DNA from: Carcharhinus longimanus
Lineage: Eukaryota
Direction: 5' to 3'
DNA length: 64,000 nt
Assembly (NCBI GenBank): GCA_030264375.1
Contig: JASCQW010000061.1
Span: forward strand, 118,896,150 to 118,960,149
The translations under genes and the position numbers were made by a program. Below the pieces are notes generated by a model. It was not told where the DNA came from, did not search any database, and was given only the letters and a program-made list of their open reading frames with translations. Positions 1 through 64,000 of the stretch are shown here, in pieces (position 1 is the first letter of the stretch; the number at the start of each line of letters is the position of its first letter).

Positions 1-262
1 GGGGGCACAGGTTTAAGGTGCGAGGGGCAAGATGTACGAGGCAGATTTTTTACACAGGGAGTAGTGGGTGCCCGGAACTCGTTGCCGGGGGAGGTAGTGG
101 AAGTGGATACGGTAGTAACTTTTAAGGGGCATCTTGACAAGAACATGAATGAGATGGGAATAGAGGGATATGGTCCCCGGAAACATGGGGGTTTTAGTTA
201 AGTCGGGCAGCGTGTTCGGTGCAGGCTTGGAGGGCCGAAGGGCCTGTTCCTGCGCTGTAATT
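1..262 (+). mobile_element. CR1-type LINE 3' end (relatively young, CpG-rich)
   Basis: ORF2 C-terminal DNA (ggcacaggtttaaggtg...ttttttacacagggagtagtgggtgcccggaac...) and 3' tail ggcttggagggccgaagggcctgttcctgcgctgta. Confidence 0.8.
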
Positions 263-2279
263 TTCTTTCTCTCCTCCTCATTTGAATTTTTCTTGTTCTG
301 TCCTTGATTTTGACTTCTGGTTTCATTTTTTTGCCTCTCAGTCATATCATGCTTCCTTATTTTTGAGTCAGACCATGAAATCTGTGATTAACTAGTTTAA
401 TATTTCTTGCAAGCATTTATAACAACTTGAAAGAAAGAAATTGTGATGATCGTGTAAGTCGGGGACAATGAAAGACGTGGGAGTATTGTATTTTGTTTTT
501 TTTTGCAGATAATGCGAGGTGACACTCTTAAGGTTGTTGGTCAGTGTGCTTGGAAAGAGTAAAAGAGGATGAGGCTACTAAGATGCAAACTTAGTTTAAG
601 CTTGAGGATTGCAGGAAGAAAGAAAGACTGAGGATTCTATAGACCTAATGAGGATAATGTTTGATGCTTGTCCACAATAATAGAGCTGAATAAGTGGGTG
701 TTACTTAAAAAGGTGGACAACATTAATTAGAAATAAAAACTGAGATAAATACTCACTTGTAGAAATAACAAGTGAGGTTCTTTTATAAAATATTAGATAT
801 TGAACCTACTGTTAATGTAATATTACCAAGAAAGTTGAAAAGGAGAATGTTATTGAATGACTCTCATTGCCTCAGAATGGTAGCATATTTTGAGAAACGT
901 AAAGTCTCTTTTAGTCTGATTTGTGTTTGACTTTGAAATATGTTCTAATTGATCTTGACAGATTAGGCCATCTCTTCCAAACCTTCTGTCTATAGTGGGT
1001 TTATTCTTCTAATGATAAAATATTGTTTGATATACTAAATCAGTTGCAATGTGGCAACTTTTTGTGATCAGCATCTTCAGATTTTGTGGTATGGCAAAGT
1101 TGAGTTAGAGCTTAGTCAAAGTAAAATGTTCCATTTTGAGCAAATTGAACGCACAAACCTTTGTAGTTGTCACTTATCTCTTAATAATGAAATATTTTCT
1201 CATGCTAATACTGGATATCTGAAAACAGCTATTCTCAGGCTAAATATTGCCAGTTGGAGAGTAAAGCAACAATGTGCTATAAACCCCAACTGCAAATTTA
1301 TCTGATCCTACAAAGCTCTTACTTCTCTGCCCCCAGACCTCATCTATGTTTCAGCAAATTTCTGAGGACATAACTGTTTCCGTTATAGCACGCATTACAC
1401 AAACAACTGGTTTGAGATTTTTCACCTTTGCTTTACGGAGCAGAAAAAGAAGATTTTTCAGTTTCAGGTGGATTCAAAATCCAAAGTTAATCCACCCTGG
1501 TGTCGCACGTCTGAAACTATTTTTAAAACTGGGCATTTGAATTCACCAGTGGAGAACTGCTGTCTTGAAATTATCAGAAATATCAGTATATGTTAAGCAT
1601 TTTTGGACATTTGGGATTGTGATGTGGTAATCCATAAACAGTGAGTGGCACAGATTTTTAAAAATGGTTATTTTATTTAGTGTTTTTCTGTTTGTTGTAT
1701 AATGTTTTGAAGATCACTTATTGGAATAAGTACTATTTAGGGACATATGGTCATGCAAGAAGGAAAACTGCTATTTTGTTTGATAAGTTTGACGTAAGCT
1801 TGAAAAATAAGTCATGCATCATGCTATGGGTTTGTTGTGAAAATAGGAAGTTATACACTTGACAACCTCATAGTCACTCAATCACAGTAGCTAATTCTTC
1901 CAGATATTATATAGAAATCAATTTGATGCACTAAATCTAGTAATTTCTTCAAAAAAATGCACTTGTCTTGATGTGGTTTCTGTTTTTGCTTTACATTCTT
2001 TCAAAACAAACACTGCTTAAATAGTTTAATTGTGAGGCCTTCAAAAGAAATGTGAAATTTTAGAATCAAAACTAAGTTTGCTGTTTTGGTCTAATTGATT
2101 CCCAATGGGAATACGTCATTTCAGTAATGAAAGATGAATTTCTTTTGAAGAATCGCCAAATATATGTGGCATCATAAATTGTCATAGTGGGATTTTCGAG
2201 TGAGTATACTTAAAAATTATATTCTTGTAAAGAATACACTTTTTGTGAATATATCTACGCATGTATAAATATTAAATAC

Positions 2280-3160
2280 AAATGAGGAAGAAGATAGGCC
2301 CTGGAATAGTTCCCAGAGTATTCCAGAAGTTGATGGTAGCGAAGAAGGGGGAAAATGAATAACCTTGTTTTGAATATGATTGGATAAGTAAGGGTGGACT
2401 GAAGTGAGAATAGTTCAACTCTACTGGATTATGAAGGAGAGACAGATTGCTAAGTTAACATGTCAAAGGTTGTGGAGAGGTTGAGGAGTAATAATGCACC
2501 ACAGTTGCATGCTTGAAGAACCAGCTTTGATTAAAGCTGGTGGGGCTGGATTACAAAGGTTCAAACAAGAAATTACAGGAAAAATGAATATAGATTTGGA
2601 AGTGACTTTGGAGAGAAAAGAAAACTTGGGATAAGATGGTAGTTTTCAAAGACTAAGGTGTTGGGGGTATGGTTTTTATGGTAGGGGATGAGGGGCTCTT
2701 GAGTGGAAGGGGAACATTTAAATACCCACTGGTACTGGAGTAAAAATTGGGTGACTTGTCGCTCACTGGGGGCCAGGAGAGTCATGGAAGTAGGAGCTAG
2801 ATTTTGTAGACCGGATAAGCTCGGACTGGACACGAGCAATGGCTGATAAATGTGGGGAACTGGAAAGGAGGGTACGAACGAATATGTAATTCATGATGTG
2901 CAGGCATTCAGAGGGATGTCTCCAGGTTGCATAGACGAAAGAGAAGAGATAATGTAAGAGATTCCAAGTTAACATGCTGTGGTGAGATGAAGTTGCCTTG
3001 TAGATCAGGTGAAAGCATCCAAAAACCAGTGTCCAGGTTTGGAAGTGGTTAGGGAAAGAAGTTGGATCTGGGACCCATTCAAGGGGAAGATTATCAGACA
3101 GTGCATTGCTGAAGGTTGTCCAATGAAATTAGATACTTGAGGAGGAGTGAAAATTTCATC
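2280..3160 (-). mobile_element. Decayed L2-like LINE, RT region
   Basis: Minus strand near 2290-2325 resembles the SGxPQGSxLGPxLF RT motif; purine-rich plus strand typical of antisense L2 remnants. Confidence 0.55.
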
Positions 3161-3817
3161 ACGTGGCAACAGAACTCGATCTAGGATTAAGTGTGACCTG
3201 GTTTTATACTATTGTTTGGATCCACTGAGTGTTGAATGCTGAGACTGGTTGGCTTTTTTTAACTTTGTGAATTTAACTGATTTCATTGTGAGGAAATCAT
3301 CATATACTTTCAATTAGATGTCCGAGAAACTCAGTCACCATACAAGCTCAGCACAAGTAATCTTGTTCGTGAATGTCCATGCTCTCTGCGTTAACCTGTT
3401 TGACCTTTTGCTAGAATCTGAAAAATGAACAAAACTCTTCTTTTCCCGAATAATTTTAGGAAATTGGATCTTCTCTGTGATGTGCTTCCACATTTCCATA
3501 GCATTGACCATTACAATTCCATGTTAAATTAAATGTGATAAAACTTCTTAAAATAATTCTGACACAAGCTATAACTTGCTCATATGGTGAGGTCTTTATG
3601 ATAATTCCCGTAGCAGCTTTTGTTCCTGTATTTATGAACTTTGAAAGATAATCAGGATAAACACACTGTTAAGTTGAAACATAACTCTCATGTTGTTATT
3701 AAAAATTATGGATTGCTGCTAAAAGTACTGGTACTATTCAAAAGAATCTGTTGAATCTTCCTAGAGTAGTGTTTTTCATTGTTTGAAGAAATCCAAGTAC
3801 CGATTTAAAACAATATA

Positions 3818-3950
3818 ATAAAAGCAAAATACTGCAGTTGCTGAAAATCTGAAAGGAAAACAGAAAATGTTAGAAATGCTCAGGTCTGGCAACCTATGTA
3901 GAGCGAGAAAGTGACATAACATTTTGAGTCAAATATGACTGTGCTTCTGA
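3818..3950 (-). mobile_element. Penelope-like element terminal fragment
   Basis: aaagcaaaatactgcagttgctgaaaatctgaaaggaaaacagaaaatgttagaaatgctcagg is the reverse complement of the terminus following the GIY-YIG-coding element at ~32170-32270. Confidence 0.65.
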
Positions 3951-5039
3951 ACTAATATTAAATCAATATATCATACTAAAACAGTATTCTGTGGGCTGGT
4001 GGTACCAATATTCCTAGTAGCAGCACTTTTGTCAGTTCACAAATAAATATGAAGATTTCAAAATGGTCACTCAAGTCATATGACCTTTCGCTGCAATGAT
4101 TTGAAATGAAATGCTTATCTGGTGTCTGGGCGTGGCCTTTGTTTTGTGGGTTATAACGTTCCAGTCATTAGCTTCTGAAAGGGTCACCACTTTGAGAATC
4201 TTGCTTCAGGGAAGCATTGTCTGGGAATACTCAGCGACTTTGCAAGAGAAGTAAGCTTATTAAGGTGCAAATGAGGTCCATCATTCCCTTAATGGTCCTC
4301 TTTTGAAATGGGCCTGGATAATCCCAGGTGTGATATGGGTCTGTTAAGAAATCTTCCTGAATAACAAGTTTCAATCTCTGTGCATCCCCAGGCTTCATGA
4401 TTATAATGCCCTTGCGATGCAGCGTGAGACTCCACAAGAATGAAAGGGGAACTCTTTTTGTTCTTGTAACTCCTTTCGGAAGCATGCAAGAAGATTGGCC
4501 AATCCTGTGAGCCATGCGACCTGTAGCAGCCATCTTTTTCACTCAGCCAAAGTCCATTTTAGAAAAGTAGCAACAAAAATATAAATGTGATGTGATCAGT
4601 TGTTTTTCATGTCTTATTGACCTGCCATATAAGTAATAACATTTATACATGAGGGAGACTATTAAGTCCATCTTCAATCACCATCCAGAATTTTAATAAA
4701 TCACAACCGTCATGTTATTTTACTATATTTTGCATGAATCTATAATATCAGTTTGCATGGGGGCTGGAAAAGATGGTTAGGAAAGGCTTTTGGTGGGGAT
4801 GTGGCTTAAGGAAACAGAAATCATTCTTGACTAGAAGAAGATATGATGGGTTGAAAATAGAGATTCATGGTTGCCCTTGTGGTGGGATGAACCTGTTTTC
4901 TTCCTATTTCCACCACAACCCCCAATCCTTCCCCACTAAACAAGTTGACAACATTTTGTGTGTATTGGGAGGAACAAAGGTTTAGCAGTTAGGAGATAGA
5001 AAGTACAATTGAAAGTTAACTGGCAAAATTATTTTTGTC

Positions 5040-6280
5040 CTGAGAACCGAAGGAAATGGGTGTAGAAGGATATTGGGGGTTGTGGGTGGTGAGGGATACC
5101 AGGAAGCATCAGACGTGAACTTCTCAGTGATCAAGGCAACAAGAATGGAAAGACAGGGGTGAGCAGATAAAGTTTATAAAAGGGGAGAAATTTGTAAAGG
5201 ACGAGGAGATCAATTAATTCAGAAGAGAGAGAGAGACACCAAGAAGAACTGAAATGGGAATTGAAGTGATTTCTGATGGCTTTTTGCTCAGTGCAGAGGC
5301 TGAGACAGGAAGGGTGTAGATGAGATGAGTGGGGGTCAATGGGTGCTATTCGGATTGGCGGTTGGTGACCAGTGGAGTGCCCCAGGGGTCGGTGCTGGGG
5401 CCTNNNNNNNNNNNNNNNNNNNNNNNNNNNNNNNNNNNNNNNNNNNNNNNNNNNNNNNNNNNNNNNNNNNNNNNNNNNNNNNNNNNNNNNNNNNNNNNNN
5501 NNNGGGATTAAGGGTTATGGGGAGAGGGCGGGAATGTGGAACTGAGACACGACAGATCAGCCATGATCTTATTGAATGGCCGGGCAGGCTCGAGGGGCTA
5601 GATGGCCTGCTCCTGCTCCTATTTCTTGTGTTCTTATGAGAAATTTGGGGTTGGTGGGGAGTAGACAGCTTTAGACATGGAATATTCTGCCGAAGAAAGT
5701 TGGTGCAAGTGGGTTTCATGGATGCAAGGTGATGGAGATATCATTAGTGCTGGTGGATACACCGATGATGTCCACATGGTCATTGCAGCAGTTTTCAGAG
5801 AGTAGACTTAGGAGTTTGATAAAGAGAAAGATGTTGCCCTTGTGAACTAAGTTTCAGCCAAAGCCACAATGTCAGTGTAATCATCCTTTGTACCTCATCA
5901 TTCACATGGTTAATCTGTTCAAGTGACTGGACGTCCAGGACAGGAGATCCAGAGAGTGATGCTGAGTCCATTAAGAGGTCAAGGAGTTAATCGCGAGGGG
6001 CGCAGTGAGATGGGAAGTGTTTGACAAAGTTACCCATCCACGGGCATGCTGGATAGAAAGGAGGTGGACGAAAGCAGAGGACAGTGCAGTTGGGAGTTGC
6101 TGATTTTTAGAAGAGGTGGGGTTGGGTGTGCTGGCTACTATTGAAAATGGAAGAAATGAAGGCTGGCAGGATTTGTGCCAGGGAAGAAAGGGGATAAGAA
6201 AAGGGCCAAGAGAAAAAAACACAACTTGATAAAAGTAAATGGTTTGATTCCATTTCAGAGTGGCATCCAAAACATGCTTG
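5040..6280 (-). mobile_element. Decayed L2/CR1-group LINE, APE endonuclease region (interrupted by a CR1)
   Basis: Minus strand at ~5840-5890 reads DDYTDIVALAET*, resembling the APE motif DIxxLTETW. Confidence 0.5.
5326..5635 (+). mobile_element. 5'-truncated young CR1 LINE (interior lost in a gap)
   Basis: VNGCYSDWRLVTSGVPQGSVLGP RT motif, then a 100-N gap, then CR1 3' UTR (gatcagccatgatcttattgaatggc...). Possible TSD atgaga at 5320-5325 and 5636-5641. Confidence 0.85.
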
Positions 6281-7239
6281 AAAAGGCTTTGAATTCAGCT
6301 TGCTTATATAATTTGGAGAGATGTCTTAGCCATAAACAGAAAAGAGAGAAGATGAGAGAGTCCAAAGTTTTGTTGTCAACCTTCCAGGGGTGACACTCCA
6401 GCCTAAAATTTTGATATCAAAATGATGGTATATGTGTTTGTATCTTTAGAATTTATATTGTGTGTTTCTATGTAGGTTTTGTGTTTTTTTTCAATTCTGT
6501 CATATGTTGCTCTGTGATCTTTTAGTTTTACCTCCTTTTTTCATTTTTTTCATGGAGTTTGGCTTCTAGTGGTTGTTCTGTTGCCTATTATCATTTCTTC
6601 CTAGTGTACACAATTGTATTTGCACAGGAGCTTAGACGAAATAGTGTGGTTTATAAACCTGTGTGGTGCAACACTGAAGCCTATTGACCATGGAAAATGT
6701 GTTCATTTATACAAATGGGGCCATTGTATAACTGAGGTTTCTGATTTTTGGGTATAATTAATCATGTCTCGTAAAACAAGACTGGAATCTAGAGACTATT
6801 TATTTTGGTAAGCATGTTTTAAGAGGCACAGAACTAAAGAGAAATAAAACATTGAAGGAAAGGTTGATATTTGCAATCTCTGGCTGGAACAGTTTGAAAT
6901 TATTATTGTCCACTGGTCAACCAACTTGAATTTAAAATGTAAGCTAACCCCTGCCTGCATGTTTGCACCAGTACACTTGTTACTGTACTTCCTTTCCCTG
7001 AGTTTATTGAATTTAATACTTTTTAAACAACACCTTACAATACTTCAAAAATGCAGTGGAAAAGATTCTGGAAATTGAAAGCAGAAATGAACAAATGGTG
7101 CAGTCCTCTGCTATGCTAATTCAACATTAATACAATTAGAGCTCATCCCTGAGGCTTTTCCTTACCATGTTGATGGTCTTTAAGTTGAGCTGAAAAAATA
7201 AATCATTTTTATTAAGAGCTTCCTTCTCACTGAAGACAT

Positions 7240-7565
7240 TTCAGGCCAATCCAGATCCAAGAACTTGCCCCGAAAATTCTGCGCACGTATTGACAGCTGT
7301 GGACATATTCCACCACAACCATCTAAACCAATTGACAACGTTCTAAATAAGACACCCCACAAGATACTTCTTTTTATCTCCCAATTTTAACAGCTCCTTT
7401 AAGAAATTCTAGGATCTGGATTCACATCCTCACCATCACCAAAAATAAATCAGCTCTTGAGGCATATCCTTTCATGTGAACCAAGTTTCATTGAAATTCG
7501 TCCATTAGTTTTTGAGATGCGTTGTTTACAGTCTAACAGAAGAAAACATTGTCTCCACCACTGTA
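7240..7565. mobile_element. Non-autonomous element with internal inverted repeat, possibly Helentron/DINE-1-like
   Basis: Inverted repeat 7248-7266 / 7404-7422 (11 bp perfect, 17/19 overall). Motif ccaagtttcattgaaattcgtccattagtttttgagat resembles repeats I recall from fish genomes. Confidence 0.4.
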
Positions 7566-8598
7566 AATATGAAAAAAAGAAAGTATTTTAGTATCATAGT
7601 GATGTTTGCTGGTGATTCGCCAAATCATTGATGACTTTTCGTGAGTTATTTTCACTGTGAGAAATGAAAATATTTCGGTGCTTTTAACAAAGTGTTCACA
7701 ATTATTTTTAAAAGCTAATATATTTTGGTATAGGTATGGAAATTGAGCAGTACCCACTACAGTCCAGCATTATTCTCAGACTTGCTTTTGCTTCGCCAAC
7801 TGTGGTCCTTATCAGTATTCTTTGAATATGTTTGACGGTGTGATTGCACTAGGTTACTATCACAACTGAGGTACCGTACACAGTTTTGGTCACCAAATCT
7901 AAGGAAAGATACTGCTGTAGTTCAAAAGGGCAGCTGAGCATCGTCTTCTGAAGAGCAATTAGGAATGGGCAGTAAGTGCTGGTCTAGCCAGTGATGCCCA
8001 CTTCCCATGAATGAATTAAAAAATGACTAATATTATGCGCCAGGGATTACTTGGGATGTGCACCACTTCTATCTTCTTCAAAAGATAAGTACTGTATTAG
8101 ACCAATATGGTATATTGGTAATAAATGAATAGATTTATCATACATAGAAAAGATAAGAGTCAGCAAGAAATTAAAACAGTAAGAATGAAATCAATCCAGA
8201 AAATGTTAAATACTCTTTGTAGAATGTGTTTATTCCAATGTTAGACAGGTTTTTTTGGACGAAAGTCTTTCCACATCTTGAAACCGTGTCGTGCAATACA
8301 TAAGTGCCGTCATTCCCAAGTTGATTTGTGGAATCCAGACATTGATTCAGGACTGAATTAAAGATGTTGGGAATAGTATCTAGTGTTCAGATCAAAGGCT
8401 CTTAGAAACAGCACTGTCCGTCAACCATAATCAAAAGTGCAATGGAGAATATTGTTGCATTGAATAACGGATGAACTGTTGTCGTTGTTGTGGACCCTAA
8501 CTCTTAACAGTTCCACAGTTCTAATTCAAACTCAAACAAGTCCTTGTATTTTGTGTTGATTTAATTTATAGACCAAACATCCTGGCTCTCGTTTGACA

Positions 8599-9255
8599 CA
8601 GTAAGAAGTCTGACAACACCAGGTTGAAGTCCAACAGGTTTATTTGGTAGCATAAGCCACAAGCTTTTGGAGCATTCATTAGGTGAGTGGGAGTTGTGCT
8701 CACAAACAGGGCATATATAGACAGAAACTCAATTTACAAGATAATGGTTGGAATGCGAGTCTTTCCAGGTAATCAAGACTTAAAGGTACAGACAGTGGAG
8801 TGAATGGAGAGAGGGTTAAGCACAGGTTAAAGAAATGTGTATTGTCTTCAGTCAGGACAATGAGTGAGATTTTGCAAGTCCAGGCAAGTTGGGGGGGTGA
8901 CAGTGTGACACGAACACAAGACCCCCCAGTTGAGGCCATTCTTATGTATGCGGAACTTGGCTATCAGTTTCTGCTCCGCAATTCTGCGTTGTCATGTGTC
9001 GTGAAGGACGCCTTGGAGAATGCTTACCTGAAGATCAGAGGATGAATGCCCGTGATTGCTGAAGTGTTCCCTGACTGAAGAGAGCATTCCTGCCTGGTGA
9101 TTGTCGAATGGAAGTCACAACTTCCACTTACCTGATGAAGGGGCAGTGCTCCCAAAGCTTGCGGCTTGTGCTACCAAATAAACCTGTTGGACTTTAACCT
9201 GGTGTTGTGAGATTTCTTACTGTGCCCACCCCAGTCCAACGCCGGCATCTCCACA
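8599..9255 (-). mobile_element. Penelope-like retroelement insertion with inverted terminal copy
   Basis: Minus strand encodes a GIY-YIG C-terminus (EHFSNHGHSSSDLQVSILQGVLHDT*QRRIAEQKLIAKFRIHKNGLN). ~75-nt inverted repeats at 8599-8675 and ~9147-9224. 12-bp TSD tct(c/t)gtttgaca at 8587-8598 and 9256-9267. Confidence 0.88.
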
Positions 9256-9889
9256 TCTTGTTTGACAGACAGTTGGGCTTCCATTTTTATTTTGACATTT
9301 GGTCAAGAAAGTTTTTATTTTTAGAATATATTTACTCTGTCTATTCTTTCAAGTAAACCCAGATAAATTCCCCATTTATATTGCAGTATTTTGAAGTTAT
9401 TGAAAGAGAAATGATGCAGTTTTAGAATGCTGAGTATTTGTTCCAATTGGAAGGTTAACTGATATAGGATAAGTCATTTAGCACAGCATGGGCTTTTTAC
9501 TGTTCTGGATTTTACTGTACGAGTTACTTGTTGAATTTCTACTTTTAGTTGCTGGGGTATGGGAGTGCTGGTATTTTAAATTGTGGGGTTATGAGGCTTT
9601 ATGTTGGGAATGGAGCAACAGTGACAACACAGAGAACATAGGAGTAATCCGGATCTTTTTTTTTATTTTGTTAACATTGATCAGAAACATTGACCATCTT
9701 CCAAAACTTTATTGTCTTAAATGCTTGGCCACACTTATTTAGCATTGGGTAACCTAGATAAAATTTGGATCAGCATTTATTCATAAACTTTATGGTCCTT
9801 ACTAATATTTCAATGGTGTGATTTTTCACTAAATTATTGCTGAAGACTTGTACATTAGACATAGCTTGATTATTGCTGCAAAGAGAGGC

Positions 9890-10220
9890 ATTGCTTTTCA
9901 TCTTGCGGTCATCAGGGCAGCGTGAGAATGGCGAATTTCAAACAGTTTATATTCCAGGAGCAAATAGTGTTGATTAGCTGACAAGTCAAGTCGATTGACT
10001 GAGGCATTGCCGTGGCAAAAGCAATGGGGAAATTATATGGTTCCCAAGCTCCCGGATAATTCGAAGGTTGCCACACTGTTGATCAGGGAGGGCGTTTCGG
10101 TTATTTTATTGCAGGAAGCTTGTGTGAATTAAGAGGCTTTTTTATACTTGTGAAGGAGCTGCCATCACTCAGATGCCCTAAAAGGAAGCTCTCTTACAAA
10201 TTAAAGTTGCAACAATTAAT
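9890..10220 (-). mobile_element. Short repeat bearing a minimal hammerhead core (Penelope/retrozyme-like)
   Basis: Minus strand 9915-9896 reads CTGATGA-ccGCAAgat-GAAA. The adjacent sequence resembles a shark interspersed repeat as I recall it. Confidence 0.45.
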
Positions 10221-10319
10221 TGGATCTATTTGATTTTGAACACTATTCAATATTCAAATGTATTCTCGAGTTTGTATTACTTTTCCAGTGAGTTTAGTAA
10301 ATTTAGCCAAAACATGACA

Positions 10320-10530
10320 TAGAGTCAGAGTTGTACAGCGCAGAAAAGGCATTTGGCCCATTGAGCCTGCACCAACAATAACTACCACTAAAGTCGCGCT
10401 AATCCCGTTCTCCAGCACTTGAATGTTATGATGTTTCAAGTGCTCATTCAAGTACTTTTTAAAGGTTGAAAGGTTTCCGACTTCCACGATCTTCCCAGGC
10501 TGTGTGTTCCAGATTCCCACCAACCTCTGA
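10320..10530 (-). mobile_element. CR1 LINE 3' end
   Basis: ORF shows RLVGIWNTQPGKIVEVGNLSTFKKYLNEHL (CR1 ORF2 C-terminus) followed by the CR1/HE1-type tail. Confidence 0.8.
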
Positions 10531-10764
10531 CTGATTCTAAGAATATTGATTATCTCCACCAATCAAATAATTCATGATTGAGTGTTTTTCAGGTGTCTCA
10601 AGTGTAGTTGGTAAAACATTGAACGGTGCTGGATAGGGGCTTGAATTGCTTGTCTGTGTCAAATTTTGCCTGGGGTATGTCTAGGGCTACTAAATGGCAT
10701 TCACTTTTACTGGGTTTGGAGGAGAAAATCAACTCCTAATTTGTTGTTCACGAAATAAAATAAA

Positions 10765-10955
10765 GTTCTGAAAATACTCAGCAGGCCTGGTGGCATTTGT
10801 GGGGAAGGACAGACTTTGATTTCGAGTTGAATACGACTAAAGCCGAGTCATATTCGACTCAACACCCACCCTGTTTCTATCTCCTCAGATCCTGCCAGAC
10901 TTGCTGATTATTTTCAGCACGTTCTGCTGTTACTGCAGATGCTGGAAATCTGGAA
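10765..10955. repeat. Fold-back of two Penelope-like termini
   Basis: Centre gagttgaatacgact-aaagccg-agtcatattcgactc. Outer arms tgaaaatactcagcagg / cttgctgattattttca. Confidence 0.7.
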
Positions 10956-11649
10956 AATTTTGCTTTTATCATATTCATGGACCACCTGCTGTTTGTAGAT
11001 GAATGTCAGGTGAGCACAGGATCAAGCTAAGCTGAATTGCTTCTTGCTGTGAATGACAGCTGTTAGGCAAGTCACTGACAGTCGACAGAATAATTATGTA
11101 TCTGGTTTGTGGGAGATCGTGAAAATTAAGACCTTTAACAAGCAGGCAGAAAAACGATTGTTTTTTTAAGAAGCGAGAACCTTGAGGAAATGGTGAAAAA
11201 AATTGTATGCTTGGTTATATTTGTTATATTTATACATGGCTTAAAGTGAAACAGTTTGAATTTAATTATGCTCTTAATTAAGAGTTATGAATAAATCACT
11301 ATATTTATACAGCAATTTCTCACTATTATTAATAGTTAAAGTGATCCAATAGGTTCATGATTGATGGTTTAGCTGTTAAGAAAATCTGTTCCCTGTAGAT
11401 GCTTTTTCCCAACTTGTTTCTGACATTTGGCTTTTTTTGCTTTTTCATGATTTCTATTAGTCTTGCTAATTTCTGCATTATTCTCGTGGTGAGTGTGGAA
11501 ATTAAACTTATCCATGTTGGAGGTAGTAACAAAGGCTGCTGTTTTCTGTATTACTCAAAATATTCTATTTCTAGCACAGGTTGTTCTGGATTATGGAAAA
11601 ATCTACTCAACCCACTATCAAATATTTCTTTAACTACTACACCATTGCC

Positions 11650-12050
11650 AACAACATCTTGCATTTATAAAGTGCCTTTAAGGCTGTAAACTATTCCAAG
11701 GTATTTCACAGATATTTTATCGACCAAAGTTCAGTGCTGAGCCACATAAGAACCTACGGGGGCAAATGATCAAAAACTTGGTCAAAGAAATAGGTTTTAG
11801 GCAGCCTCTCAAAGGGAGGAAGAGAGGGTGAGAGGTTTTGGAAATTAATTCCAGATCTTAGGGCCTCAGCAACTGAAGACACAGCACCCATTGGTGACAT
11901 GACTAAAATCAGGAATGCACAGGAGGTCAGAATTGGAGAAATGCAGACATCTTAGTGTGTTGTTGGGCAAGAGAAGATTACAGAGCTACAGAGCATTAAG
12001 CCACAGGGAAGGTTATGGATGAGAATTTGAAAATCGAAGCACTGAGTGTT
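11650..12050 (-). mobile_element. L2 LINE 3' end
   Basis: ttgcatttataaagtgcctttaa...aaacttggtcaaagaaataggttttagg...ttccagatcttagggcct is the antisense L2 terminus pattern. Confidence 0.7.
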
Positions 12051-12155
12051 GTGAAAAGTAACACAAAGAAAAAATTCAAGGGAAATGAAAAAGATAGCAA
12101 TAGATGGTGAGTGACAAAAAAAAAGGAAACAATTGAAAGGGGGAACTGATTGAAA

Positions 12156-12612
12156 GGGTGGCATGATGGTACAGTGGTTAGCACTGCTGCCTGACAATGC
12201 CAGGGACCCAGTTTCAATTCCAGCCTTGGGTGACTGTCTGTGTGGAGTCTGCACGTTCTCCCTGTGTCTGTGTGGGTTTCCTCCGGGTATTCTGGTTTCC
12301 CCAGTCCAAAGGTATGCAGGTAAGGTGGATTCGCCATGCTAAATTGCCCATTCCTGAAACAGGATGTGTAGGTTAGGATTAGTTTAAGTTCAAAGTTAAT
12401 TTATCAGAGTCACAATCAGGCTTACATTATCACTGCAGTGCAGTTACTGTCAGATTATATTAATACTGCGGTGAAGTTACTGTGAAAATCCCCTTTATTT
12501 AGCAGGTTAAGTAAGTAGGGTTATGGGGATAGGGCCTGGTGCGAAGGTCTATTGGAAAGTTGGTGCAGACTAGATGGGCTGAATGGCCATCTTCTGCACT
12601 GCAAGAATTCTA
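12156..12612 (+). mobile_element. HE1-type V-SINE (tRNA head) with nested antisense tail fragment
   Basis: Head gtggttagcactgctgcc...gggacccagtttcaattcc (A/B boxes), V domain gtctgtgtggagtctgcacgttctccctgtgtctg, and tail gatgggctgaatggccatcttctgcactg. Confidence 0.88.
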
Positions 12613-13954
12613 ATAATAGAGGCAAGGTTCAAGGTGATAAGTTAGAAAATAGCACTGTTATAGAACAGACAAAAAAGTAAGGGACAGAAGAGTGTCCTTC
12701 TATTTATGGTCTACTGTTTTCTTCCCAGAGGAATTGTCTAGCACTTCATTCTGGCATACTTTCAAGGTGTAACTGCCAACATTTATCAACTTGACAATAT
12801 ATCCAAATGTAGAAAGATTAGGAACCAATGTTAGACAAAAATTGAAAATGAGGCAATATAAACTTTTTGGGAATGTATAATATGATTATCTTTAAAGTCA
12901 ATTTTGAAATATGTATTGCAATTTGTTCTTTGTGAAAATATAGAAGATAAAATTTATTACTGATATTTTTAGTTCTTAGAATTTTAGGAGACATGCAGGT
13001 CATAACAGAGTTGATGTATTGTGGCTTGCGCAGTTACCATTAGTGATATATGTACTTGGACTTGATAGGGTGATTGAATAGATTTCAACCAGTGTGGTTG
13101 TTTGGTGCAACATCCTATAATTTTAGAGGAAATTAGCATTTTTTTTCAAATTGACATTTGTTTGAATGTTAAATTGGCCAGTCAGGTTCTCTTTAGCACA
13201 TTAGTACCACTCAATCATGTGTGCATCAAGGCTAATGAAAGTTGCTTTTTAAATAATAGACTTCTGATGTAAAAATGGAGTGAAAGTGGACCGATGATCA
13301 AGTCAAGACATTTTTTCAATGCCAAAGGCTTTCATTATCCTCTGGGAAAATGATGGAATAAAGCAAAATTATTCCTTTTAAGCAGTCTTTTTATTGCAGC
13401 AGCACAAAAATGCGGAGAAGTCGATATGGTGGGGCCAATTGATTTGCTGAAGTTCTGACTATTGTAGAATAAGAATGTTGAGTTTAGAAATCTGTTCCTG
13501 AATTCAAAACTGGACAATGTGTTAGATTATCAGCATAATTTTTAATCAGTTATAGCAAATTCAGTGTTTCATAATTCAAATTTTTATGTTCCTGTTCATG
13601 TTCTAACCATACCTTCTGTAATTTAAATTATTGGGCAGTGGGACTAATTTTCTTCAAATATTTACTGTACAAGGTTTACTACAGTGTTCAAAACTCAATT
13701 ATTCTATTCTATATCAAAACATATAGATTTCTCATGTAATTGGGAAAATTCAAAAGATTGCTGTCTCCTTTGAGACCTTTTAAGACTCACCTGGTTTTCC
13801 CTATTCTCAGCACACTGAAACAGCCATACTTAATTTCTTTATTTTTCCCTCTTTAGTGATTGGGTCATTGCTCTTTAGCTGTTTTAACCTTGTATAGTGG
13901 ACTGACATTACAATATATTTCAAATTTGGCATATTTTATGACAAGTACATTGTC

Positions 13955-14360
13955 AGAATATTGTATTTGTATAGCACCTTTTATGTGCTCATAATTCTAG
14001 CCATTTGATTACTGTTAATTTGTTAGCAATCAGTTTGTGTGTATTTTGTCCCACAGGCAGTAATGAAACAACGATCAGTGACACTGTTTTGATGGTGTCG
14101 ATTGATGAATTGACATTCAGCATGATTGTAGGAAAACACCACTGCTCTCCAAGTCGTAACATGGTATATTTGGTATATACCTGAATAGGGAAGCACAGCC
14201 TTAGTTTAAAACCTTGTTGAAAAATTCCTCTGATGCAGCAATCCCGTAATATGGCACTAAAGTGATTTTAAATTATGTACACAGGCCCTAAGAAAATCTG
14301 TAAACTCGCAGCAATCTAATTTGCATGCAAGAGATTCTACCAGTGATTCAAGCTAACTAA
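13955..14360 (-). mobile_element. Old Deu-domain SINE (SacSINE1/AmnSINE1-like)
   Basis: Antisense L2-type tail ttgtatttgtatagcaccttt followed by a degenerate Deu core (cccacaggcag...ctgctctcc...gccttagtttaa...gcagcaatccc). Confidence 0.55.
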
Positions 14361-14929
14361 CCACAGTTGATAGGCAATTAGGGATGGGCAACAAATATTG
14401 GTTTTGCCAGCAAAGCACATGTCCCATGACTGAATTTAAAAGAAAGTTGAAATTTACATTTTAATTTGAGCTGTTTCTTAGCTGTATTGTTTTGTATCTT
14501 TCACTAAATTACAAATTTCCCTGTAATATCATCTCAGTTTTAGAAATGGGTGGCAGGAAAAAGTTCAAAAGGAACTAGTTTGTTGAAGCTTTAATGAAGG
14601 GCTGAGCTTTGTGATGCCGCAACTGTAGAGGGCGCATTTTCAGCACGTGTAGTTGCACCGCCTGTGATTTCAGATTTAGGGACTGAAGAGATCAGATTAT
14701 TAAAACAGCAGATCTGTAGAAAAAGCTGAAGTGGATTTGTGCAATTCTTTCTGGCTCAGAGGTCTATTTTAACCCCAGTAGAATCAAACTAAATGGCAGT
14801 CAGTAAACTCTGGTTACAAATTTGCACTACACTAGTTTCCAGACTGAAAACATGCTCATATATAGTTATGCAATATAATTTACTTCCTTAGAATTTTGCA
14901 AAGACTGATTGTGTTGTGAAAGATGAATT

Positions 14930-15298
14930 TCTATTCTTTCATGGGGTGTGGGCATCACTGACCAGGCCAGCATTTGTAGCCCATCTTTAATTGCCCTTGA
15001 ACTAAGTGGCCATTTCAGAGGATAGTTAAGAGCCAAGCACATTGCCCTGGGTCTGGAGTCAGATCAGATAGGAGATGGCAGATTTCCTTCCTTGAAGTAC
15101 ATTAGGGAACCCACATGGGTTTTTACAACAGTCAATGATAATGTCATGATCACCATTACTGAGAGTAGCTTTATATTCCAGATTGATTAATGGAACTTAA
15201 ATTCCACTGAATGCCCTGGTGGAATTTGAACCCATGTCTTCAGACCAAAAGCCTGGGCCTCTGGATTTCAAACTCAGTGGCATACATCACTGTTTCCC
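14930..15298 (-). mobile_element. tRNA-headed SINE with CR1-like tail
   Basis: Antisense B box ggaatttgaacccat at ~15221-15235. The left end carries the same tail as the CR1-like fragments at 15745, 41600 and 50730. Confidence 0.7.
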
Positions 15299-15744
15299 CT
15301 AGATTCCTGTGCATAGTGAAATGCAGTGTTATTTTGGCACTGTATCATCAGTATTGCCAGTTACACTGATCATGAGCATTGCCAGTTACATTGCAGCTTT
15401 GGAGTGGCCAGAGACTGGATCATTGCATGGCAAGGGCTTAGAACAAGGCTGGAGAGTGCCGGTGAAAGGTCACGGAGGTGGGAGTTAATAGGCCGGTGGC
15501 AGACAGGGCGTACTGGAGAAAGTGAATGAGAGAATGTCTCTACTCAGGCAACCACAAACCAGCATTGGCTGACAGACGCACGTCAGTGATGTCAGCTCTG
15601 GAGGACACAGGAGGGCTGAGTGCGTATGCACCATTGTTCCTCGTGCCTGGCTGATTACTATCACGGTTTACATATTAAAGGAGGAACAACAAACCTCTGC
15701 AAGAATTTGATTGAATCATGCGTTCTGTTTGTGTTTTTGTTATA

Positions 15745-16615
15745 GTTCTTTCATGGGGTGTTACTGGCTAGGTCAACATTTGTTGTCCATTTCTAATTGC
15801 CGTGAGAAGTTGGTGACAAGTTACTGCCTTCAACTGTTGCAGTCCACGTACTGTAGGTACACACAGTACTGTTTAGGGAGAAAATCATAGGATTTTGACT
15901 CATGGCAGTGAAGGACGAGTGATATAGTTCCAAATCAGGATGATATGTGGCTTGGAGGGGAACTTTCAGGGGTTGGTGTTCCATGCATCTGCTGCCCATC
16001 TTTCCAGGAGGTAGAGGTCATGGGTTTGCAGGTGCTTCGAAGGAGCCTTTGCGTGTCGATGCGCTGCATCTTGCACATAGTACACTGCTCCACTTGGCAT
16101 TGTGGTCAAGAGAGTGAACGTTTAAGGTGGTGGAGGGTTGCCAATCAAGCGGGGACTGCTTTGATGGTGATGCGCTTCTTGTGTGTTGTTGGAGCTGCAC
16201 TCATCCAGCAAGTGTCGTGTAATCCATCTTCTGACTTGTGCCTTCTCGATGGTCGACAGTCTTTGGGGAGTCAGGAAGTGAATTATTCGCTGCACAATTG
16301 CCAGTCTCTGACCTTTTTGTCACCACAGTAATTATATGAGTTGTATAGCCGATTTTTTCCAGTCAATGGTCATTTATAGCATGTTGATAGCGGGAGAATT
16401 CAGCAATGGTAATTTCATGTTACTTGTCACTTAAAAGCCCAAGCCTAAATGTTGACTAGATCTCCTTGCTGTATGTGAATATGAAATGGCTCAGTATTGA
16501 GGAGTTGCAAATAGCACTGAACAGTATGCAATCACCAGTGAGTATCCCCACCTCTGACCTTAATGATGGAGAGAAAATCATTGATGAAGCAATGAAAATG
16601 GTTGTCCCTTGGACT
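15745..16615 (-). mobile_element. CR1-like LINE 3' portion, decayed
   Basis: Starts with the recurring antisense tail (ttcatggggtg...ctggctaggtcaacattt...aattgccgtgagaag), collinear with the copies at 41600-43290 and 50730-52020. Confidence 0.75.
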
Positions 16616-19600
16616 TGGTAGAAATTAGAAAATTTACTGGATGTGACTGAGTGGGAATGTGGATGCATTTGCTTGGAACTTAATCTTCAGCAGTGGAAGC
16701 AAACTTTTCTTTATGGATTTGCAAAGCCTTCTATTTAAAATCCCTGAGACGTGCCTGTACTCCATAATGGTACAGTTATACAATGTAAAAGTAAATGAAC
16801 ATAAATTATTCTTAAACTCGCATTGCTGACAGAAAAGTAAACAGTACAGCAACATCCTGCTGAGAATGAGACCTTTGGAAACTCAAAAGTTATGCTGCAA
16901 GGGATTTTTGCTTCTAAGTGTGAATTTACTAATGGCCCATAGTTTCAGTTCATGGTCCTAAGTGCACACATTTGGTTCAATGTTGTTCCGACACTTCAGC
17001 ATTATGTTGTACTTTGCTTGTGCCTTCAATTATGAACTAATCTTTATAAATCTTAGTGTTAAGAAAGGAGCATGATTAGGGAACATGTTTATGGAACATG
17101 AATTCTGGCCTTCATCTACCCATGTGCACCTCTTTATCTCAACTAATTAAGTGAATTTCCCAAGTCTAAATTGTCGACTTGGGTTCCAGATAAAAGCCTT
17201 ATGGTGAAGTTTTCTTTTAGACTTCATTTTTTTTTTGTTCTTTACTTCTCTTTTAAACATGGTGAACATGCTGAGGTTCAGATCAATTTGCATCAGCAGC
17301 GTTCCAGTTCTTAAGTTGCTATTCATGTACAGATATCAACAACAACATTTTTAATTTATGTTGGACTTCCCGTGTTCAGAAAAACGTGTCAGAGAGAAAC
17401 CAACGGGCATTACAATTGACTTGGCATGTTTATGCTGTTATCAGGGTTTATTGTGTAGTGAATGATAATTTTGGACAGGACACTAATTGTTTTAGGTTCC
17501 CAATATCACTGTGGCAGCAATCAAGTTTTGGATCTTGGTCCTTCCTGATTAAAATCGTTTTTTTATGCATTTTATTCACCACTGAGCCATGGGGGAATTT
17601 CTGAAGTGACTGTTGTAGGCAAAGTCAACAGGTTCATAATGTTTCATTTCACTGTGATTTTATGTATTTAGCTGTGGATATTTTTGGGAAAGGCCTTCAA
17701 TTGTTCCCACTAACTAGGAAAAGTTACCATTATTTTGGTAACTTCAGTTTACCAAACTCGAGGGTTATTACTCTATATTTAAAATATACTTTTTAAACAA
17801 GCTTTTCGAAAAAAATGTAATTGAATCCACCTCGATCTCATCTATTTCCTGACCTGACTGTTCAAAACAATTTCCACCTAAACCACTATCCATTTGTTCT
17901 TCAAGATTTTCTGTAAATGACCCGAATGAATTCACCGTCTCCTGCAGGTGGCAGTCTATTTCATAACTTGATCAGGGTGAAGAGTATAGTCAGCGTTGTG
18001 GTTTAGCTCAGTTCTCAAACTTCTACTGTGTCCTGGTCTCCGGCTTAATGAAGTTGGACCCCACCAAGAAAAAAATCATATTTACTCAATCTTCTCCAAC
18101 TGGATCTACTCAGAGCAGAAGTAGCTGCAAAGCATCTAATGCTGTCACCCTCACCCTCCCCATTTACGTCTGTTTTGTTTGTTTTGTCTACTTGTATGTT
18201 TTATAATTAAGCACACAAACCTGGTTTATCTTGGCCTAACAAGATAAAGTAGTTATCTAGTCTGCTACCTTTTGGTTTTGCAAGGGAGACCTGTCAACTT
18301 TCTTGATTGTTTTGTTAAGCACAAACCAATGCCTTTTCTTAATTTCTTTATCTCTTCCCCTGCCCTCCTCATTTGCATCTGCCCCCTCTATCCATGCCCA
18401 CCCCCAAATCCAAATATATACTTGTAATGTTTCATTCTATGAATAAAGATAGGTTCTGGTTTCTTCTCCATTAACTGGCTATCAGTTCTTGCTATTTTAT
18501 TCATATAGTATAGGGTGCACGCTTCCTGAAATAAACTGACCACCTCCTACTTGTCTGTATTGTGAGATGGCAATTTTTAAAAATTTTAAGAGGTGTTTAC
18601 TTTACAGCTGCTCTGTTTGCATAAAGCTTTGCATTGTGTATTCTTTAATACTGCACATGGCCTCTTTCTATTAATAATGTTAGTTTGAAATGCTCTGGTA
18701 TCTTTAAGAGCCTTAGGAGGAAACCTTTTCAAAGGCAATATCTCACTTCTGTTAAATCTGACGAAACAAACATTGTCTACCGTTAAACATTCTTCTCTAT
18801 TTTTTCTGCTAGCTCTGTTGGTTCTTTCAAAAATTCAAGATCCTTCACTCTGGGCACCCATGGAAATTTAAATTGTGAAATGTTGAATTCCTTTGTAACT
18901 TGTTCATGTTGTAATGGTTTTTATTTTGAACTTGCACCATGCCACTATTCCAAATTAGTACTTCCAAAAAAGTATGTCACCCTTCCAGTATCTAATGCGT
19001 CTGTCTGTAAAAAGCACATTCAGAATGATAATGGTGGCAGCTCACTCAGATAAAATTCATTCCAATTCAACATCTTATGTCGGTAATTTAAAAATGGAAG
19101 CAATCAGGCCTCGTGTGATTTAATTTTAATGCATTGTTTAGCAGCACAGTGTAGTAATTTTATCTTTTATGCATTTATGTACAATTGCAGCATTGGTGCA
19201 GACTAATTTTGTGTCTCATCAATACTTTAGTTACTGTGTAAATGCAGTCTGCATCTTAAAATCTGACCCAATACACCAGAGCAAAGCAATGCAAGACTTC
19301 ACCTGCAAGAAAGTCAGTTTGGTTGTTAATATTGGAATGGCATCCCTTTTCCTACACCTTGTTTAACCACAGCAGTTTTTTAAAAAATCTGCTTGTCAAT
19401 CCAGTGGGTGTTTAACTGTTTACATGCTGTAGCTGTAGAAGACACAAACACACAGATTTTCTTGAGTTTTTTTAAAGGACAGAGTTCTTTATTGCACTTC
19501 ACCTAGTTTCAGTAAAATAATAAAAATTCATCTTTCATGTATGCTCATTAAGTCCAGGAAGGATTCAAGTGAAATGGTTCTTGAAGGTTGTCGTCTTGGG

Positions 19601-20354
19601 ATGGATCCCAGTTGAGCTCGTGATCTTTTTGGTTTTGGTGTTTAAGGGTGTAGACAAACATTGATCTGTTCCTCTGGAGTTCACAGCTATTCAGGTGAGT
19701 TCTTTTAAAACATCTCTGTATGCAGTTAAAAGCAGCAGGCATGGCTCAAGCTTATGAAAGTAGATGGGGACAGAGAGAGATCCACGCAGGAATCTTCAGT
19801 GCTTTTTGTTTCGAGATTGGCTCGTAATGCGTAATCTGAAGTCAATTAGTCATTTCAATGCTTTTAATGTCCACATAAATAATTCAAAGTTCTGAAGTCA
19901 TTGCTACATTCTGGGGGTGGATGGTGGTTATTCACTCCTGCTTATGATGAACTGGTTTCTCTGTAGCTCTTCGTGTTTGGTTTTGAGTTTGGAGGCACAG
20001 AGTCTGGGAATCCAGGCATTTTAATTTTTGGTAAGCCCATTGGCAGTAGAAGGTGTGGATGACAGAGATGGTTTCATCTGAGCATCCCTGTTCAAATAGG
20101 ATACACCACCCAGGCTCATTTGGTAAGAATTTTGCAGAGACTTGAGGTTATTTGAGTCTCAAGTGTCATGCTCAGCAGCTATCTTTATAGCTTTTTTTTA
20201 GTTTTTAAAACTTGGTGATTTTCAGCTCGCACATTTACTACATCATTTTTTGATAAAACATAATTCATAACAATACAATTATACTTTACAAGTGGGCGAA
20301 AAGCTGAAATCATGAAATGCTGACATTAAACTAGTAGTATAAGCACATCTTAAT

Positions 20355-20740
20355 CATAGAATCTCACTGATTGAAGGAGGCAATTCAGCCCATCATGTCC
20401 TTGTCAACTCTGAAAAAGCCAATCAGATAGCTCCACTGCACTTTGCCCACACCCTTTCCAAGCACTTATCCAAATTCCTTAATAAATTTGCTATTGGATT
20501 TGCTTCCACTCCCCTTTCAATTTGTGCATTTCAGATCATAATCTTTAAAAAGAAAATTCCCCACATCTTGTGTCTCGTTCTTTTGCCAACTGTCTTAAAC
20601 CTGTGTCCATTGGCTATTAACTGTCCTGCCAGTTGAAGCAGTTTCTCCTTATCTACTTTTAATAATCTTGGATACCTATTAAGTTATCCCTCAACCTTCT
20701 CCGCCCGCTGAAAATAATCCCAATTTCTCTAATCTCTGTG
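20355..20740 (-). mobile_element. CR1 LINE 3' end, decayed
   Basis: atcatagaatctcac...gaaggaggcaattcagcccatc tail and ...tcttaaacctgtgtcc... ORF2 end on the antisense strand. Confidence 0.65.
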
Positions 20741-22734
20741 TACACTTCTAAATCACAATGCTGCAAGTATAAAATTAATCTTGTATATATTTATACAGTG
20801 ATTAAAGTCACCATGCATTGTTATGGGGATAGACACAGTCCTCTGCAGCCATGAGCGAGAGTCCAGAAAACTGTGTTGCTTATGTGCTATCAGGGTTCGG
20901 GACATCTTCTCTGGGTTGGAGTGGAAGGAGGAGGATTCAGTGGCCATAATCTACATGGGTGTCAGTAGCATGGGTAGGACCATGAAGAAAATTCTGCTTA
21001 GAGAGGGAGTTAGGATATAAATTAAAAAGCAGAACCTCAAAGGTAAGCCACAAGTAAATGGCATAGGGATAAATGAGATTAGAGAGTTAAATGTGTGGCT
21101 CAGAAGATTGTTGTGGAAGAAGTGGGTTTTGATTTCCGGGGCAATGCTTCAGTATTGGTGAATGTGGGAGATGTACGTTTGGAACATTGCTCACCTCAAA
21201 CCATGCTGGGACTTATGTTCTGACAAGTTGTCTAACTGGGGTAGTGGAGAAGGCTATGAATAAAATAGTGTTGTTGAGGTAAAGTGTGATAAACTGAAAA
21301 GAGAGAAGGAGGAGGTAAGAGAACAGGATAGCAATAAGGGAGATGGTTATCAGAAATGTGGCAGGAAGGGACGGTGTACAAATATAATGGTGCACCAGCA
21401 GTTAAGGCTAGAGATGGTAAAATTAATAAGATGAAATTAAAGGCATTCTGTCTAAATGCATGCAGCATTTGAAACAAGTTGGAGGAATTGACAGCACAAA
21501 TAGAAGTAAATAGATAAAGCTGATTGCCATTACAGAAACATGGCTGCAGTATGAGCTGAGGTTGGAGGTTGAAAGTTGAAGCATATTTGTCGTTTAGGAA
21601 GGAGAGGTAAAAAGGAAAAATAGGTGACGCTGCGCTGATAATAAAGGAATAAGTGAGTGCATTAGTGAGAGAGGATCTTAGATCAAAAAAAATCAAGACA
21701 TAGAATCAGTTTGCTTGGAGCAACCAAACAGCAAGGGGCAGCAAACTTTGATAGGACCTGTTTATAGGTCACCAAGTTCTAGTAGTAATGTGTATGGCAT
21801 GGTATAAATCAGGAAGTGAAAGGTGCATGTAACAAGGAAAACACAATATCCATGGGTGACTTCAATTTACACGCAGAACAGGTAAACCTAATTAGCAGTA
21901 ATGCTGAGGACAAATTCCTAGAATGTATATGCAGTGTATTTTTTTTACAATAGTATGTTGAGGAACCAGTTAGAGAATGAGCCATTTTAGATCTAGTATT
22001 GTGCAGTGAGAAAGGAATAATTCATAATCTTGTTGTGAAGAAGCCTTTAGGGTAGAGTGATCATAATATGCTAAAAATTTCGTGCCGTTTGAAACTGATG
22101 CCAGAGAAATGTTGATAGCATGAAAATATCGGGGAAATCCAATAAATTGGAATGTTCTACATTAGTTGTTTTAAAAAAAACTATTGGAAAATGTAAGCTG
22201 TTTTAAGACAGGGACAGTTTGGTTATGCTAACAGAACTAGTGCTTTTGATACGTTGACGAGCGTAGCAACACTGCAAACAGATGTTTACCTAAGGTAAGC
22301 TGGTATCAATGGGGAACAGAAAATAACGGGTTTGGATAAGGTGTTAAAAGTGCAAAGGAAGAGACAAGATGTTAACTTTACATTTACATTCTCATGAAAC
22401 GAAGATAATTAAGTGACTTCTGAAGAGGTTGGTTCAGATAAGGGAAGATCAAAAGGGAAAATTTGTATATTAGGAGATGATTAAACCTATTCAAGTGTAG
22501 ATGCTTTAGACTTCAGCCACAGCAAGAGTAGCTGATAATTCCCAGAAGGTCTGTGAAGAGAGCCTGTCTTGAGAAACCAGTTGTTGGTTTTACCTCAGAA
22601 ACAAAGCCTACAGAGATGTAACTGTCCAGTGTGGTAGCTATTCTAGATTTTGATAATAATTTTAAAACATCTATATGATGTTGTGAAATGCTCGGGGAGT
22701 GTTAGTACTGAAGGTAATGAAATAAAGGTGTTTG

Positions 22735-23350
22735 GAACATTCCTTGTTTCAGTACTACTCGGGCCTGCTCCCTCAACTCTTTTTCTTTTGCATTGATGAC
22801 TCTATTGGTGCCGTTTCATTCTCTCACCTTGACCTGGAAAAATTTATCGATTTTATTTTTGCTTTCAATTTCCACCTTTCACGTGCTCCATTTTGACGGT
22901 TTCCTTCCCTGACCTTTCTCTCAGTTTCTGGTGATAGACTGACCCAGTAAAAAGTCTGACAACACCAGGTTTAGTCCAACCGATTTATTTGATAGTAAAC
23001 GCACAAGCTTTCGAATACTGACCACCAGTATTCATTACAAACTCACTGACTCCCACAGCTATCTCAACTTCAGCTCCGTATACTCTGATTCCTGTAAGGA
23101 CTCCATCCCATTTTCCCAGTTCCTCCGCCTTCCTCGAATCTATTCTGATGATGCCCTTTCCACAATGATGAAAATTGTGCTTCTGACANNNNNNNNNNNN
23201 NNNNNNNNNNNNNNNNNNNNNNNNNNNNNNNNNNNNNNNNNNNNNNNNNNNNNNNNNNNNNNNNNNNNNNNNNNNNNNNNNNNNNNNNTTTTTGGTTTCC
23301 GGCTCTTCGCCCCCCCCCCCCCCGCTTCCAAATTCATCCTCTGTCATTTC
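22735..23350 (+). mobile_element. Penelope-like RT fragment nested in CR1
   Basis: SLFQYYSGLLPQLFFFCIDDSIG (YIDD-type RT motif) and ..SIHYKLTDSHSYL.., typical of Penelope RT; spans a 100-N gap. Confidence 0.75.
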
Positions 23351-24267
23351 CACCAACCCCATGGCCAACAAGAGAAGTTAAAGATTCTCTTAGATCAAAA
23401 GAAGAGGTCTATAAAGTTACCAATAAAAGTAACGAGCCTGAGGGATTGGGAGCGTTTTAAATTTCAGCAAGGAGAACCAAAAATTGATAGAGAAAGAGAA
23501 AATAGAATATGAAAGTAAACTACTGAGACAATAAAAACTGACTGCAAAAGCTTCTGTGGGTATGTAAAAAGGAAAAGGTTAATGAAAAAGTATATGGGCC
23601 CATTACAGGCAGAGTGTGTAGATTTATAACGGGCAAAATGGAAATGACAGAGAAACTCCAATACTTTGTGTGTCTTCGTGGAGGAAAATAGCTCCCATGA
23701 AATATTAGGAAGTCAAGGAGCTGATGAAATTGAGAACCTGAAAGAAATTAGTATAAATAAAAAAGAAATGCTGGAGAAATTAATGTGACTGGAAGTTGAT
23801 AAATACCCTGGTCCAGGTGATCGACACCTCAGTGTAAATAAAGGTAGCTGTAGGGAGAGGGGATGCATTGATGGTCATCTTTCAGATTTCTATAGATTCT
23901 GGACCAGTGTCTGTTGATTGTAAGGTAGCAAATGTAACCCCACTATTTAAGAAAGGAATAGAGAAAACAGGAAATTTAGGGAACTGTTAGCCTCAGGTCA
24001 GTAGTTGGGAAAATGATAAGTATCTATTATGAAGGTTATGATTATTGAACAGAAAGAAAATAACAATAGGATTGGGCAGAATCAGCACAGCTTTATGAAA
24101 GGGAAGTCACGTTTGTCAAACCAGCTAGAATTTTCTAAAGATGTTACTAACTGGTTAGATAAGGGAAAACCAGTGCTTGTGATGTGTGTGGATTTTAGGA
24201 AAACTTTTGATAAGTCCTTGTGTAAAAGATTAGTAAGAAAAATGGGGGCAGATGTGATTGGGGGTGA

Positions 24268-24612
24268 GGCAGCATATTAGCGCAGTGGTTAGCTCTGCTG
24301 CCTCATAGCTCTGGGGACTCAGGACTCAGGTTTGATTCCAGCCTCGGCTGTCTTTCTCTATGGAGTTTACACATTCTCCCCATGTCTATATGGGTTTTTG
24401 TTTGATGCTCCAGTTTTCTTGGGCAGTCCAAAGATGTCCAGGTTAGATGGATGAGCCATGTTAAATTGGCCCTTACTTTGTGTGAGTATAAATATGTGCC
24501 CTGTGATGAACCGGCATCCTATCCTGGGTGTACTCCAGCTAACAGCCAGCGCCTGTCAGGATAGGTTCCGACTCCCTGTGACCTTGAATTACAGTGAGCA
24601 GTTAGTGAAAGT
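24268..24612 (+). mobile_element. V-SINE (HE1-like head) with a different, teleost-like tail
   Basis: Head gcgcagtggttagctctgctgcctc plus V domain. Tail tgtgccctgtgatgaaccggcatcctatcctgggtgtactcc...ggataggttccgactccctgtgacc. CR1 sequence gattgggg repeats on both sides. Confidence 0.75.
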
Positions 24613-24668
24613 GAAGGGATTGGGGTCATGTACTGGCACGGATAAGGATCAGCTAAGACACAGAAAAC

Positions 24669-25414
24669 TGCTCGATTTTACCATCAAATGGGCACAAAAA
24701 CTTGGTAAAGTGGTGGGTAGCGCAATCCGCACCCAGCCCCTGCGCCGGTTTTCCCCTTTACCAGGACCTGAAAATGGCCATGATTGGGACTGCGCCCGAA
24801 ACGGTCGTGGCAACCATTTAAATGCATTTACATGCACTTAAATTGACTTAATGAGCTTCACACCCAGCCTTACCGGCACTTTCCCTTTTACCATCATGGT
24901 TGCTCATCCAGAATTGGTGTGAAACAGACATGTTCTACAAAAGTCCAATTTGGGTGCTCCAGTCAGTGACGAGATAAGTGCTGACTACCACTCTGCCTGA
25001 GATCAAAGAGGGGTAAGGGGGGATCTGCTGCTACTCTGCCTGAAATTGGTGGGGGTTGGGAAAGGGGAAAGGGGCCCGCGATTGGTCTGGGTGGCGAAGG
25101 GGATGGGGAAATAAGAGGGTCAGTAAAGTGAGGGCCAAGGGAAGGCATTATCCGGCCCTAAAGCAATGTGGCAGGGGAGCCGCGTTCTATCTTTTTTCCT
25201 GCGCGTATGTGTTTGGAGGTGCCGATCAGAGCTGCAGGATTTTGGACATGTTAAACCCCACCCACAGACTTCTGCAGCGCGATTCGGAATTGCTGATATT
25301 TTTTCAGGCAGGGTGCGTATGGGGATGCCTGAGAACGGGTCTAAAAGTTGGATCTGAAACATTCCCAGTTTCAAGTCCGCCCAGCACTTTGAATCAAAAT
25401 GGTAAAATAGGGCA
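24669..25414. mobile_element. GC-rich MITE-like DNA element nested in CR1
   Basis: Terminal inverted repeats gctcgattttaccat (24670-24684) and atggtaaaatagggc (25399-25413), 13/15 match; no coding content. Confidence 0.7.
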
Positions 25415-28400
25415 TTGAGTGGGGATAAACTAACCATTATAAAGTTAATGAGTGGAAACGAGAGAGTAGAAATAAAAGGGTCATTTGCAGGATGGCAGGC
25501 TGTGATTAGTTGGTTACAGCAAAGTTCAATGCTTAGGCTCCAGCTATTCACAATCAATATGAATGATTTAGATGTGGGGTCCAAATGTAATATTTCCAAT
25601 TTTGTTGATGAAGCAAAACAAGGTGGGAATGAGAGTTGTGAGGAGGATGCAAGAGGAATTAGGCAAGTTAAGTGAATGGGAAAGAACATGGCAAATGTTA
25701 TATATTTTGATAGAAAAAATAAAAATGTCAAATATTTCTTGAATCGGAAGTAATTGGGGAATGTTGAAGACTAAAGTGAGTTCTTGTTCATAGGTCACTA
25801 AAAGCTAACATATAGTTACAACAAGAAATTAGGAATGCAAATGGTATGTTAGCCTTTCTTGCAAAATGATTAGAATACAGGAATGAGGCAGTATTGCTGC
25901 AGTTTTGAGTAGAGCCTTGGTGAGACCACACCTGGCGTATTGTGCATAGTTTTGGTCTCCTCACTGAAAGAAAGATATGTAGATCATAGAGGGAGTGCAT
26001 CAAAGGTTCATCAGACTAATCCCTTGGATGGCAAGATTTTCCTATGAGGGTAGATTGAGAACATTCTGGAAGAGGCTCTAGTATGTGCAGGAGCTATAAG
26101 AATGAGAGGTGACCTCATTGAATCTTAGAGTTTTGCAGGGTGGATGCAGGAAGAATATTTCCCTTGTTTGGGGGCAGGGAAGTTGTTTTTGAAACCATAA
26201 GAGTCTCGGAATAAGAGAGAGGCCCCAGATAAGACTCAGGTGAAATGGAATTTCTTCACGCGGGGTGGTGAATGCTTGGCTACCTGTAACCCAGAAGGCT
26301 GAGGTGACTTATTCATTGAGTATATTCTAAGCAAAAGTCAATAGGTTTCTAAATATCTATGTGCAGATAGTGCGTGAAGATGTCATTGAGGTAGAAGATC
26401 AGCCATGATCTAGTTGAATGGCAGAACAGACTTAAGGGGCCAAATGGCTTGTTCCTGCTCTGGCATGTGGTTTCCGTTATATAAGCTGGAAAATAAGAAA
26501 ATGGATTGAACAGTTGTATTATTTTATGAAAATCATACTTGGAAATTTTATGTTTGAATATTTTCTCATAAAAATGCTAAATCAATTGGCTGCAAGTCTC
26601 CATATGTGAACTTGCATTTTGAATATTGTATTTTCAAAACTATTGTCACTTTTTTCTAAAGTCAGATCTCTTTTCAGTAAATTCTCAATTTACATTTGAA
26701 TGCGTGTTGGCAATTTTCAGTTTCTTGCATCACTTTATCCAAAGTGCCCATCACCAAGTACTTTATCTAACATATACTTTGTGATTTGATGAAAATAACT
26801 CAAGCAAAGAAAATAAATAACCTTTCGATGACCCGAGAATTTACTGATAGATATTGTGTTTGCTTATTATTTAGCTGACTTTTTTTTATTAAAGTTTGGG
26901 ACATTTATTAAAAGCAAACCAGCAGATATTATCAAAGCCGCACCAAAGCAAAGGATTTCGATCAGTATTAGAGTCATAGATTGTATTGCCAATACAAATG
27001 TCAGTAAGTGTAATGAGTAGCCATTGATTAACGAATGAATGCAAATGCAATTTGCTGCCTGCTTTTACAGTGGATGTGGGGTGTGTGGTCCCCATAAAAA
27101 TACTGGACTCTTGTTTTAAATAGAAGAAAAGTGCATGGGACCAGCACCAATGTTGATTTCACGAAAGCAGTTGGGTGGATAAGTGAACCTGCTTGTTTAA
27201 GTTATTGAAAGCCCCCAACAGAGGGTGTGAAGGTTGTCTTCATCAGCTGCACCTGCATTCTACAGGCACTTGTCAACATTTTTGCATTATAAATTCTTAA
27301 GCATATATTTATCATAGAAACTGCCTGTGCAAGGTTATACTGTAATTACACCTTTCTGCCTGTTGAGGTGCTATCACACCATTATTGTCAGGAAGTTCTA
27401 ATTGTAGCATGACTAGTTTACATTGGCAGTTTGTGCTGATTTATAAATGTAAACAAAACTAATAGAAATATAGACATAAGGACACAATGTGAGACTCTGA
27501 AATGGAAACTGAATCAATCATATATTTCAATTATCACCAGTCTTTTATCTCAGTAGAGCACTGCACTTGATCTTGGCTCCAGTCTGCAATGACATGAAAA
27601 GTTGATTCGTAATGTTACTGTGATAAGATAATGGATTGGACCAAGTCAGATGATGTTGGTCTCAGATTGGTTTGTTTAAACGGTTTTTGTTCCACTTTCA
27701 GTCAGACACCAACAGATGAAATATGTGCTAGTGATTTTACCTCTTCTGCTTTCTGACACGATTTCAACACCATGACCTTAGTTTTACGGTTATGTACTTG
27801 GAGAAGCTTATGATTTTTAAATGAATGTTTTGCCAAGCCAAGCAGGAATTCTTAATATTTTGCTGTGTCATTTCTTTTGTCTTCAGTGTTTTTACTGTAT
27901 ATATTGATTTGATGTGAGCAATACTGCTGAATTGGCATAAGGCACTACCAGATGCCTCAATTGTAGAGATTTCATGCGAGCCTGGACAGCGCATGCGAGT
28001 GCGCATCACAACTAAACCCAGCTGTTTTCACCCAACATATATATTTGCAGGGAGATCACTAAATGCTGATTAAAAGTGAGCAACTTAATTTTTTTCCCCC
28101 ATAACTCAAGAGTGCTGAGGCAAGTTGCACTGTCTGTGTCAGGGCAGATGGTTGACTTTGCAGGTAGAAAATCAAACCGGGTTAATGTGGCTCACCTACT
28201 CAATGAACAAATTCATGAGACATCATGTAAACGTTTCCATATTCTTCACCTGAGCTTTTCTGGCGAGGAGGGTTGATTTATTTTATTCCCTACTGTCATC
28301 AGTCCTACTATTATTTCAGGTAACTTTGACTAAAAGCGCTCTAGTCTCCTCATTTTTGTCTTGGCACCAACTCTGTTCCATTAAATGACAAAATAAAGAG

Positions 28401-31209
28401 CTGTTGCAAGTTGTTGAAGTAGAGCAAGTCAGTTAAAAGACGAGTGTTAATAAGAGACATGGCTATTGTGTTTGAGGCTGTGATGGTCCAGTTACCACTG
28501 AAATTCATCGACGACAGCGATGATAACTAGATTGGACTTGCCACAGGACAGGATACAGGATGAGATCTGATGATGAGAAATTGTGAAGAGTGGGATGTTG
28601 ACCAGTGGCTGTGGTTCAGCCATATGTCATTTGCCAAACATTCCTATGAGAAATTCACGGAGAATTTTACCAAACTTGTTTCGAATTTACGGACAGTGCT
28701 CGATTACTCGAAAGTGAAGCAGGGACTTAAATTTCCGAGCCCCAGCATTGGCAAAAGAGAGAGGAGTTTCCACGGTGATACTGAATGGCAGGCAGTGGAG
28801 CTCCATATGTGGACATGTACGTCAGAAGCTGGGCCAAGAGAAATCCACGGCCGCAGTTCCCAGTGCTGGCAAGGAAAGGATGCATTCACCAGGGGAGGAG
28901 AGGGGAGAGTAGCCCAGAGATTCAGAGAATGGTGCCTCGAACATTGTATGCCCTTTCTAAAACTGGGGCTTGGAGTGTGACCCACGCAATCTCTAACCCC
29001 CAGTATTTCTGCAGCAGGTTGCAGCACAGTTCCACAGTTCTCATGGCACACTGGTGGAAAACCATTGATCAGGGGGGCATAGGCGAACAAGGAGAACTGA
29101 CATCTGTAGAACATAGATCTATGGCTTCAGGAGACTAAGGGAACAAAAGAAATACACAGATAATTTCGAGAAGTGTGCACTTTGGCATATTGTATTACTT
29201 TGATCCATACATTGAATTTTGTTGCTTTAAATTTTGTTTCACAGTGAACTGAATTCTTGGATCTGAATCCTTGCTATAGTATTGAAACAATGTATTTGTC
29301 ATGGCAACATTGGCATTTTTTGGAATGGCTGACAATTTCATTGCTTGATCGATTTTCAGATCAACTCGTTCTCAGCCTGTTCATGGCCATAGATTTGCAT
29401 AAGCATTAACTATATTTTCTTGTCGCTTCAATCCTTTTTTTTATAATTTGCGCTGAACAAGAAAGCCAAAACTGCTTTCTTTCATACCTAGCAAAATTGA
29501 GGTGATGTTTGTGTAAATGTAGCTTAATTCCTCAACAATTGACAATTTTTCATTAATTTCAGATAATTGTAATTGAAGGATATTCTACATTTGTTGAGGA
29601 TTCTGCAGGGGTCACAGTGATGTCTTGATTCAGAATCTTTCTATAAATGTACAATATTTTAAAATGATAGCAAGAGCCATGTAGTTTACAAGCTAAGCAA
29701 CACTAATTTAGGATTATAATCACCATTGCTTCCCAGCACATGCCACAAAGGCTATTCCATATTTTATGAATTTAGTTTCACAAGATAACATAAACATTGA
29801 TCAAAATAAGCATTACTGGTAAAGTTTGTAATAACATGAGACCAGAACATGGAATTTATCAAAATAATTGAGGGAGCTGGAAGATCAACTTGCTAAAAAT
29901 CATGATTTTTATTATTATGAATATATTGCTTATTTTTAAAGATCAAGGAAACAGATGTCTTAATTGTACGGGCAATACATAATATTTTACAAAAAAAAGG
30001 GAGAGAAAATAGTATGGAAAATATGGAGCGAGGTAACAAGCCATTGCTGATGGCTTCCCTATAAAAGCAATGTTTATGCCTTCACTGAATCTTGCATCAG
30101 TATTATCTTGAAAAACGTTGCTGTATGATACGAAGCAGATGTTTAATCAGTCGCAACAGTGTTTTGTACAAGTTGTTTTATAGGATTTATTTTGAGCATG
30201 AAAGAAGTAATTTATAAATGCTACAGCTGCAAGTCAATCAAACTATTTTCCCAAGTGAAAACTGGTATTGGGCCACTGCTGATGTGTTATTCAAATGCGT
30301 ATTTCAGTCTTCTGTGAGGATGATAAACATTTGTGTGAGATTTTGCAAATTGTCTTGGTTTCCATGGTAGTAAAGCTTGATCTATCTTTTAATAACCATC
30401 TTCTTCCAGTGATGATGCAAATTTGGTACTTCTTGAACTTCGTTAATGCTGTGGTTACCTTTGGTTCTAAATGTGTTTGACGCAATATGAAATAAGTCAG
30501 AAATACTCTGAAAATATTAGAAGTGTATGATTGTTGTACTTCTCTTGTTTCCTTTGTGTTTTGATTTGTACGAGAGAGATGCAGAAGTCAACCATTTCAT
30601 ATTCTGTTTCAAAAGCACAGGTGACCTGAATCATAGCTATTACTTTACAGGTACAGAGTTTTGAGACTGGCGATTAAATTAAAATCTCATCCTCCTCTTA
30701 GCGTTCTGATTTATTTTAGAGGTTTAAATTCTGATGAGTAAGTTAATTGTAAATGTGCAAGTAAAAACAGTAAAATTATCATCATTTCGCCTGAGAGCAG
30801 GTAATGTGTTTACATTTAGAGTACGGGGAATAACAAACATAACACAGAGGCTGCCACTATCTCTGAGGATTTCAAACTAAAATTGGGCAACAACACTTAA
30901 CTGGGATCTGTTTAACCAATGATGAAAATAGTGGTGTTGAACAGAATGCCAATGGAACTGATTATTTAGTCCTCTTGACAGATTAGGTTGATTTTAACAA
31001 AAACAAATGCCATCTCTGGTGTCAAATGTCAGCCTCTTAAAACAATTTAGAAGTAATTATTTTTATGTCTATTGTTGAGGTGAACAATGTTGTAATTCTT
31101 GATACATGAGAGAATAATTTGCATTCTATTTTCACCTGTTATACTTATTGTATTATGTTGTATTTGTTTTAGTGAATACTGAAATTATTATCTGGTGTAG
31201 ACTTTGACA

Positions 31210-32270
31210 GTGTTTCTGAGATGTTGACTTCTTTCCTCTGCAGAGAATTTTCCTCTTATCATTAACAGGGCCTTCGATATTGCCACATTTCCCACATGCT
31301 CTCAGTCCTTCTCCTCCTCCCTCTCAGAATCACAGTGGGGTTCCCTTTGTTCCCACCTTCCAACTCACCAGTCTCCATATTCAGGGTGTTATTTTCCATC
31401 CCGTTCAGTGTGATGTGACCACCAAACACATCTTCCCCTTTTCAGCTATCCCTGCATTGTACCATGTCCACACCTTACTCACCCCCAAAACTCTGTGCTC
31501 TTCCCATGGTACCCTTTCATGCAAGTACAGGGGATGTAGCACCTGCAATTTTATCTCTCTCACCTTACCGTCCAAGGCAGCAAATAACTGCTTCCAAGTA
31601 AAGCAGTGATTGATGTGTACTTATCTCAATTTAATCTGCTGCTTACAATGTGTTCTCTACATTAAGAGACGAAATGTAGATTGTGAGACCACTTTGAGGA
31701 ACACATCCATTCAGTCCACAAATGTGATCCCAAGCTTCCTGTGGCCTGTCATTTTCGTCCTCCATCTTGTTCTCTCAGTGATATCTTTGTCCTTGTCCTG
31801 TTGTACTGTTCCAATGAAGCTCCTCATAAGCTGGAAGAACAGCACCCCATACTTTGATTAAGCACCTTAAAACCTTCCGGGTTCAACATTGAATAAAACA
31901 ATTTTAGATCATAAGCTCTATCCCCTTATTTTGTTTCATTTCATATGTTTTGTTTTTTCTTATTTTTGCTTTCAAACAGTTGTACACCTGCTCAAGGCAT
32001 TCTTTTTTTCCTATTTTTGTTTCCCCAGTAAGACTAAATTTCTGTCATTCAACCCCTCCTTCCTTCCTTCCTCTACAGACCTTTGCTTTTGTCCTTGACT
32101 TACCCACTCTGCGCTCAAACCTACTACAACTCCAACTTTTCCCAGTTATGATGAGAGGTAATGGATCTTCAGGTTTTCTCTATAGATGCTGCAAAAGCTG
32201 CTGAGTATTTTCCAGTGTTTTCTGTTTTATTTTGGTGTGGTTTTCAACATCTGGAGTATTCTGCTTCCTA
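31210..32270 (+). mobile_element. Penelope-like element 3' half (linker, GIY-YIG endonuclease, terminal repeat), decayed
   Basis: GVPFVPTFQLTSLHIQ..TTKHIFP..GTLSCKYRGCSTC and CTYLNLICCLQCVLYI (GIY-YIG-like), pyrimidine-rich UTR, terminus gatgctgcaaaagctgctgagtattttccag. Confidence 0.82.
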
Positions 32271-32274
32271 ACCA

Positions 32275-32740
32275 TTCCTAGCCTCAATCCGTTTTAATTA
32301 TGTATTTTCTGTACCATCTTTTACATTCATGGTGCCCAATTCCTGTTTCTCTGATCCCCTCTAGCTTCAACTCCTGGTCTTTGATTTTCTGTTCCCTGAT
32401 CTATGCATATTCCTATGACATTTTGTCAAATTTCTGTGCTCTTCCTTTGATTCACTTCCTGAAATCTTTTGGCCTTCTGCTTTTGGTCTCCTTTTCATTC
32501 TTCCTTTCCTTTACTTTTAGCTTTTAGCTGCTTAAGCCCTGATCTCTGGAATTTCTTTCCTATGTCCTTTCAAGTCCTAACTTCAAGAATCGTTGTAGAT
32601 CCTTGCAGTCAACAAATATGCCTCCTAAATGCAATCCCCTTAGTTTGGCCTTTCATTCCTCTGATTATTATCACTATTATTTAAAGTGCCTTGGAACATG
32701 CTGTAAATTCAAAATACCATATTAATGCAGATTATTGCAG
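32275..32740 (+). mobile_element. L2 LINE 3' end, decayed
   Basis: Ends taaagtgccttggaacatg...accatattaatgcag; mirrors the antisense copy at 11650-12050. Confidence 0.55.
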
Positions 32741-33019
32741 CCTTGCCTTCCCAATTGTCACTCGGTGAGGTGTAGAGTTAAAATTTAAAAATAAGTTAAA
32801 TTTCAAACCCAACCTGCCTCACATCTTCCTGTTTCAGAGTGGAACAGTTTGAGGTGGTGGTGGGCAGAAGACCAAATTGGACCAGTGAGGTGGTTACCTC
32901 ATTTAAATATAGGCTGCATGCCTCTGATATGATGTCCCTCCTGATTTTAGCAGTTATTTGAACCATTGCTCACATTTTCTGGGGGCAGAGGCTCTGCTGT
33001 TGCAATGTACTGGTCCTCG

Positions 33020-33300
33020 AGACTTCTGTTATCTTTACTTTATGACCTCCTTTTGCCTTAATTCATTTTTGTCATTGAATCACTCCTATCTTCACTTTAT
33101 CATAGATCTGTCCTTTTGTTTTTTTCTTTCCAACCCCTTCCCCAACCTCTCTATTTGCTTATGTTATGTTACATCATTAACCTTTGCTAGTGCTAATCAA
33201 AGGCCAGTGATTTGAGTTGCCAGCTGTGTTTTTTTTTCCCCTCTCCGTGGATGCTGTTCGACTTCTGAACATTCCCAGCAGATTTTGTTTTGATTTTAGT
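33020..33300 (+). mobile_element. Penelope-like terminal fragment
   Basis: Pyrimidine-rich UTR, then ctctccgtggatgctgttcgacttctgaacattcccagcagattttgtttt, matching the 32170-32230 terminus. Confidence 0.55.
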
Positions 33301-33334
33301 GATAAAGCAGTCAGCACATGTATGTACAAATCAA

Positions 33335-33620
33335 GGTGGCAAAAGTGGTTAGCACTGCTGTCTCTCAGTGCCAGGTCGATTCCCGGCTTGGATCACTGTC
33401 TGTGTGGAGTCTGTACATTCTCCCCGTGTCTGCATGGGTTTCCTCCAGGTGCTCCAGTTTCCCGCCGCAGTCCGAAAGACATGCTGGTTCGGCGCATGGC
33501 CATGCTCAGTTCTCCCTCAGTGAGCCCAAACAGGTGTTGGAGTGTGCGAACTAGGGAATTTTCACAGTAACCTCGTTGCAATGTTAATGTAAGTCTACTT
33601 GTGACACTAATAAATTTTAA
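33335..33620 (+). mobile_element. V-SINE with third tail type
   Basis: HE1-like head and V domain, then tail ggaattttcacagtaacctcgttgcaatgttaatgtaagtctacttgtgacactaataaa. Confidence 0.8.
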
Positions 33621-36159
33621 AGAAAGATGCTCACAGCTCTCACTTCTTGAGTGGCTATTCTTTAATATAAGGAAAGATAAGAAGGGTTCCTCTTATATTA
33701 TTTCACACATTTTAAACGTCAATTTGCAAGTTTTCTAGGAGCCCCGGTGCAATTACGCTGCACTTGGGACAGACTGTCTACTGGAGATGGCCTTGCATCT
33801 TGCTGAACTACATTAGAATGCCAGGTTGCAAGCACGATATCATAACTTTATTCAACTTGCGGCTGAAACCCCTTCTCCGTAATGTGCGAGCTACATCTGA
33901 GTTTTAGATCATGTACTCTTACTTCCAAACTTCAAAATTAAATGAAAATTAAGAATTCTTATCTAATTTTGTGAAAATGTTCTCTTCTCACAATTGAGTT
34001 AGGTGAACATTACAAACAGTTAATCCTTTCCCTGACCTGATGAAGATATTTGATTTTTATGTTTTTGGGAATATAGTGAAGCTGCAGTTCCCTGAAACAA
34101 TTGAAATGTTAATGCATTACAATAGTATTTGCCAACTGCTGTAGACTGTTTAAAGTATTTTAATAAGCATGACTGTCTCTTGGCACAGCAAAGAACAAAG
34201 AACGTTGAGTTTTTTTTCTTGGAGATCATTATAATATTGTTCGCCGAATTTCATTGAATCTAACTTCCAGGCATGTGAATTATAATATGCCAGCTCTTCA
34301 CTGCCAGAAAGTATCCAAAATTGCAGATAAAGCTGAAAAACACTTTTGCAGTTGCTTTACTTCCTCATTTATCTACGTTTTATCCAGCTGCTGGAAGTTT
34401 GTTGAATGAAGCCAAGGTGACTCACTGACTTCAATGCTTGCATTAAGATTTTAGTTTAATGAGCATGTGAAACTTTTGTATTTTATCGGAGGAGAAATGC
34501 CCTTTCTCCCTCCAAACCTGGTATGAATCTATAGTGTACAATCTGAGTTCTTTTAATGCAAGGATGAAGTGCTGGGTGATCACAAGCCTGGTTGTTATCA
34601 TGGTAATTCAAGATGATGAATTCAGAGTATTGCACAAGTGTATTGCTGCGTCGGGGTATTGGCTCAAGAGTGTTTTTTATTAGTTTATCCTGAAGCATAT
34701 TGGCATCAATAGGCTAAACGAGATTAATGAAAACCCTATGATTGATTTTCCTCCCTGTGGGAAGTGGCTCGCACCTCCCTCCTGGCATGTCATAATTAGT
34801 AACTTACCATATGATTCCATCATATTGCTAACAATCTTGTGCTTTTTCTGAGTTGTGGGTTATAATGGTGCTTTGTCAGCAGTCTTGGCCAGAGTTTAGG
34901 AAACAGAGTTGTTCCTTGCAATATGAGCCTGTTCAGGGGGAAGAACTGGAAAATGGAACTTGACCCATAGAAGTAAAAGCTGCTGCAGCTTTCTGCTGGC
35001 TTTTCTCATCAATTTCCTTTACTCTGTTCCTGACTGCTTTTCCCACTCTTCACTACTGTTGCTATGTACCAAGCTGTTCTGTCTAACCTTCAGCTTGAGG
35101 ATTCCAGTTCTTTGCTGTTCCTGTGTGCTGACAAGTTACAGAATAAAGGGTTGGGGGATGGGGTGGTGGGAATAATGATTTGGCTATGCAGTGGTAGATT
35201 CAAAATAGAGAGCCAGCTACAAGTTGAATCAGTTATAAAGTTTTCTTTAAACAAGTGGAAACTGAACAAGTGTAAAATTTTTGAGCTGTAGTTTGATTAC
35301 ACCAGACAATTGTATCTTTGGGAACAGATAGAAATTGTGGGATCAGCATTATATCACTGGCAACATTATTAGGTTATTGGCATTTAATAATTCTATATTT
35401 TGTAGTTATATTGGTATTATTCTCTTAAAAAAAACTGAGCCTTGTGATTAACTTCCCCCTGTAGGGAGTAGCAAGAATCTCTCACCAATCGCATACTATT
35501 TTACACTCTGCTTTCTCATCTGTGCATTTTGCATTCTAGTACAAGTTGTTTTGAATGTTAATTGTTACAAAGCATGATTACAGAGTGGACAGCATGCTTT
35601 TAATAGAACTTAAAAATCTCTGCGATTTCCCCCGCCCCCATTTTGATGTAGAAATGTTGATGCATTTCTCAAAGGTTCAAAGACTATTCAACTTGTAAAG
35701 CTGTCAATCATTGATTATATTGCTGCAAGGATTTGATTTTGCTTGAGTGATCACAAATGGCAAAAGCAGGATCCAACCTGGGAGGTGATTTAAATGTGCA
35801 GAGATGACAGCTACTTTTAGTGGTGCAGATCTGATGTTGCCACAAAAGTACTCAATTCTGAAGAGGTGAAAGCACTGCAAATTTATCTTAAATGTCAAAA
35901 CAAGTTTTCAGGAGATTTTTTGTGCACGGGAGAAGTTATTTGCTTTGGTATTAGCTCGACCCAATTTTTCCATGTGTAATTATTATAAAAGATCATGTAA
36001 CTAAGTTTCTGTCTTGATGGATCATGAATTGTTAAATGTAAATGACAGGCTTAAAAAAATGAGACTAAGCTTCAATATGTGGTCAAATTGAAAAGATTTT
36101 CTTGTGTTCCTAATAACCATTGTTGGTGAAAAACCTCTAAATCTTTGGAGTGAATCTTT

Positions 36160-36425
36160 GGACCGGCTTCAGGTCACTGTTTGTGTAGAGTTTGCACATT
36201 CTCCCCGTGTCTGCGGCGTTTCCTCTAGGTGCGCCGGTTTCCTCCCGCAGTCTCCAAAGATGTGCGGGTTAGGTTGATTGGCCACGCTAAATTGACCCTA
36301 CTGTCAGGAAGATGAGCAGGGTAAATGAAGGTTATGGGAATAGGGCCTGGGTGGCATTGTGGTTGGTACAGACTTAATGGGCCAAATGGCCTCCATCTGC
36401 ACTATAGGGATTCTATGATTCCATG
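36160..36425 (+). mobile_element. HE1 V-SINE, 5'-truncated
   Basis: V domain gagtttgcacattctccccgtgtctgc and tail gggccaaatggcctccatctgcactatagggattctatgatt. Confidence 0.85.
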
Positions 36426-36714
36426 AAAACTATGGGGAGAGATAGAATTTAAGCCACAATTCCTTTGTACTGGAGTCACTCCTTCCATAATGCAATATTC
36501 CCCATTAAAGTCCATATGTTGAACGGCAGAAATTTCCTCTCTGGCTAGCGTTCTTGATGTTCCAAAATCTTCTGCCGTTTTAATTTTTTAGCAGCGTTCA
36601 TCATCATGTCGTGTTTCACTCCCAATCTGGATTTTCAACGTCTTAAGTCAACGAGAATAATGAATAAAAATGTTCTTTAAAGTAGGAAAAAATAGTCCAT
36701 CATGTGTATTTTTA

Positions 36715-37665
36715 AAAATTTGTTCCTGGAATGTGGGAGTAGCTGATGAGTTGCATTTGTAGATGATGCACACTGTCCTGATTGGTACCTTTTAGATGGT
36801 GGATAGGCTTTGGGAAATCAGGAGGTGAGTTATTCATTGCAGAATTCCTAACTTCTGACTCTTGTAACCACATGGTTACATGGACTTCAGCAAGGTGTTT
36901 GATAAGGTCCCCCATGCAAGACTTCTTGAGAAGGTGAGAGGGCATGGGATCCNNNNNNNNNNNNNNNNNNNNNNNNNNNNNNNNNNNNNNNNNNNNNNNN
37001 NNNNNNNNNNNNNNNNNNNNNNNNNNNNNNNNNNNNNNNNNNNNNNNNNNNNNNNNNNNNNNNNNNNNNNNNNNNNNNNNNNNNNNNNNNNNNNNNNNNN
37101 NNNNNNNNNNNNNNNNNNNNNNNNNNNNNNNNNNNNNNNNNNNNNNNNNNNNNNNNNNNNNNNNNNNNNNNNNNNNNNNNNNNNNNNNNNNNNNNNNNNN
37201 NNNNNNAAGAACTCTTGGAAAAATGTCACGGGACTGAAATCACTGAACTTCAATAACCACAACCATCTTCCTTTGTGCTAGCTATGACTCCAACCAGTGG
37301 AGTGTTTTCCCCCAATTCCCATTGACTTTGGTAGGGCCCATGATGCCACATTTGGTCAAATGCTGCCTTGGTGTCAAAGGCAATCACTCGAACCTCACCT
37401 CCTGGAGGTCAGCTTTTTAGTCCATGTCTGGGCAAAGCTGTAGTGAGGTCCAGAATGGAATGGCCCAGGTGGAACCCAAACTGAGCATTTGTGAGCAAGT
37501 TACTGCTGAGTTAGCACCGCTTGATAGCACTATTGACAATACCTTCCATCACTTTGCTGATGATCGAAAGTAGACTGATGGGGTGGTAATTGGCTGAGTT
37601 GGATTTGTTCTGCTTTCTGTGTACATGACATGCTTGGGCAATTTTCCACGTTGTCGGGTAGATGC
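36715..37665 (-). mobile_element. CR1-like LINE fragment, interrupted by a young sense CR1 (36880-36952, then gap)
   Basis: Antisense fragments collinear with 42620-43290 and 51540-52020. The inserted piece reads MDFSKVFDKVPHARLLEKVRGHGI. Confidence 0.72.
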
Positions 37666-37968
37666 CAAGTACAGTGTCTCAAATCTGGCTGTTCGCAAAC
37701 CGGAGTTGCCAAAAAAACAGACACTTTTATAATCCATACGTCAATTTTAGCTGAGTAATTTAAAAAGTAACTTAGCCGGATAACTTTGGCTAGATGCTGC
37801 ACTGGCATAATGTGGCCCATGACCAGTTATCAATTTTGCCGCTTCGAATGCAGTTCTATCTTGTGCTTCAAGCAATACTTAACTCCATCTGACCCAAAAT
37901 CCAGCAACGTCCCAAAAACCCAGCAGAGTCTCGGTCCGGTGATTGCTGGATTTAGAATACTGTACTTG
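37666..37968. mobile_element. MITE, probably Tc1/mariner-pogo type
   Basis: Perfect 10-bp terminal inverted repeat caagtacagt / actgtacttg, extending imperfectly inward (..aaatctggc / gctggattt..). TA flanks the right end. Confidence 0.55.
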
Positions 37969-39667
37969 TATTTTACCCATGCAGCTTCATACAGGCGAAA
38001 CATAACTGTACATTTTACCGAACAGCCTTGCTTGCAAGAAATATTTTTAAAAAAACAAAGTCTATAAAAATCAAATCATGTATCAAGAAAACATTTGGCA
38101 ACTGACCAATTCTAAAAAACACTTACGTTTTACCCAGCCAAATTCAAAAGACATATATCAATGTATGTCAAGTGCAGGTAATCTTCATTTGTGTAGGCAA
38201 GTTGCTGCATGCTATTAATACTGTTGAAAATATAATTGAGATAAAATTTGCAGCCATTTTGAAGTTAGTGTTTTCATGAACACAGTGACTCCCCTGCATT
38301 TTTATTTCAATTAAATGGTGCTTCAACAATGAAAAGTGATTAATAAGTATTATCATAGTCATGTCAACTCAGATGAATTACAATGCTGACTGAAATCATA
38401 ATGATAGTAGCTGTTATCAGATTTGTGGGACAGTAATTTTTTATTTTGCGGGATGTGAATGATACTGGCAAGGCCTGCATTTGTTGCCCATCTCTATTGG
38501 ACCTTGAATCCTCTGGTTATTTGGAATGGGAATAAGTCACATGGCACATTTCCAATTAGGAAAAGTAACAGAAGATTATTTTGAGGTTAAAGTAGTAGTC
38601 AAGTTTGGTCAATTTTGAGTCACTGGCCTCGTTTAATTTTGACATCTGGGATGTGGCTGGCCATTTTATTGTGTGGTATTGAGCATTTTAGACTTTCTGT
38701 CAATATTTTAAGGAAATGGGATAAAATTGATTTTTCTTTTGATGGTTGCAAGCCTAAATAATGGCTATCATTATACCAAATTTGTTAGATATTTGTGGAC
38801 ATTTAGGGGCTTTTCAAATTTATTATTATAATTCTGCACAGGTGAAAGTATATGGAGCTAGATTATGTTATTGCATGCTGCCTATTTCCCACTATCTGCA
38901 ATAGTTGCTGATTGTTTAGGTTGGTAATCTATGACTATAGCTAAAACATTTTTCACATATTTTGCCTTGCAACGGTTTTTACATGCAGTGTGAACCACAA
39001 AATCCCTGATTAGAAGTAAATTTTCTGTGGCGATGATTAAATTATTTGTGCTTCACCTCAGATTTTAGCACGGGTTGAAAACGTTTAACTTCGATCAACA
39101 ATTTCAATCATTTTCATGACCAATTTAACTATGCTTCGTACAACATTAGTGTTTTCTATCTAGTCTTAGGGATTTGACAGTTAAAACTTTAAGCCTTTGA
39201 GGACCTTTTATGGTGAAGGGTAACATCATACAACGGAAACCACTGTTATAGTATAGAACAAGCTTAAATAAATCCGTAAAAGTATTTAAGTGGGAAATGT
39301 AAAATTCTGAATGGTTGCTAGTGGATTCAGTTTGTTGGAATCTTTTTTCCTGATCCTCCACATCAAAGTAATTCAGCCAGCATTGCACGTATCTACAAAA
39401 GAGTCAATAACCCACGGGCTAAACTGGGAGATAATTATGAAATGCTGGCATTAAAACCAGCATTTTTAATATCAGATGTATGCAGTTGTACTTCTATGAT
39501 GTATTAAAAGTTGGTGGTTGACAACTGTGTTTAATTTTTTTATTCTAGTGGTGAAGTTTATTGAGCAATGAATCCTCTACATCATAAAATATATCAGCAG
39601 ATTACATTGCTTGAATTGTTTTTTTTAAAAATGGAAAATGATGATTTTTTTCTGGTTTGTTTTTCAG

Positions 39668-39835
39668 TTCAGTACCAAATGGAAATGATGAGAAGTTTGC
39701 GTCATGTTAATATTGACCACCTCCACGTCGGCTGGTACCAGTCAACTTGCTATGGTTCTTTTGTCAGCCGAGCTCTGTTGGACTCCCAGTTTAGTTACCA
39801 ACACGCAATTGAAGAGTCTGTGGTCCTCATCTACG
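39668..39835 (+). CDS. EIF3H: eIF3 subunit H, internal coding exon (human exon 3 equivalent, MPN domain)
   Basis: Translates (V)[55 protein letters not shown](D), near-identical to vertebrate EIF3H. Acceptor ttttcAG at 39666-67, donor GTcagt at 39836, 168 nt, phase 1/1. Confidence 0.97.
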
Positions 39836-41599
39836 GTCAGTGACGTTTTCCTATTCATTTCTTCTACTTTACTGTTTACCTGGCAGTGCTGCCTGGCAGC
39901 CCCTCTCAGTAAATACCAACCCAGTGTCTGCCTCAGCCCCAGCAGCAGCTCAGTCTAGACAGGGTTTCCTTCTTTCTGTTTATTTTTCTTGCTATCAGAG
40001 CCCTGATGTGTACATTCTGGAATGTTAAAGTTGCTGCTTCATTTTTTTTTTCATTCCTCTTCCCCCTTGTTGATGGCGGGTGGAACAGGACCAGATGTCT
40101 AACAAAAACTGATTGCTTGAGTCTGGCTCAGTACGTGACCTTACAGTTATGACACATTTTGCCAGATTTCTCCTTTGACAGGCGCTCACAAAACGTAGAC
40201 TGTTCTTAGCACAAAGATTTTCTTCTTTCTGCCCATTTAGTGGCGTTTCCTTTACTCACTAAACCAGATGTTCTGTGCAGTATCATAGCTGTAGGTAAAA
40301 CATCTTTATTGCCTTCCCCAAGCTCACTATTTGCCATAGCTGGCAGCGTGTTACAAAGTTTCCAACTGAGAAGTAAATGTTACATCCTGAATATCTGTCA
40401 GAAAAAATACTAATGAACACGATTAATCTTTGGGTAACACAAAAATTGTTTCAGTATGTTAACAATCGGATTACAGTAGAAAAGCTGTTAAAATATACTT
40501 TATTCGTTGGAATTTTTTAAAACATTTCCTCCTGAATTTTCCATTTGTATCAAATTCTCTGTTCTACATCATTACTTATACATAGGAATTTGTTTTGTTT
40601 CTCTTTCTATTCAGTTTTTTTTGAAAATTATTTTGCATGGTTCCTCCCGAGTTTAGCAAATACGATTAATAGGGAAATAAAACCTGTGCACCTTGAAAAT
40701 GGTATTGTAGAAAATGTGACTAAATCCAACTGTATTTTATCAGAAGAAAACGTGAAGAAATGCATCTGTTTAAGCACAAAGCTGAGATTACATTAAAATA
40801 AATTGATAACGGATCTGAGATAAATTGATTTCACTGTAAACATATAGATTTACAATCTTCAGGTTAGATGTATGGATTAAATCTATACATGGTGGTGCAA
40901 TGGCAGATTGCGTTATTATGCCAATGTGGTTTAACATAGAAGATACAATAATTTTCCACACCATGCATTTTATGAGAAAGGTAGGGAAACTGAAGCTGCT
41001 ACAAATAGATTTTCTGTATCTCCCTGTGGACTTTCTGTCCAGCCCTTCCTATTCAGAGAATAGTCTTCACGCTGATGGGATAAAAGCCAAATTTGTCACT
41101 TATAAGACAATTGTGAATTATATACTCTTGTGAATATTTGATATTGCTGGATACTTTTATTTCATTTTCTGGATACTGTATCATCTTTAAGCATTCCCAG
41201 GTCTGTCTGGTTTAGTATGATTTAACTATATTGTCAAGTTCTCTTTACTCTGCCTCAATATGCCTCAGACTGTCCTCTGAAGAACACATTTCCCATTTCC
41301 CCCCAAATATAGATGTTTGAGAATCAGATTCTCTTTACCGATTTGTAGCTTTTACTCCCCAAGGCAGATTTTGTTTCAGATGCATTTCAATTCATGGTTC
41401 AAGAGGATTTCTGGAGTTTGATAGATCTGACCAGGAATATAAAATAGAACAGTGGATATTTAGTTTCCTATCAAAGCAACTCGCCCCATCAGTGCAAGAG
41501 CTCTCATTATGCAGNNNNNNNNNNAAAGTTCCCCCCCCCCCCCCCCCCCACCAAGTATAGAGGTGTCACTTTATCAATCATAGATTCCATTAATGTAGG

Positions 41600-43290
41600 C
41601 TTTCATTTATTCATGGGCTGTGAGTGTTGCTGGCAAGAGTTATTACCCATGAGAAGTTGATGGTGAACCACCTTCGTGAACCACTGCAGCCCACCTGATG
41701 AATCTCCTTCTATAATGGTGTTAAGGAGGGAGTTCCAGAATTTCAGACCAGCGACAGCGAAAAGGCAGTGGTATATTTTCAAATGAGGGTGGTATGTCCA
41801 AAGATGTGAGGGTCAGGTTGGTTAGCCTTGATAAATTGCCAAATAACTTGTTGTCCAAAGGTGTGCTGGTTAGGTTGATTGACCATGATAAATTGCCCCT
41901 TAATGTCAGGGAGATTAGGAGGGTAAATATGTGGGGTTACGGGGATAGGATTGCTGTCAGTGCAGGCTTGATTGGCCAAATTACCACCTCCTGCACTGTA
42001 GATTCTGTGTGACTTGGAGAGGAACTTGGAGTTGGTTGTGTTCCCATGCACCTGTTGCCCTTGTTTTAGATCATAACAATCGTACATTTGAGCAATGCTG
42101 TTGAATGAAGATATCTTGCTGAGTTACTGCAGTGCATGTTATAAGATTGGGCAGCACTGTGGCATAGTGGTTAGAGCTGCTGCCTCACAGTGTGTCAGTG
42201 TGAGTTTGCTCCAGGTGTTGTGGTTTCTTCGCACATCTGGACATCTGTCCAAAGATGAGCAGGTTAGATGGATTTACCATGCTAAATTGCTCCTTAATGT
42301 GTTGGTGGTGGAGGGAATGACTGTTTAAAGTGGTGAATTGGATGCCAGTCAAATGGGCTGTTTTGTCCTGGATGGTATTGGGTTTCTTGATTCGGCACCG
42401 ATCACACCATGGTATCCTAGCCAATATTTATCCATTATTCAACAGATTACCTGAAGGTTATCATGTTATTGTTTATGGCATCTTACTGTGCGCAAATTGC
42501 CCATCAGATTGCCTGGATTATAACGGTGACTGCGCTTCAAAAGTATTTCATTAGCCAATAAGCACTTGGGATGACCTGAGGTTATAAAAAGCATTATATG
42601 AATGAGCGTTGTCCTTTTTCCAGACTTGTGCCTTGTAGGTGGATGGAAAGTATTGGAAGTCAGGAGGTGAGTCAGTTGCCGGTATCGAGCTTCTTAGAAC
42701 CACAAAACTTATGTGACTGGTCTGGTTAAATTTCTGATTAATGGTGAACCACGCCAGGATGTTGATGGCAGGGATTTCATGCTAAAAATGCTGTTGAATG
42801 TCAAGAGAAGTTGGTTAGATTTTCTATTGTTGGAGATGGTTGTTGCCTGGCACTTGGTATATCATCTATGTTACTTCCATTTATCAGCCAAGTCTGAATG
42901 TTGTCCAGATCTTGCTGCATGTGGGCATAAACTGCTTCATGATCTGATGAGATGTGAATGGTACTGCACAATGATTAGCAAACATCTTAACCTCCACCCT
43001 GGGACGGGGGGGTGGGTGTGTGTGTGTGTGCCCGGAGAGGATTGATAAAGCAGCTGAAGGTGGTTGGGCCAAGGACACTGATATCTATAACACCTGCAGG
43101 GATGTCTCGTGGCTGAAACAATTGGCCTGCAACAGCAACAACCATCTGTCATTGTGCCAGATGTGACTCCAGCCACTGGAAAGTTTTCTCTCTGATTCTG
43201 ATCAGCTTCAATTTTGTTAGGTGCCACACTCAGTAAAATCCTGCCTTGATGACAAGGAAAGTCACTCTCACCTCACCGCCTGTTCAGCTC
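41600..43290 (-). mobile_element. CR1-like LINE 3' portion with nested HE1 fragments (41790-42010 +, 42150-42300 +)
   Basis: Collinear with 15745-16615. Interrupted by HE1 pieces (duplicated tgtccaaagatgtg..ggttg..gataaattgcc; head gtggcatagtggttagagctgctgcctcacag). Confidence 0.72.
42410..42610 (+). mobile_element. Deu-domain SINE 3' half
   Basis: tcctagccaatatttatcc...tcttactgtgcgcaaattg...cttcaaaagtatttcattagcc...gcacttgggatgacctgagg, the Deu/L2-tail pattern. Confidence 0.7.
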
Positions 43291-43774
43291 TTCAGTCTTG
43301 GGATATTGGGTGAAAGGTCTGATTCTGAGACTGTATTGCTCAACTAGCCTGTGGCCAGCTCTTCCTTTGTTGGCATATACCCTCAGATGTTAATAAGGAG
43401 ACCTTTCAGGGCTGACTGAGCCTTTGTCATCACCCAAACTAAAGCCTGGGTGGATGCAGGGTGGTTTTATTCCTATACTTGTCATAGTGGTTTAATACAA
43501 CAAAGTGACTCATAAGTCCATAACAGAGGGCAGTCAATTACATTGCAGTGGGTTTGGAATCACATATAAGCCAGTAAGCGCAGTAGATTTTTCCTAAAGA
43601 AATTTAGTACATACAGTTTTTTTTCTTTCATGAGATATGTGCATCTCTGGCACGGTCAGCATCTTTTGCTCAGCCCTAATTACCTTGAGAGTGTTGGTGA
43701 ATTGCCTCCTTCAATCACTGCAGCCGATCTGTTGTAGATATACCTCTTTGAGGAAATAAGTTATCTTGATTCAA

Positions 43775-43930
43775 AGAATCCCTTCAGTACAGAAGGAGGC
43801 CATTCAGTCCATTGAGCCTGTGCAGGCCACAATCCTACCCAGGCCCAATTCCTGTAACCCCACACATTTACCCTGCTAATCCCCCACACACTAGGTCAAT
43901 TTAGCATGGCCAGTCAACCTAACCAGGTGT
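43775..43930 (-). mobile_element. HE1 SINE 3' part
   Basis: agaatcccttcagtacagaaggaggccattcagtccattgag...caatttagcatggccagtcaacctaacc is antisense HE1. Confidence 0.8.
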
Positions 43931-44489
43931 TTCAGCCTGTGACCTTTCACCAGAAAGGGATGAAACCTTTTTCACCTCNNNNNNNNNNNNNNNNNNNNNN
44001 NNNNNNNNNNNNNNNNNNNNNNNNNNNNNNNNNNNNNNNNNNNNNNNNNNNNNNNNNNNNNNNNNNNNNNNNNNNNNNNNNNNNNNNNNNNNNNNNNNNN
44101 NNNNNNNNNNNNNNNNNNNNNNNNNNNNNNNNNNNNNNNNNNNNNNNNNNNNNNNNNNNNNNNNNNNNNNNNNNNNNNNNNNNNNNNNNNNNNNNNNNNN
44201 NNNNNNNNNNNNNNNNNNNNNNNNNNNNNNNNNNNNNNNNNNNNNNNNNNNNNNNNNNNNNNNNNNNNNNNNNNNNNNNNNNNNNNNNNNNNNNNNNNNN
44301 NNNNNNNNNNNNNNNNNNNNNNNNNNNNNNNNNNNNNNNNNNNNNNNNNNNNNNNNNNNNNNNNNNNNNNNNNNNNNNNNNNNNNNNNNNNNNNNNNNNN
44401 NNNNNNNNNNNNNNNNNNNNNNNNNNNNNNNNNNNNNNNNNNNNNNNNNNNNNNNNNNNNNNNNNNNNNNNNNNNNNNNNNNNNNNNNN

Positions 44490-45640
44490 ATTGAAGTTGT
44501 GTCGGTCCACGCAAGTGAAAAGTAATGCATCACAGTCTTCCGTTGTGCCTTGTCAATGGTGTGCAGGCTTTGGGTAGTTAGGAGATAAGTTACTAGTTGC
44601 GTAATTCCTGCTGTTGTAGTCACAATATGGACATGATTGACTGAGCTATGTTTCTGATCAATAGTAACACCAAGGATGTTGATAATGAAGTATTCAGTGG
44701 TGGTAATGCTGCTGAACATCAGGGGGAGATGGTTAGATTTTGTCTTGTTGAAGATACCATTATTTGACATCCGTCTTATTTGCCACTTAACCCAAGCCTG
44801 AAAGTCGTCCAGATCTTGCTGCAAAAGAATGTGAACTACTCAGTATCTTGGGGAGTTGCAAATTGTAATGAACACTGAAGTCATCAGCACACACTCCCCC
44901 ATTCCTCCTGGGATGTCCTGGGGCTGAAATGATTGGCCTGCAACAACTAGAGCCATTAACCAGTGGCGTTTTCCCATAATTCCTAACAACTTCAATTTTG
45001 CTTGGGCTCCTTGAGGCCACACTCTGTCTACTGTTGCTTTGATGAATACTTATTATGGATATCTTTCAGTACTTCATTTCTAATCAAAAAGCTAATTCAA
45101 ATCAAGTCAAATCATAGTCCCCACATGAGGGACAAACAACATCCAAGCTGATGAGACATAGCATCCCAACTTGGGCTCGATCAAACAAGATCCATGCTGA
45201 TGGGGTGAGGCATTGCACCCTCTCCCGGGCTTGATCGAATGCTTCATCTTAGCCAAAAGGCCGAGATGGCTTTGGAAAAATTGCATCAGGTAAAGTCTCG
45301 GTTTAACCTCATTGGCTGCCTTGATCCTTTGCTCTACCCTAGCTTAGGCAAACGATGATCTCAGGCGTGATACCTTTCTTTGCTTTGTTGATGATTGAGA
45401 GTAAACTAATGAGATGGTAATTGGCCACATTGGATTTGTCCTGCTTTTGTGGATAGGAGCTGCCTGGCCAGTTGCCCACACTGTTAGCTAGATGCCAGTG
45501 TTTTAGCTGTACTGGAACAGCTTGGCTAAGGGTGTGGCTAATTTGGGAGTAGATCTCTTCAGTCTCACCCATTGGATTGCTCTCAAGGCCCATATCCGTT
45601 TCTGTATTCAATTCGTTCAGCTGATTCTTGATATCGACAG
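44490..45640 (-). mobile_element. CR1-like LINE RT fragments flanking the U2-derived element
   Basis: ORFs give QQDLDDFQAW..INILGVTIDQK and QDKSNVANYHLISLLSIINK. Confidence 0.72.
45084..45266 (-). other. U2 snRNA-derived element (candidate U2-headed SINE, variant U2 or pseudogene)
   Basis: Minus strand 45266-45246 = TCTCGGCCTTTTGGCTAAGAT, identical to U2 nt 7-27. Followed by two diverged copies of the U2 ~25-65 segment, a gtccc-7nt-gggac hairpin (IIb-like) and GCTTTTTG (Sm-like). Confidence 0.8.
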
Positions 45641-46254
45641 TTTGTGTTCATTACATGATCACTGTTATTGATAAAAACATACAGATTTATTACTGAATTC
45701 AGATTCACCAACCACTGTGGTAGGATCTGAATTCATGTCTCAAGATCATTGTTTAGTACAGTAACATAACTAGTATGCAACTGTTCCTGGGAACAGGGCC
45801 ACAGAAAAATGTTGGATAACTGCATATCCTTCTTTGTGTGTGATATCAAAATATAATATTAATCACTCTAAACAGTGCACACTGTAGAAATTAGATGCAG
45901 CTCCAAATGTCTATAAATAAAAGTTAGAGATGAAAAAGATTTCATCCATTTCTCGTGAGAGGCCACAGGCTGAAATGCCAACTTTGCATAATCTGCTGAG
46001 TATTTCCAGCATTTTTGTTTATAAATTGTCCTCTACCTTAAAACACTGGGGCAACCTATGTCTGTTTTTTCACGTGTCTTTGTCAAGTATCCTGTAACTA
46101 GAGAAGTATAATCATCGTGAGAATCCAATATGACCAACACAACCATAACTTTTTCTCCGATAGAATTATATAATTTGAATCGTTATTTTTCTGCTGATAC
46201 ATGTGTGATTTAAAGAATAAACATGCTCTTTTTTTCTGTTCTTAATTTTTCTAG

Positions 46255-46354
46255 ATCCGATTAAAACTGCACAAGGTTCTCTGTCACTGAAGGCATACAG
46301 ACTGACTCCAAAATTAATGGAAGTTTGTAAGGAGAAAGATTTCACTCCTGAAGG
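46255..46354 (+). CDS. EIF3H: eIF3 subunit H, internal coding exon (exon 4 equivalent)
   Basis: Not in the ORF track. Reads (D)[32 protein letters not shown](G). Pyrimidine tract plus ctAG acceptor, GTaagt donor at 46355, 100 nt, in frame with the previous exon. Confidence 0.97.
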
Positions 46355-47939
46355 GTAAGTTTGTCCACAGGGAAAAGTTAAAGAAAAGCCTATTACCCAA
46401 AACTTAACACTGGTTTGAAATCCATTTAACATTCTGGAAACACCCTTTCAGGCACTATTTCGGTTGATTTAGAAATTGCAGTCAAATTGCTCAGTGCAGT
46501 AATGCAATTTGTTTGTATTGACTATTCTAAAATTGGTTTTATGAACCATGAAAGCAGAGCCTGCGACCTCTCTGGATTCACATGCTGCAGTTTTATTATC
46601 TGCATTCTTCATTTACAGTTTGTGTTGCTTTTACACTTTTTTTCTGAAAACCTACGCATCCTTACAAAATATCAGATTTAAACATAAACTCAAATACTAG
46701 TTCTCTATTTTCCACACGTTGGCCAAATTTAAAATGCTGCGATAACTTCTTTCTGTACCTATCAATATTTTGCAAATAATTGAACAATTTATGTCAACTG
46801 CTGCTGTCACCCCTCCTCAAACACTCCAGTAAACCAGATTAAATCATTCATAGATAAATCATTCTTATCTAATCTGCAAATTGTTGAAAGACATATGCAT
46901 TCTGTCTAGGCTTTGAGGCATGAAGAAAGGCATTGCTAGCACAAAACCTTTTCTTACCTTGTCAGCAGCATATATAATGCTGCCACTGTGCTATCAACAT
47001 TGCAGTTAAACTAAAGAAATATTGTAAATAATTAATAAAAAGAAAATCAAGTAAAGATCCTTCGTTCTATCACACCAGGTCTAATGCATCTAACTTGCCA
47101 GGCTGAAGAAACTGCATTTGTGCAGTGCAATGCTTTTAATGATAAGCAGCTTCTCTCACAGTTAATAGTTCTGTTACTGTGTCACCTATTGGTGGAGCTG
47201 ATTGAAAGGAAAGGCTGTATCCCCTGGATTTGTATTGTGCCATATTGAGGTATATTACAATATACATTTTAATTACATTTTACTCCACAAACCACATTTC
47301 TAAATAAATTTAGTTGTAAACAATTGCTGGTATTAATTTATCTTCTACAAAATTATTCCTATTGTAGCATTTTATATTTCAATGAAAAGCAATTTATTTT
47401 AATATATTAGCTTCAATCAACCAGTATTGCGTTGGCACACTCATAAATCTCTTAATCTTAGCATAACAGAAGAATTCACACAAAACTTTTATGGTTAATC
47501 CTAATCAAATTGAAGAATGTTTACACAACTGTATCACAACGGAATGCCTCACAGATGCAGGAAAACTGCTTAATCCATCCAGTCTTTTTGACTGAATAGT
47601 TCATTCCTGAAACTTCCTAATTTTCTTTTTTATTAAGTATTTGTTTGTCAGTGATATCAACAAACGTGTATATGGAGTTGGTGCAAGACTTTCTCCATGT
47701 TTAACTAAATGCAAGCTGTAAAGCCTCAGGAAGAAATGCTACTGAAATCAGATTCACCAGTACACGGGTTAAATGCTGTGCCATATCTAGTTCTGAACAA
47801 TGCAGCAGGCCTGCAAGTATCTGAAGTTCGGACTCCAGTTGGGAAATAGTGACCATAACCTCATCATGTCTATTCATTCAATGGATGAAGAAAAAGAGGA
47901 TTCAAAGATGCATTGACTAATGTCAGTGGAATGAAAAGG

Positions 47940-49030
47940 CATGTTGACCCGCGTTGGTCAGAAAGAGTGGCAAATCAAACAGCAGACCAACAGTGATCTG
48001 TTAGAAATGAAATGAATCAAGTTAAACACTAAAATTAAGATTATAGAAGATGCACCGGAGACTGAAATTCAAAGAATAAATCAAAAGGTTAGGATAACAG
48101 TGAGATTTCAAAAAAGGTATGAAAGCAAAGAGTATGTAATACAGGAAAATTGAGCAATATAAGAAGTATGGGTGGGAAGCAGAAAGGTTGGTTAGGAAAA
48201 CTAAGCGGAAGTGTGAAAATATTGAGTCACTGAAGGGAAGTAACATGAGTGTTTTATACGTGTACAAATAAAAGGATCATCAAAGAAAGGTTATAGTCAC
48301 AGAGTTGAAGTTTATGGGGTTAAGTGTACAAAATACTAATGGTGCAATGTGGCCACGGCTCTCAGAATAGTGAAGGAAATTGAAGACAAGACAATTGTTA
48401 TAGTTTTCTTAAAATTCTTGGAAACAAGAACTGTGCTGAGGAACAAGAGAACTGGAATAGATGCTTTGATAGTTAAAATAACTGGCTAATTAGGAGTGCT
48501 CTATGAGTTTTCTAGACAAATTCAGTTAAATTTTTCAAAGTAATCACACATGTAGTGGAAAAAGAACCCAATTTATATATAGTTTTTTAATTCCAAAAAG
48601 CATTTAATAAGATGACTTAAGAAGATTAAGGGACATAATGTTAAAGAGAATGTAATGGCTTGACTAAGAAAGGTATTGAAATATGCAAAAATGAGAAGTT
48701 TTTAAAATTTATACATATATTGGTTAGGGCACACTTGGAGTATTGTATGAAGTTATAGCAAAAGATGCATCAAAAATTTGCTGGAATTATAGCACAAATG
48801 AGAGGCCATAATTATGGTCAAAGACTTATTAAATTGGATCTCTTCATATGAACAGAGAAAACCAAAGAGGGAGCAAAAAATGTTTTAAAATTGAGAGGTT
48901 TTGTTAGGATGTGCAGTAAGATAATTCTTACTAGTTGGGGAATCGATAATAAGAACATAAACTTGGGTTACACTGGAACAACAAAGCGCAAATTAAAAGA
49001 AATTTCTGTCAGAGCTGTTGATAGAATTTG
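47940..49030 (+). mobile_element. Highly decayed CR1 LINE
   Basis: Residual CR1 ORF2 motifs (ttccaaaaagcatttaataag, tggttagggcacacttggagtattgt) in AT-rich sequence. Confidence 0.5.
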
Positions 49031-49949
49031 TGGCAAGATTTAAAGTCTTGCGTCTATATTTTTTAAACAAAACTCATTTTGTCTCCGAGGCCACTTTGGA
49101 TTATGTGGTGCAATATTTGTCTTTGTCAGAGGAGGGAGCTCAGATGTTTGCTTAGCTCACCGGGCCCCCTCGTGTCTGAACCTTGGTAGTGTTATAGTTT
49201 GATATTGAGAAAATCTGTATACACCACTAAACCAAAATACACACACTTCACACTTGCAACCGAGTGAAATGTAATAACACATTTCATTTGATGAGCGACC
49301 CAGACTTGTAGAATCATCTAGTGTGGTTTTTGATATTCTAAATAGCTTGTGGCCCATCAAAACTAGATAATGAATGCAAATATGAAACAAAATATGGCTT
49401 CTTTCTACATGGTTGAAAATCCATCTTGATTTTGTTGTGTAAAAGTGAGTGTTGAAAGCTTTTCTTGACGCATACATGCTTCAAGGTGTGAGGGGTCGGT
49501 AGTGGGAAATTGAACTATTTGTCATTTCCCAGCACAGTGAAAGTTGGCTGCAAAGTAGATGTAATTTTCCCTCAACCATAGAGTATTGTCTGTTTCATAT
49601 TCTGTGGCTTTTCATCTCTAAGTTTTTCCTTAGCCTGTTCTTTCTTCCCATACTGTGATAATTCATGCTGGGCAGCACAAGTGCGGATGACAAACATTTG
49701 TCACTTTTAACAGTATCTCCGATTTATACAGCTACATTAACAGAGTAAAACGTTCCTNNNNNNNNNNNNNNNNNNNNNNNNNNNNNNNNNNNNNNNNNNN
49801 NNNNNNNNNNNNNNNNNNNNNNNNNNNNNNNNNNNNNNNNNNNNNNNNNNNNNNNNNCCTAGGTTCTCCCGAGGCATGTTTTTTTTTAAACAGAATCCTT
49901 ACAGTGCAGAAGGAGGCCATTTGACCCATTGAGTCTGCACTGACTTGGG

Positions 49950-50330
49950 TTGGGGGAAGCTGGGTGTAGTCAACCATGTCAAAAGTGGCAGACAAGTCAA
50001 GGATAAGGAGGAATAGTTTACCTTTGTCATAGTCATATAGGTTGTAATTTGTGACTTTGAGAGCCATTTTTGCACGGTGGCAGGGACAGAAATCTAACTG
50101 GAAGGATTCAAATTTGGATGAACACAAATTTGGAGGTGTCAACAGGTTCGGGGACTTTGGAGAAGGAAGGACAGTTGGAGATGGGGATTTTGGAGAAGGA
50201 AGGATGATGGGATGATAGTTTGCAAGGATGGAGGGATTAGCGGATAGTTTTTTTGAGAAGTGGCAATAACAGCAGGAGAGAAGAATAGTCCTGGGGGAGA
50301 GGGAGAACCTTTCCAAGTAGACGTTTTCCA
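49950..50330 (-). mobile_element. L2 LINE RT fragment
   Basis: ORF shows PSILANYHPI..FESFQLDFCPCHRAKMALKVTN..DKGKLFLLILDLSATFDMVDY, resembling L2 RT LLDLSAAFDTVDH. Confidence 0.8.
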
Positions 50331-50578
50331 TATAAGCTCAAATTCTGTCTTTGAGCTGTTTGACAGCAAGAACTAACTTTCTCCTGAATCAGTGTTCATA
50401 ATCACACTACATAATTTGCTGATTTGTGGCCAGTTTTATGCACCTACTTGGAAATGGGTTTGGGATGGTCAAATATGCTACTTAAGTATCCTTACAACTC
50501 ACAGGAAAGAGTTGAACACTTGTATGTCATCAATCTTGGGTTAAAAGGTCGGCACGCTTAACTCATTGATCTCTGCAT

Positions 50579-50681
50579 CAGTGTTCCCTCTAATTTTTCT
50601 TTGTACGCGGCATATTCATTTGCATTGTTCTGTGCATTAAAGTTGCTGGGTGGCCATATGCATACCTTAGAGGTATCATTG
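50579..50681. mobile_element. 103-bp hAT-type MITE
   Basis: TIRs cagtgttccctctaa / ttagaggtatcattg (12/15). 8-bp TSD ctctgcat (50571-78) / ctctatat (50682-89). Confidence 0.7.
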
Positions 50682-50729
50682 CTCTATATATCATTTTCAA
50701 ACTATAATTTCTAGCTCTCAGACATTCTT

Positions 50730-52020
50730 TTTTAATTCTTGAGATGTGGGCATTGCTGGCAAGGCCAGCATTTATTACCCATCCCTAATTGCTCATGAGA
50801 AGGCAGTAGTAAACTGCCTTCTTGAACTCCTGCAGTCCATGTGCTGCAGGTATACTTACAGTGCTCTTCAGATGGGTATTCCAGGATTTTGCCCCAGAAA
50901 CAGTGACGGAACGGCGATTATAGTTTCAAGTCAGGAAGGTGTGTTGCTTACAGGTGATGGTGTTTTCACGTGCATCCCGACTTTGCTCTTACAATAGAGG
51001 TCAGAAGCTTCTGCCGAAGATGTCTTGGCGAGTTGCTGCAGTGCTTCTTGTCGATTGTACATGTTGCTGCCACTCTGCACTGGCGGTAGAGAGAATGAAC
51101 ATTTAAGGCAGTAGATGGGGTGGCAACAAGTGAGCTGCTATTCCCTGAATGGCGTCAAGTTTATTAAACTGTTGTTGGAGCTGCAATCACCCAGGCCAGA
51201 GGGAAGTATTCCATCAACTCCTGACTTGTGGACATGCTCTAGGGAGCGAGGAGATGTGTTAATCGAACAAGCTGATCCAATTAGGTTTCTGGTCGATGGT
51301 GAGTCTTGCAATATCAAACGATGGTAGCGCTGTTAAATGTCATGTGGCGTGGTTAGACTGTCTTTTGTTGTGGGCATTCATTGTTTGGCAAGACAACTAC
51401 TTGCTACTTGTCAGTGCAAACCTGAATATTATCCAGGTTCTGCCTCACACAGCCACTGCCGCTTCATTATCTGAGGAGTTGTAAATGGAACTCTAACACT
51501 GAGTNNNNNNNNNNNNNNNNNNNNNNNNNNNGATGGTCAATAACAAAGCAGGTGAAGAAAGTCGGGCCGATCTTCAGGAACTCCTGGAGCTAAAATGATT
51601 GACTCAACAACTGTATTCATCTTCCTTTGTGCTAGTGATGACTCAAACCAACAGAGAACTTTCCCCCTTATTCCCATCAACTTCAGTTTTTGGGCTCCTC
51701 GTGCAAATGCTGCCTCGATGTTAAGGTTAGTCACTCTCACCTCCCCTCGCCTCTGGAATTGAACTCGTAATGTCCATGATAAGGCTATGATGAGGTCTGA
51801 ATATGAATGGTGCTGGCAGAACCCAAACTGATGAGTTTATTAGTGAGTAATTGTTAGTTGATATCACTGTCAGCAATATTTCCCATTACTTTACTGATGA
51901 CTGAAAGTAGGCTGATTGGCCAGATTGGATGTATTCTGCATTTTGTGGACAGAACGTGACCTGGACAATATTTCACATTGCCATGTCGACGCTAGTATCG
52001 CAACTGTATTGGAACACCTT
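50730..52020 (-). mobile_element. CR1-like LINE 3' portion
   Basis: Antisense tail gatgtgggcattgctggcaaggccagcatttattacccatccctaattgc. ORF QKLKLMGIRGKVLCWFESSLAQRKM. Confidence 0.8.
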
Positions 52021-52720
52021 ACTGCACGCTTTAATCATTTTAATTTGTGTGTTGGATAGTGATTTCGTACTGGTGATTTTTTTTTGTCATAAATTTCTTT
52101 CTCAAAGACGTTGAATACTCACTGGGATAGGATTCTATGGATACCTGTCACATCTCAATGTCTTGCCAAAGTAGCAATTTTTCTTGCAGTGCTATTCCTC
52201 TAACAGGATTAACCGAATAATAGCTGATAGTGGAAAACTTGGATATTCCTATCTATTGCCTAATCCACCTCAGTTGTAACATTCCTACTCCTATCACGCT
52301 GAACTTCAGGTCAAACCTGGAAATTCCTTGGTTGCAAAGCTCAATTACTCACTCGATAAAGTTGCTGACTGTCTGAACAGTTGAGAAATATTTTAAATTG
52401 ATATACCAGTAACATAAAATCTTTAAATTGTTGAAATGTTGTAAAAGTGAAATCTTGAAATGCTTTGAATAAAGATATGAACAGCCATCCAGAGCTGTCA
52501 TTAAATTGAGTGATGCCGATTACAAATCCATATAAACAAATGCAGCTGTGGTTATTTTAAGAATGAAATGAGTCCAAATATGTAACTTCAAAATCAAAGT
52601 GAGTCGATCTCACTCTAAATGAGCGATGGCTGATTTTTGAGGACTAATCATCTTTATAAACAAATCCAAGTAAATGCCCCCATTATTCTCAAGAATTTTC
52701 ATCTTGTCTTTATCAACTAG

Positions 52721-52870
52721 AATAAAGAAGGCACTCATTACTTCTGAGAATATGTTTGAAGAAGTGCCCATTATTATCAAGAATTCTCACCTCGTCAATG
52801 TGCTGTTGTGGGAACTGGAAGAAAAATCGAATGTGGCTGAAAAACAGGAACTCCTCAATCTGGCTAGTGG
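52721..52870 (+). CDS. EIF3H: eIF3 subunit H, internal coding exon (exon 5 equivalent)
   Basis: (G)[49 protein letters not shown](G). ctAG acceptor, GTaagt donor at 52871, 150 nt, phase 2/2. Confidence 0.96.
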
Positions 52871-55041
52871 GTAAGTCAGCTTTCTTTCATCTACTTGTTT
52901 TTTTAAGAACATGTCTTTTTGTAAATTAAAACTGCCAGTAAAAGTTTCCATCTTATTGGCATTTGTAACAATGTTGGGAGATAAGTTCCTCATTATTTAG
53001 GCTTGTTTTGTTGACATAACTGAAGGTGAATAAGCCTTCATTAGTGTTGCTATGTTTTTGACCAGTTATCACCATGGTGGCTTTTGCAGCACCAGCTGTT
53101 TGCTTAACAAGGGGTTTTGCAATGAACATTTTCCTCTTTTCCTTTCCTGTTTGCAACAGTATGAGCCTCAGGCAGTGGTTGTTCTCCATTACCTAACCCG
53201 TGGGGCCATTCCTGTGTGCGAATCTCGACACTAAGTTGAGAGGGACGTCACAGCCAAGCGCAATTGTGACCTCGCTCAGTGTCCGTTTACAAGGTCGAAA
53301 AGGGGTGTTTGCAAAAGGTTCAGAAGTGGAAAGCTTAGGTGATTTTTCCTTGCCCCCAGTACAGTGCAGCAGAAGCTGTGTGTAGCACCTGTGCTAACAT
53401 CCAGCATGGCATCAAGTAAGGATTAAATCTTGAATGTGTGTTTTACGCTGTTCAGGAGTTTTCCAAACATCTTTTCCCTCTATTAGTACTTTTCTCCACG
53501 TGCATGCATTCCTTAGTCAACCTTGAATTTGTGAACAGCATTGCCATTTGTGCTAATATATAATGTATCCATTCCATTATACTTCATATTTCATCTGAAA
53601 CCAATATTGTTTTAGATTTTTTTGTACTGAAAGCAGTACTTGTAGGTTTCATTAATTTTTTTTATCAGTGGAGCAGCCTCTGCTGTTTACACAGCACGAA
53701 ATAATAGAACCATAGGAAGGTTACAGCAGAGAAAGAGGCAATTCTAGCTGCATCAAGTTCATAGCCTTGCAGGTTACAGCACCTCAGATGCAAATCCAGA
53801 CATCTTTTAAAAGGGTTGAGGATTTTGTCTCAGCCATTAATGCAGGCTATGATTTCCAGACACCCACCGTCCTCTGGGTGAAAATATTCTTCTAATAACC
53901 CCTCTAATATTTCTACCAGTCATCTTAAATCTGTGTCCCTCAGTAACTGACCTCTGTGCTCGGGGAAACAGATCCCTCCTGCCTAATCTTACCTAGCCCT
54001 TCATAATTTTGTACACCTCAATCAAATTAAACCCTCAGCCTTCTCTATTCTAATGAAAACAACTCTCGAATATCCAATCTTTCCTCATAGCTGCAATTTT
54101 TCAGCCCTAGCAACATTCTTGTAAGTTTTTTCTGTGCCCTCTTTCCAGAGTATTTATGTCCCTTCTGCAGTGTAGTGATCAGAACTGTATGCAAAACTCA
54201 AGCAATGGCCTAAGTGTTTCATACAGTTCCAGCATTACATTGTTGCTTCTATATTCAATATGTCATCCAGTAATGAAAAGCACTCCAAATGCTATCTCTA
54301 CCACCTTATCTACTTTCTCACCACCTTCAGCGACCCATAGACATGCACTCCAAGGTCCCTTATTTCCTGTAACCGTCTCAATATCTTCCCATTTATTGAG
54401 GATTCCCTTGCTTTGTTTGCCCTCACAACATGCATCACCTCACCCTTTCCAGATTGAATTCCATCTGCCACTCCCCTGCTCACTCATTGATATCATTCTG
54501 GAGTCCACCGCTATGCTCTTCACTGTCAATTACATGGCCAATTTTTGTGTCATCGGCAAATTTCCCAGTCAATCAATTTCCCACATTTAAGTCCAAACCA
54601 TTAATATATACAACAAACAACAAGGGACCCAACACAGCCTGGTGGAATGCCACTGGAAGGTCCTTTCCTTTCGCTAAAACATTGATCAGTCATTACTCTT
54701 TGCTTTCTGTCACTGAGCCAATTTTGAGTCCAACTTGCCACATTCCTTTGTATCCCCTGGATTTTAATTTTTCTGATCAGTCTGCCGTGTGGGATCTTGT
54801 AAGATGCCTTATTAAAATCCACGTGGACCACATTCACTGCATGACCCACCTCGTCCTACTCGTTACTTCCTCAAAAAATTAAATTATTCTAGTAACACAT
54901 GACCTTCCCTTAAGAAAACCATGCTGACAATCCCTGATTAATCTGTGTCTTTCTAAGTGATAGTTTATCCTGACTCTCAGAATTGATTCTAAAAATTTTC
55001 CTACCACTGAATCAGATTGACCATCCTATGTTATTCTTTGG

Positions 55042-56049
55042 TGTTACGATCCCAGTTGCTGTTACTCCAGGACAGGAGAGTCCCAGAACCTTGGTTCTAA
55101 AGGCAGCATTCAATCCAGCCACCAATTGCTTCACAATGGCCTCAAATTTTACTTCACAGGTTGTAATAAGATGGCACCAATCTTAGATATCTCTGGTTTC
55201 TCACAAGCCATCTTCAGCAGGTTTGATCTTTTCAGCTCTGTCTTTAACTTCAATGAACAGTACCCATTCCAGTTCTAGTTACAGAATCCCTACAGTGTAG
55301 AAGTCTGCACCGACCACAACGCTACCCAGCCCCACGTGTTTAATCTGCTAGACCCCCAACACTAAGGGGCAATTTAGCATGACCAATTAACCTGATCCGC
55401 AACGCACATCTTTGGTTTGTGGGAGGAAACCCATGCAGACACGGGGAGAATGTGCAAACTCCGCACAGACTGTGACCCAAGCCGGGAATCGAACCTGGGT
55501 CCCGAGTACTGTGAGGCCGCAGTACTAGCCACTGTGCCACCGTACCGCCCGTGTTCTCTTGTTCCTTTAACTTCAGTTTCCGGGAATTTATTTTTTCATT
55601 CCCTGGTTTCTCGGACTAAATGCCCTTTAGTTTCTGGGACTTGTGTTCTTGCCCATTACTCCATTCTTCTACTTCTGCTTCTGGAGGGCTGAGACTGCTG
55701 ATTTCTCTCTAACTGCCAAACTCCTGCTGTCTGACTACAACTGAACTAATAACACCTCGTCTTTTACCAAAAGATGGCCGATGGTTGCTAAGCAACAGCA
55801 CATTCTTTTTCCAGGCTTTTGTTTACCTTTCACGTTGTACACTCTCCAAGCACAATAGAAAGAGAGAGGGAGCTTAAAATGAAACTAGAAAGCTCATACA
55901 TGCCATCACTTTTGTTTAACATGAAGTTAACTAGAGTTTTACCCTTTCTTATACAGAAACACTAAATTAAACCCACTTAAATCTATACCTTATTTCTATT
56001 ACCCAACGCTGCTAACATCGATCACTTAAAACTATTCTGCTTCTTGACA
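55042..56049 (-). mobile_element. Probable solo LTR
   Basis: TG...CA ends (tgttacga / tcttgaca) and 4-bp TSD ttgg at 55038-41 / 56050-53. Removing it restores CR1 continuity. Confidence 0.65.
55280..55550 (-). mobile_element. HE1 V-SINE, full head, inside the LTR
   Basis: Minus strand gggcggtacggtggcacagtggctagtactgcggcctcacag..gggacccaggttcgattcccggc, V domain and HE1 tail. Confidence 0.9.
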
Positions 56050-58189
56050 TTGGCTTACATGTCACACCATTTTCAATCAATTGTTCAAATTTTGCAGACC
56101 TCCAATACTCTGTATCTAGTGAGGATTGAAAAATGATCCTCAGGGCATCCGCTATATCCCCCCCGGCTTCCAGTAATAGCCTGANNNNNNNNNNNNNNNN
56201 NNNNNNNNNNNNNNNNNNNNNNNNNNNNNNNNNNNNNNNNNNNNNNNNNNNNNNNNNNNNNNNNNNNNNNNNNNNNNNNNNNNNTGAGATGAAGTCCACC
56301 CAACCCTGGTGATATATCCACTCTCAAGGATGTCAGTCCCTCCAGCCCTTTCTTTATTGTTATGCTTGTTGCATCTTAAATTTCATACTCCTCCTCATTA
56401 ACTAAAGTGCCTGCAGAAATCACGTGACCAATGGAAGTACCCTCTCCATTCCACTAGCCATGACTGCAAGTAACTACTGAAATTTTGTCAATCAGGATGC
56501 TCAAAAGTTGTTGGATGTACAACCAAAGTAGAAATATGATGAATAATTTGTGAAAAGGACAAAGAAATGAGACTAGAATATACGGCTCCCAAATAGAGCA
56601 AGCATGAGCACATAATTTGGGCACCCCAGATTTGTAATTATCAAAATTAGATTTAGAGACTGAGGAAATGTTTTAGTGCTAGGATTTTGAAGCACTGAAA
56701 TATACTGTTCGCCTGAGCAGTATCCACACAGATGAGAAACAAAAACTTCCCGTCTCTGCTCTGAGAGGAGTGGGAGTGTTGGTGGTCCAGGGGTGTGGGA
56801 TTGCTATGTTTTCCTGCGACCAAAGTTGCACTTAAGCATTCAGCCAATTACTTGTGTGGAAAGCGTGGGTGAAAAATATAACCTGGCTCAGTTGCAAAGG
56901 TATTACAAAATGAAGATTGGATGAGAACACATGATTTAGATTACGTAGGATGGATAATTTTGAATTCAGGTGCGTGAATCACAGTCCCAGAGTTCAGTTG
57001 GAATATAAGCAATCTGTACCTAGTAATGATTCATTTCCTGTTGAACCATTCTGCTACAGAAACCATCCTTTCAAGATAATAGAAACAGTTTTGCACAGGC
57101 AAGATGGTCTTTAAAGTAATTGAGGTGTGTGACTTTTTGATGACACCTTTATCTAAGTTTATCATCTGTAAAGGCCTTTTGGCTATGCTGTCTGCATTTA
57201 ATGTTTTAACAATTGCCAGCCCAATTTTAATATTTGAAAGTAACTTAAACTGATGAAGTGTATCAAGTCTGAACGACCTATAGACACATCCCTTTATCAA
57301 TTAAAGGATTAACATATTATTCTCAGGAATGTAATTATGCAGTGAAAGCCAAGACATTTTAAACCTCGAATTTTGAGTTTAGCAGCCAAATGAAGACCCT
57401 GGGTAGTTGTCTGAAATACTCAAGTTAATTGCACTGCCACACTGAAGGTAACTAAACAATTGAAATCTATAACAGATTTTTATCATGCAAAAAATCTTTT
57501 TTACAGAATGCACTTTTTTTTAAACCGATTGTTGAATGCCTGATATAGGATAACACTGTCATAATCTGGATCGAAATACAAATGACCTGTCACTGTATAA
57601 ACAGGACATTTTGCATGTTATTCGTGTTAATACTTCTTCCTGCCTGATTCAATGTTAAAGCTTTGGTGCCTTTCATAAATGTATATGCGTAAGAGAGAGA
57701 TTGGACACGCAGCTGGATTGCAGGGATGGTTGCATTTCAGCCTCAACCATAAGTTGTTTCACTTGATATCCACAACACTTTGCGCAGGGATCAGTGAGCA
57801 ATAGTAAGGTAAAAAAGCCTCATTTTCTTAGCTTGAGACCAGGGAAGAATTTAAAAACCTAAAATTGTTCAAGCCTGGGACTCTCCCTGTCTGATTTGTT
57901 CAACTACCCTGTACTTTAACCAGCTAAGGCTTGAGGGAACCTGAAGAGCATAGGAAAGCATGTACCCAGGATACAGCAACTTGGTCCATCTCACATTCCC
58001 AGAATTCAAAATGTATACATAATTCTCTTCTGTACTGATAGATCTAGATCTCTTAATTTGATTTGCTGGCTTGCTTTTCCGACTGCTCCTTAAATTGCTA
58101 ACATTATTGACTTCAGTCACTTGGATATTGCACCATAACTATTCTCTTGTTAAACTAATTTGCTCATTCATTTTCCCTCAATAGCATTT

Positions 58190-58830
58190 CTTCGGCTTTA
58201 ATAAGCAGCTTCTTAGTATTCCACTTCCCAATATTTTTAAGAATCTTAAACACTTCAACAAGGTTACCTCAGTCTTCTCTGATGTCAACAAATGTAGCAT
58301 AAGCAGTTTCTCCATCATCTGTGTCAACTTAACAGTTCAGTCAGGCCAACCTTCTCCAAAGCTACAATGAGCGTTATGTAATATTGCAAACCAGAACGGA
58401 ACATTCGTTCACGTTAGTGCATTAACATAGGTTTGGTATCATATCCTGTGTACATTTTGTTCCATAATACTGTACGACCCAGATCCTACGTGCCTATTAT
58501 TTGAACTGCTGCCATGCACTGTTGCAAACAGTTTCTATGAGTTGCCTGTCAATAGTCCTGTTCCTGGCTCTCATGCAGACTAATACTATTTAGGCCCAAT
58601 ATTTACTCTGCTCCTCTACTGTCATGATGTTGCATTTGCTGACTTTGAAGCTCAGTTGCCATTTACCTAGTCTTATTTTCCCAATCCTAGATTTTCTCTA
58701 CACCTGATTAATGTGCTTTAATTGTTTACAATCCATCAGACCTTGTCAGCATTGGCAGTTGTTATCAATCATCTCTGAGTACCCATTTTCAGATCATTGA
58801 TAAACAGTATGAGTAGCAAAGGACCCAGCA
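58190..58830 (-). mobile_element. Highly decayed CR1-group LINE
   Basis: Antisense RT-region residues (agatcattgataaacagtatgagtagcaaaggacccagcac; ttgcatttgctgactttgaagctcagttgcca). Confidence 0.5.
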
Positions 58831-60039
58831 CTATTTAAGCATTGACATTAATATGCAATGAATATTTAAATTAAATTGAATGAGTTTCTTCATGAACTCA
58901 GTGACACAATTCAGTTTTTATGAAGTGTTGTACATGTGTATCATGCAATGTAAAACTCCTTCTCTTTGCCCGAGCAGAATGTACCTGAGTAGCATGCTGA
59001 TTTTATTTTGGAACGTCTGCCTATAAAGAAAGATTGAACTGAAAAGGATTCAAACCAGTTAAGCACATAACTGAGTTCAGGTTGCAGTTACGCATTGTAT
59101 TCCAGGTGAATTGAGATGTACAGCACTGTTAAATGGAGTAATTTTAATCAGATGGTATCCGCATTAAATCTGATTTTGGTTATTAGATTTTTTTCTTAGC
59201 ACCTAACTGAGTCATCATTGTCCTCTCACTGTTGTTGGAGAACTTCGGTGCAATCTTTTACTCATTCCCTGGCCTGTATTCCTCATGTTAATTTAGGTTT
59301 TCACTTTGCCGTGCCAGCTGCCACAGTTACTGTGCCTGGGGAGAATAATCTTGCCTCTTGGCAACGTGTGCACCTTTAAACCTTAATAGTAATTTTTCCC
59401 AGTCAAGCTATTTTGGAATTATTTAATAAAGCTAGCTCATCTCATCATCTCCAGTGGGGCTTTCTAAATCATTGACCTATTTATTACACTCTGGGTAGAT
59501 TTAATATTTGTTTCTGACAATATTCTTGTTTTGTGCTCAATAAAATATCCTGAAATTTGTCTTCTGTTGTTGAAGCCAATGCAAGCAGTTAGAGATTCTA
59601 ACATTTTTCTTGGCATGTTGGAAGTGTGTCCAGTTAAATATGAGCTTTAATCCTTTTTAAAATGCTGTCAGTGGGAGACACAGTCTTCACCAAATTTTTG
59701 TGGACATAGTTCTGGTGGTAGTCACAAATTAAAAGGTTTGGAGATGGGTGGTGACGAGAGAAAGGGAGAGACCTTTTGATTACAGTCTTTTTCCCAAACA
59801 ATAGAAGAAACCTTGTGGATTAGAAATTGATAATGCTGCTTACAGACTACATAAAGTTTGAAGAGTGAATTCATAAAAAGAGCAATTTTGCCTCTGGTTC
59901 ATTTTTGACAATGCGTATCTTGAGATTTTGTAATTGTGCATAGATAATGAAATTGGGGTCTCCATTTTTTTTACTGGAAAATTCAGTCTTTTCAAATCAT
60001 ATGCAAAGTTCATGGATATTTTAAATTGCCAGCAGACTG

Positions 60040-61970
60040 AATGAAAAAATACATGGTGCTGTTTATTTACTCTGCTGAGCTTTGGTTATTTTCCACTTCC
60101 TATAAAGAGACTACTGAATTGCGAATGAAGCTGCATATAGATCTCGCTGTCCCAACATCTATGTCCACCAACCTTCATGGATCTGTTGCTTGTGTGCAGT
60201 TGTTGAGGAGAGGCTCCAAGGTTCACAACCCTGTCAAGAAGTTTCCATCACCACAAGACTTGGCAAATGTGGCCTGCATGTGATTTTGTTTTAAATGGTT
60301 ACCTTGGAGTGCCGACATTATAACATGATCTTGATGGGTTGGTAACCAAATTGTGATGAATGCAACCACCTCCTGCTTTTGCTGTTGGTGAAATACGCAG
60401 TCTTCCTTCACCTTTTCTGCCATTGAGAACTTTCTGCTCACATCAGGACTCCATGCATTCATCCTATGACTTTGTGATGAAAAATAACTTCAGGAAATGA
60501 CAATTGATAACTGTCTTCAATGCCAGAAATAAATCACACTGCGCAGATTATCAAGGTATTTCTCTTTTGACCGTAGCGGGAAAAAATGTGACATGCATGC
60601 TCCTGAATCAACTGCTGCTTGTGGCTGAGGTAGTCCACCCAGAGACACAATTTGGCTTTATACGTCTTTGTTGCCGGACAAATCCAAGAAAAATGTCAAG
60701 GATAATGCCAGGAACTCTTGTTGCATTTATCAACCTGGCCAACCTGGATTATGCTACAAAGGATTGGATAATCAAGAAACTTCTTCACAATCCCCCAAAT
60801 GCTTCAAGATGATATGATTGCTGCTGCTTTGAATTGGCAATCTGAAAGAAACACCATCAAAATTTGGACAGGGTTCAAGCAAGGCTCTTTGACAGCCCCT
60901 GTACTATTTACTATCTACTTGACAATACCTATTCACCTCATAGATAAACTGATCTCTGATGTCAGTTTTACATAATAGCTAGGTGGAAAACGCTTTGAGC
61001 TCCATCGCCTCTGTGGTAAAACTGAAGTGACCACCGTAGGCAAATACGATCTACTGTTATCAGACGATTGCAGTGTCGAGCTCTTTCCTTCTCAACCTCA
61101 ATTCTGAATACAAAACTCAGCCAAAACAAAACTCTCAGATCAGCCCACGCCAAGAATTTCACCTCCCGTATATGTTGAACGAGGGACTCTAGAATATATC
61201 GAGCTCTTCCCACACCTTGGCAGCCATCTCTCTCAGAAGGCCGCAATTAATGAGGAGATCCAACTGGGCCAGGTCAGCCTTCTATAAACTATGGTTGCAA
61301 GTGTTTGACAACAAAGACTACAAGTCAACAGCAGCTTTTGAGCAGCTGCCATCACCAAACCCCTACATTGCAGTTGCAGTGAGCCCAGGATTGTATTAGT
61401 GACACGTAAGAGAGTTAGAGAAATTCCACCAGCAATGCTTCGGTCGGAGGACTGTCGAACAAACTCTGGCTTCAATCTCAAAATCAGCTCCACAAGCATT
61501 GAAGCAAAACTCCTGCAAAATCAACTTTGATGGGCTGATCACTGTCTGATTGGCTGAAGGGTAAGTAACCCCAAGCCTCCATGTCCTGCTTTCTCAAAAG
61601 GCCAGCATTCCAGGGGCAGACAAAGAAAATGCTTCGAAGATAATCTGAAGCTCTCCCTGAAATGCAATAGCATTGATATTAATAACTGGGAAACTTGCTA
61701 CCAATTGTTCAAAATGGAGACAGCTTGTCAGTCAAGCTGCATCATGTTTTGATTCATACCTTCTGAATGATGAGTCAGAGTAGTAACAGAGAAAGAAAAG
61801 GAAATAAGTTTTACACCCTGGTTCCCACTACATCATGGGATATTCCATCCCATGTGTCCAAAGGCCCATGGCTTGAAAATCGGCCTGTTTGCTCACAGGA
61901 AGACCCATGGCAGAATCTTGCGAACCGCAGTAGATGTCCTCTTTGAATCGCAAGACAGCCGATAATAATG
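60040..61970 (+). mobile_element. Decayed RTE-clade LINE
   Basis: KSHCADYQGISLLTVAGKNVTCMLLNQLLLVAEVVHPETQFGF, GFKQGSLTAPVLFTIY, FPHLGSHLSQ, C-terminal PMCPKAHGLKIGLFAHRKTH knuckle and a short (ATA)n-like tail. Confidence 0.8.
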
Positions 61971-62190
61971 AAAAGGCACTCCCTTCCACAATGTCCAGGG
62001 GGGTGATCTACGTCTAGGTTTCTGCAGTTTTACTTTGCAGCCGCTGAGCAGGTTATACATGAGAGAATCCTTGTGTTTTGGCAGAAAATATTTTGCCTTC
62101 AAAAGGACAAGTTAATATAGTCCAGAAGTTCTAATGAAAAGCCGTGATCATTATACTGATAATTTAATAGCGATATGTTCTTAACTAGCT

Positions 62191-62924
62191 TGTTATGAAT
62201 GCGAGACTTAACAAGTCGGTTATGTTTCAAACTGTCTCTTATAATTGGAAGCAAAAGAGCATGTCTTGGAATGGGGGATGGTGTGAAATCATGCTAACAT
62301 CTGCCCAGAGACATGTGATTCAGTTGTAATGGGGACAGAGGCTCAGATTGAAACTCATAGAAACTCTAATGCTTGTTTTCATACTTTGGCACAAAAGAGG
62401 GACAGCTGGTCTTGATGACAGACAAGAGTGGATGGAAGACTGAAAGCAGTTGATGCTTTTCATTGATCACCTGTGTTTTAACCATCAAGTGGGATACTGG
62501 TGAGAATGGATTCCTGTTTGAAGGGATTGAACTTATTGAAGTTTAAAGACAAAGGAGTTGCCAGAGGGTGCCTCGATGATTGAAAAGGACACAGGAAGAC
62601 TTGCCCTGGTGCAGCATGGAGAAGCGAACCAGTTGAATAGTCAGGAAGAATTTGGGACTTGAACTATAAATATACGCTGAGAGTATTGTGTAATATATAA
62701 AGGTGCCATGCGGTTTCTAACTGTTTTAATTAGTTTATGGGGAGATGACCTTTTTTGTCATTTAGTGTGTTAGCTGCTTACTATGTAATGTTTAGTCTAA
62801 GTTGATTTTATTTGGGTTTTTTTTACAGTAAGAGTCTTAAAGCATAAAACCATGTGTAATTCTCTCCATTTGTTGCTGGGAAGTTCATTTTTTTTAAAGT
62901 TACATGTTAATGGGAATTTTAGCA
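62191..62924 (+). mobile_element. Possible old solo LTR
   Basis: tgtta...tagca ends, imperfect TSD agct/aact, TATA-like tataaata at ~62665. The end gggaattttagca resembles the minus-strand end (gggatcgtaaca) of the LTR at 55042. Confidence 0.42.
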
Positions 62925-64000
62925 AACTGCATTTCTTATTCCTCAACCGTATCTATTTTATGGTACAACGGTTTACATTATTATTAATAGTTCACTTGTA
63001 AAAAAAAACATAAAACATGGTTGCTTCAAAATTAAATTTAAAACTCAGATTAGTGGGAACTTTAGCTTTGAAGGACCTCACTTATATTTGAACAAATAGC
63101 TCTGAAAAAAGAGCAGTGCCCAATTTGTGACTATTATACTTCAGAACTGATATTCTAAGAAGCATGCTATTTTAATGTTCTTCAAATTCTATTGAAGGTC
63201 ATGCTTAATATACTTAATGTACTTTATCTTTACGTACGTTTGCTTGCTTTGCTGATAGCGGGTACACAAATGATAGGCACTGCATTGGCACTAATGCATC
63301 CTGTCAGGATCAACTGCTTCTCAGTTTCTGCATAAAATTCACATATGATTAGTGTTGTACCTGACAATATTAGCTGCTCATTCTGGAAAATTCAATTTAT
63401 ATGTGTCTAATTTGTAATACAAATGGAGCCATCAATCTTTTTAAATTAGGCACAGCATTTTCCTCGGTAAAATCATACCCATCCTGCCAATTTAAATTGT
63501 CTTTAGATTTTGTTTGACCATCTGTGAGCCCATAGCAACTGACAGTTCTATCCCTTGCAGTTATTAAACCAGCTTTCCCTTGAAAATTATTAGCAGGGAA
63601 CAAATAATCCAGGAGGGGCCAGTAACGTGATACTTTACTGGTCGGGTAGCAGATTTCTGCGCTGTTATCGACCAGATTTTACATCATAACATTAGCGTGT
63701 TTCTACTCATGTCTGCAGGATTAGCATGACCGGTTACACACACCTTAATATTGAACCGTTTGAATTTTGATGAATAATATTCTCCATTATTTGGGAATTT
63801 TGACTTGTTATTGAGACAAAGAACAAAGGGTAACAGCTGCAATTTCCCAAGAGATGCATTCTCACATTATTGGGCTAATCACTGAGCAAAGAGGTTGACT
63901 TTCCCTAAAATGAAGAGAGATGGAGAAGGGGATGTATAATTGCATTTAGTTATAAAGGAAGATTATTGGGGCTTTTTGGGGAAAGTTGCCTTGGTGTACA

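Follow-up and report, generated by a model that had tools for sequence, protein, structure and literature searches.

A composite insert of U4- and U2-derived snRNA pieces within a LINE copy in an EIF3H intron of a cartilaginous fish

The EIF3H intron and the extent of the insert

The stretch of DNA analysed here (64 kb; hereafter the window) carries exons of EIF3H on its plus strand, and one of the EIF3H introns holds a 324-nt insert built of small nuclear RNA pieces (Table 1). That the element lies in an EIF3H intron had been part of the original prediction, and exon mapping bears this out. Its antisense orientation with respect to EIF3H (minus strand in the intron of a plus-strand gene), its LINE surroundings, and a 5' extension of ~100 nt that includes a U4 piece were all absent from that prediction. 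A comparison with 15 EIF3H proteins, three of which have no row for the exon near 52722, bears on the identity of the host. In a protein alignment, 48 of 50 residues of this exon are those of Callorhinchus, Mobula, and Leucoraja, whereas only 33–39 of 49 residues match in nine bony vertebrates. Judged by this exon, the host of the insert is a cartilaginous fish.

Table 1. Features of the EIF3H intron and of the insert (positions in the window)
Feature	Positions	Strand	Basis or remark
EIF3H coding exon	39668-39835	+	upstream of the element-bearing intron
EIF3H intron with the element	39836-46254	+	exon mapping
Next EIF3H exon	46255-46355	+	3' end approximate
Further EIF3H exon	~52722-52871	+	protein comparison
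Left flank, decayed LINE reverse-transcriptase copy	45370-45525	-	~75% identity to other window copies
Right flank, same LINE, ~165 nt further on	44705-45045	-	LINE-copy alignment
Whole non-LINE insert, 324 nt	45046-45369	-	LINE stops and resumes on either side
5' interrupted hairpin	45318-45366	-	folding z -2.2, 7/200 shuffles; B-box match at its end
U4 5' stem-loop (kink-turn) piece, U4 nt 25-47	45295-45317	-	Rfam and by-eye match
U4 Sm-site match, 9 nt with T5 (45280-45276)	45276-45284	-	by eye; next base not the consensus G
U2 head, nt 7-31	45242-45266	-	24/25 identical; T4 loop 45258-45255 kept
A-box consensus match	45245-45255	-	arises from the sole change in the head
B-box consensus matches	45326-45318, 45236-45228, 45182-45174	-	one per GATCRAG repeat
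Unit 1, duplicate of remodelled U2 nt 25-66 region	45183-45236	-	alignment to unit 2
Unit 2, remodelled U2 nt 25-66	45134-45182	-	alignment to U2
U2 stem IIb, 6 pairs	45117-45133	-	both arms identical to U2 gene L039
10-nt tandem duplication in spacer preceding T run	45094-45113	-	9/10
T5 at Sm-site position, allowing for the 10-nt duplication	45086-45090	-	U2 comparison
A-rich end, 38 nt, 18 A	45046-45083	-	unrelated to U2 stem-loop III

The insert is bounded on both sides by the same LINE, putatively of CR1/L2 type. The LINE breaks off at 45370 and picks up at 45045 with ~165 nt missing, as judged from two other copies in which the bounding sequence runs continuous. Self-BLAST finds at least four other partial copies of the flanking repeat within the 64-kb window, and a single copy of the insert. 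A sister LINE copy (51540-51836) reaches an Atlas score of 0.95 to RVT_1 clusters, in which 39% of the members carry RVT_1, and the best Atlas score of the right flank is 0.88. Five flank fragments gave no Pfam match from which to name the LINE clade; a protein search was likewise blank. The right flank carries four deletions of its own within 340 nt (24, 49, 42, and 15 nt), and one end of the insert may therefore have been lost later. The idea that the insert is simply decayed LINE was rejected, as it does not align to the lost ~165-nt stretch (493, 99, and 65 of 500 shuffles were equally good).

Read 5' to 3', the insert consists of a hairpin, the U4 5' stem-loop, a U4 Sm-like T5, the U2 head, units 1 and 2, stem IIb, a second T5, and a final 38 nt. 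Pieces of U4 and U2, all in sense orientation on one strand, stand together within 250 nt, and duplications with periods of ~50, ~90, and ~10 nt are nested among them. TRF does not report the two units, and the folding of the insert as a whole is ordinary (z -0.61 on the minus strand, -1.36 on the plus strand). The lack of a visible target-site duplication (TSD), noted in the original prediction, agrees with inspection of the insert ends, where the only likeness (11/12) is between two different LINE positions. No tRNA was found in the element, and no coding remnant was found in the insert. The longest open frame, of 78 aa (45343-45110), has no credible homologue and no candidate among proteins of similar length. 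Its one HMMER match (P0121; 30% identity, 43.7 bits over six stretches) most likely sums weak matches to a repetitive protein. Weak Rfam rows for U8, U3, snoMe28S-Gm3113, and TtnuHACA15 (E 0.58–7.6) were dismissed as chance.

Searches for further copies were directed mainly at prokaryotic collections. A degenerate motif of the body (units 1 and 2 with what follows them) has 0 matches in prokaryote genome contigs, a blank that says little for a collection that is not eukaryotic. Two plasmid records matched over 25 nt with E 1 and no phage record did, and these results, again from prokaryotic collections, carry little weight. The non-head parts of the insert have no BLAST match among the 45 U2-bearing loci used. 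The insert is a real, non-chance snRNA mosaic, larger and odder than first described, and the evidence for each of its parts is taken up below.

The U2 and U4 pieces

U2 references were obtained by a 21-mer scan of prokaryote genome contigs, which yielded 49 loci of contaminating eukaryote DNA. We examined 45 of the 49; Rfam assigns U2 to 18 of the 20 submitted to it, and 15 full-length U2 genes entered a shuffle test and five a background-window test. The perfect 21-nt match to U2 nt 7–27 on which the original prediction was built is confirmed at 45266-45246. When the whole window is searched with a profile built from three U2 genes of vertebrate type, the head comes up at E 2.3e-4. The suggested check with the Rfam U2 model (RF00004) also recovers the head, though weakly (E 0.15 and 0.041; 20.3 bits versus a gathering score of 46).

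Stem-loop I in the head is longer by two pairs, with changes on both sides of the stem, and its predicted folding energy is -13.2 kcal/mol versus -9.8 for U2 gene L039 (z -3.25). Such an extension would result if the hairpin were under selection, and equally from template-guided repair of a near-palindrome, a known mutational mechanism. The intactness of stem-loop I had been read as a sign against simple decay, but by itself it needs no selection. LINE copies ~75% identical to one another imply a decay of ~12–15% each, and at that rate the chance of seeing at most one change in 25 positions is 0.18–0.09. A Fisher test of the head against the LINE flanks (p 0.015) was set aside because copy-to-copy distance doubles decay.

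The two tandem units that follow the head were placed correctly in the original prediction. They are related at 38 of 49 columns, and 0 of 4,844 random adjacent pairs score as high; neither unit folds better than its shuffles. The question of whether this body descends from U2 was addressed by scoring unit 2 and its tail against U2 nt 32–112, a range that has nothing in common with the head, with 6,148 genomic 99-mers as background. The number of background windows scoring at least as high was 0 for U2 gene L039, 7 for L030, 10 for L003, 49 for L036, and 1,012 for L043. These counts should be read with the choice of genes in mind, as four of the five had been the best scorers of the earlier shuffle test, in which at most 8 of 1,000 shuffles were as good for four of the 15 genes and 35–917 for the others. 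The match is colinear: it starts at the point where the head breaks off and runs as far as the Sm position. Profile HMMs without the head do not detect the body, a covariance model without the head ranks it fourth of ten over 30 kb (E 3.7), and Rfam run on the body alone (45078-45190) does not report U2. Unit 1 alone has no significant alignment to the U2 5' domain of vertebrate-type genes, and its U2 ancestry follows from its likeness to unit 2. On these sequence comparisons, the body is probably derived from U2.

Several details of the predicted alignment fared unevenly. Both units had been aligned to the GATCAAG..ATCAG segment of U2; this is partly supported for unit 2 with its tail (in the best case, none of the 6,148 background windows) and fails for unit 1 taken alone. 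The insertion of ~10 nt per unit does not stand as predicted: one alignment puts it at 12 nt for unit 1 and at 7 nt for unit 2, and another needs none inside the branch region of unit 2. The reading GCTATG of the branch-point motif in unit 2 likewise hinges on the alignment chosen. Stem IIb, which was said still to pair, is indeed a real hairpin. Its arms are identical to those of L039, so the pairing is inherited, without compensatory change; stem IIb sequence varies among U2 genes, yet the arms equal those of this one gene.

The contrast between head and body is sharp. The head retains 24 of 25 U2 letters versus 16 of 35 over U2 nt 32–67 in either unit (Fisher p 3e-5), and in 12 of the 35 columns, in one chosen alignment, both units share an identical non-U2 letter. 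These 12 letters place the remodelling of the body ahead of its duplication. The claim of a pre-existing, remodelled template is upheld by both observations, and the head would be either a later addition or a constrained part.

At the 3' end, the base ahead of the T5 at the Sm position is C instead of the conserved A. Nothing beyond it matches the U2 3' domain in alignments and profiles, in keeping with the predicted absence of stem-loops III/IV. The final 38 nt, either a decayed tail or filler, reach E 0.18 at best against the rest of the window. No poly(A) tail was found there, the longest run of A being three; later deletion or decay could mask a former one.

The 5' part of the insert has two components. 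The interrupted hairpin shares 17 of 24 positions with the U2 head and the start of unit 1 of this same insert (56 of 12,391 genomic 52-mers are as good) and is possibly an older duplicate of them. The U4 piece, in which one C-stem pair is broken, was found with the Rfam U4 model at E 5.7, 1.6, and 7.9 against all 4,227 families (12.3 bits versus a gathering score of 46), which falls short of significance in an all-family scan. By our own estimate, the E value of 1.6 comes to ~4e-4 for a single family once it is divided by their number. By eye, 20 of 23 letters, 13 of them consecutive, match the U4 sequence printed in an excerpt of PMC13253345, and the corresponding U4 stretch is a kink-turn according to an excerpt of PMC2952850. 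What makes the piece persuasive is that it adjoins a U2 piece. By-eye likenesses of the 5' 100 nt to U1, U5, U6, U12, 7SK, and a tRNA D-arm were left out of the evidence.

Origin of the insert

At roughly even confidence, we prefer to read the insert as a single copy, old and probably inert, of a short, non-autonomous retroposon that is similar to the SINEU elements of crocodilians and was assembled from snRNA pieces added one after another. Excerpts of PMC4494074 describe SINEU as short elements that grew by repeated 5' addition of U1 or U2, through template switching, and by partial duplication; Tx1 LINEs mobilised them in trans, other transposons served as targets, and insertion may or may not leave a TSD and may truncate the target. 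A first step, moderately well established, was the copying of a U2 5' domain as far as its Sm site and the divergence of this copy from U2, and the part from the GATCRAG motif onward was evidently duplicated after that divergence. A LINE reverse transcriptase jumping between templates may then have put a fresh U2 stem-loop I and the U4 kink-turn and T run at the 5' end. An older LINE copy in the EIF3H intron would then have received the composite RNA by reverse transcription in trans, with a LINE of the Tx1/Keno type as the most plausible agent; no mobilising LINE was identified. The ~165 nt of host LINE that are gone would have been lost at insertion or via later deletion. Such a deletion may have taken one end of the element too, which would account for the missing TSD and tail. 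The kept hairpins would aid stability or recognition by the mobilising machinery. Against the SINEU-like reading stand the single copy in the window, the lack of a poly(A) tail and of a TSD, the profile searches that miss the body's likeness to U2, and the non-significant U4 match. Simple 5' addition also predicts that preservation should be best in the outermost 5' parts, and it is not.

An alternative that we regard as unlikely, and the best placed of those considered, is that the insert is the stranded 5' UTR of an autonomous LINE of the Tx1/Keno/Utopia type with an snRNA head, the rest of which was removed by a later deletion together with the 165 nt of host LINE. Four crocodilian Tx1 families have U1 or U2 heads, as reported in excerpts of PMC4494074, and U2 5' ends fused to foreign DNA occur among our fetched loci (L033, L005, L010, L017, and L025). 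The host LINE already has four deletions of 15–49 nt in 340 nt, and a single further deletion would cover the missing tail, TSD, and LINE stretch. However, the U2 genes that Keno and Utopia target are divided at nt 38/39 and continue unaltered from nt 39 as the 3' flank, in the account given in part of PMC4640811, whereas the head here ends at nt 31 and U2 nt 32–67 are ~46% identical. The insert has neither a coding remnant nor an upstream U2 promoter.

Slightly less probable still is a single-copy chimeric retropseudogene, for which the host LINE reverse transcriptase would have jumped from LINE RNA to snRNAs and back to LINE 165 nt further on, with local duplication and decay to follow. The snRNA pieces and the LINE have the same orientation, the LINE loss falls exactly at the insert, and the window contains no second copy. 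Template-switch chimeras of snRNA and LINE are known, also with L2 in platypus (excerpts of PMC4476161), and such chimeras are typically unique events (excerpts of bioRxiv 10.1101/2025.02.02.635956). One event from cellular snRNAs predicts pieces of equal age, but head and body differ (p 3e-5). This difference and the 12 shared derived letters mean that a pre-diverged template would be required even for a chimera. Moreover, the chimeras described in the available parts of PMC4476161 and bioRxiv 10.1101/2025.02.02.635956 consist of an snRNA and a 3' LINE part, rather than lying within a LINE with nested duplications.

It is also doubtful that the master of the SINEU-like element was a Pol III gene. 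A U2 copy would have gained an internal type-2 promoter, with its A box in stem-loop I and its B boxes at the GATCRAG repeats. The duplication would have brought a B box to 62 nt from the A box, and the transcript would have run from about U2 +1 to the T5 of the former Sm site. This is a special case of the SINEU-like reading, and the small probability that we give it is partly counted within that reading. Exact matches to the standard A- and B-box consensus motifs are present here, and neither occurs in any of the 15 real U2 genes; the B box of unit 2 follows the A box by 62 nt. A+B pairs at 30–93 nt spacing number three in the window versus 0.54 expected in shuffles; one other of the three, at 55539, falls in the window's common SINE-like repeat. 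The likeness to U2 stops at the T5, and a Pol III stop there would explain the absence of stem-loops III/IV. Terminator-like runs also occur inside the insert (T4 at 45258-45255, T5 at 45280-45276). SINEs with internal T4/T5 exist, with termination dependent on context, according to an excerpt of PMC4758252. Against this, the boxes are short consensus motifs recognized post hoc, and, given U2 ancestry, two single-base changes suffice to create both. The A-box change is accounted for equally well by the extension of stem-loop I. A GC-flanked T4 is retained at the start of the A box, and excerpts of PMC4494074 exclude Pol III for SINEU on the strength of such runs. The insert also reaches 96 nt 5' of the predicted start.

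The functional half of the original prediction, that the element might be a variant U2, found no support, and we consider it highly improbable that the insert is an expressed U2 gene whose branch-point specificity has changed. Stem-loop I and IIb pair and a T5 stands at the Sm position, but nt 32–67 are near-invariant in eight aligned U2 genes and 19 of 35 letters are altered here, letters invariant in 8/8 of these genes being among those broken. Stem IIa is broken, the Sm consensus is gone, and stem-loops III/IV are missing. The proposed search for an upstream PSE and DSE turned up no octamer, the upstream DNA being LINE, and no convincing PSE. Matches to the PSE region were 8–11/22 upstream of the head, with one of 15/22 upstream of the insert edge; those between U2 loci were 10–14, which makes for a weak comparison. 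To judge from its sequence, an RNA from the insert is unable to act as U2 in splicing.

The least credible of the alternatives, with next to no probability in our estimate, is an intronic guide RNA, either a scaRNA or a snoRNA, that would be encoded on the plus strand and pair with U2 and U4. snoRNAs are common in the introns of translation-factor genes, the U2 and U4 pieces have their complement on the plus strand, and there is one near-C-box at 45148, but an exact box C is absent, no box D stands behind either antisense stretch, no Rfam match reaches the gathering score, and the element sits within a LINE copy. Complementarity over whole hairpins, colinear with U2 over 100 nt, points to copying. 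A hammerhead ribozyme on the plus strand was also rejected.

Relation to known snRNA-derived elements

Excerpts of PMC4494074 report SINEs with snRNA heads in crocodilians only and none elsewhere, and in their available parts PMC5381603 and PMC5786205 mention SINEU only through that crocodilian paper. Our search of the open-access literature in PubMed Central and bioRxiv found no snRNA-derived SINE of cartilaginous fishes and no U4-bearing SINE; Repbase and Dfam lay outside this search, and the element may already be catalogued there. We entertain, as an unlikely reading, a multi-copy family of U4+U2 retroposons in cartilaginous fishes that would have acquired Pol III boxes by point changes and duplication and would use the old Sm site as terminator. 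If such a family exists, SINEs would have arisen from snRNAs a second time and independently, here with U4 as a module, and the family would offer a handle on how elements of this sort get transcribed when they have no internal promoter. The existence of a family in cartilaginous fishes would mean that spliceosomal RNAs have become mobile elements more than once and that U4 can be used for it. If the A and B boxes work, they would show how an externally promoted RNA gene can become self-transcribing. A single-copy insert would be an unusual pseudogene and of little interest; a multi-copy one would be a SINEU-like variant.

Among genuine snRNAs, the insert is like U2 (RF00004) and U4 (RF00015) in its stem-loop I, stem IIb, position of the T run, and U4 5' kink-turn stem-loop, but unlike them it is missing the branch region, stem IIa, the Sm consensus, the 3' domain, and the promoter. 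It shares with snRNA/LINE chimeras, as described in the available parts of PMC4476161 and bioRxiv 10.1101/2025.02.02.635956, a sense-oriented and 3'-truncated snRNA beside a LINE. Those chimeras mostly involve U6, in contrast to the two snRNAs, nested duplications of unequal age, and LINE on both sides found here. With the Tx1-Mar LINEs, Keno (of the Tx1 clade), and Utopia it has in common a U2 5' fragment followed by other sequence and a variable 5' junction (excerpts of PMC4494074 and PMC4640811). Unlike Keno and Utopia as these excerpts present them, it has no ORF, its junction lies at U2 nt 31 rather than 38, intact U2 sequence does not follow on its 3' side from nt 39 onward, and it is not inside a U2 gene. 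A classical Pol III SINE would have A and B boxes at a usable spacing, as predicted here at 62 nt, but the insert differs in having T4 and T5 within the unit and in lacking a TSD or a tail shared with a LINE.

The closest parallel is SINEU, and the comparison made in the original prediction proves apt, since partial duplications and added snRNA heads are both described in the excerpts of PMC4494074. The element would work like SINEU but cannot be assigned to it: it has no poly(A) tail, a feature of all SINEU groups in the same excerpts, and is known from one copy in the window. Further differences are that the U2 head is internal, with the U4 piece and a hairpin 5' of it; that a U4 piece occurs where SINEU has U1; that the target is a LINE reverse-transcriptase copy, rather than the Mariner-N4 recorded for SINEU in PMC4494074 (in part); and that the body, probably derived from U2 nt 25–106, is strongly remodelled. 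The host here is a cartilaginous fish, and the insert has A- and B-box matches, whereas the excerpts of PMC4494074 state that no A/B boxes were found in SINEU and leave its transcription open. The two are alike in being noncoding and shorter than 500 nt; in their short U2 5' head (32 bp in SINEU-3, in excerpts of PMC4494074; nt 7–31 here); in being composites of snRNA pieces with partial duplications and internal oligo-T, which those excerpts also record for SINEU; and in standing within another transposon whose sequence may be truncated at the target.

Flanks of the insert

The U4/U2 snRNA mosaic carried by a decayed LINE copy (the insert, minus strand) is loosely bracketed by an 11/12 direct repeat. 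This repeat was considered as a target-site duplication and ruled out, because it joins two different LINE positions; it could be the microhomology mark of a deletion or of a template jump.

Other features of the window

The short repeat, present in many copies, is presumably an HE1-type tRNA-derived SINE of sharks and rays, and the copy at 55539 has a spacing of 34 nt from A box to B box (motifs of the Pol III internal promoter). The open frame remnant may resemble the C-terminal portion of a Penelope-like reverse transcriptase. The listed EIF3H exon encodes Cys where all of the compared vertebrate proteins (15/15) carry Tyr or Phe, reflecting either a species change or an assembly error.

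Coordinates of features in the window
Feature	Position	Strand	Remark
Short repeat	12156-12340, 24280-24477, 33335-33517, 36163-36431, 41852-42009, 55365-55550		copies 70-82% alike
Open frame remnant	22943-23190	+	tentative likeness
Stretches related to remnant	8594-8698, 9116-9224
EIF3H exon	39668-39835	+
Direct repeat arms	45380-45391, 45034-45045

U2 genes in prokaryote assemblies

Scanning a prokaryote genome collection for the 21-mer of U2 nt 7-27 (loci L001-L049) revealed eukaryote U2 snRNA genes within the assemblies, in some cases tandemly arrayed next to 5S rRNA, tRNA or U5; their source is host contamination of MAG bins. At L004, L026, L029 and L040 the U2 branch-point region deviates from letters that are invariant elsewhere, and some of these four carry tandem partial duplications of the U2 5' end. 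L040 (295-484) nevertheless scores 150.8 bits as a full-length U2. These copies are either an independent parallel to the insert or natural divergent U2.

At each of L033, L005, L010, L017 and L025, the 5' end of U2, roughly 28-47 nt long, abuts foreign DNA, followed at L033 by a possible ORF start. Such junctions have the layout expected from U2-targeting retrotransposons.
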